NCBI GenBank assembly: GCA_034439575.1
Contig: JAWXAQ010000007.1
Span: 64,001-128,000, forward strand
DNA: 64,000 nucleotides
Direction of reading: 5' to 3'
DNA from: Leptospira sp.
Lineage (GTDB): Bacteria; Spirochaetota; Leptospiria; Leptospirales; Leptospiraceae
Part shown: positions 1 through 64,000 of the stretch, piece by piece
Layout: the number at the start of each line of letters is the position of its first letter
Numbering within the stretch: the stretch's first letter is position 1
Notes under the pieces: model-generated
What the model was told of the DNA's origin: nothing
Databases searched by the model: none
Seen by the model: the letters and a program-made list of their open reading frames with translations, nothing else
Made by a program: the position numbers and the translations under genes

Positions 1-224
1 TTTTTATACAATAATTGGCCTTTTCCATTCCGGCGAGCTTCATAAAATTCACCTTCGTATTTGCTACCATTTTCGGTAGTTTGAATTCCTACTCCATTAT
101 CACAATCACCTTCAACACAAACAGTTTGAAGGGTATGGCATTGAGCAAAAATCGTTATAATATAGAATAACAAAATTCCTGTTGATCTTTCTTTTATGGA
201 ATTGTAAAACTTGATAACGATCAT
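1..224 (-). CDS. MORN-repeat protein, probable lipoprotein (N-terminal part; runs off window start)
   Basis: Manual translation MIVIKFY...IFAQC...CVEGDCDNGVGIQTTENGSKYEGEFYEARRNGKG has the MORN pattern GxxYxGxF...GxG; not in ORF track because truncated. Confidence 0.75.
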   Translation of the reverse strand, partial: MIVIKFYNSIKERSTGILLFYIITIFAQCHTLQTVCVEGDCDNGVGIQTTENGSKYEGEFYEARRNGKGQLLYK

Positions 225-277
225 CTTGTTCCCATGGCAATTCATAGATGTATTATTAATTTTAAAAAGGTATAAAA

Positions 278-646
278 ATGTCATCTAAAAAGGTTCTTCT
301 AGTGGACGATAGCACTGTCACTAGATTGATGATTAAAAAAATTATCAATGATTCAAAATTAAATTGCGAATGTTTGGAAGCGGAATCTGCGGACAAAGCA
401 CATGATTTGATTATGACTTTGAATCATTTGGATTTTGCTACTATTGATCAAAATATGCCAGGTACACTTTCTGGTTTGGATTTCGCAGAAATCTTACTTA
501 AAAAATTTCCCAATATTCATATAGCGCTCGTTACTGCAAACATTCAAGATGCAATCAGAAATAAAGCAAAATCGATAGGCATTGATTTTATTGAAAAACC
601 TATCTCAGCCGAAAGACTTAATCCATTTTTAGAAAAGGTTCAATAA
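278..646 (+). CDS. Single-domain response regulator (CheY-like REC)
   Basis: LLVDDS, phospho-Asp in IDQNMP, LVTA, EKP motifs. Confidence 0.92.
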   Translation: MSSKKVLLVDDSTVTRLMIKKIINDSKLNCECLEAESADKAHDLIMTLNHLDFATIDQNMPGTLSGLDFAEILLKKFPNIHIALVTANIQDAIRNKAKSIGIDFIEKPISAERLNPFLEKVQ

Positions 647-1254
647 TGAATCACCTAACAGAATTAGAAGAAGATGCGTTAGGAGAATTATTTAATATTA
701 GTTTGGGTGGGGCAGCCAAATTATTAAGTGAAATGATCTCAAATGAGATCCTACTTACAGTTCCGAGTTTAAAAATAATAAGTATAGAAGATGCTTTAAA
801 ATTAGAATCTCTTGCCAATAAAGACATATGTTCTATAGAACAAAAGTTTAATGGAGGACTCGGGAACGGATCTGCATTTATATTATTTCATAAAGATTCC
901 AGTCTAGAAATTGTCAGGATGATGATTAAAGATTATGTAGAAATAAATGAAGTATCTCATTTTGAAAAAGATGCTCTTAGTGAAATTGGAAATATTATTT
1001 TAAACTCTATACTTTCCAACTTAGCGAAGATGGCGGAGAAAAAAATCGAAACAAATATTCCCGAATTTTTTATCGGGAAATATGAAGATATCCTTAGAGA
1101 TGACCTCTATCAGTTAAAAGATATCAATTCAATTCTAATGGCATTTATAGATTATCATTTAAAAGGAAAAGACATCCAAGGTTATATATTTTTCTTACTT
1201 GAATTTGAAACTATAAAAAAACTATCTAATGTTCTTATAGAAAGACTGAAATAA
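646..1254 (+). CDS. CheC/CheX-family phosphatase
   Basis: Two D-x-x-x-E-x-x-N repeats (DALGELFN; DALSEIGN). Confidence 0.85.
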   Translation: MNHLTELEEDALGELFNISLGGAAKLLSEMISNEILLTVPSLKIISIEDALKLESLANKDICSIEQKFNGGLGNGSAFILFHKDSSLEIVRMMIKDYVEINEVSHFEKDALSEIGNIILNSILSNLAKMAEKKIETNIPEFFIGKYEDILRDDLYQLKDINSILMAFIDYHLKGKDIQGYIFFLLEFETIKKLSNVLIERLK

Positions 1255-1255
1255 A

Positions 1256-2908
1256 TTGGAAGATTTAAATTTCGACAATCTCCATACAATCGTCGACAAA
1301 TCTGGGATTGGGATTATTATATTAAACAATGATGAAAAAATTATTTTATCAAATCAATGGTTTTATCGTTATTCTGGATTTGATTTTTCTTCTTTAAAAG
1401 ATAAATTATTTTTGGATGTTTTTCCTGAATTTAAAAATTCACGAACTCACACTTCTATCAAACTATGTTTAGAAGATCAACAATATTCTATTCTCACACA
1501 TACCCTAAACCCATTCCCATTTCCTTTATATGAAAATTCTAGGGACAGACTTGAGGATAAAAGAATATATCAATATTTGCATATAATACCCATTCAAATT
1601 ACTACTTCTGAGGGATGTTTATGCATGATTCAAATTTCAGATGTGAGCCAACAAGTTACTAGAGAAAATATGTTACGTGAGCAGATGAACATTGCTACTT
1701 CTATTAAAGAAGAGGCGATTCGTGCTTCAAATGCAAAGTCTGTTTTTTTGGCCTCAATGAGTCATGAAATCCGCACTCCTTTAAATGCGATCTTAGGTAT
1801 GACTGAAATATTAGAGGAAACCAATTTAGATGTAGACCAAAGAAAATATTTAGATGTTCTGCGAAACTCTGGCAAAGCCTTATTTAATTTGATCAATGAT
1901 ATTCTTGATTTTTCAAGAATCGAAGCAGGAAAACTAGAAATTGATAATCATCCCTATTCATTGTTAAGTGTCATTGAAGAAACACTTTCTCTATTTTATT
2001 TAAGGGCCAAAAATAAAGGTGTTGTTTTAGAATCTTTTATTTTTCCAGGGCTTTCAACTTCTGTATATGGAGATCCAATTCGCATTCAACAAATTTTGAT
2101 TAATCTTTTGGGCAATTCTATAAAATTTACGCAAAAGGGAAAAATTTTACTTCGCATAACACATATCTTCGATGAGGATACAAGACGTGAAATGATGGTA
2201 ATAGAAGTTTCCGATACAGGTATAGGTATCCCTCCAGATAAAATAGATAAAATCTTTGACAGTTTTACACAAGGAGATAGTTCTACGACGAGAAAGTATG
2301 GCGGAACGGGACTTGGTTTAGCTATTACAAAAAAATTAGTAAATTTGCTAAATGGTAAAATAAATGTAAAAAGTGAATTTGGAATTGGTTCAACATTTAC
2401 TATTCAGCTTCCATACCTTCCTTATTTAGAAACAGAACTACAATTACAAACTACCTTTGATGGCATTGATGTTCCTGAACCTTCAAAATTTCCCAAATTA
2501 AAACTCTTGTTAGCCGAAGATTCTCCTGAAAATATTTTTTTAGTTCAAACAATATTACGAAAATATCCCATTGAGATAGATGTTGCTGAAAATGGAAAAA
2601 TTGCTGTTGATAAAGCAATGTCTAACAAATATAATGTGGCCTTAATGGATATGCAAATGCCAATTATGGATGGCAATGAGGCAATTAAATTGATTAGGGA
2701 TAATGAAAAAAAATCTAAAATTCCTACATCAAAGTCTTTGCCTATCATTGCACTGACAGCTAACGTATCTAAAGAAGATATAAAAAAGAGTTTCGAAGCA
2801 GGATGTAGTTCTTACCTAACAAAACCAGTCAGAAAAACTGATTTAGTCAGATTGATATATTTCTATACTACTTCGGAAAATGCTCTGATTTTAGATAAGC
2901 ATAATTAA
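1256..2908 (+). CDS. Hybrid sensor histidine kinase (PAS-like, HisKA, HATPase, REC)
   Basis: SHEIRTPLN H-box, NLLGNSIKFT N-box, DTGIGI, GGTGLGL, C-terminal REC (MDMQMP, TKP). Confidence 0.93.
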   Translation: MEDLNFDNLHTIVDKSGIGIIILNNDEKIILSNQWFYRYSGFDFSSLKDKLFLDVFPEFKNSRTHTSIKLCLEDQQYSILTHTLNPFPFPLYENSRDRLEDKRIYQYLHIIPIQITTSEGCLCMIQISDVSQQVTRENMLREQMNIATSIKEEAIRASNAKSVFLASMSHEIRTPLNAILGMTEILEETNLDVDQRKYLDVLRNSGKALFNLINDILDFSRIEAGKLEIDNHPYSLLSVIEETLSLFYLRAKNKGVVLESFIFPGLSTSVYGDPIRIQQILINLLGNSIKFTQKGKILLRITHIFDEDTRREMMVIEVSDTGIGIPPDKIDKIFDSFTQGDSSTTRKYGGTGLGLAITKKLVNLLNGKINVKSEFGIGSTFTIQLPYLPYLETELQLQTTFDGIDVPEPSKFPKLKLLLAEDSPENIFLVQTILRKYPIEIDVAENGKIAVDKAMSNKYNVALMDMQMPIMDGNEAIKLIRDNEKKSKIPTSKSLPIIALTANVSKEDIKKSFEAGCSSYLTKPVRKTDLVRLIYFYTTSENALILDKHN

Positions 2909-3535
2909 TTATTTAGCAACCATCTCGCGCCACCAATTTGGTGTAGATGAAATAACTCCAGGTTGTCCATATAATGAATTTGCAATGTTTAAGGATGAGG
3001 CACCCGCTTCCGTTTCAATTTCATAATAATTTTTTCCCTCTATCTCTAACTTCTGTTTAATTCGAAGTCCCTTACCTCCGAAAAAAACCTCTGCTTGTTT
3101 TTGGTTCATGGAAGTTTCAAGTTCTACAATGATATTGCCAGGCAATGCAAGTAACGTGGAACCTTTAACAGTTTTAAATACCGGCGAATAACCTATATTA
3201 CCTGAAGAATTTAAACTTTTGGAGACTCCAATTGATCCATCTTTTCCATTTGTTTTCCAAAGATTCACTATCCCCTTTGAAGTTACTAATTCTGCACTTT
3301 GATCGACTTTCTGAACTGGCGATTTTGTATTTCGGGATGATTGGTTTCCACCACCGAATTCAGCAACGAGACCAGATTCCAAAACGAGAAGTATTTTTTG
3401 GTTACCTTCATAGAAATAGAGGTCATTCGGTGAAATGTCTTGTGAATATGAGGGTCTAGATACGCATGCAGTTGCTAATATAGCAAAAATAAAACTAATT
3501 GAATGAGATTTTTTTTTATACAATATGTGGTTCAT
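2909..3535 (-). CDS. Lipoprotein with subtilase propeptide/chaperone-like C-terminal domain
   Basis: Lipobox-like LATAC; PGNIIVEL...YYEIE...SLNIANSLYGQPGVISSTPNW resembles I9/propeptide folds; directly downstream of S8 protease. Confidence 0.6.
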   Translation of the reverse strand: MNHILYKKKSHSISFIFAILATACVSRPSYSQDISPNDLYFYEGNQKILLVLESGLVAEFGGGNQSSRNTKSPVQKVDQSAELVTSKGIVNLWKTNGKDGSIGVSKSLNSSGNIGYSPVFKTVKGSTLLALPGNIIVELETSMNQKQAEVFFGGKGLRIKQKLEIEGKNYYEIETEAGASSLNIANSLYGQPGVISSTPNWWREMVAK

Positions 3536-3562
3536 AATTTACTCCTATATTTACCGTCTAAC

Positions 3563-5362
3563 TTAATTGGCACGCCCACGAACTCGTATGCTCCATGATG
3601 AAAGAGTATGATCTAAATTAGCAATATTTTTCGAAGTTGAATATACAAAACTGGATCCAGTTTGTGTATATCTAGATGTCGCATCACAGGTATAATTTGA
3701 AGTACCAGCTCCGCCAACCGCTTTAGTACAAACGTCTGCTACTCTTAACTGCCATGTACCGTTGGCAGACTCATCCACAAATGTCGTGGCACCAAATGTC
3801 CATGCCGTAAAATCATTGCAGAACGCAATAGAACCGTTAGAAGTACATATCCTAGGGACAGCGAGTCGAGCTTTAGTTCCAGCAGGTGATATCAATTCAA
3901 CATAAAGATCGCCTGCATCATCATTGGTGCCTGTTTGAACGGTCATCGTAACTTCGACAAATTCAATTTTACCTATACCAGTGTTTGATAGAGTTGCTGA
4001 ATTTAATGCACCTGTTTGGTTGTTATTTGGAATATTTGAATTTGTTGTTGAGCCAGTTTGAGTCGAAGTGAGGAGAGATCCTATCAAAGTCCAAGAATCT
4101 GCTAAAGTCAAAGCATTCCCAACATGAACGGCACCAAATCCATACTTATGATTAAAATTGAGACCAGCTCCATTGGTCACCCAATCTGAATCGGTCGAAT
4201 CGTTTTTTCTAGCCGCTCTTGCTAAAATAACTCTCACGTCTCTAGATGTTAAATTTGAGTTTCTTTCGAGAATCAAAGCCCCAACGCCGGCAGCTAATGG
4301 AGAAGATGCGGAAGTTCCATTAAAGCTGTTTGTATAATTAGTATTCGAAAAATTAGGTGATGCGCCTGTTGTGTTATAACCACCACTGCTAGCTATATCT
4401 GTTGTAGCAATGGCTGGACCTCCACTCAAACCTTGTGAATGTGCTGAAATTAATAAATTAGCACCTTCTTCTGAATAATAAGCTCTTTTTCCATCATTAC
4501 CTATGGCCGCAACAGCGAATGTATTATAAAAATTTGCTTGTCCGTCATGATTGGAATTATCTCGTGTGGCAGTCCCTGAAGAAACGATGCCACTAGTGTT
4601 AGACGATGTTAATAGTTGCCCACCATTTCCAGCCGCCCAAAAATAGATTGTCCCTTTTCCATTTCTTCCAGAAGTGAATCCAGAATTCACTCCAGATTGC
4701 CATAATGATCCACTGGATGCAAGTCTACCTGTATTGTCTGCAGCACCCCAACTATTATTTGAAACCCAAACTTTAGTTGAATTTTGGCTCATGGCACTAC
4801 TAGCATTTGAATCTGTACTGTTAACCAAAACGTTTCTAGCACCAATTTTTGATCTCGGTGCGATTCCACTTAATCCAATACCATTTGAATCACGAGCTGA
4901 CATAATCCCTGAAACAGCTGTTCCATGACAACCAAGCCCAGTTGTGCTACAATTTGAGTAATTGAAAAGTCCACTCTCACCTGAAGATGAATAGGTAATA
5001 TTCAGACTATTATCATAATTACTTTTGAGATCTTCATGAGTATAATCCATCCCATCATCTACAGTAACTATATTGACTCCATTGCCTTTACATCCTTTTT
5101 CCCATGCCGAATTGGCATTCACATCTTCACCACTTACAGCTCCACTTGTCGTTCCATCATTGTTTAAATGCCATTGATTTGTGTACAATGGATCTGAGGG
5201 AACGCCTGTCGTAGAACACGAACTAGCAACCGTCGACTGATTCTGTAAATAATTCAGAATCGCAAATAAAAGAAAAAGTTCGGTAGTTTTGTTATCTTCC
5301 TTTTTACAGTTCACTTGCAAAAATAGAAAAATAAATAATACACAGTAGTTTAAAAAACGCAC
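3563..5362 (-). CDS. Kexin/furin-like S8 serine protease lipoprotein with P-domain
   Basis: Lipobox LQVNC; DPLYTNQWHL; catalytic VDDG, HGT, AAGNGG, GTSASSP; P-domain GDLYVELISPAGT. Confidence 0.92.
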   Translation of the reverse strand: MRFLNYCVLFIFLFLQVNCKKEDNKTTELFLLFAILNYLQNQSTVASSCSTTGVPSDPLYTNQWHLNNDGTTSGAVSGEDVNANSAWEKGCKGNGVNIVTVDDGMDYTHEDLKSNYDNSLNITYSSSGESGLFNYSNCSTTGLGCHGTAVSGIMSARDSNGIGLSGIAPRSKIGARNVLVNSTDSNASSAMSQNSTKVWVSNNSWGAADNTGRLASSGSLWQSGVNSGFTSGRNGKGTIYFWAAGNGGQLLTSSNTSGIVSSGTATRDNSNHDGQANFYNTFAVAAIGNDGKRAYYSEEGANLLISAHSQGLSGGPAIATTDIASSGGYNTTGASPNFSNTNYTNSFNGTSASSPLAAGVGALILERNSNLTSRDVRVILARAARKNDSTDSDWVTNGAGLNFNHKYGFGAVHVGNALTLADSWTLIGSLLTSTQTGSTTNSNIPNNNQTGALNSATLSNTGIGKIEFVEVTMTVQTGTNDDAGDLYVELISPAGTKARLAVPRICTSNGSIAFCNDFTAWTFGATTFVDESANGTWQLRVADVCTKAVGGAGTSNYTCDATSRYTQTGSSFVYSTSKNIANLDHTLSSWSIRVRGRAN

Positions 5363-5427
5363 GATTTAACCTCTACGGAATTCCCCTAACATTGCCTGCG
5401 AATTTTACTCTCGCAAGCAATTTTTTT

Positions 5428-6489
5428 CTATGCTTTTGCTTCTGCTAGGCGTTTTGATCTATCATCTTGCACAAGTGCATCAATTAATTCTTCCAAATCA
5501 CCTTCCATAAGTGCAGGTAAATTATGGCTCGTATAACCAACTCTATGGTCTGTGCAACGCCCTTGTGGATAATTGTATGTCCTAATTCGTTCTGAACGAT
5601 CACCAGATCCTACTTGGGCTTTCTTTAAAGCATCAGCGCTTAACTTTGCGGTTTCAGCTAACTGATCTGCGATTCTGGCACGTAACATACGCATGGCTTT
5701 GTCACGATTTTTAATTTGAGACCTTTCTTCTTGGGAAGCTGAAACAATTCCGGTAGGGATATGTGTAATACGTACAGCAGAGTCGGTAGTGTTTACGTGC
5801 TGACCACCAGCACCTGACGAGCGATATACGTCAATTCGAAGATCACTTTCTCTTATTTCTATTTCTTTTTCTTCTACTTCCGGCAATACGGCAACTGTAA
5901 CAGCTGATGTGTGAATTCGCCCGCCAGATTCAGTTACTGGAATTCTTTGTACGCGATGTGTGCCAGATTCAAATTTGAATAAGTCATAGGCACGTTCATC
6001 ATCTAACGAAAATACTATTTCTTTATAACCACCGATACCCGTTTGGCTCATATCTATGATTTCAACTTTCATCCCCATTTTATCGGCGTACTTATTGTAC
6101 ATACGAAAGAGATCAGCACAAAATAAACCAGACTCTTCTCCGCCAGTTCCAGCACGAATTTCCACAAGAATGCTCTTACCTGAATTTGGATCCGGAGGTA
6201 ATAACATAATTTCCAATTCTTTTGAGAGAGCTTCTAACCTAGCTTCGCCTACTTCTATTTCAGTTTTTAACATCGTATGCATTTCCGGATCACTTTCTGA
6301 TCCAAGCATACCTTTCGCATCCTCTATATCTTTCATGATACTTAAGTATTCATTTGCCTTGGTATAGACAGGAGTTAGGCGAGACCTTTCTTTTGAAAGA
6401 TCTTTTAGTTGATCGGATTGAGTTGCCTTACCTAGCTCATCTTCGATGCGAAGGTATTTTTCTTGTATTTTTTTCAATCTGTCTATCAT
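5428..6489 (-). CDS. prfA: Peptide chain release factor 1
   Basis: GAGGQHVN and RF1 PxT motif (QRIPVTE); start taken at MIDRLKK. Confidence 0.96.
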
Positions 6490-6509
6490 GTCTATGGAAA
6501 GGATAGAGA

Positions 6510-7175
6510 ATGCCTGATTTTGATAAACCAAAATCTAATTCTATTGTGTTTAAGGTGAACGAAAACGACTCTCCACAACAAATAAAAAGCTTTTTAGAGA
6601 GCCTAATCGACCTCTTTGCAGGCCTAGAGGAATACAAAAGCCCCTATGCACCGACGATCCAGCCTCCGAAACTATTAATCGATGAACTCGTCCAAAATGC
6701 TTCTTTCAAAACAGCACTCATCAGTGGGACGTGTTCACTTCCCCCAGGCCCCTTAGGTCTAATCAGCATTCTACCTGAATTATTGATTATTTACCGTATT
6801 CAAGGCCAATTGGTATTAGACATTGCTGCTTTGCATGGAAAGGAAGTCCATGTTACAAAAGAATTGTTATTATACTGCATCTTCAAACATGGCAGTGCTC
6901 AAATTTTCAGAAAAATCATCGAAGAGTCATCTTTAAAAATCCTCATTCGCCCAACTACAGTTAGATTATTTCAGGTAATGCTAGAAAAATTAGGTCTAAT
7001 GATTACACACAAAGTCATCCGAAGGCAATTTGCGCGTTGGATTCCGTTAGGTGGCGCTTTTGTTACAGGAACCATAGCCTATTTTGATACAAAAAAAGTA
7101 GGCAATACGGCCCACTACCTATTTTCAAAAGAATTGGTTGTGATAAATGAGATTACTGGATTGGAAAGTAAGTGA
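6510..7175 (+). CDS. EcsC/DUF697-like protein
   Basis: PGPLG..LPEL...Q..LV.DIAALHG and RWIPLGGA patterns. Confidence 0.6.
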
Positions 7176-8293
7176 AAATTCTTGTATTAACATTTTTAAT
7201 TTTTCTAACTAATTGCAAAACAGAACACGAAAATTTAGTTTCAGAAATCGAAGATTTAATTTCAAGAGAGAAATACGAAAAGGCACTCATACTTATTTCA
7301 GAAAGACTTTCAGCAACAAGAAGTACAGCCGAAATTTTATCAAAGTCAAAACCGAACCAACCCCGCTTACTACAGTTATCCGAAGATCGCAGACGTGTTG
7401 TCTGGACGGAAAACAAAACTATTTATTTTAGAGATTTAATTACTGATAAAGCGGAAAACATAGAATTAAAAATTCGTCCTGAGAATTTTCAGATTTCAAA
7501 TAACGCTGAATATGCGATATTACAATATCCACTAAAACAAAAGGGTGGCTGTGCCATCTATGCATATTCTTTATTAAACATTACCGTCGAATACGAATCA
7601 GGTGTTCATATTCCTTGCAAAACCGGGATGGGTATAACACAAAAAGGTGATAAGATATTATACTTTTTTGAAAACAATCTATATGAAGAACGGACTAGCC
7701 ATCCCAAAATTCCGAAAAAAGCTGTATCCTTTGATTTATTCCCTCCCCCTTTTCCAAAATTAAAAACAAATCTACAATTGGCAAGTTTAGGAGAAGACTG
7801 GCTGATTTGGTCAGGAGCCGGTGGAGCTTACAATTTATATTTTTTGCAAAGTAAGACGATGAAAATTACGTTCTTGAGTAAAGATATTGTATTGCCAAGG
7901 ATTACATATAACAATGGTTCTTCGGCTTATGTAGTTGGTGGTAAAGTTGGCGATTTATATCTTAGAGAAATTGAATACTCGCAAAATAGAATTCCTTCCT
8001 TACATCGGGGAATTCCTGTTTCAACACGTGAGGCTACTTCTTGGAAACTAACAGGTAAAGATGAATTTCTTACTGGAAATCAAAACGAACCTTTGCAACC
8101 CATGAAATGGAAAGTCCTCGGCAAAAAAGAACATTTACCATTTTTTTTGGAGAGATTTTGGGTGATTACGGGTGATCGAATTATCTATGAGAACAAAGCA
8201 GGCGAGCTGGTTCTGGACAATTTAATATTTGGCCCAGAAGATTTTGTGATGTTGGATTATTATAAAAAGGTTAAAAAATCATCTGACGGCTAA
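7172..8293 (+). CDS. Hypothetical lipoprotein, possibly beta-propeller
   Basis: Lipobox FLTNC; beta-rich composition; overlaps upstream stop. Confidence 0.65.
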   Translation: MKILVLTFLIFLTNCKTEHENLVSEIEDLISREKYEKALILISERLSATRSTAEILSKSKPNQPRLLQLSEDRRRVVWTENKTIYFRDLITDKAENIELKIRPENFQISNNAEYAILQYPLKQKGGCAIYAYSLLNITVEYESGVHIPCKTGMGITQKGDKILYFFENNLYEERTSHPKIPKKAVSFDLFPPPFPKLKTNLQLASLGEDWLIWSGAGGAYNLYFLQSKTMKITFLSKDIVLPRITYNNGSSAYVVGGKVGDLYLREIEYSQNRIPSLHRGIPVSTREATSWKLTGKDEFLTGNQNEPLQPMKWKVLGKKEHLPFFLERFWVITGDRIIYENKAGELVLDNLIFGPEDFVMLDYYKKVKKSSDG

Positions 8294-8491
8294 TTAAGCC
8301 GCCTGTTCACTTTCTTTTCTATTTAGATAAAAATTGCAGTTTTTATATTTTTCAGTAACACAATATGATGTTAGATTCAACATATCGCCGTCTTCTAGCC
8401 TGTCCTTTGCACTCGGGCATACTTTTAATCCCTTAGAATATAAAGGACATTTTATATAGAATTCATGTGTCGAGTGCGTTTTCTTAGACAT
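8294..8491 (-). CDS. Small four-cysteine protein
   Basis: CP-x8-CP...C-x7-C pattern; start MSKK assumed. Confidence 0.55.
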   Translation of the reverse strand: MSKKTHSTHEFYIKCPLYSKGLKVCPSAKDRLEDGDMLNLTSYCVTEKYKNCNFYLNRKESEQAA

Positions 8492-8588
8492 AGCTTTCAA
8501 AACTTTTTTGATTTTTACATTCATGTCAAACTGATTTTAGAACATAGGAAAAAATAAAAAAATAATTAAGTCTCTAATCCGAATTAAT

Positions 8589-9779
8589 TTAGAAGTATAG
8601 ATTTAAGATTCTCGGTTCATTATCCGATTCAGAAACATTTATATTTACAAAGTCACGTAAGTTAAATGTCCGTCCTGACGTTTTAAATCCGAATAAACTT
8701 CCATGCATAAACACTTGCACAGCATCAATGGCACGAGTTGTTTTTATATTTTTTGCTAATCCAAATTTTTCCCAAATTTCATTCTCGCTTAACTGGGATA
8801 AGTCTTCATTTGGCAAAAAGGATTTAATTTTTTCTTGATCTAATTTTTTAAATGAAACGGAAGGAGAGACCAATCCATCTAATGGTTTGCCTTTCAATCT
8901 ATCATACAAAGCAGTATTGAAAACTTCTTGACCAATAAATACTGCCACCTTCCAACCTGGTACTATCCAAGTTCTATCTTGAGTCAATTCTCCAGCTTCA
9001 ATAAATGAAGACTCTTCGTCTGTAATCAAAGTTTTGCGAACCAATGGATCCATGACTTTTCCTTCAGCAGAAAATGGAACAGAAACATTGTACAATTGTC
9101 CTTGTGGATCTACGACAAGCACACCTTTCACTACTTTAGGCGATGGCAAAATAATTGATCCGGCAAGTATCGGCACTTTGTATTCTTTTGCTAATCTAGA
9201 AAAAGTCTCTTGGTAAACCTCTGCCATACGCAATGATTTATAACGAAATGATGCCTCCCATTTCGAATTAGGTTTTTTAGAATTTTCTAAATAAGGGGCG
9301 ATTTCCGTCGCATGTTTAGAAACAAAATTATCTATTAGAGAATTTATATCCCCTTCTTCAAAGATAGATTTTTTTTCATCAACGAACAATAAACCAGTTC
9401 CAATATGTTCCGGGAATATAACGATTGTCTTGCGATCATAGATATTCTTTTCTTTGCCTGATTTTAATAACTCTTCAATCCTTTCAGACCACCATTCTGG
9501 TTTGGCAAAGTCATTCGCTCTCAAATAAACTTGCATACCCACCATATTTCCATACTTTCGATCTGTTCCATTAGTATTTATCGTGATCGAAGACCAAGTA
9601 GGTTCTACTTTTAAAGGTTCGCTCTCTTCTATAGATTCTGTTTCTGTTTTTGCAATTGTAATTTCAAACTTGGGAATCGGGACGTCTTTGCGAAGTAAGG
9701 CTTGCGAAGCAAATCCTGTGATGAATAGAAAAACAATAAAATAGAGAATCTTAATTGGAGGTACGTATAAATTATGCAT
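8589..9779 (-). CDS. Carbon-nitrogen hydrolase (nitrilase)-fold membrane-anchored protein, catalytic Cys apparently absent
   Basis: IFPEHIG (Glu), LYNVS, VRK (Lys), VFIGQE where ICxD is expected. Confidence 0.7.
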
Positions 9780-10194
9780 GTTCTTTTAAATATAAGGAAA
9801 TCGTATCTAACATATATTCGGTGAAAAGAGGTGTAGGATTATAATTTTTTATATCAACCCATTCCATATAGTCATGCTCATCTGACATCTGAATTTTTCC
9901 AGAAATCAATTTTGCATGATAAGCAAGAATGATACACGGAACATTCTCTTCGTTTACTCTGTGTTTGTGAATCAAAAATGGTTTCGGGTTTAAGTCTATC
10001 TTAATGTCATTTCCCAATTCTTCAGAAATTTCTCGTTTGATACTTAAAGTCCAGTCCTCAAAAAACTCATGTTCGTCCATCCGTCCACCAGGCAGATCGC
10101 CTAGACCAGATTTTTTATCTCGCATAACAAGAAGTCTATCGCCATCGCGTAAAAAAACTTTTTGGGTGATTTGAAAAAAACCATGTTTACTCAA
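9772..10194 (-). CDS. NUDIX hydrolase
   Basis: LPGGRMD...REISEELG Nudix box, SDEH. Confidence 0.9.
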
Positions 10195-12644
10195 ATGGAT
10201 TCACCCCATTGGTTTATTTGATGATCAACTGCGTATAATTTGGGTGAAGGAAGATTGTTATTTTTAAATTGATGAACCATACCTAGTGCTGTGCTTGTTA
10301 ATTGTGATATAATTGGATCCATAGATTCAGTAGGTACCCCAAAAAATAAAAAGTTGATCGGGCTACCGTCACTGAGTAAATAAATAGATTTTTCTATCAT
10401 TTGATCTTGGTATTGAAATTCAAAGTGAATTTTTCCACCTAAATCCATTTGCGTTTGCGGATCCAATATCCTACTAATTTCCAGTTTAACTATGTCGGAA
10501 CCTATCATCGGTTGTGTGGTAGAATTCAATTGGTTCATCCAATCTATAAAATCGCTAAATTCAACTGTTTTGGTCGAACCTGAAACTAAAAATAAATGTG
10601 GTTTTTTACTATTTAAAATCCAATTTTCGAAATTCTTTTGCTTTAATACACTATCGCCTGTTACACCAATGATCAAATCTACATTTAAAAATTCTTCATT
10701 ATCCACATCTGTAAAAGCTTTATAAAGAAATGGTTCATTCGATAAAATTTTTAAATCCACACGAATTAAATCGAGGTTGGATTCATGCAAACGTCCACCA
10801 ATCAAATATTTATCTAAAAATGTTCCGATATTTCCATGAGATCCGAGTAACATAATTTTACGTTTTGAAATTACCTTACCGAGACCATGCAAAGTGTTTT
10901 CGATGGCATTTAAAATCGAATATGCGACCTCTTTAGATTCCTCTTTGGATTTTTCTTTAGAAATCGCTATAGAATAAGCGGTTAGTGCAAGGATATTTGA
11001 TTCACCACTCACTTTAAGTAAACGATCAAATCCATTTCGAGTATGTTCTACTGTTCCGATCACTCGAGATAGTATAAATTCTTTTAATGATAGATTTTGA
11101 AATTCAATAGGACATTCAATCCAGAATTCTTCACAATACTCTAACAAAGATTTGTTTTCTAAACAGCGTTGATTTAATATTGGAGCGATGTATCCTCCAT
11201 CTTCAATGAGCAAAAATTTTTCTGAAGGCGATTTCAAAAAGAATAATTTATTTAAAAATAGGAATGTTGCGAGATAACGCATAGCATCATAAAATCCAAA
11301 TTTTGCTTCTTCCAATTTTTCTTTAAATTTGTTATGTTTCGCAAAGTCACTGTATAATGGCGATACACCATAATAAGCTTTGTTATTTTTTGTTAGCTTA
11401 AATTCGAGTCCAGCCATATAGAATTGTTCAGTGGGAATATCCAACAAAACATCCAAATAAATCGGAGGGATATTTCCTCCGTATTTAACAAAAGCTACAT
11501 CGATACTTTTTGCCTTTAATCTGCGAAATGTTTCAATCAATGAAATAATTTCCGATGTTATGTGGTGAATTAAAAAAATATTTATCCCTTCAAAACTAAA
11601 TTTATGATTATTACTATTAGCAATTTGTTCTAAAAGAATCATTCGTTTCAAATAGAAACTCGAATCGATTTGAGTTCTTCTTTTGTTAAAACTAAAATTT
11701 AATACTCGATCTAGTCTTGATAAATCAATATAAACTTCTGATCTTCCTAATTTAGCGAGAACAGTATTACCGTCTTTGATTACATTCGCAATATCAGTAT
11801 CTTCTAATATTAAAAATAATTTTTTCATTAGCGGGAGTGCATTTTCTATGCTTGAGGCTAACAATATTTGTCGAAATTGATCTTCCCAATAAAAATTAAT
11901 ATTCGTTAAACGACCGAAAGGAGTTTTCTCGATTTGTTCAAAAACTTTATTGAAATGCCTATTTTCTTCTTCAAAAAATGTTTCACCTTTTTGAGCCGCA
12001 CTCAATATACTATTTGCAAGTGACTCACTAATTTTTGATAAACCCGCTATATAGGTTCTGCGACCGATCTCATCTACTCGTTCATGATTAATTTTAAGTA
12101 AATCGAGAGTAGAATCAGTATTTGAATCTATAGTGATTCTTAAAAAAAATTCTCCGCTATGACTAAGACTCGTTACACGCTCGAGAAGTATCTGATAATT
12201 AACTGTCGTTTCTTTATCAATTTCATAAAATGGAAACAACAAACCAACAGATGGGTTAGTTCTTGCATCTTCGCCGTAAAATTCAGGATGTAATTTTCTA
12301 GCTATAGATTGCCTTTGAAACGTTCCCAAAACAATTCTTAAATCATCTTCAAACTGAGATCGATATAAGATCCAATCATTCAATACACCGGCTCTTGCAT
12401 AAACTTGCACATGTTGAATGTGCATATCAGTTAGTTCATGATTGATACTCGGATTTATTTTATATAAAAAGGAAACATCACCCGGAGCAGAATGCAATTG
12501 GTTTCCTATTTCTTCTGCCAATGACCTCGAAAGTATGGAAAGTCCAAAAAAGATTCTGAGACTTGATAAATCAATTTCCCAATTTCCTTCTGAGATTTTA
12601 AGTAAAGGCGGTCCAAGAGATGTTTGAATTTCTAATTGAGACAT
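10191..12644 (-). CDS. Divergent S-adenosylhomocysteine hydrolase-like protein with large N-terminal extension
   Basis: Collinear AHCY-like motifs [47 protein letters not shown]. Confidence 0.65.
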
Positions 12645-12652
12645 GATTTTAA

Positions 12653-14095
12653 TTAGTCAAAATGTACAACGACTTTGACTGAGTTTGGATCTTTTGCGGT
12701 TTGGTATGCGTCTTGTAAATTTGCGAATTTAAAATTATGGGAAATTATATTTTCTGAAAGTGATTTTACCACATCGTCATTTTCTTTTAGCAATTTCATG
12801 GCATAATGAAAATCACCGCACCGAGAAGAATGAATCGTTTTTCCAGATTTAAAGAAGTCGTAAGTTTGCTTTGCTTCACCTAACCAATGACGGGGATTGT
12901 CCGTGTCGATTAAGATAGCACTGCGCGGTCGAACCATTGAATTTTCATTTCCAGGAATGGGTCGAATGGCTGATCCAATTTCCGAAGGTGTAGAAGCAAT
13001 TACCAAGTCGAACCTTGGAACTTTGTTTTTAAATTCGGAAGAGACTAGTATTTTTTCAGCATCTTCTATCGAACCTGTAAAAACCTTTATACCTTTAGGA
13101 ATCAATTCTTTCCATTTCGCATAACAAGAAGGAAAAATATAAATTGATTGATTTTTGCGAGTTTCTTTTGGCCAAACTAAATTTAAATTTGTAACTGTAG
13201 CTGGTATAAGTGACAATTCATCCACCACAAGTTCCGTTAGATGGCTGATTCCGCCCATAACTTGACCATTTGTAGTCTTCAAATGAACTTCTCGTTTCGC
13301 TAACTCCATAGCTGATAAAAATCCAGAAGGAGTGCTCGTTGTATCATAGACTATATCAAATTTTTCAAGTAACGAAGTTATAGGTGTTTTTCGTAAATCA
13401 ATGGCTTCGTCGGCACCCATTTTTTTTGATAATTCCATTAGATGATCATGGCGAGTGATGGCTGTAATGCGAAAATTTACCTTTGAAGATTGTCTATGTG
13501 CTTTGAGTGCTGATAGTATTAAACTCCCCAATCTACGCGGACCAAGTACTGCGACATTGTCTCCGTTTTTCGGAGGTGAGGCAATGATCGCTTGTAAGGC
13601 GGCCGCAAAGGGTTCCATTAGGACTGCTACTTTTTCTGGTATATCGGTAGTTTCAATGGCTGCGAATTGTGGCGCTAAAATATAAGGACCAAAACCACCG
13701 GGCAAACGATCGATACCAAGAACCTTTCTTTCTGGCGAATGAGTCGGAATGCCTTCTTTACAAAATTCATCTTTAACTTTATCACCGCGAGCTTCAAAGG
13801 TATCATTGATTTCTATGACGAATTGTTTTACTGGAGTCTCACCTATAGATTCAGCCAAAACTTCATGACCAATAATTTGAGGGAGTGGATGAGGTAAAAA
13901 CCTTCGATCAATGTCAGTCGAACACACACCACAGGCTTTGGTTTTAAGAAGTTTATAACCTGGCCCGACTTGCAAATATGGTGATCCATTTCTAAGGATT
14001 TTCCAACCCTCTTCCTGGCTGCCCAAGTATTCATACTCTGACGCTTCAAATTCATCATCTGAAGTATAATCAAGAGCTTTAAATTTAATCTGCAT
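12653..14095 (-). CDS. Zinc-dependent MDR-family dehydrogenase, atypical
   Basis: CGVCSTD, GHE, EPFAAA, SRCGDF; GPRRLG nucleotide loop. Confidence 0.8.
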   Translation of the reverse strand: MQIKFKALDYTSDDEFEASEYEYLGSQEEGWKILRNGSPYLQVGPGYKLLKTKACGVCSTDIDRRFLPHPLPQIIGHEVLAESIGETPVKQFVIEINDTFEARGDKVKDEFCKEGIPTHSPERKVLGIDRLPGGFGPYILAPQFAAIETTDIPEKVAVLMEPFAAALQAIIASPPKNGDNVAVLGPRRLGSLILSALKAHRQSSKVNFRITAITRHDHLMELSKKMGADEAIDLRKTPITSLLEKFDIVYDTTSTPSGFLSAMELAKREVHLKTTNGQVMGGISHLTELVVDELSLIPATVTNLNLVWPKETRKNQSIYIFPSCYAKWKELIPKGIKVFTGSIEDAEKILVSSEFKNKVPRFDLVIASTPSEIGSAIRPIPGNENSMVRPRSAILIDTDNPRHWLGEAKQTYDFFKSGKTIHSSRCGDFHYAMKLLKENDDVVKSLSENIISHNFKFANLQDAYQTAKDPNSVKVVVHFD

Positions 14096-14755
14096 CTATC
14101 TATTGTTGATAAAAAATAAAAGAATGATCGTCAATGTAAAAAATGTCAGGTTAATTAGAAATCCCTGCTGAATCTCTTTTCTCTCTCTTTTACTTAAAAA
14201 ATATGCTGTGATGAAGACAGAAAAAAATCCTCCGAGATGTGCCCAATGAGCGACTGAATCTTTTGCAAATAAATTTGTGATATCAGAATAAATACTCATC
14301 CATGCAAAAAGAAAAACAGGAAAAGGAATCTGCTGTGTTTTTGTGATCGGAAAACGAAAAGGGGAAAGCAAAGCCGCTACACAGGCCAATCCTGAAATAG
14401 CACCACTTGCACCTACTACGGGCGTTGTATCTCCTAAAAAAAATCCTCGGACGATCCAATCACCAAATACTGATAAAAACCCAGCCATAAAATAAAAAAG
14501 AAGCCACCTAACTTTACCAATTCGATTTTCAACCACACGACCAAGAATCATAAGATAAAAAATATTTGAAAATAAATGAGAGAAAGAAGCATGAAAAAAA
14601 GTACTTAAAATCCAATTGAGAGGTTGGAACTCACCTGGTGTAGCTATAAAGTATTGGTCTATAGCTCTCGGAAAAAAAGTAAGCATAAACGGAAAAAGCA
14701 AAATCATAAATATCGATATGCTAGCAGTTAATGGAAAAGCCCAAATGAATGACAT
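14096..14755 (-). CDS. Rhomboid intramembrane serine protease
   Basis: HxxxxHLFSN, GASG, AHWAHLGG. Confidence 0.93.
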   Translation of the reverse strand: MSFIWAFPLTASISIFMILLFPFMLTFFPRAIDQYFIATPGEFQPLNWILSTFFHASFSHLFSNIFYLMILGRVVENRIGKVRWLLFYFMAGFLSVFGDWIVRGFFLGDTTPVVGASGAISGLACVAALLSPFRFPITKTQQIPFPVFLFAWMSIYSDITNLFAKDSVAHWAHLGGFFSVFITAYFLSKRERKEIQQGFLINLTFFTLTIILLFFINNR

Positions 14756-14764
14756 ATTTTATTT

Positions 14765-15616
14765 TTAGTTAGCTGGTGGAGAAGTTTTCGGGGGCTTCAC
14801 TTCTTCTGGAATACGAACATATGCGGGATCATAATTTGGAATCGGATTTGCCAATTCGTGGAGATCGGGTTGTTTCCAAATACCATCATAATAGCTGATT
14901 TCCGAATAAGAGTCAAAATTACTGTCATATAAAAATTTTAAATATTTTTCTTTGTCATTTAAAATAATTCTATTTACTTCTTTAACAAGTCCTTCGAAAG
15001 ATCTAGATTCCCGATTAAATTCGTCAACGGAATCGTGTAACAAACCTAACATTACGATAAATTTTTCGGCCTGTTTTAAAGATTTTAATGCATAAGCAAA
15101 TTCTTGTAATTTCATTAAATACAAATAAGGTCGCGTGTTTTTTCCAATAAGAAACTTTTGTTTGGCGACAGCGATTTCCCTGTATCCTAATCTAAGATAT
15201 AATTTGGTTTCGGTTTTTTCTTTGCCATTTGCCAATTTAGCCAATCTTCCAAGTTCGACTTCTAGATCCGTAATTTCTTCTTCTAATACTAACACAAATA
15301 AATGAATGAGTAAACCTTGTGTCCTTCGGAGCTCAGCATAAGATCTACCTAGATCCATTTGCAAATGTAAAATCTCAGATTCAATATGATGTTGAACACA
15401 TCGTTTGAAATATTGTTTTTGAACAGCAGTTCCTCGGTTTGTAATCGTTGAACTGAGTATTTTTAGAAATTCATAATTATCTTTTAAGCCGTAGCTTACC
15501 CGAATCAGCTGTGTGGCTTTCGAACTTGATTGGTCTGGAATTGTTTCCGTCCAAGCAAATAAGAGTAATAATAATATAGAGCCGATTCTTAGCACTGTGT
15601 CCCTATCTTCGGTCAA
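14765..15616 (-). CDS. OmpL37-like helical surface/secreted protein
   Basis: Signal peptide; helical pattern (TITNRG, YLRLGYRE) recalled from the leptospiral OmpL37 family. Confidence 0.55.
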   Translation of the reverse strand: MTEDRDTVLRIGSILLLLLFAWTETIPDQSSSKATQLIRVSYGLKDNYEFLKILSSTITNRGTAVQKQYFKRCVQHHIESEILHLQMDLGRSYAELRRTQGLLIHLFVLVLEEEITDLEVELGRLAKLANGKEKTETKLYLRLGYREIAVAKQKFLIGKNTRPYLYLMKLQEFAYALKSLKQAEKFIVMLGLLHDSVDEFNRESRSFEGLVKEVNRIILNDKEKYLKFLYDSNFDSYSEISYYDGIWKQPDLHELANPIPNYDPAYVRIPEEVKPPKTSPPAN

Positions 15617-15690
15617 CTTTGAGATTCATTAACAAGATAAAAAAGAAAAGACAATGTAGTATCCTTTCATAAGATTATGTCTAAAAGTCT

Positions 15691-16302
15691 ATGCCCTCGA
15701 CCATGAATTCTTTACCTTCTTCGCCTTTGGAAGCCATCGAAGTCTTAAAATCTGAGATGGATTCACCCCTATGGGAGACTCGTCTTTTGGATCTGATGAA
15801 ACTGGCGGCGAAAAATGATAAAAATACTTGGGCACTTATTTACCAATTAGTAAGAGAAGCAGACTCTGGAAGATTAAGCTGGGGATATCACAAGATCATA
15901 CTTAGTGGCTTAGTATATCTACTATCCTATGTCGGTGACAGCAAAAGTTATAGAATACTTGTAAATTATGTAAAATCATTGGATCGACCGATTCCTATAG
16001 GAGCCTTGGAATTAATTTCAGATATGTTACCAACCTTTCCCGAATTGGACATGAAAGAAATTTTTGAGATAGCAAAGAACAGTGACGAATTAAAATCTGC
16101 TTTTGGTGTGATGGCTCTCACAAAACTCGCGTTAGAGAGCCGGTTAAGTGAAGAAGAAAAATCTCAAACAAGAGAATTTTTATCTACATATAAAAATCAC
16201 AAATATTACTTACAAGATATTATAGAAACCACACTCGAATTTTTATCAGAAGAAGATCACTCTCCATCTGATTTTTTAAATGATCTAGAAGGAATGTTTT
16301 AG
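15691..16302 (+). CDS. Hypothetical helical protein
   Basis: Long ORF translationally coupled to the next gene. Confidence 0.7.
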   Translation: MPSTMNSLPSSPLEAIEVLKSEMDSPLWETRLLDLMKLAAKNDKNTWALIYQLVREADSGRLSWGYHKIILSGLVYLLSYVGDSKSYRILVNYVKSLDRPIPIGALELISDMLPTFPELDMKEIFEIAKNSDELKSAFGVMALTKLALESRLSEEEKSQTREFLSTYKNHKYYLQDIIETTLEFLSEEDHSPSDFLNDLEGMF

Positions 16303-17339
16303 TGAAAGCTGCTGTACTTCATTCAGGGGATCGTGAACTTAAAATTGAAAATGTAGCTATACCGACTCTCCTACCTAAGCATATAAAAGTTAAAGTCAAA
16401 GCTTGTGGTATTTGTGGTTCAGACATCCATCTAATCTTACATGGAAAAATGAAAGCTTCCTATGTACCTTGCATTCCTGGACATGAGACTTCAGGCATAG
16501 TATCCGAATTAGGCGAAGGAGTGACAAAATTTGTCGTCGGTGATAGGGTCGTAGTCAGTGCAGGAACTTCTTGTGGAAAATGCGTTCACTGTTTGGCGGG
16601 AAAAGAAAATTTATGTGATCAAATCGGTGTGCTTGGATTTAACCAACAAGGTGGCTTTGCAGAATATTTAGTTATTGAAGAACGATACTTACACAAATTA
16701 CCAGATTCTATTCCTTTTGAACAAGGTGCTATATTGGCGGATGCCGTTTCTACTCCTTACCATGCAATTAAATACCAAGGGGAATTGAAAGAAGGAGAAA
16801 CGGTTGTTATCATAGGATGTGGTGGCCTTGGAATTCATGCTGTCGCCATTTCTAAAGCCTTAGGTGCAGGTCATATAATCGCTGTGGATATTGACCGTGG
16901 TTCTCTCGACAATGCCTTATCATACGGTGCGAATGATGCGATTCTTCTCGAAAAAAATACCCAACTCGGAAAAGTCTTAAAAGAAAAAACCAAGGGAATT
17001 GATCTCATCGCTGACTTTTCCGGACATATGTCAAATATAGAAAGTAGCATTCGTGCCATGAACCGAGGGGGAAGGATCGTTTTGGTCGGTATCGGTCGGA
17101 GTAAATTAGAAATTCCTATGCCTTTTTTTCTTATAGAAAGGCAGATTCGCATAACAGGATCATATGGTTCAGATAAAAGGGCGATTCCTGAACTGATTGA
17201 TTTATATATTAATAAAAAAATTGATTTAACTAAGTCAATTAGCGGTGTTCACAAATTGGAAGATGCGAACGAATATTTACATGCTTTGGAAGAAAAACGG
17301 GGTAACCCGATCAGATTCATATTGAATCCAGAGCTCTAA
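16302..17339 (+). CDS. Zinc-binding alcohol dehydrogenase (MDR)
   Basis: CGICGSD, GHE, CGKCVHC...C, GCGGLG. Confidence 0.93.
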   Translation: MKAAVLHSGDRELKIENVAIPTLLPKHIKVKVKACGICGSDIHLILHGKMKASYVPCIPGHETSGIVSELGEGVTKFVVGDRVVVSAGTSCGKCVHCLAGKENLCDQIGVLGFNQQGGFAEYLVIEERYLHKLPDSIPFEQGAILADAVSTPYHAIKYQGELKEGETVVIIGCGGLGIHAVAISKALGAGHIIAVDIDRGSLDNALSYGANDAILLEKNTQLGKVLKEKTKGIDLIADFSGHMSNIESSIRAMNRGGRIVLVGIGRSKLEIPMPFFLIERQIRITGSYGSDKRAIPELIDLYINKKIDLTKSISGVHKLEDANEYLHALEEKRGNPIRFILNPEL

Positions 17340-19255
17340 TCCAATATTTCAATTAATATATAAGAAACATCATCATCTTGGTGTTCCCAAGATCTGGAAT
17401 AATTTCTGAATTCCTTTTGTATCAATTCATGATACTTTTTGAATTCTTCTTCTTTATGTTCCCATAATAATTGACGAAGTCTTTCTTCACCAAAGGCGCC
17501 TAAGGTGGGATTATTCAAATCAGGAATTCCGTCAGTGAATAAAAACAATCTATCTCCCACTTCCAAACTCAATTTACCTACAGAATATTCTGAATCAGCA
17601 AAAATTCCTAGAGGTCGCCCTTTTGTTTTATATTCTAATAAATAGGGAGACGATTTCCTTATTAAGAAAAAAACAGGATGGCCTGCATTTACATAAGATA
17701 AAACTTTTGATTCCGTATCTATATAAAGATAAGATGCGGTAATAAACATACCCCGATTTTTGCCATATAAATTTCGATTCATGGAATTGAAAACTTTTGC
17801 CGGATACTGTATGTAAGGTGAGGTTGCAGTGAAGGCCATTTTTGACATCGCAGCCACTACGGCTGATGAAATACCATGACCGGCAACATCGCAAATCAAT
17901 ATCCCCCAATTTCCCATACTGTCGTTCACATAATCAAAATAATCGCCACCTATCGAATGCAAGGAGTGATTAAAACTAACAATATTTAAATTTTGATCTC
18001 CTTTTTCTAAATCAGATAATAGGGATTTTTGAAGTTCTTTTGCCAAAATTAAGTCTTTATCTATGGCAACCAATCTCTCTAATTCTTTGTTTTTCGAGAT
18101 TAGAATCTGATTGTACTGATCTAGAGATTTTATAATGTCTAAATAATATTTGAAAACATAATATGAAAACGCACTGACCCCAATCCAAAATCCGATATGA
18201 ATAATTGAAAATTTATAAGGTAGTATTTCCATATCAACAAGGCTATCATGTGAACCTGCAACAACTAACGAAAGTAATCCGAATGATATTAAATTTAATT
18301 TATATTGTTTTCTCCAAATAATATATAGAGCAGAAAATAAAACAAATGTAGCTTCAACAATAACCCACCAGATAAAATCCCATTCAGCACATAAAAACGA
18401 TGCTTCCTTATCGTAATGTTTTATAAAATAAAAAATATATAAAATTATATGTATGCCACTTAAAATGCGAAATACATTTTTAAAAAAAGGAGGAAATACT
18501 TCACCCAAAAATAACATAAGGAGAACGGGACAAATCGTATAATTTAAATATTGGATAGAAGCCATAAGATTGGAATTTGATTGGAAATAGTAACCGAGAA
18601 AACCGTTTGTTCCTTCAATCAAAGAACTACTTAACAATAATAATGCGAAGTATAAATTGATTTTTATCTCAGGTCGTAAAAAATATAGTCCTATAAAAAT
18701 AAAAGATAGGAAAAACAAAACGGGAGTCAGGCATAATCTAAGTAAATTTTGAGAAAGTAACTCCATCAATGCATCATGGTATTCTAATATCTTGATGGAA
18801 TGATCAAGGCCGATATATGCTTGGTATTTCCCTTTACACTTAACATATATATATCCACTGCCTTCTCTTTTTAAAGGAATCAGATGGGGAAAAACATAAT
18901 CTGTTTTTTCAAAGTCATATACGAGCTCGTTTCCATGAAAAACTTTGATTTTCTCCAAAGCGATTTCTATAAACAAAATAGGATTTCTAAAATGGGAAAG
19001 ACTGGAATCAGGAAAACGAATCCACAAATCATGACCCGAAATGGGTAACGTTCCAATCTGATCTGATGGAAAGCTACTCCAAGCAACTGGACTCAATTGA
19101 GCAGGGTCATTGATTTCTTTACTGGATTCTATCCATAAAAATTCTCTAAGATCGGAATAAACAGAATGTGCCTCGGTAATAGGAAAATTATTTTCACTCT
19201 GAAATAGACAATTTTGTAGGCCAAATATGATGGTAAAAGTGAAAATTCTTAGCAA
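17336..19255 (-). CDS. Membrane sensor (7TM-DISM-like) with SpoIIE/PP2C phosphatase
   Basis: GGDYFD, DVAGHG, NAGHP, FTDG, DDVS; multiple TM segments; start uncertain (TTG at 19255 before a signal-like segment). Confidence 0.88.
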   Translation of the reverse strand: MLRIFTFTIIFGLQNCLFQSENNFPITEAHSVYSDLREFLWIESSKEINDPAQLSPVAWSSFPSDQIGTLPISGHDLWIRFPDSSLSHFRNPILFIEIALEKIKVFHGNELVYDFEKTDYVFPHLIPLKREGSGYIYVKCKGKYQAYIGLDHSIKILEYHDALMELLSQNLLRLCLTPVLFFLSFIFIGLYFLRPEIKINLYFALLLLSSSLIEGTNGFLGYYFQSNSNLMASIQYLNYTICPVLLMLFLGEVFPPFFKNVFRILSGIHIILYIFYFIKHYDKEASFLCAEWDFIWWVIVEATFVLFSALYIIWRKQYKLNLISFGLLSLVVAGSHDSLVDMEILPYKFSIIHIGFWIGVSAFSYYVFKYYLDIIKSLDQYNQILISKNKELERLVAIDKDLILAKELQKSLLSDLEKGDQNLNIVSFNHSLHSIGGDYFDYVNDSMGNWGILICDVAGHGISSAVVAAMSKMAFTATSPYIQYPAKVFNSMNRNLYGKNRGMFITASYLYIDTESKVLSYVNAGHPVFFLIRKSSPYLLEYKTKGRPLGIFADSEYSVGKLSLEVGDRLFLFTDGIPDLNNPTLGAFGEERLRQLLWEHKEEEFKKYHELIQKEFRNYSRSWEHQDDDVSYILIEILD

Positions 19256-19337
19256 ATTGTTTCTGCAAAAGGCAATTGTATTAAGTTTGACTTCTAACAA
19301 ATTTTTAATCCATGATAGCAAAGCAGGATCAATGTAC

Positions 19338-19628
19338 ATGAACTCGTTTCGATTCCTAATCTTTTTTTCACTTACTTCACTTACCCTGTTTTTTTCGCTC
19401 AACGCACAAGAAAACCCTAGCCCGAAAGAACTCATCAGCCAAGACAAAATGGAATGTTATTCCATTCCGACTGAAATAGATAACTTAGACTACCAAAAGT
19501 CTGTTAAATGCATCACAAAAGATGCTATCTGTTATATTATCCAAGGATTTGCGATGAGTTGCATTCCCCGTTCAGGAAAATACCCTGCAGAGATTCCCGA
19601 CCTAACGCCGAAACCTGTTTATCCATAA
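19338..19628 (+). CDS. Small secreted Cys-containing hypothetical protein
   Basis: Signal peptide MNSFRFL...LNA; four Cys. Confidence 0.55.
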   Translation: MNSFRFLIFFSLTSLTLFFSLNAQENPSPKELISQDKMECYSIPTEIDNLDYQKSVKCITKDAICYIIQGFAMSCIPRSGKYPAEIPDLTPKPVYP

Positions 19629-19633
19629 TCATT

Positions 19634-20575
19634 ATGAAAATCAAAACAAAAATTACCGAAATGCTGAAGATAGATCTTCCTATCATCGCAGCACCGATGT
19701 TCCTCGTATCCTATCCAGAACTAGTTGTAGCCGTATCAGAAGCAGGTGGGATTGGATGTTTTCCTTCTTTAAACTATAGGACACCCGAACAGCTGAAAGA
19801 TGGATTAGAAGAAATTCGATCCAAAACAAAAAAACCGATCGGTGTTAATTTAATATTACATAAAGAACACAATCCAAATTGGGCAAAACAATTTGAAGTC
19901 TGCATGCAAATGAAAGTAGAGCTCATTATCACAAGTCTTGGGACACCTCGTACCATTGCTAAAGAAATTAAAGCGAATGGTTCGACTTTATTTTGTGATG
20001 TGACAACCCTCAAACATGCAAACATCGTCGCCAAATCAGGAGCAGATGCACTCATCGCCGTCGCACAGGGAGCAGGTGGCCATGCTGGTAATATCACTCC
20101 TTTTGCTCTCATTCCCTATCTCAAAAAAGAAACAGGACTTCCCATCATTGCAGCGGGAGCTATTTCTGGCGGAGAACAGATGGCGGCAGCTTTGTCTCTA
20201 GGAGCAGATGCAGTTTATATCGGTACAAAACTTATCGCTACCACGGAGTCAAGAGCCCAAAACGATTATAAACAAATGTTAATCGATTCTGGTCCAGAAG
20301 AGATCGTTTATACGGAAAAAATATCAGGTATTCCTGCGAATTGGTTAGCAAAATCAGTAGAGAAGTCGCCCGACTTACTTGAATCAAGTACTAGAAAAAT
20401 CGCCGAAGGACATGCTGGAGGCGAACAAGCAATAGAACAAGAATACAAACGATGGCGAGATATTTGGTCTGCAGGTCAAGGCGTAGCACAAATTAAAGAT
20501 GTTCGTCCAGCAAAAGATGTGATACATGAAATGGTGAAAGAATATTTAGATGTGATTAGTAAACTTCCCAGATAA
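19634..20575 (+). CDS. Nitronate monooxygenase / 2-nitropropane dioxygenase-like flavoprotein
   Basis: PIIAAPM, GAGGHAG, AAGAI, YIGT; start MKIKTK. Confidence 0.9.
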   Translation: MKIKTKITEMLKIDLPIIAAPMFLVSYPELVVAVSEAGGIGCFPSLNYRTPEQLKDGLEEIRSKTKKPIGVNLILHKEHNPNWAKQFEVCMQMKVELIITSLGTPRTIAKEIKANGSTLFCDVTTLKHANIVAKSGADALIAVAQGAGGHAGNITPFALIPYLKKETGLPIIAAGAISGGEQMAAALSLGADAVYIGTKLIATTESRAQNDYKQMLIDSGPEEIVYTEKISGIPANWLAKSVEKSPDLLESSTRKIAEGHAGGEQAIEQEYKRWRDIWSAGQGVAQIKDVRPAKDVIHEMVKEYLDVISKLPR

Positions 20576-20585
20576 GCAGATATTG

Positions 20586-20618
20586 AATAGTTTATTATTA
20601 GGTAAATAATAAACTATT
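20586..20618. terminator. Perfect 14-bp inverted repeat between convergent genes, possible bidirectional terminator
   Basis: AATAGTTTATTATT-aggta-AATAATAAACTATT. Confidence 0.5.
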
Positions 20619-20653
20619 GAAATTTTGATACCTAACTCATGCTAAGCGAAAGA

Positions 20654-21940
20654 TTAGTTTCCTTTTAAATTTTTAATCATTTCATCAGTAGCCATATAAT
20701 CATTTGTTTTAAAAATCATATTTTCTTTTGTATCGACTATTAAAAAGAATGGCAATCCGATTTGTAATTCGGGATATCTCGGATCTAAAGAATATGATTC
20801 AAAAATTTTATCAGTATCATAAATTTTCCACAATATTGCATTCTCTTTTAAAGCCTCATTCAATTTAGAATCTGAAAGAGTCAATTTTTGAAATTCTTTG
20901 CAATTCGTACACCAATCTGCATAAAAATCAATAAACACTTTTTTGCCTTCAGCATTTGCCTTTTTAAAAACTTCGTCTTTGTTTCTATACCATACCAAGT
21001 TTCCCGAAATTTCATTTTCCAAGATTTTGGGATTGGACTCTAAACTGTTCACATAACTATACTTTGGTGCAATGACTAAAAAAAGTGCAATACTTAAAAG
21101 TATATTTGTGGCAATAAGTACAGCCTTTTTCATTCGTATGGTGATAAAATCTGAATTACTTTGGATATAAAACGATGCGATTACAATGAGTATCCAAAGG
21201 CCAAAGGCTTTAATGGTGGTTACATTGTCCCATCCCCAAACACCTGCTGCTTTTTGTAAGTAAGTATAGGAAAAAAATAAAATAAGCCCTGCGAGTACGA
21301 ATTGCACATAACGCATCCATTTACCCGACTTTGGCAATGATATCCCAAATACACCAATAGCAAGAAATGGTAAACCCACTCCTAGACCAAAGGCAAACAT
21401 CTTTAGTGCTGTGGCTAGAATTGAAAGAAAACCAATCGATCCATCTGATGAAGAGATAACTTGTAATAAAATAGAAACAACCACAGGGCCAACACATGGC
21501 GAGGATAATAATCCTGCACCCATGCCTAAAAGGAAACTTCCAAAGAAACTTGCAGAATTATGATTTGTTGACCTCTGTGTAAAAATAGGAAGATGTAAAA
21601 ATTCTGCAGATGACAAAGCTAATACAAACAATACATAGGCGAGAAATAAATTTGTTTCTGGATGGCGAAGAATTGAATTGAATATCCCTCCTGTAAAACC
21701 AGCAATGATCCCAAAGATCAAATACATGCTCGCTAATCCAAAATAATAAATAATTGGATGTAACCAACGAATTTTATCAGTTCTGGATTTTAAGATACCC
21801 GCTGTGATCGGATATAAGGGATATACACAAGGCAAAAGACTTGCCAGAAATCCACCTAATACGAGCAAAACGAACAAAAATGGTTGAAATCCATTTCCAA
21901 CTAACTGTGATTCAATATAAGATTGTAATTCAGAATACAT
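20654..21940 (-). CDS. DsbD/CcdA-type thiol-disulfide transporter fused to thioredoxin
   Basis: LLPCVYP and SPCVGP TM cysteines; WCTNC thioredoxin motif. Confidence 0.9.
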   Translation of the reverse strand: MYSELQSYIESQLVGNGFQPFLFVLLVLGGFLASLLPCVYPLYPITAGILKSRTDKIRWLHPIIYYFGLASMYLIFGIIAGFTGGIFNSILRHPETNLFLAYVLFVLALSSAEFLHLPIFTQRSTNHNSASFFGSFLLGMGAGLLSSPCVGPVVVSILLQVISSSDGSIGFLSILATALKMFAFGLGVGLPFLAIGVFGISLPKSGKWMRYVQFVLAGLILFFSYTYLQKAAGVWGWDNVTTIKAFGLWILIVIASFYIQSNSDFITIRMKKAVLIATNILLSIALFLVIAPKYSYVNSLESNPKILENEISGNLVWYRNKDEVFKKANAEGKKVFIDFYADWCTNCKEFQKLTLSDSKLNEALKENAILWKIYDTDKIFESYSLDPRYPELQIGLPFFLIVDTKENMIFKTNDYMATDEMIKNLKGN

Positions 21941-21944
21941 AAAA

Positions 21945-23348
21945 TTAGAAAATTAAATTTGCTTTAAGGAAAAAGGATCTTTCGAGTTTTCCATATTCTG
22001 AAATGAGGGGAGCCGAAGGAGTGGAAAATTGAGATCTATAGTCAGAAACTGTCCTTTCATTAGAAAGATTGTCAATATAATACTTATTTGGTGAGCCCTT
22101 CGAATCATACGACCTGGTTTCCATATAACCAAGACCTATACGAGTACTTTCTGAGAAAAAGTATTCCCAATAAACTTGTTTTGAGACATAATATGATTTA
22201 TCGGAGTAAACTGGATCTTTCACGCTATTTAGACTGGAAAGTCGCACCCAAGGCTCTTCTTGAGTCGTTTCTGTGGTCTTTAAGCCAGGATTTGGGCCTC
22301 CATTGGCAATTTCACCCCGAAACACCCAGCGAATAAGTTTAGTGCCCAAACCAAGCCAAGCATAAGCCCCGCGTCCTAATGTTTCATTTATAGGAATAGC
22401 AAATTGAGTTGGTGCCAAGGCATCTGTATATTCGCCACTGAATTTTTTTTTCACCATTCCACCTAGGCCTAAATTCACATATTGTTTCCAAATCACATTA
22501 CCTTCGACTGCATACGTTTGATCTTGTGATAAACGTATGTTTCCACGTAGTTGAGTGTTGGGATTGTTATCAGTGGGTAAACATTTTGTTTTTCCCTCAT
22601 AACATTCGTTACCCGCATAACCAAAGGCATTTCCACGTCTTCCGAGAAAGTGTAGTCCTGTTTTCAGTTCATCTGTCCATTTCTCTTCCCAACTGATTCT
22701 GGCAATGGCATCATACCCAGAATTTGAAGAATTTTGAAGACTTTTATAACCATCTCCATTAACAACCGCTATATGAGTTGATAAAGATTTCCATTGTGCT
22801 AAATAGGACAATCCTAAGTCCACTGGATCGGCTGAAAATGCTAGCGATTCCAAAGGTGATCTATCCATATAACGCCAATCATAATATCCACCCCAAACAG
22901 AGTGCATATGAGGCAGTTCTTGCATTCCGAAAATAAGTCTATGTTGGAAGGAACCTAATTCCCAAAGTTTTTGCACATTGGCACGGCGAATGGTAAATAT
23001 ATGAGGATTTGATTTTGATCCACCTTCTGCATTTGTGTCTGCAGATATGGAATTGCTTTTTACTATTTCACCCCAAAATTCTACTTTGATGCCCGTATTT
23101 TCCCATTCCTTGGAAATCATAAGCATTGTCCAGGGCATAGAAAATCCGGTTTTGTCAGATTGGCTGGTATCAGAAACGCCTGAGGCTTTATCGCGTACTC
23201 GATAACCAAACGTCGGTGTTAAGATAGCACCTACTTTTAATCCATAATAGCCATCTGGTTCATCTTTTTTTGTGGTGATAACCTCATCTGCAAATAACGC
23301 AAATGAGGTGAAGAGAGATGCAAATAAAAGTAAAAAAAATCTAATCAC
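21945..23348 (-). CDS. Outer-membrane beta-barrel (porin-like)
   Basis: Signal peptide, amphipathic beta strands, C-terminal Phe (KANLIF). Confidence 0.65.
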   Translation of the reverse strand: MIRFFLLLFASLFTSFALFADEVITTKKDEPDGYYGLKVGAILTPTFGYRVRDKASGVSDTSQSDKTGFSMPWTMLMISKEWENTGIKVEFWGEIVKSNSISADTNAEGGSKSNPHIFTIRRANVQKLWELGSFQHRLIFGMQELPHMHSVWGGYYDWRYMDRSPLESLAFSADPVDLGLSYLAQWKSLSTHIAVVNGDGYKSLQNSSNSGYDAIARISWEEKWTDELKTGLHFLGRRGNAFGYAGNECYEGKTKCLPTDNNPNTQLRGNIRLSQDQTYAVEGNVIWKQYVNLGLGGMVKKKFSGEYTDALAPTQFAIPINETLGRGAYAWLGLGTKLIRWVFRGEIANGGPNPGLKTTETTQEEPWVRLSSLNSVKDPVYSDKSYYVSKQVYWEYFFSESTRIGLGYMETRSYDSKGSPNKYYIDNLSNERTVSDYRSQFSTPSAPLISEYGKLERSFFLKANLIF

Positions 23349-24046
23349 TATTTTCCATATTTTTCATCTGCTATACGATCTTTTGCTTCCCAACCAATTG
23401 GTTTGTGGCAAGAAAGACAACTAGATAGCATAGGAACAGTTTTCATTTTTTTCTGAAAATCAAGTGTAGCGCCGTCTTTGGTAATTAAACCCTTATATTC
23501 ATTTTTCTCAATATCAGACATACCTTCAGTAACGCCAGCACCGCTTCCTTTTTCAAAAACAGAACCATTCACATCTACTTTGCCTTCGCATACACAAGTG
23601 TAGGTTTTCTTTTCTTTTGCTATAAAGTAAACGCCAAATGCTGTTCCCCTAACGCCTGCTGTTGATGTTGGTGAAGATACTTCAAAGTTTCCTTTTTTGA
23701 AATCTTTGACTTTAAACCAAGCGGAACCATTTTCAACAAATGCTTTGGATACTTGTTTTTTTGTGTCCCATTCTTTTAAAGCAAAAGTTGTGTTTGGTTG
23801 GATGCGGAATTCTGTTTCTTTATAAATTAAGTCTACTTTGGATCCGTTTCCAGTCTTAAGAGTATCACCAGGTTTGATGACATCATTGACTTTGAAAGCT
23901 TTCCAAAGTTTGGAAGTATCACCCGCCGATAAAACTGTGACCTTTCCTTTTACAAAGCCTGCTATAGCATAGTCCTCAGCATTGAGACTTGTTAATCCAA
24001 TGCTGATTGCGAATATTAATTTAAATCCGATTAGTTGGTTCTTCAT
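23348..24046 (-). CDS. Secreted FecR-domain protein with C-terminal CxxCH
   Basis: GDTLKTG, TAGVRGT FecR motifs; CLSCH. Confidence 0.85.
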   Translation of the reverse strand: MKNQLIGFKLIFAISIGLTSLNAEDYAIAGFVKGKVTVLSAGDTSKLWKAFKVNDVIKPGDTLKTGNGSKVDLIYKETEFRIQPNTTFALKEWDTKKQVSKAFVENGSAWFKVKDFKKGNFEVSSPTSTAGVRGTAFGVYFIAKEKKTYTCVCEGKVDVNGSVFEKGSGAGVTEGMSDIEKNEYKGLITKDGATLDFQKKMKTVPMLSSCLSCHKPIGWEAKDRIADEKYGK

Positions 24047-24112
24047 GAAGTGTTATCCTACAAAGAACTTAACAAACTTATCAAGAAATTTTTTCATCTG
24101 CATTTTGCTATA

Positions 24113-25039
24113 TTATGTCCAAGGGATCGGGAAACCGAGATGTACCAGTTTTGACTCCAATTCATCACGTTCTCGACTCTTTTTACTCGTACTACCATTT
24201 TCATCCAGTAGTCCAAATTCTTTTGCGGCGGCGATGGCACCTGACTTGCCTGATTGATTGTATGCAGAAATTATTTTTTTGTCATACTGTGTGAGAAAAA
24301 GAGATTGAACTCTGTAATCCAAAAAAGCTTCCCAAGCATAAGGAACCCATTTACTTACAATTTCATCTCCGATAACTGTAGCAAATTTTCGTATCTCTAA
24401 TTGCGCATGATCATCCATTCGAAGTGCGAGAAAATGAAATAAGTTATGAAGGTCAACTTTCCAATAAGCTTCAGTGTATGTTGCTAATGGTAAATCTTTC
24501 CTTGCTTGTTCTCTCGCAACACCGAGATCCAAACGTTCTTGGTACAAAGAATTAGCTAACGCTTGTAATTCGGTTTCTTTTTTTGTAAGCAGAGTTCCTG
24601 TTTCTAAATTTAAAAATCCATCACTACCTTGTTTATTTCCAACTGATTGAACTCTCCACTCTGATGGCTTTGTCGTTTGTGCAGAATCAATTGCTACAGA
24701 ATACCTTGTAGAGTATTCATTGACATTTGCAGTCCTATGTCGTATCCACTGACGCCATGTATCCATGGGAACTCTTACATGAAATTTGATTTCACACATC
24801 TCGAAGGGAGTGCTATGTCGATGACGCATCAAGTAACGAACCAAACCTCGATCTTCATTTACTTTTTTTGTTCCTTTTCCGTACGAAACGCGCGCGGCTT
24901 GAACAATCGATTCATCTGAACCCATGTAATCAACAAGTCTGACAAAACCATCGTCCAATACAGGAAAGGCTTTTCCCAGGATAGAATCTAGGGAAGGTAC
25001 GGAAGCTCGAGAAATAGGTTCAAAATCAGTTTGTTGCAT
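24113..25039 (-). CDS. thyX: FAD-dependent thymidylate synthase
   Basis: AARVSY, HSTPFE, RQWIRHR...EYSTRY ThyX motif, HAQLEIR. Confidence 0.95.
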   Translation of the reverse strand: MQQTDFEPISRASVPSLDSILGKAFPVLDDGFVRLVDYMGSDESIVQAARVSYGKGTKKVNEDRGLVRYLMRHRHSTPFEMCEIKFHVRVPMDTWRQWIRHRTANVNEYSTRYSVAIDSAQTTKPSEWRVQSVGNKQGSDGFLNLETGTLLTKKETELQALANSLYQERLDLGVAREQARKDLPLATYTEAYWKVDLHNLFHFLALRMDDHAQLEIRKFATVIGDEIVSKWVPYAWEAFLDYRVQSLFLTQYDKKIISAYNQSGKSGAIAAAKEFGLLDENGSTSKKSRERDELESKLVHLGFPIPWT

Positions 25040-25117
25040 ATATCTTTATTTTTTAGTTCCAAGCCTCCTGAAAAGTCGAAAATAGGTAAAAGCGATCATA
25101 GTTTAGAAGGATGCTGA

Positions 25118-26998
25118 ATGGCCCTTGAAGAAATTCCCTTTTGGGAAGACCGACAGATCAAAAATTCCTCACGAGATTCGAGTAAGAGTCTGATGGTGAG
25201 CCCCGATAAAATATTTATATTCCCTGTCACCAAACCAGTATTTCAATTTTTAGAAAACATTTGGCAATCCTTTACAAATAAGATGGTTTCACTCGTTCAT
25301 TTTGATGATGAACCGGTGTTTAGTTTTTCTATCTTTGAAGTGATTGACCAAGACCAGATGAAAATCGTCGCTACGGCAACTCACTTCAAATTAAAAGAAA
25401 TCGCGGAAAGAAGAAAGATCCCTGGCATAGATGAATATATGGAAAAAGCTCGGCCAATTCCATTAAGTGATCCACGCAACGAATCTGCTCGTTTCCTTCA
25501 AAAAGCGATCATAGATTACAACAAAGGTTTAAGACCTGAAATTCAAATTGTAAATCTCAAAGAATCCGAAATTCATCCAGAGAAAAAAGTTTTGCTTTCC
25601 GAAACTATGAATTTTGCAGTCGGCTTACCATTGTTTGTAAATGATACTCCTATTGGTATCTTATGGGGCATCACAAAAGATCCGATCCCAGAGGACAAAA
25701 TTCGTCCTCTTATGCTTCAGTTATATTCTCTCTTTGATGTCATAGATTTTGTCGTCGGTAAAGAATCCGATGCAGGCAATGATTATTATATTGCTCAAAA
25801 GAATATAGAGAAAGCAGACACAGTTTCCAATTCGCGTAACTTATTTTATACGACAACAAAAGACCAAAAAGAACCTGTTACTTCCATTATTTTCAAATCA
25901 CATCAGTACAATATGGAATATAGGATGGATGCATCCTTTATCATTCCAACAACTGAAGGTTATGCGGTTTCTTTAAAAAGTTTTACACCTGAAAAACTAA
26001 ATAATACAGGAAAAAATTTACTCTTGATTCCAGGATTTTTCTGTCGCAGATCTGTGATGGACAAATTGGGCAAAGAACTGGCGTTAAAGTATGGATTTCG
26101 TGTATTTCTTATGGATATGCGCGGTAGATCCAGACAAACTATGCCTAGGCATGGAAAAAAAGAAGGTTGGACGGTAGACAATTATATCCAAGACGACTTT
26201 CCTGAAGTATTGCGATGGATCCGTTGGCATTATCGAAGTGAAAAGACTGTTGTTATAGGTCATAGTATGGGTGGCATGATCCCCCGTTTTTATGCATCCT
26301 CTTATGATATCATTAAAGACATCAAGGAAGAATTCAATCTCCCGAGACCTGAAGATCACATAGCAGGTATTGTTTCGATTACTTCGCCTAACTATATTAG
26401 TCTCAAATCAAATTTTATCGGTCTAGATACAATCAAAAAAGGTTTTGGTTTAATGCCGCACAAAATGATCTCTGATATGATATTGAGCATGGCATCATTT
26501 TCCATGCAGGCAACAATACAAACCATTGACTTAAAGAAGTTTTTTAAATTTTTACTAAACTTACATTCTAGCCTTAGATCATTTAGTTACAATTTGGGAA
26601 CTCGAGTGCTCACTATCAAAGACTTTGTGGGGTATAAAGAAATTACACCACCTGAATGGTATTTTCTCATGGAAGACGTGTTTTGCGAAGAATCGGTTTC
26701 CGTGATTATGCAATTTTTCCAAAGCCAAATTTCTAATGAGAGAAGTTTTCTATCTAATGATGGTAAGATCAATTATACAAAAAATTTCATCGATAATTTT
26801 AATCTACCGATTTACAGTGTGATCGGAACTGTCGATCAAATCTGTCCCGAAGATTCCTTGGAAGATTTGGGTATATTGAAATCTGAAAATAAAGTGATCA
26901 CCAAATACGAGCAAGGTCATTTAGGAATTATTTTTCATAATGAAACAGTTCGTAAAATTTGTGAAGGTGTGAACGATTGGATTTTAAAGTTAAATTAA
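25118..26998 (+). CDS. GAF-like domain plus alpha/beta hydrolase
   Basis: GLPLFV...IGILW GAF-like strands; GHSMGG nucleophile, GTVD, GHLG. Confidence 0.8.
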   Translation: MALEEIPFWEDRQIKNSSRDSSKSLMVSPDKIFIFPVTKPVFQFLENIWQSFTNKMVSLVHFDDEPVFSFSIFEVIDQDQMKIVATATHFKLKEIAERRKIPGIDEYMEKARPIPLSDPRNESARFLQKAIIDYNKGLRPEIQIVNLKESEIHPEKKVLLSETMNFAVGLPLFVNDTPIGILWGITKDPIPEDKIRPLMLQLYSLFDVIDFVVGKESDAGNDYYIAQKNIEKADTVSNSRNLFYTTTKDQKEPVTSIIFKSHQYNMEYRMDASFIIPTTEGYAVSLKSFTPEKLNNTGKNLLLIPGFFCRRSVMDKLGKELALKYGFRVFLMDMRGRSRQTMPRHGKKEGWTVDNYIQDDFPEVLRWIRWHYRSEKTVVIGHSMGGMIPRFYASSYDIIKDIKEEFNLPRPEDHIAGIVSITSPNYISLKSNFIGLDTIKKGFGLMPHKMISDMILSMASFSMQATIQTIDLKKFFKFLLNLHSSLRSFSYNLGTRVLTIKDFVGYKEITPPEWYFLMEDVFCEESVSVIMQFFQSQISNERSFLSNDGKINYTKNFIDNFNLPIYSVIGTVDQICPEDSLEDLGILKSENKVITKYEQGHLGIIFHNETVRKICEGVNDWILKLN

Positions 26999-27022
26999 AT
27001 TTAATTTAAAGTCTAAGTGAAT

Positions 27023-27553
27023 TTAATTTTTAATTCTCTCTCGCACAAAATTTCTTAAAAAATCAAGTTCTTGTTGGAGAGTACTATCTCTTCCAGCAAG
27101 AAAAAAGGCTCCTCTAAGTAAGGGGCTAACGATCTCAGTTTCCTCGGTGACTCTCACAAGAGCATTTCCATTTTTGTTTGTTAATTCATAAGTCCATTTG
27201 CCTAGCATCTTATAACTAGATTCAAATAATATGACTTCCAGTTTTACATTGGGGACAAATTCCCCTCTTCGAAATTTCATATAACCACCCATATCAGGTA
27301 TCTCTTTCCAGACGGAAACCAAACCTTGTGGGTCCTTTTCAATGATCTCAACAGAGACAACTTCCTTACGACGATTCGGGATTGATTCTACATCTATCAA
27401 ATAAGTCCAAATTTGTTCCGGTGTCGCATTAAATACCTCCTCAACGGAATTTTTGTATTTTGTATCCTGGGCGAATCCTAATCCCAAAAATACAGCAACT
27501 AAACCAATCAATGCAAAGGAAATTCCGAGTGAAAATTTTAATGTTCGAGGCAT
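27023..27553 (-). CDS. SRPBCC/START-like protein
   Basis: ATPEQIW..L.D, GKWTYEL pattern; N-terminal TM. Confidence 0.75.
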   Translation of the reverse strand: MPRTLKFSLGISFALIGLVAVFLGLGFAQDTKYKNSVEEVFNATPEQIWTYLIDVESIPNRRKEVVSVEIIEKDPQGLVSVWKEIPDMGGYMKFRRGEFVPNVKLEVILFESSYKMLGKWTYELTNKNGNALVRVTEETEIVSPLLRGAFFLAGRDSTLQQELDFLRNFVRERIKN

Positions 27554-27604
27554 GATTTTTATTCTTGCAGAATCTTTTTTCTGGCAACAAACTTAATATC
27601 CACA

Positions 27605-28081
27605 ATGCACTCTAATGAAGATTTAATCACAAAATTTTATACGGCTTTCCAAACAAAAGATGGAAACACTATGGCAAATTCATACCACGCAGATGCGACT
27701 TTTTCTGACCCTGTTTTTAAAGACCTAAAGGGAAAAGAAGTAGGTGCTATGTGGTTAATGTTAGTTGAAAAAAGTCAAAATTTGACAATTCGATTTTCTA
27801 ATGTGAAAGCTGATGACACAAAAGGATCCGCGGATTGGGAAGCGGATTACAGCTTTAGCAAAACGGGTAGAATGGTGAACAATAGAATCCATGCAGAGTT
27901 TACATTTTTAGACGGAAAGATTAAAACACATAAAGACAGTTTTAGTCTATGGAAATGGGCAGGCATGGCAATGGGTACAGTTGGTACATTCCTTGGATGG
28001 CTACCATCTGTTCAAAACAAAATCAGAAAAGAAGCCATGACTGGTCTTGCGATGTATATGAAACGCAAAAAAATCAGCTAA
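27605..28081 (+). CDS. NTF2/SnoaL-like protein
   Basis: FYTAF, FSDPVF, WEADYSFSKTGR. Confidence 0.85.
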   Translation: MHSNEDLITKFYTAFQTKDGNTMANSYHADATFSDPVFKDLKGKEVGAMWLMLVEKSQNLTIRFSNVKADDTKGSADWEADYSFSKTGRMVNNRIHAEFTFLDGKIKTHKDSFSLWKWAGMAMGTVGTFLGWLPSVQNKIRKEAMTGLAMYMKRKKIS

Positions 28082-28097
28082 ACGAAAGTAAGGTGGT

Positions 28098-28451
28098 CTA
28101 TTTGGGCATATTAGATAGGCCACCAGCATTTGTAACGTCTGTAAATCCAATAGATTCTAAATATGATTTTGCGCTTCCACTTCGCCCACCTGACGCACAG
28201 TAAACGATAATTGGTTTATCTTTTTGTCCAAATTCGTCCAATCTTTTTTCTAATTGGTCCACTGGGATGTTTAATGCTCCAGGATAATGCCCTGATTGGT
28301 ATTCGGCAGGCGTCCTGACATCCACAACCAATGCCCCCCCAGAAATTTTTTCTTTAACTTTGCCAGTATCTATACTCAATACAGATTTAAATCGATTGAA
28401 TAATAAAATCACGAGAATTAAACCCAGCGCGATAAAAAAATATTTATTCAT
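28098..28451 (-). CDS. Rhodanese-like sulfurtransferase
   Basis: VDVRTPAEY, GHYPGA, YCASGGRS. Confidence 0.92.
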   Translation of the reverse strand: MNKYFFIALGLILVILLFNRFKSVLSIDTGKVKEKISGGALVVDVRTPAEYQSGHYPGALNIPVDQLEKRLDEFGQKDKPIIVYCASGGRSGSAKSYLESIGFTDVTNAGGLSNMPK

Positions 28452-29056
28452 ACATCCTCTACTTTATTCTTAAATACGAATGAAGGTTCTTTGTCTTTGT
28501 ACATTTGACGATAAAAACAAGAATAATACCCAGTATGGCAGGCCGCACCCAGCTGTTCTGTTTTATAAATGATATAAAATGGGGAAGTAGAAAGCACAAT
28601 AGAACGAAGATTTTGAAGGTGTCCTGACTCCTCTCCTTTTACCCATTTTTTGTTCCTTGAGCGACTATAATAAGTACCATGTCCTGATTCAATTGCTTGC
28701 TCGATTGATTCAGGTTTTCCCCAGGCTAACATCAAGGGAGAGCCATTCAAATCAATAGCAAGAATGGGAAATAGAGAAGGTGCAATTTTTATAAACGAAT
28801 TTATCTCATCTTCTGCTATTGATAATGTTTTGTTTTCCCAAAGAGTAACCAATGCATCAGCTATAGCGAGATTTTCTCTTTGAATTAAAAACGTATCATC
28901 ATCACAGTCTGCAAATATTTCAGAATTTACATTCTCGATAACACTTGTTAACTCTCGTTTTGCATCGTCCTCATTAAAAACTCTCAATCGAAATGCTCCA
29001 TTAGCGTCTTTTTCGATGATTGTTATATCAGTATTTTTAGATAACTTTAGTTCCAT
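28448..29056 (-). CDS. hisI: Phosphoribosyl-AMP cyclohydrolase with degenerate N-terminal duplicate domain
   Basis: YSRSR..W.KGEESG, ACHTG..SCF; DCDDD displaced to the N-terminal part. Confidence 0.88.
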   Translation of the reverse strand: MELKLSKNTDITIIEKDANGAFRLRVFNEDDAKRELTSVIENVNSEIFADCDDDTFLIQRENLAIADALVTLWENKTLSIAEDEINSFIKIAPSLFPILAIDLNGSPLMLAWGKPESIEQAIESGHGTYYSRSRNKKWVKGEESGHLQNLRSIVLSTSPFYIIYKTEQLGAACHTGYYSCFYRQMYKDKEPSFVFKNKVEDV

Positions 29057-29057
29057 A

Positions 29058-30350
29058 TTACAGTGATTCAACGGCTATTATTTCTGTTTGTTTACTTTTT
29101 CCTCTGAGGGAATGGTTTCCTAAGGGAATAAATTTCGCATTTATGCTGTTCAATTCTGGGATTTGGTTTAATAGTTCCCTTGAGACCAAAAAGGAGCGTT
29201 TCACTTCTTTGCCCAAAGCTTCCAATCGACTAGCAACATTTACCGTATCACCTATCACAGTATATTCGAGTCTCATAGCTATGCCGACATTGCCGACAAT
29301 CGCCGGTCCATAGTGAATACCTATACGAATAGAAATTGGTTTCAGATTTGACTCTATCCTTTTTATATTCCATTCATTTAACTTTGATTTCATGCCAAGG
29401 CCTGCCAGAATAGCATTTTTAGCATCATCTTTTGTAGAAGTTGGCGTTCCAAAAGTAATAAGCATTCCATCGCCAATAAATTTATCTAAGGTGCCTCGAT
29501 TTTTAAATATCTCATCCAACATCAAAGTATGATATTCGGAAAGTGTCTTAATCGTTTCCTCTGGGCCTATGGATTCGGAAAGTTGTGTAAATCCTTCAAT
29601 ATCACAAAATAAGACTGCTACGTTTTGTTCTTTCCCCCCAGGGGTAAAAAAACTTTCATCAGCAGAACTAATTTCATCAACGACATTAGGCGAAAAATAA
29701 CGGGAAAGTTGGCTTGATTTTAATTCGTTGGCCACGGCAGAAAAAAGCGTAGTGCGAACAAGATAAGTTAAGTATGCCAGAAAAAAACCAAGGATTCCAA
29801 CAATCGCCATACCCAATATATAACTATTTACATGTGCTGAATTTCCGAGCAAAGCTTCCTTAAAACTCTCTGTACTCTGAAATCTAGGATCGGCTTGGGC
29901 ATAAAACAAAATGAAACCCTGTCCGATTACAACCCCTAATGCATATAACAACGGATAAATAGGTTGAATTGTAAAAGCACTCATTGGCAAAATCTCATAT
30001 ATAAAAGTATGGGTATATGTTTTAACGAGATATGTCCGTGGAACCGTATCACCGCCGACAGAATTGTACCAAATAAAAGGTAAAATTGTAATAATGGCAA
30101 TGTCGATCAAAACACATAAAATTCCAATGGGCATAACAAACTTTTGTTTACGCAATATTTTCAATAAAATATACAAAACAAGAATAGACGTTACATTGAG
30201 AATTGTTACCCATACAATTTCGTTTAATGAATTTGCAATGAAGAAAGTTAGTATTGTGGAAAGGCTAGCCACAAATATCTTCCCATAAAGACTAATTGTG
30301 ATTCCTTGAACTTCTTTCTCTCTGAGTATAAGCTCTGTTTTGCTAGCCAT
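29058..30350 (-). CDS. Membrane-bound class III adenylate/guanylate cyclase
   Basis: FCDIEGFT, DKFIGDG, YTVIGDTVNVASRLE; about six TM segments. Confidence 0.93.
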   Translation of the reverse strand: MASKTELILREKEVQGITISLYGKIFVASLSTILTFFIANSLNEIVWVTILNVTSILVLYILLKILRKQKFVMPIGILCVLIDIAIITILPFIWYNSVGGDTVPRTYLVKTYTHTFIYEILPMSAFTIQPIYPLLYALGVVIGQGFILFYAQADPRFQSTESFKEALLGNSAHVNSYILGMAIVGILGFFLAYLTYLVRTTLFSAVANELKSSQLSRYFSPNVVDEISSADESFFTPGGKEQNVAVLFCDIEGFTQLSESIGPEETIKTLSEYHTLMLDEIFKNRGTLDKFIGDGMLITFGTPTSTKDDAKNAILAGLGMKSKLNEWNIKRIESNLKPISIRIGIHYGPAIVGNVGIAMRLEYTVIGDTVNVASRLEALGKEVKRSFLVSRELLNQIPELNSINAKFIPLGNHSLRGKSKQTEIIAVESL

Positions 30351-30355
30351 AATAT

Positions 30356-32371
30356 TTATTTTAACAGATCACCAGGATTAGCGTCTCTATCAGGAACAAA
30401 CAATGACAAGGTGCTATCTTTTCCAGAAGCCAATAACATAGCTTCTGAAAGACCGAATTTCATTTGTCTGGGTTTTAAATTTGCCACTACGACTACTTTC
30501 TTTCCGAGTAAGTCTTCTGGTGAATAAGCTGATTTGATGCCAGCAAATACATTTTTTATACCAATGGCACCTAGATCGACCTTAACGTTTAAAAGTTTAT
30601 CTGCACCTTCTACATGATTCGCTTCTTTAATCAATCCAACTCGCAATTCGACTTTTGCTAAATCGTCGATAGTAATCGTACCTGATTCTGAAATTTCTTT
30701 TACTTCCACTTTAGCTGTTTCCATTTGATTTTTTTCGAAGGCCTCTTTGGTATCTTGGATCATAGTCGCGATATTTTTTTCATCCACCCGTTTAGACAAC
30801 ATTTCGTAATTTGATAGTGAAATTTCTTCTATAGAAGTATCAATATTTGAAAAATCTAATTTGTCCAAATTGTATAATTTTCTAATTTGTTCGCTGATGC
30901 CAGGTGTAACAGGCGCTAAGTAAGTGAATAGAACTTTAGCACAATTGCTTGAAACGGTAACCACTTCTCTTGCTTTTTCAGGGTCAGTTTTAATGAGATT
31001 CCAAGGCGCATAATCATTCACATATTTATTGACCTTGTCACCAAGAGATGTAATTTCCCTCATCACTTTTGAATAATTTCTAGATTGATAAGCATCTGCG
31101 ATTTCTTGTTTTTTGGAAAGCAATTCACCAACCATGATTTTACCTTCGGATGAAAGTTTACCCAGTTTGCGATCTAACTTATCTAATATAGACGTAGACA
31201 CTCTTGAAACCAAATTTACTAAATTTCCAATTAAATCAGAATTTACCCTAGAAACAAAATCATCAAAAGAAATATCCACATCTTCCATACCAGAACCAAG
31301 TCGGCAGGCCAAATAAAATCTGAAATGTTCAGGATCCAGATATCGAATAAAGGTCGATGCATTAATGAATGTTCCACGAGACTTTGACATTTTTTCGCCA
31401 TTCACAGTTAAAAATCCGTGAACATTTAATTGGTCAGGAGTTTTATATCCCGAGCCCATTAACATAGCTGGCCAAAATAATCCATGAAAATATAAAATAT
31501 CTTTGCCTATGAAATGAACAATTTCCGACTTTCCATCTTTCCAATATTCATTAAATATTTTTTCATCTTTAAAAAAATTCATAGAAGAGGCCATATAACC
31601 AACAGGAGCATCTAGCCAAACATAAAAATATTTATTTTCTTCACCTGGTATCGCAAAACCAAAGTAAGGTCCATCACGACTAATATCCCATTCTTGTAAT
31701 CCTGAGTGAAACCATTCTTGTAATTTTTTTTGTGCTCCCTCGTTTAACCTTTCACCCACTTCCATCCATTCTTTCAGTTTGGATTGAAAATCTTGTAATT
31801 TAAAAAACAAATGTTTTGATTCTTTGAGAACTGGTTTATTATTACAAATTGAACAATAAGAATCTTTGAGGTCTTTGGGAGAATAACTAGTGCCACAAAC
31901 TTCACAAGAATCACCATACTGATCTTTTGCGCTACACTTCGGACATGTCCCTTTAATAAACCGATCGGGCAAAAACATTTTGTCATGTTCGCAATATGAT
32001 TGTTCTATATTACGTGATGTGATATGTCCTCGTTCTTTTAATGTTAAATAAATTTGCTCAGAAAACTTTTTGTTCTCTTCGGAATTTGTCGTATAATAAT
32101 TGTCATACTCCACCATAAACGAAGTTAAGTCTTTATAATGTTCTTTTTTAACTTCAATTATAAGTGCCTCTGGAGTTTTTCCAGCTTTTTTGGCTGCTAT
32201 CATAATGGGTGTCCCGTGCGTATCATCGGCACAGAAAAAAAGACATTCGTTACCTATTAACTTTTGGAATCTAACCCAAATGTCTGTTTGGACTGCTTCT
32301 AAAACATGCCCTAAATGAATGGAACCGTTCGCATATGGAAGAGCGCTTGTGACTAAGATTTTTTTCGCCAT
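30356..32371 (-). CDS. metG: Methionine--tRNA ligase
   Basis: YANGSIHLGH, zinc knuckles, KMSKS, C-terminal tRNA-binding OB domain. Confidence 0.97.
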   Translation of the reverse strand: MAKKILVTSALPYANGSIHLGHVLEAVQTDIWVRFQKLIGNECLFFCADDTHGTPIMIAAKKAGKTPEALIIEVKKEHYKDLTSFMVEYDNYYTTNSEENKKFSEQIYLTLKERGHITSRNIEQSYCEHDKMFLPDRFIKGTCPKCSAKDQYGDSCEVCGTSYSPKDLKDSYCSICNNKPVLKESKHLFFKLQDFQSKLKEWMEVGERLNEGAQKKLQEWFHSGLQEWDISRDGPYFGFAIPGEENKYFYVWLDAPVGYMASSMNFFKDEKIFNEYWKDGKSEIVHFIGKDILYFHGLFWPAMLMGSGYKTPDQLNVHGFLTVNGEKMSKSRGTFINASTFIRYLDPEHFRFYLACRLGSGMEDVDISFDDFVSRVNSDLIGNLVNLVSRVSTSILDKLDRKLGKLSSEGKIMVGELLSKKQEIADAYQSRNYSKVMREITSLGDKVNKYVNDYAPWNLIKTDPEKAREVVTVSSNCAKVLFTYLAPVTPGISEQIRKLYNLDKLDFSNIDTSIEEISLSNYEMLSKRVDEKNIATMIQDTKEAFEKNQMETAKVEVKEISESGTITIDDLAKVELRVGLIKEANHVEGADKLLNVKVDLGAIGIKNVFAGIKSAYSPEDLLGKKVVVVANLKPRQMKFGLSEAMLLASGKDSTLSLFVPDRDANPGDLLK

Positions 32372-32493
32372 AAAGATATACTCCAATTTCTTTCGAGTGA
32401 GATCGAATTCAGCCTATTTTTAGGAAATTTTAAGAAAAGTTTTCAAAAATGATGTTGATGATATTATTTTAATATTTATCGTCAGGGATTGCT

Positions 32494-32991
32494 ATGGCTA
32501 AGAAAATTCTACATAATATAAAACAAGGTAAAACACATAAGAGTGCCCATACCGATTCCCTGAAAAAGGATTTTACTCTAGAAGAAGATCTTCATGTAGA
32601 ATACGCTAAAATTTTAGTAAGCCTATGGTCCTACGCATGTAATGTAGATGGGCAATTAAAAAAGGGAGAGGGCGAACTAGTTTCCGATCTTGTCAATGTT
32701 CTCTTCGAACCAAATTGTTTGCTCAGTGATTACCGAGATCGCAAAAAGGATGTCCTTTCCATTCTTTCAGATACCTTTGAAAACCCATTACCTATGAAAA
32801 CAGTTGCGAAGGCCGTACTTGGTAATGACCAGTATTGTCTAAATTTTTATGAAGATGCAGTCTGTATTGTTGCGAGTGATGGAAACTTAAACCCACAGGA
32901 AGTGACCTTCTTAGATGAATTATCACAAGAATTACAAATTTCACCTATGGACAAACACCAGGTGGAAAGAAAATATTTAGGTGCTTCTTAA
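32494..32991 (+). CDS. TerB-family protein
   Basis: VDG.L..GE and ASDG.L.PQE..FL repeats. Confidence 0.8.
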   Translation: MAKKILHNIKQGKTHKSAHTDSLKKDFTLEEDLHVEYAKILVSLWSYACNVDGQLKKGEGELVSDLVNVLFEPNCLLSDYRDRKKDVLSILSDTFENPLPMKTVAKAVLGNDQYCLNFYEDAVCIVASDGNLNPQEVTFLDELSQELQISPMDKHQVERKYLGAS

Positions 32992-35674
32992 AACTTTTTA
33001 TTTTCTACTTTTCTTACTTTATTTTGTAAGTGAGATTTCCCCACGTCCTGGGATGGGGGGTTCCTATCGGTCTTCATCGTCTGGAAGTTCTGGATACAGA
33101 TCAAGTTCGAGTTCTAGTTATCGATCTTCAAGTTCGTACGGAAGTTCCAGTAATTCTTCGTACAATTCTAACTCTTCATATTCTGGACCCGAATCTACAT
33201 CTTATTTCCAGGCAAAAGATTATGAAATATCTATACATTTTAATAAAGATAGATCCGCTCATATAAAAGAAACATTTACCGTCATTAGCAAATCTGCAGA
33301 GGTTGGAATTTTAAGAAAAAAATTACCAATAATGTTGGATTGGAAAGTAGATAATTTAAAAGTTTCCCCTAAGGATTATTCGCACTCATCATTTGATCAT
33401 CAAATTGACATTAGTTGGCCTAAAGGAACAAATGATGTTGATCTACCTTTAGAAATTGAATACGATATAAAAAATGGAATCGGACTACTTGGTGAATTTC
33501 CCATTGTGTATTGGGAACTTAAAAAAATTACAAAAAATTCCGCTGATGGGAAATTGGAAATAACTTGGGATCCGGAAATCCATTGGAATTCGCTAGTATT
33601 TAAACAAAAAATTTATGATACAAATATTTCAGATTATGTGATCCAACCAGTTAAGCAAATCATCGAAGGAAACAAACTCACATTAAATTTCAACACACTG
33701 AATGAAAAATATTTATCTTTGATTCTTTCTGGATTTCCAGAGCCATTAACCTTAAATCAAGTAGAAGTTAAAGAAAACCCATCTCAAAAATACTATCTTA
33801 TCAAACAAAGAACAGAATTTCTCACAAATACCGCAAACATTCATTCTGGACAAATTTATCTGGAATCATCTGCATTAACAGAAAATATGCGACCCAATAT
33901 CGAATTTGAACATAGATACTTTTTGGATACAGAACCATATTCATGGCAATCATACTTTCAGCCTTCTTATCAATTTACGTATGCCCTTTCCGATGGATTA
34001 GATGCATCATTTTGGCATTTATATAGCATTGGAATTGAACAAGAACCTACAAAAGAGTATTTCAATAATAAAGAATATTTGAAATACGATATCGCTTATT
34101 CTAGATTAGGTGAACATAAGACAATCAATGATAATAATACAGAAATAATATACTTTGCTCCTTTTAAATTACAGTATGGTACTACGAAATTAAAATCCAT
34201 TTCTAATGAAATTATTTTCCCCATAGGTACCGATCTATCAAAAGTAACAGTCGGTCTGTATTTATCCGAATGTTCTTATTGCGCAGAAATATCATCTACC
34301 TTGGAATTACCAGCATCCATAGGAAAAGATAAAAATCGCATCTTACTCAATTGGGAACATCCAATTCCGAATGATTATTCCCCAATTATCAAAATAGAAA
34401 TGGAGAATCATTCTTTTTCACGGGGATACTTTTTTACTTATTTGGCCGCCTTACGTTCGCTATGGTTATCTCCTGGGTCAGGAACTAACATTGGATATAT
34501 CATAAAAAGCACCATCTTACTATGTATTCCACTCTTCGCCTTATATTTTTACACTCGCATCAAATTAATGCACCTAAAGAAAAAGCAAAAATTTGCAGAA
34601 TTCATAAGTACCCTAAAATCGTCCGACGCCTCTTTTGATTTAGAAGAATTTTTGAACAAAACGAAACAAATTGCCGAAAAAATAGTTTCGGCTTGGTGTG
34701 AAGGAAATATGGAACCTGCAAGACATTTCATTTCGGCAGGTGTTTTTCAAAGATTTCAAATCCAATTAAAACTGTTAAATGAATTGGATAAGATGAAAAA
34801 TTATATGGATGAATTCCAAGTTTTGTCTCAAGAAATCATACATTCTTCGACATATAACGGATACACAACGGTCCATCTCAAAATGAGATGTCGCGCCAAA
34901 GATATCTCATTGCCAATTATTACATCAAAAGATGAGATTCAAAAGGCCATTCAACAATCGAATGCTGGCACGTATGAAGAAGTATATAGTTTTACTCGTA
35001 AATCAACAACACAAACCAAGTTGGGTGTCAATTTATTTTCCAATCTTTGTCCTTCCTGTGGGGGAGATACAAAAAGTAGCCATATCACCAACAAATGCCA
35101 GTATTGTGGAACCATTTACAATTCTGGAGAGGCAGATTGGGTTCTATCTGAAATCACCCAAATAATAGAATGGGATTTTGATGATGTAAATTCTAAAAAA
35201 TCTATGGAACAAATGATTCAAAAATCTCCGACACCAATTCAAATCATTGAAGATAGAGCTTCAGCTCTCTTGTGGAAATGGTTATTCGCAAAGTTCCATG
35301 CTGATCCAAGATATTTAAAACGGGAGTCTTCCAACACAAAGCTTCTCGAAAGTTTAAAAAACCAAGAAAACTTTTATATTCCAGTGATTGGTTCGGCAGA
35401 GATAAATGATATTAGTATAAATCCTTCTGAAGCGATTGCAAATGTTTCAATACGCTGGAGTGCAGCAAGGTCATTGAATGCCATTCCCGAAAACCGTTTA
35501 TCAAATCTGAGATTAAAATTAAATGTCAATCGGGACACAAAACTTGGCTTTGGCGAAGTTTCTTGCAAAAATTGCGGTGCTCCATTTCCTGAAATAGATG
35601 CTAACCAATGTTCTTATTGTGGAGAAATCATACCGACACAAGTCGCAGATTGGTTGTTGGATAATATAAATTAA
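32981..35674 (+). CDS. Large membrane protein: DUF2207-like N-terminus, Tim44-like domains and two zinc ribbons
   Basis: RPGMGGSY plus Ser-rich linker; FISAGVFQRF, EEVYSFTR; CPSCG...CQYCG and CKNCG...CSYCG. Confidence 0.7.
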   Translation: MLLKTFYFLLFLLYFVSEISPRPGMGGSYRSSSSGSSGYRSSSSSSYRSSSSYGSSSNSSYNSNSSYSGPESTSYFQAKDYEISIHFNKDRSAHIKETFTVISKSAEVGILRKKLPIMLDWKVDNLKVSPKDYSHSSFDHQIDISWPKGTNDVDLPLEIEYDIKNGIGLLGEFPIVYWELKKITKNSADGKLEITWDPEIHWNSLVFKQKIYDTNISDYVIQPVKQIIEGNKLTLNFNTLNEKYLSLILSGFPEPLTLNQVEVKENPSQKYYLIKQRTEFLTNTANIHSGQIYLESSALTENMRPNIEFEHRYFLDTEPYSWQSYFQPSYQFTYALSDGLDASFWHLYSIGIEQEPTKEYFNNKEYLKYDIAYSRLGEHKTINDNNTEIIYFAPFKLQYGTTKLKSISNEIIFPIGTDLSKVTVGLYLSECSYCAEISSTLELPASIGKDKNRILLNWEHPIPNDYSPIIKIEMENHSFSRGYFFTYLAALRSLWLSPGSGTNIGYIIKSTILLCIPLFALYFYTRIKLMHLKKKQKFAEFISTLKSSDASFDLEEFLNKTKQIAEKIVSAWCEGNMEPARHFISAGVFQRFQIQLKLLNELDKMKNYMDEFQVLSQEIIHSSTYNGYTTVHLKMRCRAKDISLPIITSKDEIQKAIQQSNAGTYEEVYSFTRKSTTQTKLGVNLFSNLCPSCGGDTKSSHITNKCQYCGTIYNSGEADWVLSEITQIIEWDFDDVNSKKSMEQMIQKSPTPIQIIEDRASALLWKWLFAKFHADPRYLKRESSNTKLLESLKNQENFYIPVIGSAEINDISINPSEAIANVSIRWSAARSLNAIPENRLSNLRLKLNVNRDTKLGFGEVSCKNCGAPFPEIDANQCSYCGEIIPTQVADWLLDNIN

Positions 35675-35702
35675 AATATTACTTTACTTTTTTATTTTAT
35701 AT

Positions 35703-36407
35703 TTAGTATAAATTTTTGGAATAACAAATCCAATGGCGATCTGTGATTTGATCTACACTAAGTTTGTCTGCCATTTTTATGACACCTAACATTGACTTTA
35801 CTTCTTCGATCGTATATGAGGCAAGAAGACTATTATAAAAATCTTTTTTCAATATTTCTGATTCATTTTTAGTATATAAATTAACTAAGTTTTTCGCATC
35901 CAATGTGCTTATAGGTCGTATCAAATCACAAATAAATAGGAAACTATCGGCATGTATCGACCTCTGCATAGTGGCCCATAATTCAAAAGGATCTTCTAAA
36001 TGATGTAAGAGAGAATTTGAAAAAAATAAATCATATTTATACTCTGGTATCCATTCTTGGATTTGTGATTGATGCCATTGAATTTGATGTTTATTAAATC
36101 TATTTGTAATATATGATTTATTAATATTTATCATCGGTAAGGAACCATCAACTGCATCCAAATTTGCATTTGGAAACGTTTCAAAAAGTCGAGCCGTCAT
36201 ATCACCGGAACCTGCACCAAGATCGAGAATACGATTTGGATGAAATGAATTCGGTAGATGATTCTTTAGTTGTTGGATGATATAGGAATGTGATTCAGAA
36301 AAATCAGCATTGGCATAACTCTGAATTTGTTCTGAGTCCAACATCAATTCTTGTTCCGGAATTCTTTGGAGATTGAACGATGGATAAGCTAAAGAACGAA
36401 TCTGCAT
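35703..36407 (-). CDS. Class I SAM-dependent methyltransferase
   Basis: LDLGAGSG, SNSLLHH. Confidence 0.9.
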   Translation of the reverse strand: MQIRSLAYPSFNLQRIPEQELMLDSEQIQSYANADFSESHSYIIQQLKNHLPNSFHPNRILDLGAGSGDMTARLFETFPNANLDAVDGSLPMININKSYITNRFNKHQIQWHQSQIQEWIPEYKYDLFFSNSLLHHLEDPFELWATMQRSIHADSFLFICDLIRPISTLDAKNLVNLYTKNESEILKKDFYNSLLASYTIEEVKSMLGVIKMADKLSVDQITDRHWICYSKNLY

Positions 36408-36526
36408 CTTTGGTAATGATTATATATTCTATAGGGATAATCCATCATTTTATTGACATTTACCATTCGGTAGATAGTATTTAAGGAATTGATTTAAAAT
36501 TTTATATTCAATTTAGGAAAATCGTT

Positions 36527-37207
36527 ATGATGTCATTTCAAAGTTTCAAATTCTTATTTTCGTTATTCATTGTTAGTTTTCTAACAATTACAAATGTTAT
36601 ACTAGCAGATGAGCCGACATGGAAAGAAGCTAAAAAGAAAAATGGAGTCACCGTTCTCACTCGCGACTTTCCTGGTTCCAAAGTAGAAGAATTTATCGGC
36701 AAAACGGAAGTCGATGCAACTATCTCTCAAGTGTTTGGTCTTTTATCAGATCCGGAATCTTGTAAATATCTCTACTTCAACTGCAAAGAGTTAGAAGTTC
36801 TTTCGAAAGTTAATAGAAAGAGCGTTGTTTATGTTCGAAATGGTGCGCCTTGGCCAGTCTCAGATAGAGATGTAGTGATGGATAGAGTTGTTGATCAAAA
36901 TTCAAAGACAAAAATCGGAACGATGAAACTTAAAAAAAACGAATCAGTCTCTAAGCCTTCTCCCTCCGGTGTGACAAGAATGGATTCCTTTGAAGCGACA
37001 TGGAGGATCATTCCGACAGCACCTGGAAAAATCAAAATCGAATACCAGGCTCACTTTGAACCAGGCGGATCTATCCCTCAATCTGTGATCAATTTAGCAA
37101 TTACCGATACACCTTACAATACTTTGGTGAATCTTAGAAAAGCCATTGAAGAAGGAAAATTCAAAGATAACAAATTGGATTGGGTTGTTGAAATGGAAAG
37201 TGAATGA
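36527..37207 (+). CDS. START-domain lipid-binding protein
   Basis: PWPVSDRD, EPGGSIP. Confidence 0.88.
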   Translation: MMSFQSFKFLFSLFIVSFLTITNVILADEPTWKEAKKKNGVTVLTRDFPGSKVEEFIGKTEVDATISQVFGLLSDPESCKYLYFNCKELEVLSKVNRKSVVYVRNGAPWPVSDRDVVMDRVVDQNSKTKIGTMKLKKNESVSKPSPSGVTRMDSFEATWRIIPTAPGKIKIEYQAHFEPGGSIPQSVINLAITDTPYNTLVNLRKAIEEGKFKDNKLDWVVEMESE

Positions 37208-37222
37208 TTTAAATTATTTTTT

Positions 37223-37870
37223 TTATTTTGGATAAAGCATTAAATTGATTTTGTTTTCCAATTCTTCAACTTGGCTTTTTTCATCTTTTGTTAGGTGCTC
37301 CCAAATGCCATGTTCTTTTTTCCATTCGCGCAATTGTTTAGAAGCGGTCAGTAAATCCTTTCTCTGGCCAGTCTTCACATAACATTCACAATTCTCTCTT
37401 ACCAATTTTGAAACATCGTCATAATCAAAATCGCGAAGGGAATTTGTATTGTCCCAAACTTTCTTTGTGTATTCGTACCCACCCTCTGCGGCAAGTCCGA
37501 CTGCCACCTTTGAACCCACTTCCAAAACACAACTAGCTCCTTCACTGGATTTTGATTTGCTTGATGCTTCCAAAGCTAAAATAGGAGCACAAATGAGAAT
37601 TCCGACCACAGCACCACCACCTAAGTAAACAATCGTCTCTGTAACAGCTGTTCCACCAGTGGCGACAACGGAGACCACCTGACCGGATCTCGCTTCAATA
37701 TTTTCCTTTGACTTTTCCAAGAATAAGGATTCGAAAATATCTTCAGAATTTTCTTCACACATTTCCCGATGTTGGATGATATGTTCTGGCTCCAAAGAAC
37801 GAACTACAGGCTTTGGCGCGCACTGAACTATAAAAATGAAAACCAATAAATAAGTAAAAATCTGTCGCAT
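37223..37870 (-). CDS. Hypothetical lipoprotein
   Basis: Lipobox IVQC; hydrophobic Gly/Ala segment. Confidence 0.7.
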   Translation of the reverse strand: MRQIFTYLLVFIFIVQCAPKPVVRSLEPEHIIQHREMCEENSEDIFESLFLEKSKENIEARSGQVVSVVATGGTAVTETIVYLGGGAVVGILICAPILALEASSKSKSSEGASCVLEVGSKVAVGLAAEGGYEYTKKVWDNTNSLRDFDYDDVSKLVRENCECYVKTGQRKDLLTASKQLREWKKEHGIWEHLTKDEKSQVEELENKINLMLYPK

Positions 37871-38026
37871 TTTAAAAACCTTTTTGATGGTCTTTTTAAT
37901 ACAATTGTTTCCAATAGCAAGGAATTTTTGGTAGGTATTTTGGAGACTATAATGGAATTCAATATGTCGCCTAATTATAATTAAATGGCGTACCTAGTTC
38001 CCATCCCGGGGCTGTCGATAGCAAAC

Positions 38027-38115
38027 CTCGCTCCCATCTCCCTTCCCTCTCGCACTCCTGCTCGAAGGAAGGACTACGACATCCATGTCTCCGTTACCGA
38101 TGGAAACAAGCTTTG
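38027..38115 (-). repeat. Structured dispersed repeat copy 1 (two GGA-loop hairpins; TwoAYGGAY/CsrA-site-like)
   Basis: Near-identical to 41655-41742; minus-strand hairpins GAC-AUGGAU-GUC and GC-AGGAGU-GC within a closing stem. Confidence 0.8.
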
Positions 38116-38735
38116 CTAGGTGAAGAAAGATCTATTAACCAAATTATTATAATGAGATATAGATCAATGCATTTACAAATATTGTAAATTGGTTAAATCT
38201 TTCATTTTTGATAAAAATCTCATTTTATGACAATGGATTTCTTAAATTCGAAGAAATAAATTATTTCTTATTTAAATTCACATTTTTTTTAAAATATTTA
38301 TCTAGCGCTTAATTTTTGGAATAACATGGGACTGTAAGTTTATATTGTCATTAAAATTTCTGTTTTAGCGAAGAATGTTTCTGTAATTGAACTTTTTACG
38401 AGGCAAGATTTATTGACGATGAAATAAGGCTTTGGCAACTATTGACTATTTTTTGGGTCTCACTAAGAATGAGATTCCTTCCACAAGTTGACAATCGATA
38501 ATATACTACTTTTCTTAACCTCCTCCGATGTCGAATATCATAAGAGACATAATAGTCTTGTAAATGTATAAGCTAAGAATTAAGACTATTTTGTACGGGG
38601 TGAACCGTTTTGGATTCGATACTTCAATAATGGAAAAACTATAACTTAAATCCTCAGTGGTTAATTGAGATTCAATAAAATATATCTGGCAATTTCGTTG
38701 TATTAAATAGCTATGAAATAAAAGTTTATATATTC

Positions 38736-40004
38736 ATGAAAAAAATGGTTAACGCGAAACATATAGCTTTCTTTCTCACATTTTGCATTTTTACGCTCAT
38801 CAGTTATGGCATTTTTATTTATAGTTTTTCATTGAACTTACCCATGTGGGATGATTATGATTCTGCACTAGGTTTTTTAAATAGTTGGTCATCAGAAATT
38901 AATTATAATGATAGGATTCAATTATTATTTTCTCAACACAATGAGCACAGAATTGTACTTACAAGATTGATAGAATTATCATATTTCAAAATTTTTAACA
39001 ATTTGAATTTTTTTCACTTAATATTAATATCCAATGTATTTCTCTTTGTTATAATCGGACTTCATGTCTTTTATTTCTATAAATACCAATATGAATATTT
39101 TTGGCAATTAACAACAATTTGCCTCTTCCTTTTGTTATCACCAATTCAATGGGAAGCCCAACTTTGGACATGCGGTGGGTTGCAGAATTTTGGCCAGGTA
39201 ATGTTCTCAATGGCAACCATCTTTCTAATAAAACCAGTTCTAACGAAAACAGGATATGTCAAGATTGCACATGCAGCATTGCTTTTGCTATTCAGCGGAA
39301 TAAATATCTTCATTGGGGGTGCGTTCGTTCCTCTTTTTATAAGCATTAGTTTATTTTTCTTAATTAAGAGAGAATATAAATTAGTTACCCTTTCTATTTT
39401 TGTGTATAGTGCATTCTTTTATTTCTACTTCGTACTTCTTAATTATAATCATTCGCCTCATCCATCACCTTCCATATTCAATTTTATAGTATTCTTTTTT
39501 GCCTTTGTTGGTAATGGACTGCATATCTTTCATCCGTTAATAACCCTTCTTTGTGGTTTATTCATTGTAATACTTGGGTTTTATTTTAGGAAAATAATTT
39601 TAAGAAACGAAATACACCTTCTTTACATAATTTTCTTTATTCTCGTAAATTTGTTAACTGATTATTCAAGATCATATATGGACCCTGCTTTGGGGCATTC
39701 CAGTCGATATGCAATTTATAGTTTAATACTAATTTTATTTTTAATTGAAATGTCCTTGTATTATTCAGTAATAAGAAAGTTTTTCACTTGGATTGTGTTT
39801 CTTTGCTTATTGCATTTTTTAGTATCATTTAATTCTGTTTTAAAAAATCGCGATTTCCTTGCCAGATATAACACAACTAAATCAGATATTTTCTATCCGG
39901 ATATCTCGGTTGCTATTGAAAAATATAATCTAGCGAAGATGAATAAGATATTTAGTAGCACAGAATTAGATTTGAATATTGAAAAATATTCCAACATGAA
40001 ATAA
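38736..40004 (+). CDS. Polytopic membrane protein, GT-C/GtrII-like glycosyltransferase candidate
   Basis: PMWDDY and QHNEHRI luminal motifs after TM1; many TM segments; very AT-rich. Confidence 0.65.
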   Translation: MKKMVNAKHIAFFLTFCIFTLISYGIFIYSFSLNLPMWDDYDSALGFLNSWSSEINYNDRIQLLFSQHNEHRIVLTRLIELSYFKIFNNLNFFHLILISNVFLFVIIGLHVFYFYKYQYEYFWQLTTICLFLLLSPIQWEAQLWTCGGLQNFGQVMFSMATIFLIKPVLTKTGYVKIAHAALLLLFSGINIFIGGAFVPLFISISLFFLIKREYKLVTLSIFVYSAFFYFYFVLLNYNHSPHPSPSIFNFIVFFFAFVGNGLHIFHPLITLLCGLFIVILGFYFRKIILRNEIHLLYIIFFILVNLLTDYSRSYMDPALGHSSRYAIYSLILILFLIEMSLYYSVIRKFFTWIVFLCLLHFLVSFNSVLKNRDFLARYNTTKSDIFYPDISVAIEKYNLAKMNKIFSSTELDLNIEKYSNMK

Positions 40005-40448
40005 TAGAAATCTTGAAAAATTATTTTTTATTCAATTTGAATATTAAAAGGTAAAATAGCAGTTATTAAGCGGTCTTACTTTATTGATGAGCGACTAAAT
40101 ATTTATTGTCGCCTTTCCTTTATACAGACTGATATCTATACTGGCTAATCTATCAAGAAGGCTTGGTATTCAAATTTGGAATGCCAATTAAATAAAATTG
40201 CAAAGTTTTAACTAAAAATAAATTGCTTGTGCTTCCATAATTTTTGCCAAATAATCTTTCTGATGTAAAGCCTTTGTTATTATTTCGATCTTCACTTTGG
40301 GCACCTCGCATCCGTTATATTGAGCAACACTTCGTTAATGACGCGCTCTCCACTTCGGTCGTGCTCATCACTGCATCTATAACATTGAATATACTACTTT
40401 TTTAATGCTAATGGCCAATTCTATCCTCAATTGAGAATTGGAATAAAA

Positions 40449-40634
40449 TCAATCTAAAATTTTTTGAATCCAATATCTTATAAGGAAATTTATGAAAGAT
40501 ATATTTCCTGATTTCTCCAATTTCAACAGACCAAGTTTTCGGAAAGCCAAATATCTTTTTTGAAGCCTTCCAAATGTAATCTCGAAATCGTAAGCCAAGA
40601 CCCTCGTATTCAATTTCGTAAAAAAAAATGGCAT
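40449..40634 (-). pseudogene. Possible degenerate winged-helix fragment
   Basis: TRVLAYDFEITFGRLQK...LGLL....GN pattern resembles wHTH; short and without clear RBS. Confidence 0.25.
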
Positions 40635-40667
40635 CTTCTAACGTATGAGCTTACCAACGTAAGTGCA

Positions 40668-41123
40668 TTATAAAATAGAATTTAATAACTTTTGATTATT
40701 GTTCTTAAAGGGATTAATGATTTTTAGTTTATTTATCTTAGCACCATCATTAAAATCTTCAGAAAATAAATAATCACAATCAAGATCCAAAGCCGCTAAA
40801 GCTATTAAAGAATCATAGTAAGACAATTTATTTTTTTCTCTCAATTTTAGAGCATTTTTATAGAAATTTATGTTTGGATAAAAAGAACATATCGGATCTA
40901 GAATTTTATCAATTAAACTTAAAATATCTTTTTCCTTCATAGGTGGTTGACCTCTTGTAAGCATAACATTGCTAAATTCTTGGATAACTTGGTAACTTAC
41001 GTAAAACCTATCGGATTTGAATGAAGCCTTAATAATATTTGAAGAGATTTTCTTTTTATCTAAATCCGTTGCAGAGAAGAAATAAATAAAGATATTTGTA
41101 TCAATGAAAACTTTACCTTTCAT
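40668..41123 (-). CDS. vapC: PIN-domain toxin (VapC-like)
   Basis: FIDTNIF, QVIQE, YYDSLI, SEDF. Confidence 0.9.
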   Translation of the reverse strand: MKGKVFIDTNIFIYFFSATDLDKKKISSNIIKASFKSDRFYVSYQVIQEFSNVMLTRGQPPMKEKDILSLIDKILDPICSFYPNINFYKNALKLREKNKLSYYDSLIALAALDLDCDYLFSEDFNDGAKINKLKIINPFKNNNQKLLNSIL

Positions 41124-41331
41124 TAGCTTCTTCGCGTGTGATTTTTCTATTAATCTTTACATATTCGAATTTTTTTAAATAACTATCTAAATCAAAGTCT
41201 TTAGGTTCAGACTCAGAATAAGCACGAAGCCAATCATTAAATATGTCATTTAAAGATCTTTTTTGTTGACTTGCTTTTAAACGAGCTTTATCGATTGCCC
41301 TCTCATCTGCTCTAAAAGTAATATTTTTCAT
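41113..41331 (-). CDS. RHH-type antitoxin (VapB-like)
   Basis: MKNITFRAD beta-ribbon start, TREEANER end, overlaps PIN gene start. Confidence 0.85.
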   Translation of the reverse strand: MKNITFRADERAIDKARLKASQQKRSLNDIFNDWLRAYSESEPKDFDLDSYLKKFEYVKINRKITREEANER

Positions 41332-41340
41332 CAATTTTAA

Positions 41341-41361
41341 ATTACACGAATTTCGTGCAAT
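41341..41361. promoter_or_regulatory. Palindromic operator upstream of TA operon
   Basis: ATT-A-CACGAA-T-TTCGTG-C-AAT about 10 bp before the antitoxin start. Confidence 0.6.
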
Positions 41362-41468
41362 TAGTCAAACTAATAATTGAATAAATTAATTGCACTTTGA
41401 AGAATAAATCTGACCGGTTTATCTAAACTCGTAATAAGTCCATCAGTGCCTTTTCTAAGATCCCTACC

Positions 41469-41563
41469 CCCCGCGACACCGATTGTAGCGGACATCCTTC
41501 CGTTATTATAAAATATTTGGGTCATAAAAAATTCGGAAGATGGGAGCGGAAAGCGGGTTCGGG
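41469..41563. repeat. REP/MITE-like palindromic element
   Basis: GATTGTAGCGGA / GATGGGAGCGGA internal direct repeats, CTTCCG...CGGAAG and CCCGC...GCGGG inverted arms. Confidence 0.5.
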
Positions 41564-41619
41564 TAATGTATATTATGTGACTGGACAGATGAGATCCGAG
41601 TCGCCCTAATCTTATAAAT

Positions 41620-41645
41620 AAAAAAGCCCGATCATAAGACCGGGC
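41620..41645 (-). terminator. Intrinsic terminator of acyl-CoA dehydrogenase transcript
   Basis: Minus strand GCCCGGTC-TTAT-GATCGGGC followed by T run. Confidence 0.8.
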
Positions 41646-41654
41646 AATCTAACA

Positions 41655-41742
41655 CTCGTTCCCATCTCCCTTCCCTCTCACATCCGTGCTCGAAGGAAGG
41701 ACTTCGCCATCCTGGATACGTTACCGATGGAAACAAGCTTTG
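41655..41742 (-). repeat. Structured dispersed repeat copy 2 (two GGA-loop hairpins)
   Basis: Minus-strand loops CC-AGGAU-GG and GC-ACGGAU-GU; lies between acyl-CoA dehydrogenase stop and terminator. Confidence 0.8.
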
Positions 41743-41777
41743 ATGGCCGGAGAAAGATCGAACAACAAGAACTTTAT

Positions 41778-43454
41778 CTAAGCAGATAAAGCCTGATCAA
41801 GTAAGTCTTTTGCGACTACGCGGAGAGCCATTACTTCTTCTGCACCTTCGAAGATGGAGAAAACGCGAGCATCTACAAAGTATCTTGAAACAGGATATTC
41901 TTCTGCATAACCCATACCACCATGAATCTGCATTGCTTCACGTGTTACCCACTCTGCAATTTTTGATGCATAGAGTTTAACAAGCGTTGCTTCCATTTGA
42001 CCTTTGTGGTCGTCGAGAAGTGTTGCAACATAGTTTGTATATTGGCGAGTGGCTTGTGTGATCATAGCCATCTTTGCGATTTTGAATTTTGTTAAAGTAT
42101 AATCGTAGATTGGTTTTGAGAATACTTTTCTTTCTTGCGCATAACGAAGAGCAGCTTCTAAAGCGGCTTGCATCACACCATTGGCACGAGCCGCAGTTTG
42201 GATACGTCCACCAGCAAAACCTTCCATTTGGTAATAAAAACCTTTACCACGTCCAGCCTCGCCACCAAGAAGATTTTCTTTTGGAATAAAATAATCTTCA
42301 AAGGATACTTCATAAGAATGCATTCCACGATAACCGATAGTGCCGATCGCTTTTCCTTGGATCACACCACCACCATCTTGTTTATAACTAAACTCATGTC
42401 CGTCAAAACTTGGCTTTTCAGCGAGCATAATCGATAGGCCTCTATGTTTGAGGCTAGGATCAGATTCAGTACGGCACAAAACAAGAAGAAGGTTCGCATA
42501 ACCTGCGAATGTGCACCATGTCTTAACTCCGTTAATGACAAAGCCACCTTCTACTTCTTTGGCGGTTACAGAAATACCAGCAACATCTGAACCGTAATTT
42601 GGTTCTGTTACCATAATGCCAGCCATTCTTTCGCCGGAAGCAAGGAGTGGTAACCATTTGTTTTTCTGTTCGTCGGTTCCACCTTTTAGTAGAGCCTTTG
42701 ACATGATTTCTGGACGAGTGATTAATGATCCAGCCGCACCGAGAGAACCACGAGAAAGTTCTTCCGTCACAACTAACATAGATATGTTGTCTGGGCGATC
42801 ATCTGGTTGGATACCGCCAAACTTTTCTGGGATACAAAGTCCGAAACAACCCATATCCTTTAATCCATTGATGATCTCCATAGGGATCAAATCATCATGT
42901 CTGTGAACATGTTCTGCTTGTGGAACGACTACGTTCTCTGCGAAGTCTTTGAATATTTGGCGGAAATTTTCGTGATCTTCAGAAAGACCATAGGCACCGA
43001 AGTGACCAAGGTCTACGATCTTATCAACTATGGCTGTATAGTTGTCAATTTTTGAACCAGCTTCTACGTAAGAATTGATTTCATCTGTGAATAATTTGGA
43101 AAAAATTTCTGGATAAGTTAATTCGTATTCGGCGGGTCTTGCGGCCAATTCAGAACGAATGTTTGTAATCGTTTCTGCGGCAAAGGAAAGAGCCATTTGT
43201 TTTTCCAATTCGCCTGTGCCTTTTTTTTCGTCCCAAGCATAAACGATAAAATTCTCAGCAACTCTTTGCTGAGCTGTTAGCCATGCCAATTGATAGAATA
43301 CGTGTTGGGTTTGGTCCATTTTGCTGACAGAAACTTTTCCGTTATCGGAATTTTTCTTTGCCAAACGTTTTGTGACTTCGTTAAGTAGGGAGGCTTGGGC
43401 TTCGAGTGCCTTTTGCGCGGTTGATTTTTCGAGTTTAACTGCAGTTGCGGTCAT
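41778..43454 (-). CDS. Acyl-CoA dehydrogenase
   Basis: TEPNYGSD, GVKTW, QIHGGMGY, IFEGAEE. Confidence 0.93.
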   Translation of the reverse strand: MTATAVKLEKSTAQKALEAQASLLNEVTKRLAKKNSDNGKVSVSKMDQTQHVFYQLAWLTAQQRVAENFIVYAWDEKKGTGELEKQMALSFAAETITNIRSELAARPAEYELTYPEIFSKLFTDEINSYVEAGSKIDNYTAIVDKIVDLGHFGAYGLSEDHENFRQIFKDFAENVVVPQAEHVHRHDDLIPMEIINGLKDMGCFGLCIPEKFGGIQPDDRPDNISMLVVTEELSRGSLGAAGSLITRPEIMSKALLKGGTDEQKNKWLPLLASGERMAGIMVTEPNYGSDVAGISVTAKEVEGGFVINGVKTWCTFAGYANLLLVLCRTESDPSLKHRGLSIMLAEKPSFDGHEFSYKQDGGGVIQGKAIGTIGYRGMHSYEVSFEDYFIPKENLLGGEAGRGKGFYYQMEGFAGGRIQTAARANGVMQAALEAALRYAQERKVFSKPIYDYTLTKFKIAKMAMITQATRQYTNYVATLLDDHKGQMEATLVKLYASKIAEWVTREAMQIHGGMGYAEEYPVSRYFVDARVFSIFEGAEEVMALRVVAKDLLDQALSA

Positions 43455-43588
43455 GTTGTTTTCGGTCCTGCGGGAATGTTTTCTTCCACAATACTGAAGG
43501 AAAGTACCCTGTCATTTTCATTTTAGACAAGAGAAAGACCGATTTGGCCGATGGGAAATCATGGTCGGAAGGAGAATTTATCAACGTT

Positions 43589-44104
43589 ATGAGAATTATC
43601 GGCATTGATCCTGGCTCGCACCGTGTTGGCTATGCAGTTCTCTCTTTTCCTGAGGCAAATCGTTCCAAACCAGAACTTCTGGTCTATGGAACCATTGAAG
43701 TGGCACCAAAAACTCCATCTCCCGATAACTTATTACAAATCAAAGAGGAACTCGATGGCATCCTCCAAGAATATAAACCCGACTTCGGATCGGTGGAAGA
43801 ACTATTTTTTTTAAAAAATGTAACAACGGGTATGCGGGTTTCTGAATCGAGAGGTGTGATTTTACTATCTCTGGGAGAAAAAAAAATCCCAGCTGTCCAA
43901 CCTTCAGCTACCCAAATTAAAAAAGGGATCTCAGCTAAGGGCAATGCTTCCAAAAAAGAAGTGCGTCAGGCAATCAAACTTATATTGGGATTTAATAACC
44001 TGACTGGCCACGATGATTCTTGGGATGCCATCGCCGCGGCCTTTGTCGGAAAATCGTTAATTCATGGTTTGGTGCAAGTCAAAAGAAAATCTTCAAACAC
44101 TTGA
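43589..44104 (+). CDS. ruvC: Holliday junction resolvase RuvC
   Basis: IIGIDPG, VEELFF, KGNASK, DDSWDA. Confidence 0.92.
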   Translation: MRIIGIDPGSHRVGYAVLSFPEANRSKPELLVYGTIEVAPKTPSPDNLLQIKEELDGILQEYKPDFGSVEELFFLKNVTTGMRVSESRGVILLSLGEKKIPAVQPSATQIKKGISAKGNASKKEVRQAIKLILGFNNLTGHDDSWDAIAAAFVGKSLIHGLVQVKRKSSNT

Positions 44105-45096
44105 GAAATATAAATTTGTTTGCCAATTGGTAAAGCAGTACTTCCCGCAGAAATTTCTGAACCATCATTGGAATACATGGTTTGCACTTCTTTTGTTTTT
44201 CCGTTAATTTTGAATACTTGAGTGGGAGCCAAATTATCTTTGTTAGACGCATGGCGTAAAAATTTGAACGTCGATGGATGTCCGACTGCCCAAAGGTTTC
44301 CTTCTTCATCTTGCAAAATATTATCTGCCCCACTATCAATGGAGATTTTACTTTGAAAATCCAAGGTTAAATTTCCATTTTCACGTTTGATTTTAAACAC
44401 AGAAAGTGCTTTCTCCGAAAATACAGATCTGTATAATATTTCTTCCCCATTTTCCATACGAATAAAAATTCCATTACCTAAAACCACTTTGTTATCCAAG
44501 TTTTGAAATTTTGTTCCGTCATAATAGGCAATATCAGCTGTTCCCCGTTTGATGATCATATTAAAATATTGCATAAATTTATTTTCTGGACCTCGGTCAT
44601 TGGAGGCAAAAATTTCACCTCTCTCATTTAGAAAAATATCATTCGGTCCAGTGAGGAGCTCGTCTTTCAAAGTTTTTGTATGAACCCATTCATTTCCCGT
44701 TTTTCTCTCAAATAGCTCTATTGAATGTGGAGGTTCATTTTGATTTGTATGTGAAATCACAGCTAAAATATCTTTTCCGTTTACTTTCGCATAACTAATT
44801 CCATGTGGTCTGAAATTTTCAGGATAATTTGTAACTAGTTTAACTGGCTTTTGTTCTGCGATCGGTAGACTTAGATCGATCGTTGCTATCCATCCCAAGT
44901 CTTCCATGTTACGTCTGTTATGCACAGAAACAATTAAATATGGTTTTTGGTCGATTCTGACTAGATCTAAATCTTCAGGACCAGGCACTCCACTTATCTT
45001 TGCACAGGCGACCATATCCTTTTTTTCGATCGGTGAGCCACAAGAAATAAAAAACAGAGTAAGAAACACTACAGTAATGGTGGTTTTTGCGTACAT
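44062..45096 (-). CDS. Arylesterase/paraoxonase-like beta-propeller lipoprotein
   Basis: Lipobox FISC; GPEDL, PHGIS, GPNDI, GNGI, ADNI. Confidence 0.85.
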   Translation of the reverse strand: MYAKTTITVVFLTLFFISCGSPIEKKDMVACAKISGVPGPEDLDLVRIDQKPYLIVSVHNRRNMEDLGWIATIDLSLPIAEQKPVKLVTNYPENFRPHGISYAKVNGKDILAVISHTNQNEPPHSIELFERKTGNEWVHTKTLKDELLTGPNDIFLNERGEIFASNDRGPENKFMQYFNMIIKRGTADIAYYDGTKFQNLDNKVVLGNGIFIRMENGEEILYRSVFSEKALSVFKIKRENGNLTLDFQSKISIDSGADNILQDEEGNLWAVGHPSTFKFLRHASNKDNLAPTQVFKINGKTKEVQTMYSNDGSEISAGSTALPIGKQIYISQVFEDFLLTCTKP

Positions 45097-45197
45097 AGAC
45101 TGAAATTCCTATCGATTCTGGTTTTCTCTAGAAAAATATATTTTCCTTGTCACTTTTGTGCAGTGCAAAATAATGGATTGAGAAGGAGTACTCTCCT

Positions 45198-45491
45198 ATG
45201 AGCAATGTGGAAAACAAATTACAAGAAATCGTAAACGCCGGAATCGGTGCCGTAAAGACTTCGAAAGAAGTTTGGGAAAAACTCGTGGTCGACCTGAACG
45301 AAAAGAAGAGCGAATTTGAAGTAAATTTCAAAAAACTCTCGGAACAAGGCGAAAAAGATACGAGCGACAGTGCCTTGAAAGTAAAAATGGGCGTGGCTTG
45401 GGGAATCGTTCGATTTGACGAACTCAAAGACAATGTCGTAAACTATTTCAACAAAGCGAAGGAACAAAAAACAGAAAATCCTTCTAAATAA
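45198..45491 (+). CDS. Small phasin-like amphipathic helical protein
   Basis: NAGIGAV motif; strong RBS AAGGAG. Confidence 0.65.
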   Translation: MSNVENKLQEIVNAGIGAVKTSKEVWEKLVVDLNEKKSEFEVNFKKLSEQGEKDTSDSALKVKMGVAWGIVRFDELKDNVVNYFNKAKEQKTENPSK

Positions 45492-45521
45492 GCGGATTCA
45501 TCTCACCATCCTGAATTTTTT

Positions 45522-45557
45522 CTGGCAGGTTTTCTTAGGAAGGCCTGCCGGTTTTTT
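45522..45557 (+). terminator. Intrinsic terminator
   Basis: CTGGCAGGTTTTC-TTAG-GAAGGCCTGCCGG then TTTTTT. Confidence 0.75.
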
Positions 45558-45585
45558 CAAGAGTTATGGTCCAATTTTGAATTCC

Positions 45586-45657
45586 TCGGAATGACCAGAT
45601 TTGAACTGGCGACCCCTTGCCCCCCAGACAAGTGCGCTACCGCTGCGCTACATCCCG
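45586..45657 (-). tRNA. tRNA-Pro (GGG)
   Basis: CGGGATG acceptor, anticodon arm CTTGT-CTGGGGG-GCAAG, GTTCAAATC T-loop; CCA not encoded. Confidence 0.95.
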
Positions 45658-45756
45658 TTTGATATCTACAATTTTGACAATTGCCGAAATAAACTAAAAA
45701 TAGCAATTCTTTCTCGTAAGGTTTTTCGATTGATCACTTCCATCGAAACAAACATC

Positions 45757-45783
45757 GTTTCCATCGGTAGCGGAGACATGGAT
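45757..45783 (+). repeat. Partial copy 3 of the GGA-hairpin repeat, overlapping AraC RBS and start
   Basis: GTTTCCATCGGTAGCGGAGACATGGAT matches the reverse complement of 38081-38107 at 26/27 nt. Confidence 0.75.
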
Positions 45784-46572
45784 TTTGAAAGCAAAAGCAG
45801 ACTTTATTTATGGAATAGTCGAGTTATGTTTGCAACTAACAGTATGCAAACGGATTTCCATTCGCATTATGCCGCTACACTTGCCATTTCATTAGATAAA
45901 AATATTACAATCGAAACGGAGATAGGCAAAGAAGATTACCGCGTTGCTTTAGTGGGCCCAAATACTTACCACCGAACCATTTCGCCTGGTGTAGAAATGA
46001 TAGCCTTACTCATAGATCCAGAAACTTATGAATTTGGTTCGATTTCTAATTCTATTTCAACGGGGGAAGTGAAAAGATTAGACATTCAAAAATTTTACCC
46101 CCTAATCGATTCTCTTTGGTCATTGTATTATGGTAATTTGAACGACGAAGACGCCACCAAACTTCAATTAAATTTACTTCGAACTGTATATCCATTCGAA
46201 TCATTAGAAAAGGATATAGATCCAAGGATTCAAAAGATTGCAAAAAAAATTCGATTAGAAGTCCCCGATAGCATTCGCATGAAAGAAATTGGAAAAGACT
46301 TTTCTATTTCAGAAGATAGATTGATTCGATTGTTTAAAGAAAATCTAGGAATTCCACTTCGAAGGTATTTATTATGGGTTCGTATCCTACGGGCAGTCAA
46401 AGAAATTAAAGCTGGGAATAACTTAACAGAAGCGGCTCATGCAGCTGGATTTTCTGATTCTGCTCATTTTTCCAGAACCTTTAAAGAAAACTTTGGATTT
46501 ATACCTTCGTTATTTTTCGGACATCTTAAAACCGCAGAAGTTCGATTTTGTGAACCAGATGATATTTATTAA
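45778..46572 (+). CDS. AraC-family transcriptional regulator
   Basis: HSHYA cupin-like N-terminus; AAHAAGFSDSAHFSRTFK; start MDFESK with GGAG RBS. Confidence 0.93.
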   Translation: MDFESKSRLYLWNSRVMFATNSMQTDFHSHYAATLAISLDKNITIETEIGKEDYRVALVGPNTYHRTISPGVEMIALLIDPETYEFGSISNSISTGEVKRLDIQKFYPLIDSLWSLYYGNLNDEDATKLQLNLLRTVYPFESLEKDIDPRIQKIAKKIRLEVPDSIRMKEIGKDFSISEDRLIRLFKENLGIPLRRYLLWVRILRAVKEIKAGNNLTEAAHAAGFSDSAHFSRTFKENFGFIPSLFFGHLKTAEVRFCEPDDIY

Positions 46573-46655
46573 TAAATCTTAAAAACAACGGAATCATTCA
46601 AGCCTAGAATTTTTATATTTGTTATTCTCTTTTTCTAACAAGGAAAAGAAAACCA

Positions 46656-47543
46656 ATGCCCATAACTAAAGAAAGAGGATTCTTATCCAAATTATCTTCC
46701 AAGTTCTCCAAACTAAATTCTGAATCGATTCGAATTCCCAATGCGGAAGAAAAAGCAGGGTTTTTAAAAGCACAAAAACTTGCTTATGAATGTGTAACCA
46801 CCATTGAAAAAGAAATGGTCCCTGGATGTACGGAAAAACAAACCACCAAACGGATGGATGAATTTTTACGCGATCATGGTGTGAAAGTATTTTTACACCG
46901 ACCCTTTGCTTGGTTTGGTGAACATGCAAGGTTTGATGGTTATAAACGATTTACTCAATTTCATCCTGGTAACAAAACTTTAAAAGAAGAGGAAACATTC
47001 ATTCTGGATGTTTCCCCAGTTGTTGATGGTTATATCGGTGATATTGGTTACTCATCTTCTTTAGTTAAAAATTCTGAACTCGATTTTGGTATGGAATATC
47101 TATTAGAACTTCGAGATAAAATTCCTAAATACTTTAGTTCCTCGCTAACTCCATCAGAGATTTGGTGGCAAATTGATTTAGAAGCAAAAAATGCTGGATT
47201 TGATAATGTACATGCTTTGTATCCCTTTGCAGTACTAGGACATCGAGTGTATAAAGTCAATTTACCCAATATCTCTTTTCCATTATTGCCAATTAGTTTT
47301 GCTAGTTGGTTTAGTTTGCAGGGATCGTATGAATTTTTATCACATAAAGTTTTACCTGAACTATTAACACCAGATCACGAAGGAGACAAGGTCGGGTTAT
47401 GGGCCATTGAGCCGCATTTAGGTAGAGGAAAAACTGGATTTAAATTCGAAGAAATATTAGTCGTTGAAGAAAACAAAGCTTACTGGTTAGACGATGATGT
47501 TCCGCATGTTAAAAAATACCAAACCCTAAAGGAAACAATATGA
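46656..47543 (+). CDS. M24-family metallopeptidase (catalytic domain only)
   Basis: LDVSP, GDIG, LGH, IEP, FEE metal ligands. Confidence 0.85.
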   Translation: MPITKERGFLSKLSSKFSKLNSESIRIPNAEEKAGFLKAQKLAYECVTTIEKEMVPGCTEKQTTKRMDEFLRDHGVKVFLHRPFAWFGEHARFDGYKRFTQFHPGNKTLKEEETFILDVSPVVDGYIGDIGYSSSLVKNSELDFGMEYLLELRDKIPKYFSSSLTPSEIWWQIDLEAKNAGFDNVHALYPFAVLGHRVYKVNLPNISFPLLPISFASWFSLQGSYEFLSHKVLPELLTPDHEGDKVGLWAIEPHLGRGKTGFKFEEILVVEENKAYWLDDDVPHVKKYQTLKETI

Positions 47544-48775
47544 ATTTTAAATTACCTCAATCTTTAGTAATCATCTTTTTATTATCCTTTGGATGTAATA
47601 CTGGAAATATCAAAATTGGCAAAGCTTACAAACTAGGTAATGTTCCAAATTCTATTTTAGAAGTAAATAAACCAGATCCTTTTTTAACTAATTTAAAAGT
47701 CGACTTACCTGAGTTACCTGGTCATGATGATCTAATTTTTGATAATCAAAATCAGATCGCCTTTGCTTCCGGTATGGATGGTTGGATTTGGAAATTAGAT
47801 TTTAAATCGAATTCTGCAACAGCTTGGGTAAAACCTCCTGTGAATCCAGCAGGATTACAATTTTCAAATCAATCAAATGAATCTATTTTGGTATGTGCTT
47901 CAAAACTTGGTGGAGTTACTTATGATGAAACCAATCGTGTTGGTTTGTATGAAGTGAACATAAAATCAAAAACAATTCTACCACTTCTAATCTCATTACC
48001 AAAAATCGAAATTAATGATTTTGAAACCGTATATTCCGAATCGAATCGGCCAACGTTTGCATTAAAGAGTTTAAACGAATCTAACTCGAGAGCTTTTTCA
48101 TTATGTAATGACCTTGCTGTGTCCAAAGATGGAAACAGAGTTTATATCTCGGAACCTTTTGAAAGGTCTGATGCCGCTATGGGAAGTGGAGCTGTTCCTG
48201 AAGCAATTGGTCTCTATCCCCATGGAAAACTTTGGATGTTTGATCGAAAACAAAATACCGTTTCACTGATTATGAATGGATTCACTTTTGTGGACGGTAT
48301 CATCATCGCAGAACATTCCAATACAAAAGAAGAAGCAGTGATCATCACTGAAACAACAAAGTTTAGAATCATCAAAGCATATATTAGTGGAATCAAAGAA
48401 GGAACTTCGGAAGTTTTATTTGAAAACCTACCTGGCCTTGCCGATGGAATCGAACGAGATACAAAAGGAAGGCTTTGGATTGGGATCATCAAACCACGTT
48501 CTGGTCTTATCAATATGGTTCACAACAATCCATGGCTAAAACCTTTTTTGTTATCAATTCCAAAGCGAATTTTACCAATTGCTAAAAAAACAGGAATTTT
48601 GGTGCTCGATCCCACTGGTAAAAAAGCACTTTATTATTCAATGCATGATGGATCTAAAATAAAAGATATCTCTGTCGCTGTTCCCAATTTAGAAACGGTT
48701 TACTTTCCATCGTTTGATACATCCTCTCGAGGTCTATATTCAATTCCTATCACAAGTTTTAAGTTAGGCGAATAG
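47540..48775 (+). CDS. Strictosidine synthase/SMP-30-like beta-propeller lipoprotein
   Basis: Lipobox SFGC; NDLAVSKDG, FVDG, NLPGLADG. Confidence 0.8.
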   Translation: MNFKLPQSLVIIFLLSFGCNTGNIKIGKAYKLGNVPNSILEVNKPDPFLTNLKVDLPELPGHDDLIFDNQNQIAFASGMDGWIWKLDFKSNSATAWVKPPVNPAGLQFSNQSNESILVCASKLGGVTYDETNRVGLYEVNIKSKTILPLLISLPKIEINDFETVYSESNRPTFALKSLNESNSRAFSLCNDLAVSKDGNRVYISEPFERSDAAMGSGAVPEAIGLYPHGKLWMFDRKQNTVSLIMNGFTFVDGIIIAEHSNTKEEAVIITETTKFRIIKAYISGIKEGTSEVLFENLPGLADGIERDTKGRLWIGIIKPRSGLINMVHNNPWLKPFLLSIPKRILPIAKKTGILVLDPTGKKALYYSMHDGSKIKDISVAVPNLETVYFPSFDTSSRGLYSIPITSFKLGE

Positions 48776-48786
48776 AAAATAAAATT

Positions 48787-50082
48787 ATGAAGATCAATAT
48801 GAACCAACCTACAATGAATTTTTGGACTCTTAAAACACTTACAATCATTAGTTTGTTTTTAATTTTATTTTCTTGTCGAACACCAGAGGAATACTTTAAA
48901 AACCAAATTAAAGGTCCGGTGGATCTACCTTACCATCCATCCATAATCGCTTTAAAATCAGAAGGAGATCCTATCAAAGAAAATGTTACGATCAGCGGGT
49001 CAACACTGCCGGCGCAAGATGAAATTCTATTACAAGAAGATTTAGGTAGGGCATTCGTTGCTTCAATTGATGGATGGATTTGGAAAGTTGACCTTACCAA
49101 CAATCATGCAGAACCGTTTGTAAAAACTCCACTTTTACCAGGAGGAATGGTCTTTCATCCCAAAAATAAGGATATCATTTTTATGTGTTTGTCGAGGGGA
49201 AAACAACATGTTGATAATCTCGTTGATATACCTGGAATTTATGAATTAACGATTTCAACCAAACAATTTCGTAAAATTGGAACTCGTGTCCCTTTAGTTG
49301 ATAAAACAAAAGAACCTTCAGTCAATCAGATAGGTATATTTTATCCTCATGGCAAAGAAACAAAAATCCCAATCTCTGGATTAAATGATACTAACAGTCG
49401 CAATGTGGAAAAGGCAGACGACCTAGCAATTAGTAAAGACGGGGAACGAATTTATTTTACAGAACCATACGATCATCCTAACTCTATTCTTGGTGTGAGT
49501 TCCCAATCCAAACATGAAGTACTCACTTTGGGACGTAATGGCCATCTCTGGAAATACGATCTAAAAGATAACACAGCAAGTTTAATCGCATACCAATATA
49601 CCTACTTAGATGGAATTTTATTTGAATACAACCAAGGGGAAAAAGAATCTTCCATTTTACTAAATGAACTTTCCAAATCTCGACTCATTCGATTACACCT
49701 AACTGGCGATAAAGAAGGAAAAGATGAGAATGTGATCGAAGGGCTTCCTGGTTTTCCCGATGGTATGGATAGAGATCCCTCTGGCAGAATTTGGATCGCC
49801 ATTCCTGTGGAAAGATCCAAATTAATTACTTGGTTACACAAACATCCTTTTTGGAAACGAATTGCCCTCTATATACCAGAGAGTCTACAACCAGTTTCTA
49901 AAAAAACAGGAATACTAACATTATCTCCTGACGGATCAAAACCATTGTATTATTCCCTTCATAATGGTAGTTTATTTTCCTATATCATCGTAGTTGTTCC
50001 TGGCAAAGAAAAATTATATTTGGCAGTATACCAAGATGGATTCAAAGGATTTGTCACAATGCCATATCCTAACAATATTTAG
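48787..50082 (+). CDS. Strictosidine synthase/SMP-30-like beta-propeller lipoprotein, paralog of upstream gene
   Basis: Lipobox LFSC; DDLAISKDG, YLDG, GLPGFPDG. Confidence 0.8.
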   Translation: MKINMNQPTMNFWTLKTLTIISLFLILFSCRTPEEYFKNQIKGPVDLPYHPSIIALKSEGDPIKENVTISGSTLPAQDEILLQEDLGRAFVASIDGWIWKVDLTNNHAEPFVKTPLLPGGMVFHPKNKDIIFMCLSRGKQHVDNLVDIPGIYELTISTKQFRKIGTRVPLVDKTKEPSVNQIGIFYPHGKETKIPISGLNDTNSRNVEKADDLAISKDGERIYFTEPYDHPNSILGVSSQSKHEVLTLGRNGHLWKYDLKDNTASLIAYQYTYLDGILFEYNQGEKESSILLNELSKSRLIRLHLTGDKEGKDENVIEGLPGFPDGMDRDPSGRIWIAIPVERSKLITWLHKHPFWKRIALYIPESLQPVSKKTGILTLSPDGSKPLYYSLHNGSLFSYIIVVVPGKEKLYLAVYQDGFKGFVTMPYPNNI

Positions 50083-50136
50083 TTGATAGAATTAAAATTC
50101 TCTTGTTAAATCACAAACGGAAAAAATCATAGGAGC

Positions 50137-50814
50137 ATGGCTATCGTAACTTTTGAGTCTTTCCAAAAATCATTGCGAGATGTTTATATTGATGTTATAC
50201 GACAATGCATCAAGGATTCGCTAAAATCAGAACTTTGGAAATCAGAAGATCTCTATTGGCTAGGATTCATACACGAACAAGATAAATTCTATGTCTCTGA
50301 TTCATTAGGTCGCCTGAAAAAGTCCAAAGGAAATTCATCACAACTTTTTGATTATTTAGAATCCTACAAAATTAACGACGAACATTTTCCAAAGCAAAAG
50401 GTGAGCAGGTTAAATGATGCATTCGATGATCTGCTAAATCCAGGATTGGAAGTTGATTTCGACGAAGATGAAATTGATCAAGAGGAATTAGAAGAAGCAA
50501 AAAGTGAATTGCGGACCCTAGCAGGTCTTGTTGCACTTTCAATTTTTGCCATAGAAATCCAGAATGATCCAAAGAAATTGAAAGTCTCTTGTCATCCTTC
50601 ATTCCATATTAACGTGTCTCATGATATTGAAGCTCCGCTTTTTTCAGCTAAACCACCTTCTATATTATATGATGATGAAGTGATTGACCTAGCACTTTGT
50701 TCACTGACAAAACAGGAATCAACAAAGGCCTTATTTCGAAAAATAATTGGGGCAGCGGGAAAGAAAAAGTCACCTAGTATTCAGGAGATACTCGCATTAA
50801 AGAATGATAAATAG
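50137..50814 (+). CDS. Hypothetical acidic protein
   Basis: ORF with AGGAG RBS. Confidence 0.6.
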   Translation: MAIVTFESFQKSLRDVYIDVIRQCIKDSLKSELWKSEDLYWLGFIHEQDKFYVSDSLGRLKKSKGNSSQLFDYLESYKINDEHFPKQKVSRLNDAFDDLLNPGLEVDFDEDEIDQEELEEAKSELRTLAGLVALSIFAIEIQNDPKKLKVSCHPSFHINVSHDIEAPLFSAKPPSILYDDEVIDLALCSLTKQESTKALFRKIIGAAGKKKSPSIQEILALKNDK

Positions 50815-50831
50815 GTGTGCGATAATGGATT

Positions 50832-51146
50832 ATGAAACAGACACTTGCTGAATTTGATTCATTACCTGATTTGTTGAGTCTCGCTCGAGACCAAGTTACG
50901 AGTAACAATGATGTTTACCAATTGCAAGAAGAATTACTAAGCAAAATGCGCTTAGAGCGCGTTAGTTGCCGAACTTCGATGCCCCATAGACATATTTTCA
51001 GCTGTCAGTTATGTGGAATCAAATCGCCAGAAGTAATTTATACACTCTACATATATTCATTAGACGGAAAGGAACAAATTATTGAGGTATGGGAAAGTCG
51101 CATTCATCAGATTCGTTTCCATGATTCCGCCTACTCGATTCAATAA
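50832..51146 (+). CDS. Small hypothetical protein, possible metal binding
   Basis: C...CxxCG and H...H motifs. Confidence 0.5.
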   Translation: MKQTLAEFDSLPDLLSLARDQVTSNNDVYQLQEELLSKMRLERVSCRTSMPHRHIFSCQLCGIKSPEVIYTLYIYSLDGKEQIIEVWESRIHQIRFHDSAYSIQ

Positions 51147-51184
51147 TCGGCTTTTATGTCAGGGCAAAAATTTTCCATGTCTAT

Positions 51185-51670
51185 CTAACCTAACATATCT
51201 GGCGAAATCGCCCAAATGATTTGACCATGCGCAAATTTTTCCCGCGCCACATTGATCGCAATGCTTGAGCCAGGAAGGAATATTAAATTTTCGGCAGTTT
51301 GCGAATTTCCGAGTAATTCAGCGGCAAAATATGTAATATCAGGGTTATGTGCAACTAACAGAACTGTATCGGAATTAGTAAGAGACAATAAGCAGGATAA
51401 AAAATCAGAACACTTAGCTCCGGAGGCAATCGGGTCATACGAAATGGGTTCCCCATTAAAGGAAATTTCCTCTGAAAGTATTTCGGCCGTTAGACGTGTT
51501 CTCGCATAAGGGCTATAGAAAACTTTACTCACCTTAAGTGGCGAATTTCGCAAAAATTTCCCGATTTTGTGAATGTCACTTTTACCTTTTTCGGTAAGAG
51601 TGCGCAACTGATCCGATTTCGCCGAGGCGGGATCCTCCGCTTCGCCATGCCGAACCAAAATGACCTTCAT
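51185..51670 (-). CDS. sixA: Phosphohistidine phosphatase SixA
   Basis: VRHGEA, SPYART, VAHNP. Confidence 0.9.
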   Translation of the reverse strand: MKVILVRHGEAEDPASAKSDQLRTLTEKGKSDIHKIGKFLRNSPLKVSKVFYSPYARTRLTAEILSEEISFNGEPISYDPIASGAKCSDFLSCLLSLTNSDTVLLVAHNPDITYFAAELLGNSQTAENLIFLPGSSIAINVAREKFAHGQIIWAISPDMLG

Positions 51671-51770
51671 GATAAGATCTCCTAATCCAAGTCTAAAATA
51701 TAAATCTTAGACTGAAAGAAAAATTCGGTTAATTCTTGCGATTTTCCAATGTAGGAGAAATGATTCTTTT

Positions 51771-52256
51771 ATGACCGATAAACCCTATCGCAAGAATGTT
51801 GGCATGGTTGTATTCAACGCAAAGGGTCAAGTGATCGTTGGAGAACGGGTAAACTTTCCTGGATCTTGGCAATTTCCTCAAGGTGGCATAGACGAAAATG
51901 AAGATTATATTGATGCCGCCAAACGCGAACTATACGAAGAATTAGGAATTAAAAATGCTGAGTATGTCGGCGAATATCCTGAATGGATTCCTTACGACTT
52001 TCCGAATAATTTGCACTTACACAAAAGTTTACAAAAATACCGTGGCCAATTACAAAGATGGATATTATATTTTTGGAATGGCACGCTTTCTGACTGCGAT
52101 TTAAATCACCATGAAATTGAATTTATTTCTATCAAACATCTAAATCTTTCTGAAACGATTGTTGCTGTGGTTGATTTTAAAAAACCAGTTTATGAAAAGT
52201 TCGTACCATTTTTCAATAATCTCATTCAAATTTACATTGCAGAGAATGTAAAATAA
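51771..52256 (+). CDS. rppH: RNA pyrophosphohydrolase
   Basis: YRKNVG, WQFPQGG, RELYEELG, YRGQ. Confidence 0.9.
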   Translation: MTDKPYRKNVGMVVFNAKGQVIVGERVNFPGSWQFPQGGIDENEDYIDAAKRELYEELGIKNAEYVGEYPEWIPYDFPNNLHLHKSLQKYRGQLQRWILYFWNGTLSDCDLNHHEIEFISIKHLNLSETIVAVVDFKKPVYEKFVPFFNNLIQIYIAENVK

Positions 52257-52289
52257 ACAGATATTTTTTTTAATTAGGAGCACTTTCAC

Positions 52290-52577
52290 TTGGGAAAATC
52301 AGTAGAAAAAAAAGCTAGAATCGTTGTTAGGGGATCGGTTCAAGGTGTTGGATTCCGTTATTATATTATGCAAAGAGCCCAAGAAATGAGACTGAAAGGT
52401 TACACACAAAATTTACCTTCCGGTGAAGTAGAAGCAGTTGTAGAAGGAGATGTACTCTTCATTGAAGATCTCTATCGTGCCATGCAAAGAGGACCGACAA
52501 AGGCAAAAGTGACTGATCACGCGATTGAATGGGGTGATCCCAAAAACCAATTCCGCACATTTTCAATTAAGCGATAA
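52290..52577 (+). CDS. acyP: Acylphosphatase
   Basis: GSVQGVGFR, QNLPSGEVE. Confidence 0.92.
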   Translation: MGKSVEKKARIVVRGSVQGVGFRYYIMQRAQEMRLKGYTQNLPSGEVEAVVEGDVLFIEDLYRAMQRGPTKAKVTDHAIEWGDPKNQFRTFSIKR

Positions 52578-52580
52578 ATT

Positions 52581-53597
52581 ATGAAAAAACGAAGACTCGG
52601 CAAAACTGGAATGGTAGTTTCTGAAATTTGTATGGGGACTATGACCTTTGGTTCGTCATGTGATGAATCGGAAGCCTTTAAGATTTTAGATCGTGCTTAT
52701 GATGCTGGCATAGATTTTTATGATACAGCAGAAATTTACCCAGTCCCACCTCAGAAATCATGGGTACATAGAACTGAAGAAATTTTTGGCAAATGGTTGA
52801 AAACAAAACCGAGAGATGGTATTCTTATTGCGACCAAAGTTGCAGGCCCGGGTCATGGTTGGTTTAGTCCACCACTTCGCGAAGGAAAAACTTCATTAGA
52901 TAGATATCACGTGCGTAAGGCGATCGAAGGATCTCTAACAAGGTTAGGTGTAGAGACGATAGATCTGTATCAAACGCATTGGCCAGATCATGATTTTGCT
53001 TATGATGAAACTATGGAAGTTCTCACAGAACTTAAAGAAGAAGGTAAAATTCGTTATGCGGGATGTTCGAATGAAACATCATTTGGATTGATGAAAAGTC
53101 TTTGGATATCTGATAAATACAATTTAGTCAGATACGATTCGATTCAAAATAATTTCAGTATATTGAATCGAAGATTTGAAGATGAATTAGCACAAGTCTG
53201 TAGGAAAGAAGGAGTTTCTCTTCTCCCATATTCTCCGTTAGCTGGTGGAGTTTTGACAGGAAAATACAATAACTCGACTCCTCCTGAAGGAGCACGGTTT
53301 GTAAAATATATGAAGGAAGGCGAAAGACAAAAACGTATGTCAAATCGTTTCCTTAATGAAGAAACAATCGCATCCACTTCTGAAATTATGAAAATAGCCG
53401 CAGAAGCTGGAATGAGTGCGACTGTTCTTTCTGTTGCTTGGAGCAAACAGCATGACTTTGTTGCTTCTACAATTATAGGTGCCAATACAGTAGCACAATT
53501 AGAAGAATCATTGAAAGCTACAGATGTGATTTTAAGTGAAGATACACTTTCGAAAATCAATCAACTTTCAAAGAAAATTCAATACCCGATGGGATGA
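52581..53597 (+). CDS. Aldo/keto reductase (Tas-like)
   Basis: GTMTFG, DTAEIY, HWPD, YSPLAGG. Confidence 0.92.
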
Positions 53598-53598
53598 T

Positions 53599-54234
53599 AT
53601 GAAACTTAGAATTACAACAGAGGACTTAAAAAACTTTATCAATTCGATAGGAAGAAAATCATTAATTCTTTTTTTCGCAATGCTTTTGTTACCTGAATGT
53701 TCTACTTTCGGTCCCAAAAATGCCCAGAGCTCATTAATCATTGTTCAGATGACACTTCAAAAAGATGAACTATTGTTAGATGAATTTTTAGATCCTCGAT
53801 TTCAAAAGGTAACTCTCAGAAAGGGTGATTCTACTTACGAGTATTCTGAAAATTCAGAACACTATTATTATTTTCAAAATTTGAAAGAAGGTCAGTATGA
53901 AATTTATGATGCCGTACACTTGTTAAATCGTGGTGCCTCAGATTTTTCTTATGGTTCAACAAAACAAGCATCCAAAGTTGATATAGACTTTGATAAAAAG
54001 GATATTGAATCTTCTAGGCTAAATCTTGAACCAGGGACTGTCGTTTTTATGGGAACAATTCATGTCCGAGTTAATTTTAAATTTCAGGGAGAACCTGAAA
54101 TTAAAATCAAATTTTCTAAAACGATAGAAGAAGAATCTGCCGCTTTTGATTATCTTTATAAAAATTATCCACGAAATGGTTGGGGCCAAAAAGCGAAAGC
54201 GCGAGCAAAATTCATACAATCCATTGGACAATAG
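53599..54234 (+). CDS. Hypothetical lipoprotein
   Basis: Hydrophobic stretch ending LPEC. Confidence 0.6.
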   Translation: MKLRITTEDLKNFINSIGRKSLILFFAMLLLPECSTFGPKNAQSSLIIVQMTLQKDELLLDEFLDPRFQKVTLRKGDSTYEYSENSEHYYYFQNLKEGQYEIYDAVHLLNRGASDFSYGSTKQASKVDIDFDKKDIESSRLNLEPGTVVFMGTIHVRVNFKFQGEPEIKIKFSKTIEEESAAFDYLYKNYPRNGWGQKAKARAKFIQSIGQ

Positions 54235-54255
54235 AAATTTAAAACCCAAATAACA

Positions 54256-54969
54256 TTAAACTATTGTTTTGTGGTCTGGGTTTAGTAAATGAGGGGTGCT
54301 ATTAAAAGATACTGGCTCCCAAAATCCTGCTTCTTTCTTAAATACGCTTAAAGAAGAATTCAAAATGTACTTCATAAAAGTAGGAAATTGTTTAGGATTT
54401 AAATTACAAGACAATCCCATAACAATAGCTACTGGTGTGCTAGAAGAAACAACTAATGTACTTTGGACATTCTCAGGAATAGCACCTAATGCCGATTTTA
54501 TGCGATTTACATATTCGGAAAAAGTATAAGGTTCTATCGGATCCCAAACGCCTTCCACCCAATCAGCCAATACTTTTTGAATGAGAATCTGAAAATAATC
54601 ACGAGTTTTTGGATCACCTTTTTCCCATGCTTCTTTGTATGTTTGGTATGTATTTGCAAAGGAATCATCTACATTTCGAATTTTGGCAGCAATAGATAGC
54701 CACATACGAGGATCAAATTCGTTCCAGTTTTCATTAGTTTCTGGATCGGGAATACAAAATTTATTTGAAATCATTGGTTCCATGATTCCTTTCGCAGTTT
54801 GGATCTGACGATTTAAACTGCCAGTAAAAACAGAATCAAATTCAATTCTCTGGTTAATAAAATAATCTCCAAGGGCATGGGCTTGTGTCCATCCAAGTTC
54901 CGTTAGTTGGTCATAATCTTTTCCTAAACGGTCTGCTTGGCCATGACGAACAAGATAAAGATAAGACAT
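54256..54969 (-). CDS. Histidine phosphatase (phosphoglycerate mutase family)
   Basis: VRHGQA, RQIQTA, NEFD; second catalytic His position reads VSSS. Confidence 0.85.
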   Translation of the reverse strand: MSYLYLVRHGQADRLGKDYDQLTELGWTQAHALGDYFINQRIEFDSVFTGSLNRQIQTAKGIMEPMISNKFCIPDPETNENWNEFDPRMWLSIAAKIRNVDDSFANTYQTYKEAWEKGDPKTRDYFQILIQKVLADWVEGVWDPIEPYTFSEYVNRIKSALGAIPENVQSTLVVSSSTPVAIVMGLSCNLNPKQFPTFMKYILNSSLSVFKKEAGFWEPVSFNSTPHLLNPDHKTIV

Positions 54970-54970
54970 T

Positions 54971-55384
54971 TCAGGTCTGAAACCTAGGACTTGCTATATT
55001 TAAATTGTTTTTTAAATGCAATTTGATATGTGACCAAGTTTCGGATTTTGTATCAGACTCTTTTGTTTCACGTAGGCACCGAGAGAATGTTTTATTCCAT
55101 AATAAAAACATAGAAGTTTTTTCTCTTCTGGTCAATGCTTTGAATTCCAGCTCGCTTAATTTGATAGTATCATTTATCAGTTTTACTTTAGTGAGTGATT
55201 TAAATTCTTCGTTAAGAAATTCATCTTCTTTATCAATTTCGCGAGCGATGACTCCTAACATATTCCAACTAACTAATGTTTTATATGACAATAGTTCCTC
55301 GTCTTCCAATTTTGGCAAAACTTCTTTCATCAAAAAATCTTGGACTGCGAGAAGTAAATCTTTTGCATCAGGTCTATACTGCAT
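54971..55384 (-). CDS. Small partner protein (DUF6285/LvaB-like)
   Basis: MQYRP...LL.AV..FL...V.P start and IASP end; overlaps the APH gene. Confidence 0.7.
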   Translation of the reverse strand: MQYRPDAKDLLLAVQDFLMKEVLPKLEDEELLSYKTLVSWNMLGVIAREIDKEDEFLNEEFKSLTKVKLINDTIKLSELEFKALTRREKTSMFLLWNKTFSRCLRETKESDTKSETWSHIKLHLKNNLNIASPRFQT

Positions 55385-56417
55385 TTTCCAATTCCTCAAT
55401 CAATCTCATAGCTTCCCATTCCATCTCCGCAGTTCTTCGTCCGATCGCGGCAAGTTCGATCCCTTTATCTTTTCCTGACAAATGTCTTTCCGCTTGTTGC
55501 GCAGAACCGATCGCCCAACGGATGTTACCCATGATTTCCCAAAAGGTGACTTTTTTGGGATCAACATTGACTCCAGAAGTTTCAGAGTAATGTTTATAAA
55601 ATTCAGGTCGATCCCCAAATCCACCTACTTCTTTGTTTAATTTTCCAAATCGCCAATCACGCATACACAACCAGGCAATATCTTCATGACGATCGCCCCA
55701 ATGTGCGAATTCGTAATCGAGAATTCCTTGTAAGCCTTCTTTTGTGATCATAAAATTTCCAGTGCGAAAATCTCCATGCACAAGGACAATCGCATCGACC
55801 GACGGCTGATTTTTTTCTAACCAATTCAATACTATTTCTATGGCAGGATGTGCTTCAGGCAATTCATCCAATGATATGCGCAATTCGTTTACAGAATCTT
55901 GCACATAACGATTAACATCCGTTAACTTAAGTTTTGATTTTAAATTTTCATCTGCTACTTTTTCTGGAATCACAGTATGGAGTTTTGCTAAATTGCCCGC
56001 AAGATCTGAAACCATTCTGGTTTTTCGATATTCACTTAGTTCGGCATCCTTTATCACATAACGTCCGGTAGCCTTGCCTGAGATTTTTTCCATCAAATAA
56101 AATGGAGTCCCTATTATATCTGTGTTTTCCTCGAGTACAATAGGCTCAGGAGTTTTCACACCAGCCTTATAAACCAATTCGGCAACACGGAACTCATCTC
56201 TTTTAGACAATGAAGAAAGTAAAGAACCGCCTTTATCTGTCCTAAGTACAATGTTTTTTTCCTTTTTAGTAAGGCCATCACCTAATGTAAGATTAATGGA
56301 ATAATTATCCTGACAAGCTCCACCACTTAAATGAAACATTTCTGAAATTTTAACATTCTCTTTCCAAATCGTTTGGAAATGTTTTTCTAAAACAGGAGTT
56401 ATAGTTTCGATTTCCAT
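55374..56417 (-). CDS. APH-family phosphotransferase (ACAD10/11, LvaA-like)
   Basis: LSGGA, VHGDFRTGN, LDYEFAH.GD. Confidence 0.9.
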   Translation of the reverse strand: MEIETITPVLEKHFQTIWKENVKISEMFHLSGGACQDNYSINLTLGDGLTKKEKNIVLRTDKGGSLLSSLSKRDEFRVAELVYKAGVKTPEPIVLEENTDIIGTPFYLMEKISGKATGRYVIKDAELSEYRKTRMVSDLAGNLAKLHTVIPEKVADENLKSKLKLTDVNRYVQDSVNELRISLDELPEAHPAIEIVLNWLEKNQPSVDAIVLVHGDFRTGNFMITKEGLQGILDYEFAHWGDRHEDIAWLCMRDWRFGKLNKEVGGFGDRPEFYKHYSETSGVNVDPKKVTFWEIMGNIRWAIGSAQQAERHLSGKDKGIELAAIGRRTAEMEWEAMRLIEELENAV

Positions 56418-57593
56418 TTAAAAATCCCATTTGCCTGATACATAATTTCTACCAATTACCATTTTATGAACTTCCGATGGCCCATCAGCAATCCGAGCCG
56501 CTCTTGCGTCTCTGTAAAAAAGTTCCAAAGGTAAATCTCTCGAATATCCTTTACCACCACAAATTTGAATTGCCGTATCTATCGTGTTACATAGTGCTTC
56601 GCTGACTTTCCATTTTGCCATCGAAGTTTCTTGCCTCGCATCTTTTCCATTCTGCAATAACCATGCAGCCTTTAATGTTAGCAAAAATCCCATTTCAATG
56701 GATGTTGCACATTCTGCAAACATCCATTGGATTCCTTGGTGGTCCGCAATTTTTGCAGAAAATACTTCTCTTTCTTTAGCATATTCTCTTGCGATACTGA
56801 GAGCTCTTCGGGCTAATCCCGTCCATCGCATACAATGCGTTAACCTGGCAGGTCCTAGCCTTTCTTGCGACAATCTAAATCCTTCTGCCACTCGACCGAG
56901 CACCATATTTTCTGGTACTTCCACATTTTCAAAATTTAATTCACAATGACCGCCAGGTCCGTGGGACCCCATAAGTTCGATTTCACGAACCATTGTGTAT
57001 CCTTTCGCATCAGTCGGAACAAGAAACATTGTAGTTTTGCGAAAACTACCGTTTACTTTCGCCATTACGATTAAATATTTTGCTCCATTCGCACCAGTGC
57101 AGTACCACTTCCGACCATTTAATATATATTTGTCGCCCACCTTTTCCGCATTAGTTTGCAAACTTGTAGGGTCAGACCCCGCGCCAGGTGAAGGTTCAGT
57201 CATAGCAAATCCAGTTCTTAACTCACCTCGTATCAGTGGATGTAGTATGAGTTCTTTTTGTTTTTCTGTGGCCGCAAGTGACAGAAGATGCATATTCCCT
57301 TCATCAGGAGCATCACAATTAAAAATATAAGGAGCAATTGGGGAACGACCAATTTCAGAGAAAATAATACATGTTCCTATTTGGTCTAATCCTAGTCCGC
57401 CTTCCGACTTTGGTAAATGTGGAGTCCAAAAACCAGCGGTTTTTACTTTAGCGCGTGCTTGTTGGTTTACTGCTTCGGGCATCCTTCCTTTTTCATAATC
57501 ATAAAATTTTTCAAGAGGTATAATCTCATTTTTTATTAATTCACGAATCTTAAGGCGGATAGTTTCGACTGCTTCGGGTATTTCAAAGTCCAT
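56418..57593 (-). CDS. Acyl-CoA dehydrogenase (ACAD10/11, LvaC-like)
   Basis: [29 protein letters not shown]. Confidence 0.92.
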
Positions 57594-57636
57594 TGAAACA
57601 AGAATGCATATTTTGATTTAGATTGGGAAAACTTTT

Positions 57637-58536
57637 TTAAAGATGGCTTTGAAAAATTGGTCGTTGTCTTTTTGAGTTTCTTCTTACTTCGAAGTGCAAA
57701 TGTGGACCGGTCGTTCTACCCGTCATTCCCACTTTCGCGATCTTCTGACCTTTTTTAACTTTGTCTCCGACTTTTACAAGAAAAGTTGCCAAATGTCCGT
57801 ACCTAGTTTCATAACCCATTGCATGATTTAGAACTATTAATTTTCCATAACCACCATTTGCCCCGGCAAAATTTACCAAACCATCTTGTGAAGCATATAC
57901 GTCTGTTCCTTGTTCGGCGGCAAGATCTATGCCACCATGAAAGGTAGTTTTTTTTGTAAATGGATCAATCCTTTTTCCAAATCCAGAACTCATTAAAATA
58001 CTCTTAATCGGAGTCAAAAAACCAGAACCATCAAAAAATGATTTTTCTATTTTGCCCATAACGATTCCTGGAACGAACCATTTTTCCCTAGTTTGGTCAT
58101 ATTGAAGTTTTTCAGACGGAATATGATATTTATCGGCTAATTTCTGTTTAATTTTTTCAGTGTCGTCAGTTGATTCTGGATGAAAAACCCCACGCATATT
58201 TGGAATTTCCAATATCATCCCTTCCACTAAATCATGAGGAGAGCTCAGTTCATTCACCGAGGAAAGAGTCTCTAAATCCATACCAGTTCTTGCCATGATT
58301 TTAAAAAAATTGTCATCTTGTTTGACTTTGTAATGAAAATACTTTAACGGAATGAGTTTATCATTTGTTCGTTGTGATTTGGATATTCTCAGATTCTCTT
58401 TCACATCGGATCGTAAGCTTTTGAGTATCGGATTGGAATAATCTAAATTGGCAAGTGTCGTAGGCTGGGATGTAAGTTCCCAAGAAAGGAGGAGTGTGGT
58501 GAAAAAAATAAACTGATACAAGCCGTCTCGTTTCAT
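57637..58536 (-). CDS. LysM plus M23 peptidase
   Basis: HGGID, YGHL, TGPHLH; LysM-like YKVKQDD. Confidence 0.9.
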   Translation of the reverse strand: MKRDGLYQFIFFTTLLLSWELTSQPTTLANLDYSNPILKSLRSDVKENLRISKSQRTNDKLIPLKYFHYKVKQDDNFFKIMARTGMDLETLSSVNELSSPHDLVEGMILEIPNMRGVFHPESTDDTEKIKQKLADKYHIPSEKLQYDQTREKWFVPGIVMGKIEKSFFDGSGFLTPIKSILMSSGFGKRIDPFTKKTTFHGGIDLAAEQGTDVYASQDGLVNFAGANGGYGKLIVLNHAMGYETRYGHLATFLVKVGDKVKKGQKIAKVGMTGRTTGPHLHFEVRRNSKRQRPIFQSHL

Positions 58537-58615
58537 CTTGAACCTATACTTTCATTATCGGTAAGGCTTAAAAAAACGATGACGATATTCCCTTTGAACA
58601 GAGCATGGGAAGGAC

Positions 58616-59509
58616 ATGACATCTCGTTTTTTTGAGATTTTTAAACTAACGACCTATTCCCTTGGGACGATTCTGATCGCCTATCTGGCATTTTCAGTGA
58701 TATACCATCAGTTTGTGTATACTGTCGTTTTGAATGAAAGACTCCCTCCAGAACTCACAGAAAAACTTAACGAAGATGCTACAAATCCAAATGTTACTTT
58801 TAGTGAATCCTATCAAAAAGTAAGAACTGCTATCGAAGGTCTAGAAAAAGACCTCCAACAAGAATTCATAGAAAATCCTGAAAAAAGCTTTGAAGTGTTC
58901 TATGATATCATGCTGAAGGACAAGCCATATCTATTATTCTTTCAATCATTATTGTGGTTTTTCGCATATATTGGAAGTGGCTATTTGATCTTAAAGAAAA
59001 TATTAAAATTGAATCTCACTGATTTGAGCGAAGAATTATCTATCCCTATTTTACTTAACGGGATGATGAATGGATTTATTATTTTTTTGGCAGTACTTTT
59101 ATTTGGAGCCTTACTTAAGTTACTTGGTATTGAAGCAAATTCGGGATTATTCCCGAGCAAACTTTTTCATACACTTCCTGGAAATGGAATATTACTAGCT
59201 TGGTCAATTTATAGCGTAGGGCTTATAACAGGCATTATAGAAGAACTATTTTTTAGAGGTTTTTTGTTAAAATTATTTATAGACAAAGACCTTGGCCAAG
59301 AAGGGCTATTGATCATATCTATTATTTTTGGATTTATGCATTTCGGTTACGGTGTTACGCTTGCTGTTCCATTTATAATTACCATAGTAGGTATGTTTTT
59401 TGGTTATTTGTATTTAAAAAATAAGAATATATGGATTTCTATCGCCTGTCATGCGACGTACAATTCATTAGGTTTGCTTGTTGCTTTTGCTGGTGGAGAA
59501 AGTTTATGA
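58616..59509 (+). CDS. CPBP (CAAX/Abi) intramembrane metalloprotease
   Basis: EELFFRG, FGFMH, HATYN. Confidence 0.9.
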   Translation: MTSRFFEIFKLTTYSLGTILIAYLAFSVIYHQFVYTVVLNERLPPELTEKLNEDATNPNVTFSESYQKVRTAIEGLEKDLQQEFIENPEKSFEVFYDIMLKDKPYLLFFQSLLWFFAYIGSGYLILKKILKLNLTDLSEELSIPILLNGMMNGFIIFLAVLLFGALLKLLGIEANSGLFPSKLFHTLPGNGILLAWSIYSVGLITGIIEELFFRGFLLKLFIDKDLGQEGLLIISIIFGFMHFGYGVTLAVPFIITIVGMFFGYLYLKNKNIWISIACHATYNSLGLLVAFAGGESL

Positions 59510-60246
59510 TTTCAAAAATTAAAATTTTTATTTTCATTATATTTATCAATTCACTATTCACATTTGAATTATTAGCGGGTGAAACTTTAGAAATTCTTGG
59601 TTCTCCCGATGATTTGAATGTTCGTCTAACAGCGATCTTGACAAAACTAGATCCTGACTTTTATAGTGAAGATAAGACCAGTGGCTTTATTTACCGTTAC
59701 CGCCATAGATGGAAAAATCCTTATGATTTTAATATCTACATCGGAAAAGTCAGTAAAACTTCACCTGATTCTATTTTAAGGATTGAATCCCCGAGATCCG
59801 GACAAGAGAGGATGTGGAAGCAAATCTTTGAACAAGAACTATTACAAAAGGCACCTGCAATTACAGCTGTCCAACTAACACCAAAATACCATATTATATC
59901 GCAAGGATTAAGTTTAATCACCCCTATTGCTTCAGTCGGATACAATTCCTGGAATTCTCCACTCTATACTGGACGTGATACTTTTGTTAGTATGGCAATT
60001 TATTTTTTAACTGATCTGATACTCGTTGGTGGAACTTATCTTTATGCAGAACAAAATCTTCCAAAAAAGAATATTTGGGGGGCCTTGTTAAATGAAAAAG
60101 GACCGGGGAATGTTTGGGAAAGTCCAAATGCGGTCGGAATCTTTGCGGCTCTCGCCGTTTCGAGAACCATACGTGCGTTTGATGCTTGGGAAGATACTAG
60201 TGCACATAACAAAACGGCTCAGTTTTCATGGTCGTTTAAGTTTTAA
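59506..60246 (+). CDS. Hypothetical exported/membrane protein
   Basis: Signal peptide from MISKIK; C-terminal FSWSFKF. Confidence 0.65.
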   Translation: MISKIKIFIFIIFINSLFTFELLAGETLEILGSPDDLNVRLTAILTKLDPDFYSEDKTSGFIYRYRHRWKNPYDFNIYIGKVSKTSPDSILRIESPRSGQERMWKQIFEQELLQKAPAITAVQLTPKYHIISQGLSLITPIASVGYNSWNSPLYTGRDTFVSMAIYFLTDLILVGGTYLYAEQNLPKKNIWGALLNEKGPGNVWESPNAVGIFAALAVSRTIRAFDAWEDTSAHNKTAQFSWSFKF

Positions 60247-60571
60247 ATAAATCTCTTACTGCATCGCGAGCATTTGATTTTTCAAAATCTTCACGTTCAA
60301 TTAATGTTAAGTCCAAATTTTCTTTTTGAATTCTTGCCAGTATTTTACCAACCTCTCCAGGATTTGTAATCTTTGTAGCTAAGTATTTAAAAATAGTTCC
60401 GCACTCTGGACATTTTTTATCTTTTAGATAATTTAACCCCAGTTTTTTGCAATTTCCACAAGTGCCATACAAATCATCTATATAGAGAAGTTGTTTTTTA
60501 ATCGCCTCTCCATCCATTTGTTTCCAAACACGAATAAATTTTGAATTGTTTCCGCCAGCTTCTTGTGTCAT
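60236..60571 (-). CDS. Zinc-ribbon hypothetical protein
   Basis: CGNC...CPECG. Confidence 0.7.
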   Translation of the reverse strand: MTQEAGGNNSKFIRVWKQMDGEAIKKQLLYIDDLYGTCGNCKKLGLNYLKDKKCPECGTIFKYLATKITNPGEVGKILARIQKENLDLTLIEREDFEKSNARDAVRDLFKT

Positions 60572-60591
60572 AATTGAAAGAAAGGTCGTTA

Positions 60592-60996
60592 ATGAATCCT
60601 GTCAAGAATCAATCAACAAAGACGTTTATCATAATATCTTGTACTTTTGGCTTTTTAGCCGTGGCAATTGGTGCATTTGGTGCACATGGTTTAAAGGAAA
60701 TTATCGGCTTAGAAAGAATGCCAATTTTTGAAACTGGCAATAAATATCATTTTTATCATACCATTGTTAGTTTGTTTATTTTATTACTCAGTAAACAAAT
60801 CGGTTTCAATCAGTATCTTAAGTTTTCTTTTTGTGCAATGATCATAGGTATTTTTCTATTTTCATTCAGCTTATATGCACTTGCCATTACTGGTATAAAA
60901 ATTTTAGGAGCAATAACTCCTCTTGGTGGACTTTCTTTTCTTATAGGATGGGTATTACTCGGAATCGGGGCAAATCAGTCACGTTCCGAACCATAA
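60592..60996 (+). CDS. DUF423 (YgdD/TMEM256) membrane protein
   Basis: GAFGAHGL, YHFYH, GAITPLGG. Confidence 0.9.
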   Translation: MNPVKNQSTKTFIIISCTFGFLAVAIGAFGAHGLKEIIGLERMPIFETGNKYHFYHTIVSLFILLLSKQIGFNQYLKFSFCAMIIGIFLFSFSLYALAITGIKILGAITPLGGLSFLIGWVLLGIGANQSRSEP

Positions 60997-61304
60997 TAAA
61001 ACTGACCTTTTTTTACGATTAGATTTCTGGAAATTAAACCATCAGCTATCAACAATAATCCGTTAGACGCTGCATCCTTTTCTTCATCACTTACATCTTT
61101 TTGTAATGCCATAAGCTCATGAACAAATTTCCTACGTTTCATATCTAAAACACCTAACATAGAACCGCTGATTTTTTCATCCATTTTTAAAAATGCCAAA
61201 GCCAAAGTCTTTGGTGGAGTCTCGTTGCAAAGATAATACAAAGCTCTGTTATCAAAGTATGATAGTTGTCCAATACGTTCTAATGTTTGTTCTCCGCCTG
61301 ACAT
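60975..61304 (-). CDS. Stand-alone FliG C-terminal-like domain protein
   Basis: LALAF...; helical ARM-like pattern ending GLISRNLI. Confidence 0.55.
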   Translation of the reverse strand: MSGGEQTLERIGQLSYFDNRALYYLCNETPPKTLALAFLKMDEKISGSMLGVLDMKRRKFVHELMALQKDVSDEEKDAASNGLLLIADGLISRNLIVKKGQFYYGSERD

Positions 61305-61314
61305 GTGTTTATCC

Positions 61315-62823
61315 CTATATAACGTTTATTTCTGAAACTTTCTTTTTCAAATAAGAAATCAAATATTTTGAATTTGGAGTTTCCAAAGTAGCAGATTGAA
61401 TTAATTCATTGGCATCCAAGGATTTTCCTTTGGAATGAACTTCTTTTCGTAACCAATCGAGCAATTTACTAAAATTTCCATTCACTTTAAATTCTGCTTT
61501 GTAATTTGAATTTTCTTTTTCGAATGAAGAAAATAATTGAGCAGAGAAAATATTTCCAAGAGTATAAGTTGGAAAGTATCCGAAAGCACCCATCGACCAA
61601 TGGATATCTTGCAAAACTCCTTCGGCATCATTTTCCACATTTAATCCCAGGTATTCCTTTACTTTGGCATTCCAAATTTCCGGTAAATCTTTAACATTGA
61701 TTTTACCATTAATCAGTTCTCTTTCAATTTCAAATCTCAATATAATATGTAGATTGTAAGTAATTTGGTCAGCTTCGACACGAATTTTACTTTTTTGCGT
61801 AGAGTTAATGGATTGATACAATTGTTTAAAAGATAACTCTTGTTCCGTGAGTTCAAAATCTGAAAGTAAAATTGGATAAATAAATTCCCAAAATGATTGA
61901 GACCTGCCGACTTGATTTTCCCATAAACGGCTTTGTGATTCATGAACACCTAACGAACAAAATTCTGTGATTGGTGTTGGCCATTCTTCCATTTTTGAAA
62001 TCCCTGCTTCATAAAGGGAATGTCCTGTTTCATGCAGCACTCCAAAAATCGATGAAAGTGGATCTGTCTCCGAATAGCGAGTTGTTATGCGTTTATCAAA
62101 TTTTCCTAAACTTGTTGAAAATGGATGATGACTCACATCGAGTCGGCTTTCATCGGGATTAAGCCCCAATAATGCTGGAAGCCTTTTGCATAATTTTTCT
62201 TGTTTCGTTTGTGAAATAGGGTGTTTGAAAGGCGAAGGGAAGTAAGGTGCCGTTTCAACAATAGGTACCAATTCAGCTTTTAAAGATTCAAAAAGAATTG
62301 CGATATCTTCAGTTTTTGCTCCGCGTTCATATCCGTCTAACAGAGCATCATATGGCTCATTCTTGTATCCTAGATATTCGGCTTGTTTCTTTGATAGTGA
62401 GACAATTTTTTCAAGCATTGGGGCAAACTCTGCAAAAGATTGGTTCTTTCTTGCATCTGCCCAGGCACCGTGAGCAAGGTTTGTTGTTTGCGAAAATTCT
62501 GCCACAAACTCCGAAGGAATTTTTTCTGCCTTACTCAACTCTTCTTCTAATATAAAAAATTCTCGTTCCCATTTTACTTTTTCAGGCTGTGAGAATTGTA
62601 CCAATTCCTTCTTTGCCGCCTCAATTTTTTTCTTATATTCATCACTGACACTCCAATCGTGAGTCAGTTGAGTTATGTCGGCAATTTGAGAAGACCTGTA
62701 TTCTCTTCCCTCTTTCGGCATCATCACTTCTGAATCCCAATGTAAAACAGAAGCTATGTCTTGGAATGATTTGAGTTTTTTGTAATAAGATCTATACTCT
62801 TCTAAAGCTTTCGGAATCTGCAT
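61315..62823 (-). CDS. Carboxypeptidase M32
   Basis: HPF, HETGH, HESQSR, IRVEAD, QDIHW, GYFPTY. Confidence 0.95.
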   Translation of the reverse strand: MQIPKALEEYRSYYKKLKSFQDIASVLHWDSEVMMPKEGREYRSSQIADITQLTHDWSVSDEYKKKIEAAKKELVQFSQPEKVKWEREFFILEEELSKAEKIPSEFVAEFSQTTNLAHGAWADARKNQSFAEFAPMLEKIVSLSKKQAEYLGYKNEPYDALLDGYERGAKTEDIAILFESLKAELVPIVETAPYFPSPFKHPISQTKQEKLCKRLPALLGLNPDESRLDVSHHPFSTSLGKFDKRITTRYSETDPLSSIFGVLHETGHSLYEAGISKMEEWPTPITEFCSLGVHESQSRLWENQVGRSQSFWEFIYPILLSDFELTEQELSFKQLYQSINSTQKSKIRVEADQITYNLHIILRFEIERELINGKINVKDLPEIWNAKVKEYLGLNVENDAEGVLQDIHWSMGAFGYFPTYTLGNIFSAQLFSSFEKENSNYKAEFKVNGNFSKLLDWLRKEVHSKGKSLDANELIQSATLETPNSKYLISYLKKKVSEINVI

Positions 62824-62909
62824 TATCAACCATTCTAAAAATCGAACCAAATCTGGAATCAAAAATCATTGACCCTTATCCTTCGCAAAAAACTATGTAT
62901 ATACCAATT

Positions 62910-62980
62910 GCGGGTGTGGTGTAACGGTAGCACAGCAGCCTTCCAAGCTTCTGGCGAGGGTTCGAGTCCCTTCGCCCGCA
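62910..62980 (+). tRNA. tRNA-Gly (TCC)
   Basis: GCGGGTG acceptor, CT-TCC-AA loop, GGTTCGAGTCC T-arm; CCA not encoded. Confidence 0.95.
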
Positions 62981-63165
62981 AAGATCCAGTCTTAATTCAA
63001 CAAAAACCAAACTCCCATTTAACAACAGAGCCACGAAGGCCGACGTCGAGGGAGTCAAGCCTCGGAGCTTAAATCGGCACGAGGCCGATTTGCGGAGAGG
63101 GCTTTGTCCCTTCGCCCGCAAAGATCCAGTCTTAGTTCATCAAAAACCAAACTCCCATTTAACAA
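62966..63165 (+). repeat. 60-bp direct repeat (tRNA-Gly 3' end plus trailer) enclosing an 80-bp hairpin insert
   Basis: 62966-63025 vs 63106-63165, two mismatches. Confidence 0.9.
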
Positions 63166-63247
63166 GACTGAGAATTAAGGATGACATAGATTTTCAATCG
63201 ATGCAATATACAAAAATCATTTTAATATATGATCCTAAATTTGCCAA

Positions 63248-64000
63248 ATGAACCCGATTAAAAAAATCAAACTAGAGAAAGAAAACCTCAAACAAACAAT
63301 CGCTAAAAAAGAAAAAGTTGAAATCAATCAACGACGAAGGAAAGTTAATATTTATCGAAACTATTTAAAATTTTATTCTCGTATAACAAAAAGTAATTTT
63401 GGTACTTTTTTAAGTATGTTTTTCCGATTTTTGTCTTTCGATATTTGGATTCTAAATTATACGTTAACAAATCTTTTTTTAGTTTTCGCCTTACCGACAT
63501 TATACATCACTGTATTTTCAGTTCCAGTTTTATTGAAAAATCGAATTGTATTGTTTTTTATACTTTTTTTTCCACTCATCTTATTCTTTGAATCAATCCG
63601 TTTTTTAAAATTTTTATATCAACAGAAGAGAATATCTTTCGCTATAGACACATGGAAATCTTTATGGGAACATCCAAATATTTCCTATTTTCATTGGCAA
63701 AATATCTCTGTAGAATTGAAACTCATAAAAAACAAAGATGTAGTACAAGACTTATGTGAAACCTTTTGCCTTCGAGTGAATCAATTATTTTATAATACGG
63801 AAGATAAAGAAATTAGAATCAAATGGAATTATAAGGATGAGAAGCTTTCTGGATCCGCAAACGGAAGGATTTTACATTTATTATGGTATAAATTTATAAA
63901 ACCGTTAAATGAATTAAATCTATTTGATCAAACTATTGATCAAATAACATTTATTAAACTCAATGATCTAGGAGAAATTTCATCCAAACAAAATGATGGT
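63248..64000 (+). CDS. Hypothetical membrane protein (runs off window end)
   Basis: Open frame MNPIKKIK... with two hydrophobic segments and no stop before the window end. Confidence 0.7.
   Translation, partial: MNPIKKIKLEKENLKQTIAKKEKVEINQRRRKVNIYRNYLKFYSRITKSNFGTFLSMFFRFLSFDIWILNYTLTNLFLVFALPTLYITVFSVPVLLKNRIVLFFILFFPLILFFESIRFLKFLYQQKRISFAIDTWKSLWEHPNISYFHWQNISVELKLIKNKDVVQDLCETFCLRVNQLFYNTEDKEIRIKWNYKDEKLSGSANGRILHLLWYKFIKPLNELNLFDQTIDQITFIKLNDLGEISSKQNDG

Follow-up and report, generated by a model that had tools for sequence, protein, structure and literature searches.

A structured repeat in the genome of a Leptospira raises the question of whether it is a CsrA-binding RNA, perhaps even the Csr sRNA equivalent that this lineage seemed to lack, as the original prediction had it, or a small repeat of another kind lodged beside neighbouring genes. 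The window considered here is the whole stretch of DNA that was analysed, 64 kb in length. The repeat measures about 110 bases and is present in two long-form copies with a common orientation (minus strand), followed by a partial third copy (Table 1). The host is a free-living Leptospira, and it carries here a small insert of probably foreign DNA with a repeat copy on either side.

Table 1. Features of the repeat copies and of the genes around them (positions in the window; the score is that of the covariance model).
Feature	Position	Strand	Remarks
Lipoprotein-like gene, 215 aa	37223..37870	-	signal peptide with cysteine
Second copy of the P1 3'-arm box	37997..38005	+	22 nt downstream of copy 1 (minus strand)
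Copy 1, long form	38022..38135	-	139.8 bits
Copy 1, CU-rich 5' tail	38135-38111	-
Copy 1, P1	38110-38099 with 38038-38027	-
Copy 1, P2 hairpin	38089-38078	-
Copy 1, P3 arm	38073-38040	-
Low-GC segment between copies 1 and 2	38136..41649		3,514 nt
Orphan polytopic membrane protein, 422 aa	38736-40004	+	in the low-GC segment
PIN toxin	40668-41123	-	in the low-GC segment
Small antitoxin, partner of the PIN toxin	41113-41334	-	in the low-GC segment
Flavo-1 RNA	41462-41564	+	in the low-GC segment
Intrinsic terminator	41616..41645	-	8-pair stem with 6 G-C pairs, then T-run
Copy 2, long form	41650..41762	-	132.9 bits
Copy 2, P1	41737-41726 with 41666-41655	-
Copy 2, P2	41715-41707	-
Copy 2, P3	41701-41668	-
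Acyl-CoA dehydrogenase gene, 558 aa	41778..43454	-	copy 2 in its 3' UTR
Copy 3, partial, opposite orientation	45749..45783	+	19.5 bits, E 0.006
AraC-family regulator gene	45778..46572	+	start codon confirmed by N-terminal conservation

The presence of two copies of about 90 nt in one orientation was confirmed by blastn (87.6% identity over 89 nt, with 78 of the 89 core positions matching), and their alignment extends to 114 columns, 93 of them identical, over the full extents given in Table 1. The aligned region includes a 5' tail, CU-rich and conserved over about 20 nt, that is absent from the earlier description. A 20-mer of the element has exactly two occurrences in the 64 kb, where shuffles lead one to expect 0.00. 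The strong similarity between the copies stops a few bases past the closing helix; the resemblance of their upstream flanks is not significant (reached by 273 of 1,000 shuffles) and that of the downstream flanks is marginal (24 of 1,000), a weak match resuming about 40 nt further on. The term "dispersed" had overstated the spread of the repeat, as a covariance-model search of the 64 kb with all filters off returned copies 1 and 2 and one partial copy, all within 8 kb. The P1 3'-arm box (GTTYCCATC) has eight matches, against 1.14 expected, five of which lie in or beside the three copies; the one just downstream of copy 1 could be an alternative partner of the P1 5' strand, or a relic.

The minus strand, already put forward as the RNA, is the favoured one and folds far better (-48.8 kcal/mol in copy 1 and -36.5 kcal/mol in copy 2) than the plus strand (-27.0 and -26.8 kcal/mol). 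The fold of copy 1 has a z-score of -5.72, with none of 200 shuffles folding equally well, and that of copy 2 a z-score of only -1.75 (8 of 200 shuffles), so that it is not exceptional alone. Every wobble pair of the stems reads as G-U when taken on the minus strand; in copy 1 they make up 5 of the 29 pairs, without any A-C mismatch, a one-sidedness with a p of about 0.03 by our own arithmetic. For each copy in the window, the strand on which the wobbles are G-U coincides with the sense strand of the adjoining gene. The predicted minus-strand fold consists of a 12-bp closing helix (P1) with G-U pairs, a three-way junction and two GGA-tipped hairpins. The outer stem and the two hairpins had been described correctly, but the 10-bp arm under the second hairpin had been overlooked: in P3 this hairpin is carried by a helix of 9-10 bp, with a pyrimidine strand against a purine strand, which makes the whole fold a three-way junction. 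In the favoured folds the 3' arm of P1 has a probability of being unpaired of 0.00-0.02; when the 5' tail is included, the minimum-energy fold of copy 2 loses P1, and the tail pairs with the 3' arm instead.

The differences between the two long copies are unevenly placed, with 10 of the 11 core differences in the two hairpin tips, which occupy 23 of the 89 columns (p = 1.1e-5), and a single one in the closing helix, the junction and the P3 stem together. The alignment of copies 1 and 2 bears out the earlier remark that the tips differ while pairing and GGA are kept, the pairing by way of one compensatory change and several one-sided changes. Covariation among four sequences is not significant (one pair changed on both sides; shuffling gave an equal or higher score in 53 of 500 cases), in an alignment that was itself fitted to the covariance model. 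Neither is the retention of GGA among the differences between the copies significant (p about 0.08-0.16).

Copy 3 covers 35 nt and corresponds by homology to the 5' half of the element, namely the 5' strand of P1, the junction, and the 5' half and loop of P2. It is identical to copy 1 at 32 of 35 positions (blastn, 27 nt at 96%) and lies within a covariance-model match spanning 45729-45859. The same 35 nt constitute the leader, the Shine-Dalgarno-like GGAG, the ATG (45778) and the first two codons of the AraC-family gene, which has 503 relatives at E<=1e-20, the named ones up to 89% identical. A hairpin predicted for this copy pairs the Shine-Dalgarno sequence and the AUG.

The GC content of the segment between copies 1 and 2 is 29.4%, where the mean is 35.6% (sd 1.9); at the 3.5-kb scale this is the GC minimum of the window, with 0.17% of 3.5-kb windows as low. 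Relatives of the membrane protein encoded in the segment reach at most 29% identity, in contrast to those of the AraC-family gene. Among the scanned ORFs of the 64-kb window, none was assigned to an integrase, transposase or other recombinase family, and by eye no consistent target-site duplication was found at copies 1 and 2 or at the relative in another genome (locus L017, below). The bracketing of this islet by the two copies could be a coincidence. On the minus strand, copy 2 follows the stop codon of the dehydrogenase gene after 16 nt and is itself followed, after 9 nt, by the terminator. Some 150 nt separate copy 1 from the lipoprotein-like gene downstream of it, whose distribution among relatives is patchy (10 matches, the best named ones being L. 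ognonensis at 67% and L. ryugenii at 60%). A promoter scan gave 24 sites where 23.1 are expected by chance, and no promoter was demonstrable for copy 2.

Outside the window, the distribution was scanned with a 23-nt core pattern, exact match required, in one genome for each of 185,579 species. The scan did not return the window's own copies. It returned 28 loci, of which one is a real relative, L017, in another Leptospira genome (34.8 bits). L017 is a short form, a bare hairpin with a 9-nt loop and without P2 and P3, having a single GGA in this plain loop; the segment missing from it is the 51-nt P2+P3, which in the window copies is bounded on both sides by the same 5-nt word. The repeat is very rare: three copies were seen in the window, clustered within 8 kb, and a single one in another genome. 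L017 is located behind a terminator that follows a 5S rRNA gene, and its G-U-competent strand is that of this upstream gene. Its position resembles that of the E. coli rrA/rrB/rrF sRNAs, which, according to PMC8144298, lie between two terminators after 5S rRNA and bind Hfq and CsrA in vitro; apart from the GGA in the loop the resemblance is positional only, and the L017 region, unlike theirs, is a tandem array of repeats made of a 5S end and a terminator.

The repeat matches no Rfam family at the gathering threshold over the whole window. At E<=10, the 601-nt stretches around copies 1 and 2 gave 6 and 8 matches, none of them to TwoAYGGAY or CsrB/Rsm, so that neither of the suggested memberships is supported. 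The TwoAYGGAY motif, for which PMC2864571 gives occurrences in the human gut, gamma-Proteobacteria and Clostridiales, also has two GGA-loop hairpins, and one loop per Leptospira copy fits AYGGAY (the P2 loop of copy 1 and the P3 tip of copy 2). However, the other loop does not fit (the P3 tip of copy 1, and the P2 loop of copy 2, which lacks the Y), the second hairpin stands on a 10-bp arm and the taxon differs; with only one of the two loops per copy reading AYGGAY and no match at E<=10, membership was rejected. Against a CsrB/Rsm-type sponge stand the absence of an Rfam match at E<=10, the two to three exposed GGA and, in the exact-match scan, the lack of conservation across the csrA-carrying lineage. 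Sponges of that type carry five or more GGA in loops or single strands per RNA.

The exposure of the GGA motifs agrees with what had been proposed. In copy 1, three GGA are predicted to be exposed (probability of being unpaired 0.91-1.00, including one in the junction at 0.91), whereas the remaining three of its six are paired. In copy 2, one is unpaired with a probability of 1.00 and another with only 0.48-0.59, the other GGA also being paired. Both copies have GGA in the P2 loop and in the P3 tip, with differing neighbouring bases, and in the whole window 28 of 1,620 small predicted hairpin loops contain GGA (1.7%). By eye, the P2 of copy 1 matches 10 of the 12 positions of the CsrA consensus, and the P3 tip of copy 2 matches 9 of 12, the consensus being that quoted in PMC8668096. 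That paper describes the binding of a GGA hexaloop by Leptospira CsrA in EMSA, abolished by mutation of the GGA. Given the exposed GGA, each copy might be a local CsrA site; this is plausible, if unlikely. The repeat is probably not a CsrB-like global sponge or a genus-wide Csr sRNA. The idea that it supplies a Csr sRNA otherwise missing from the lineage is not supported: the exact-match scan of 185,579 species yielded a single real relative, which has neither GGA hairpin, and the fliW gene adjoins csrA in Leptospira, so that a protein antagonist of CsrA is already available.

A narrower role in the Csr system would be that of a decoy or recruiting RNA about 135-150 nt long, comprising copy 2 and ending at the terminator, that is either produced together with the dehydrogenase mRNA or cleaved from it, with copy 1 as a paralogue. 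Each copy would offer two to three GGA sites to a CsrA dimer, and because the copies mimic the ribosome-binding region of the AraC-family mRNA, with which they have 35 nt in common, they would compete with that mRNA for the protein. The persistence of GGA in both hairpins despite differing surroundings, the third exposed GGA in the junction of copy 1, the near-consensus matches and the GGA-dependent binding described in PMC8668096, the low base rate of GGA in small loops and the terminator directly after copy 2 agree with such a role. CsrB/CsrC and RsmX/Y/Z likewise have GGA in hairpin loops, and the repeat resembles them in the terminator-ended copy 2 and in having one site per copy close to the consensus quoted in PMC8668096. 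In contrast to those RNAs, it exposes two to three GGA where they expose many, matches no Rfam family, has no demonstrable promoter of its own, is nearly absent from other Leptospira (where the one copy has a single plain-loop GGA), and occurs in a lineage with fliW beside csrA. The retention of GGA is not significant, and the purine richness of the element's 3' half makes GGA frequent there in any case, three of the six in copy 1 being paired. A decoy is regarded as rather improbable. The same low rating is given to a DNA recombination site, where the palindrome would be the target of a recombinase encoded elsewhere (as in integron attC, Vibrio VCR or lox-like sites), the islet an inserted cassette leaving one copy per side and the RNA fold a by-product of the palindrome. 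Copies of one orientation bracket exactly the lowest-GC 3.5 kb with its orphan gene and toxin-antitoxin pair, the similarity ends just past the closing helix, the ends are conserved around a variable centre with short and branched versions, resembling the variable terminal structure of attC sites, and folded single-stranded DNA also tolerates G-T wobbles. Against this, the scanned ORFs of the window include no integrase, transposase or other recombinase, there are two full sites and no array, the stem is continuous and free of extrahelical bases and of an unpaired central spacer, agreement of the terminal 7-mers with the attC box consensus is poor (4-6 of 7 by eye), the long copies lack the AAC triplet and a 60-nt spacer does not suit a lox-like site. 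The weak similarity that resumes about 40 nt downstream argues against a sharp crossover point, and copy 3 is inside a gene leader with no cassette alongside.

The element could also be a neutral relic, in which the AraC-leader region was duplicated locally and then underwent inverted duplication, leaving functionless hairpin-forming DNA in both UTRs. This accords with the very low copy number within 8 kb, the near absence elsewhere, the homology of the 5' half to a native gene leader and the lack of significant covariation; however, the differences are concentrated in the tips rather than the scaffold (10 against 1), every wobble pair is on one strand and a related hairpin is kept at a different locus of a different genome, and this origin is held to be about as improbable as the previous two. 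Considerably less probable is a trans-acting RNA, from copy 1 or 2, that would open the AraC leader hairpin and activate translation. Such anti-antisense activation of translation is that of DsrA with rpoS. The P1 3' arm is by construction complementary to the leader strand predicted to sequester the Shine-Dalgarno sequence and AUG (10-11 contiguous bases for copy 2), the leader hairpin itself is predicted, and copy 2 has a terminator and, with its tail, an alternative fold. This complementarity follows automatically from the homology and hence is not independent evidence, and the arm is locked in the 12-bp intramolecular helix. Least probable of all is a ligand-sensing riboswitch or other dedicated cis-regulator of a downstream gene, which the conserved three-way junction and stems, the placement of copy 1 upstream of a gene and the alternative pairings (tail with 3' arm, and the second 3'-arm box) would suit. 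It is nearly refuted already because of the unrelated gene contexts (the 3' end of the dehydrogenase, the 5' side of the lipoprotein gene, the start of the AraC-family gene and downstream of 5S rRNA); in addition, L017 lacks the junction altogether and Rfam has no match.

Two classes of mobile sequences were considered as assignments. Integron attC sites and Vibrio cholerae repeats are also imperfect palindromes of about 60-140 nt with conserved ends and a variable or branched centre, neighbouring sites being about 90% identical and cassettes often carrying toxin-antitoxin pairs. The Leptospira locus differs in having no integrase in 64 kb, two sites only and one copy inside a gene leader, and the repeat in its lack of extrahelical bases or a central unpaired spacer and in its poorly fitting end boxes. 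Assignment to attC or CALIN was rejected on the continuous stem without bulges, the end boxes, the lack of an array and the lack of a tyrosine recombinase in the scanned ORFs. A MITE was rejected as well: inverted ends are present, but there is no consistent flanking duplication by eye and no transposase in the window.

Here it is proposed, tentatively and at somewhat less than an even chance, that the element is a lineage-restricted repeat of the ERIC/REP kind, located in UTRs and tied to the insertion of the islet, which possibly binds CsrA and is not a genus-wide Csr sRNA. Of the "mobile or repeated two-site CsrA-binding module", the repetition and the minus-strand fold are borne out. Like the enterobacterial ERIC/REP/BIME elements, the repeat is an intergenic imperfect palindrome of about 100 nt that occupies 3' or 5' UTRs of genes unrelated to one another, forms its fold with G-U pairs on the putatively transcribed strand, here the sense strand of the flanking genes, and has partial copies as well as length variants by internal insertion or deletion, the short form being L017 without the 51-nt P2+P3. 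In the classic ERIC/REP families, copies number tens to hundreds. The Leptospira repeat departs from them in the three copies seen in the 64-kb window, all inside 8 kb, and one elsewhere, in a long form that is a three-way junction with GGA-tipped hairpins, in full copies that bracket an apparently acquired islet and in the homology of one half to a native gene leader.

Under this ERIC/REP-like reading, copies 1 and 2 would be paralogues of a small palindromic repeat, acting as minus-strand RNA in the UTRs of neighbouring genes. Its core would be a long hairpin, standing alone with a 9-nt loop in the other Leptospira; the 51-nt insert in the loop of this hairpin produces the three-way junction with two side hairpins ending in GGA. 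The 5' half of the core also serves, 4 kb away, as the leader, Shine-Dalgarno sequence and start of the AraC-family gene, where it is predicted to pair with the Shine-Dalgarno sequence and the AUG. The long copies probably bracket a horizontally acquired islet of 3.5 kb, and their duplication may most simply be tied to its insertion, or to recombination between copies. Copy 2 would be part of the acyl-CoA dehydrogenase transcript, forming a stable structure in its 3' UTR just ahead of the terminator, and copy 1 would be transcribed within the leader of the lipoprotein gene. Both copies may then have cis effects on the stability, processing or translation of the mRNAs, like repeats of the ERIC/REP type, with the exposed GGA making each of them a plausible local site for CsrA.

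The two homologous stretches of the original prediction are present in the window (blastn, 87.6% identity over 89 nt), and the MAFFT alignment of their minus strands has 93 identical columns out of 114. Their homology stood as claimed; however, the true unit is longer than the proposed ~90 nt, with a conserved CU-rich tail of ~20 nt ahead of the outer stem. A repeat search of the 64 kb found them to be the longest dispersed direct repeats, apart from the tRNA-end duplication, and a 20-mer of the element occurs twice vs 0.00 times expected from shuffles. Homology into the upstream flank was not significant (score reached by 273 of 1,000 shuffles) and that into the downstream flank was marginal (24 of 1,000). 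A 1-nt indel shifts the frame between the two copies and gives unrelated peptides, and a small coding ORF was therefore rejected.

Features of the repeat and its surroundings, in window coordinates
Feature	Position	Strand	Description
Copy 1	38022-38135	-	Long form of the repeat
Putative islet	38136-41649		Stretch between copies 1 and 2
Membrane protein	38736-40004	+	Polytopic, 422 aa; no Pfam, NCBIfam, PADLOC or PHROGs family
Toxin-antitoxin pair	40668-41334	-	PIN-domain toxin (151 aa, 25% GC) and overlapping 73-aa antitoxin (DUF6364)
Flavo-1 RNA (RF01705)	41462-41564	+	45.9 bits vs gathering score 42, E 1e-8 locally
Copy 2	41650-41762	-	Long form of the repeat
AraC leader	45735-45783	+	Word TTCCATCG in two direct copies 20 nt apart
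Copy 3	45749-45783	+	Partial copy, 35-nt block, opposite orientation
Second acyl-CoA dehydrogenase	56418-57593	-	391-aa paralogue with 26% identity to the first; no repeat copy after it
tRNA-Gly(tcc) repeat	62909-63165	+	tRNA 3' end plus ~45 nt (60 nt in total) recurs 140 nt on, 97% identity; 80-nt GC-rich spacer
P1			Predicted fold: 12-bp closing helix
P2			Predicted fold: short hairpin
P3			Predicted fold: 9-10-bp helix, then 2x2 internal loop, then 3-bp tip hairpin

The minus strand had been proposed as the RNA, and the predicted fold is indeed more stable there than on the plus strand in both copies. The minus-strand RNA of copy 1 reached -48.8 kcal/mol (z = -5.72, with 0 of 200 shuffles as good) and that of copy 2 reached -36.5 kcal/mol (z = -1.75, 8 of 200), vs -27.0 and -26.8 kcal/mol for the respective plus strands (z = -1.92 and -1.30). 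Additionally, the non-Watson-Crick pairs of the helices are all G-U on the minus strand, making up 5 of the 29 pairs in copy 1, with zero A-C mismatch; by our own arithmetic, such a one-strand wobble bias has p ~0.03 if mismatches are random between strands. The predicted fold is a three-way junction of the closing helix P1, the hairpin P2 and the arm P3. The second hairpin of the original prediction corresponds to the P3 tip and is as described, but the long helix beneath it had been overlooked. For copy 2, an alternative conformer is possible, because in the minimum-energy structure that includes the 5' tail, this tail pairs with the purine-rich 3' strand and P1 is not formed.

The two copies differ in 11 of the 89 core columns, and 10 of these differences fall within the 23 columns of the P2 region and P3 tip, which leaves a single one for P1, junction and P3 stem taken together (p = 1.1e-5 for this clustering under a uniform model). 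Pairing survives three kinds of change: P2 has one compensatory exchange (A-U to C-G), the P3 tip has G-U in place of G-C, and P1 has U-A in place of U-G. The GGA was found in both loops of both copies, as claimed, and its columns were spared by the 10 changes among the 23 with a chance p of ~0.08-0.16, which is not significant alone. Covariation was not significant in a single alignment of four sequences that had itself been fitted to the model (53 of 500 shuffles reach the score), and just one pair was changed on both sides.

An acyl-CoA dehydrogenase gene (558 aa) on the same strand has its stop codon 16 nt ahead of copy 2, and an intrinsic terminator with an 8-pair stem, six G-C pairs and a T-run follows 9 nt after the copy; because of this placement, copy 2 is almost certainly transcribed as the 3' UTR of the dehydrogenase gene. 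Copy 1 also shares its strand with the gene downstream of it, which begins ~150 nt away, encodes a 215-aa lipoprotein-like product and has a patchy distribution (10 hits); the intergenic region there is divergent. A TATAAT box stands directly upstream of the copy 1 tail, and the promoter scan was uninformative, at chance level (24 sites vs 23.1 expected). The P1 3'-arm box has a second occurrence 22 nt downstream of copy 1. The idea that copy 1 derives from the end of a second dehydrogenase gene, now decayed, was discarded, since tblastn found no remnant in 38136-38735.

At 29.4% GC (vs a mean of 35.6%, sd 1.9), the 3,514 nt that separate the copies have the lowest GC content of any 3.5-kb stretch in the window, and just 0.17% of 3.5-kb segments reach so low a value. 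When the 422-aa membrane protein encoded there was scored against the 8,000 candidates with most words in common, its only relatives besides itself were four distant proteins at <=29% identity; in contrast, the nearby AraC-family gene gave 503 relatives at E<=1e-20, and identity to named Leptospira reached 89%. PADLOC matched none of the five proteins compared for the islet genes, and PHROGs gave just one weak Arc-like hit, for the antitoxin. The Flavo-1 RNA sits between the antitoxin gene and the copy 2 terminator; Flavo-1 transcripts have been reported in pathogenic Leptospira, according to a preprint (10.1101/2023.03.29.534852). Its kinship to the repeat was examined through a 14-nt word in common with the 3' arm and rejected, the local alignment scores being reached by 62, 24, 143 and 314 of 500 shuffles. 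Other repeats bounding the islet were AT-rich chance matches only. Elsewhere in the window, the tRNA-Gly(tcc) repeat resembles a scar of the att type or a partly duplicated tRNA.

The 35-nt block of copy 3 shares 32 of 35 positions with copy 1 (blastn, 27 nt at 96%). It ends in GGAG, two bases and ATG GAT, in which the ATG at 45778 starts a 264-aa AraC-family protein, whose nearest named relatives are the saprophytes L. vanthielii, L. brenneri and L. kanakyensis (86-89%); L. bouyouniensis and Leptospira sp. WS39.C2 also count among the closest by the identity of this protein. Judging from the alignment with 12 homologues, this ATG is the real start codon, because the N-terminal segment beginning there is common to all 10 full-length proteins, from Leptospira and Leptonema; the remaining two are annotated from a downstream Met. 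In the predicted leader fold, an upstream GUUUCC word and its flank are paired with the Shine-Dalgarno and the AUG, and the Shine-Dalgarno GGA has a P(unpaired) of 0.01, so modelled; either a hairpin controlling translation or an operator could be at work here. One of two histories may explain the shared block: the leader of the AraC-family gene was taken up by the long repeat, or a 6-nt microhomology served to join a truncated repeat to the start of this gene.

At gathering thresholds, Rfam returned two tRNAs and the Flavo-1 RNA on the whole window; the repeat was unmatched and is unannotated in Rfam. Kinship to TwoAYGGAY or CsrB-type RNAs did not hold, as TwoAYGGAY, CsrB/C and Rsm were all unlisted at E<=10 in the 601-nt stretches around the two copies, which had 6 and 8 weak matches at this threshold. 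Of the matches that overlap copy 2, anti-hemB scores highest, at 20.5 bits vs a gathering score of 49.5, and is carried by the terminator. On the features tested, the repeat is not a TwoAYGGAY or CsrB/Rsm RNA, a MITE or an attC site. Literature word searches, which are blind to a sequence-level description, did not find the element described.

R1, a covariance model built from copies 1 and 2 and run over the window with filters off, scored the copies at 139.8 and 132.9 bits and gave a third match at 45729-45859 (+) with 19.5 bits (E 0.006), carried by the 35-nt block of copy 3; the remaining 15 matches had <=11.4 bits and E >=1. A collection of species-representative genomes was scanned with an exact-match 23-nt pattern of the P1 5' strand and the junction, with the loop GGA deliberately not required. 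This returned 28 loci vs about 35 chance matches expected; the three sites of the window itself are not among them, and therefore the window is absent from this collection or masked in it. Three of the 28 loci reached E<=1 with R1, and the Leptospira sp. MAG locus L017 scored 34.8 bits; two non-spirochaete loci (16.5 and 12.6 bits) were rejected, their scores stemming from the search pattern itself. L017 is a short form without P2 and P3, in which the closing helix is extended to ~18 bp and carries a 9-nt loop with one GGA. The extra 51 nt of the window copies are flanked on both sides by the same 5-nt word, and the difference would fit an insertion or a deletion by slippage. The short form is downstream of a 5S rRNA gene (2716-2600, within L017 1900-2720, minus strand), and between them are tandem units of ~240 nt, each repeating the 5S 3' end region and ending in an intrinsic terminator, with the hairpin after the last unit. 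The plasmid collection gave five records with coverage of at most 32% and E>=0.3, Leptospira being absent from them, and the phage collection gave one record; nothing in either was relevant.

Here it is tentatively proposed, as the preferred reading, that this is a lineage-restricted, UTR-embedded repeat of the ERIC/REP kind, duplicated in connection with the islet and acting in cis as a stable RNA structure, which may offer CsrA a local site in its exposed GGA. A CsrA decoy or sRNA is unlikely. Leptospira CsrA binds the flaB leader in a GGA-dependent manner, as shown in PMC8668096, which counts in favour of CsrA binding, as do the P(unpaired) values of 0.91, 1.00 and 1.00 at the three GGA sites of copy 1 and of 1.00 and 0.48-0.59 at the two of copy 2, with just 28 of the 1,620 small loops of predicted hairpins (1.7%) in the rest of the window containing GGA; however, the 3' half of the element is purine-rich and GGA is therefore common there anyway, and the GGA sites per RNA are few. 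Compared by eye with the consensus given in PMC8668096, P2 of copy 1 fits 10 of 12 positions and the P3 tip of copy 2 fits 9 of 12, but the Csr/Rsm and TwoAYGGAY models gave no match. Furthermore, csrA adjoins fliW, and that paper names FliW as the likely antagonist; a 'CsrA-like ncRNA' had already been predicted by motif density in L. biflexa, according to PMC4863578. The proposal of a "missing Csr sRNA" of the lineage is not supported, the family being nearly absent from other Leptospira in the exact-match scan and the sole relative lacking both hairpins. Less likely still is a more elaborate scheme, in which a spirochaete Csr system thought to be under FliW alone would have a target-mimic decoy in the dehydrogenase 3'-UTR RNA with its CsrA module, and a paralogue in the lipoprotein leader acting alongside. 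The module would copy the ribosome-binding region of the AraC-family mRNA, with 35 nt in common that include the Shine-Dalgarno and the AUG, the gene making the decoy RNA would be one of fatty-acid beta-oxidation, and lipid catabolism would be coupled to CsrA control of the AraC-family regulator.

The remaining readings move away from CsrA. The direct repeats bracket what looks like an acquired islet without its own recombinase, because integrase, transposase and reverse-transcriptase families were not reported for the scanned ORFs of the window, some of them compared with NCBIfam alone; a DNA recombination site at the cassette boundary is improbable, as much as the decoy or sRNA. A relic without function is doubtful to the same degree. 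An anti-antisense sRNA targeting the AraC leader is very unlikely; the whole-sequence duplex folds of the copies with this leader were forced end-to-end duplexes, which are not meaningful and were left out of the evidence. A riboswitch is the least credible, with hardly any probability, for this Rfam-unmatched element.

The very narrow distribution of the repeat caps its general importance. Fatty acids are the main carbon source of Leptospira; if the CsrA reading were true, CsrA would be tied to fatty-acid catabolism and, in the repeat, would gain its first RNA partner in a csrA-fliW lineage that is not an mRNA target. The same 35 nt form the predicted translation-start hairpin of one gene and half of a UTR-embedded junction, which is a testable lead. 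If the ERIC/REP-like reading holds, a Leptospira example would be added to the transcribed intergenic repeats, and the repeat would mark the edges of a recently acquired toxin-antitoxin islet, a boundary that helps in annotation and in following the genome plasticity of saprophytic leptospires.
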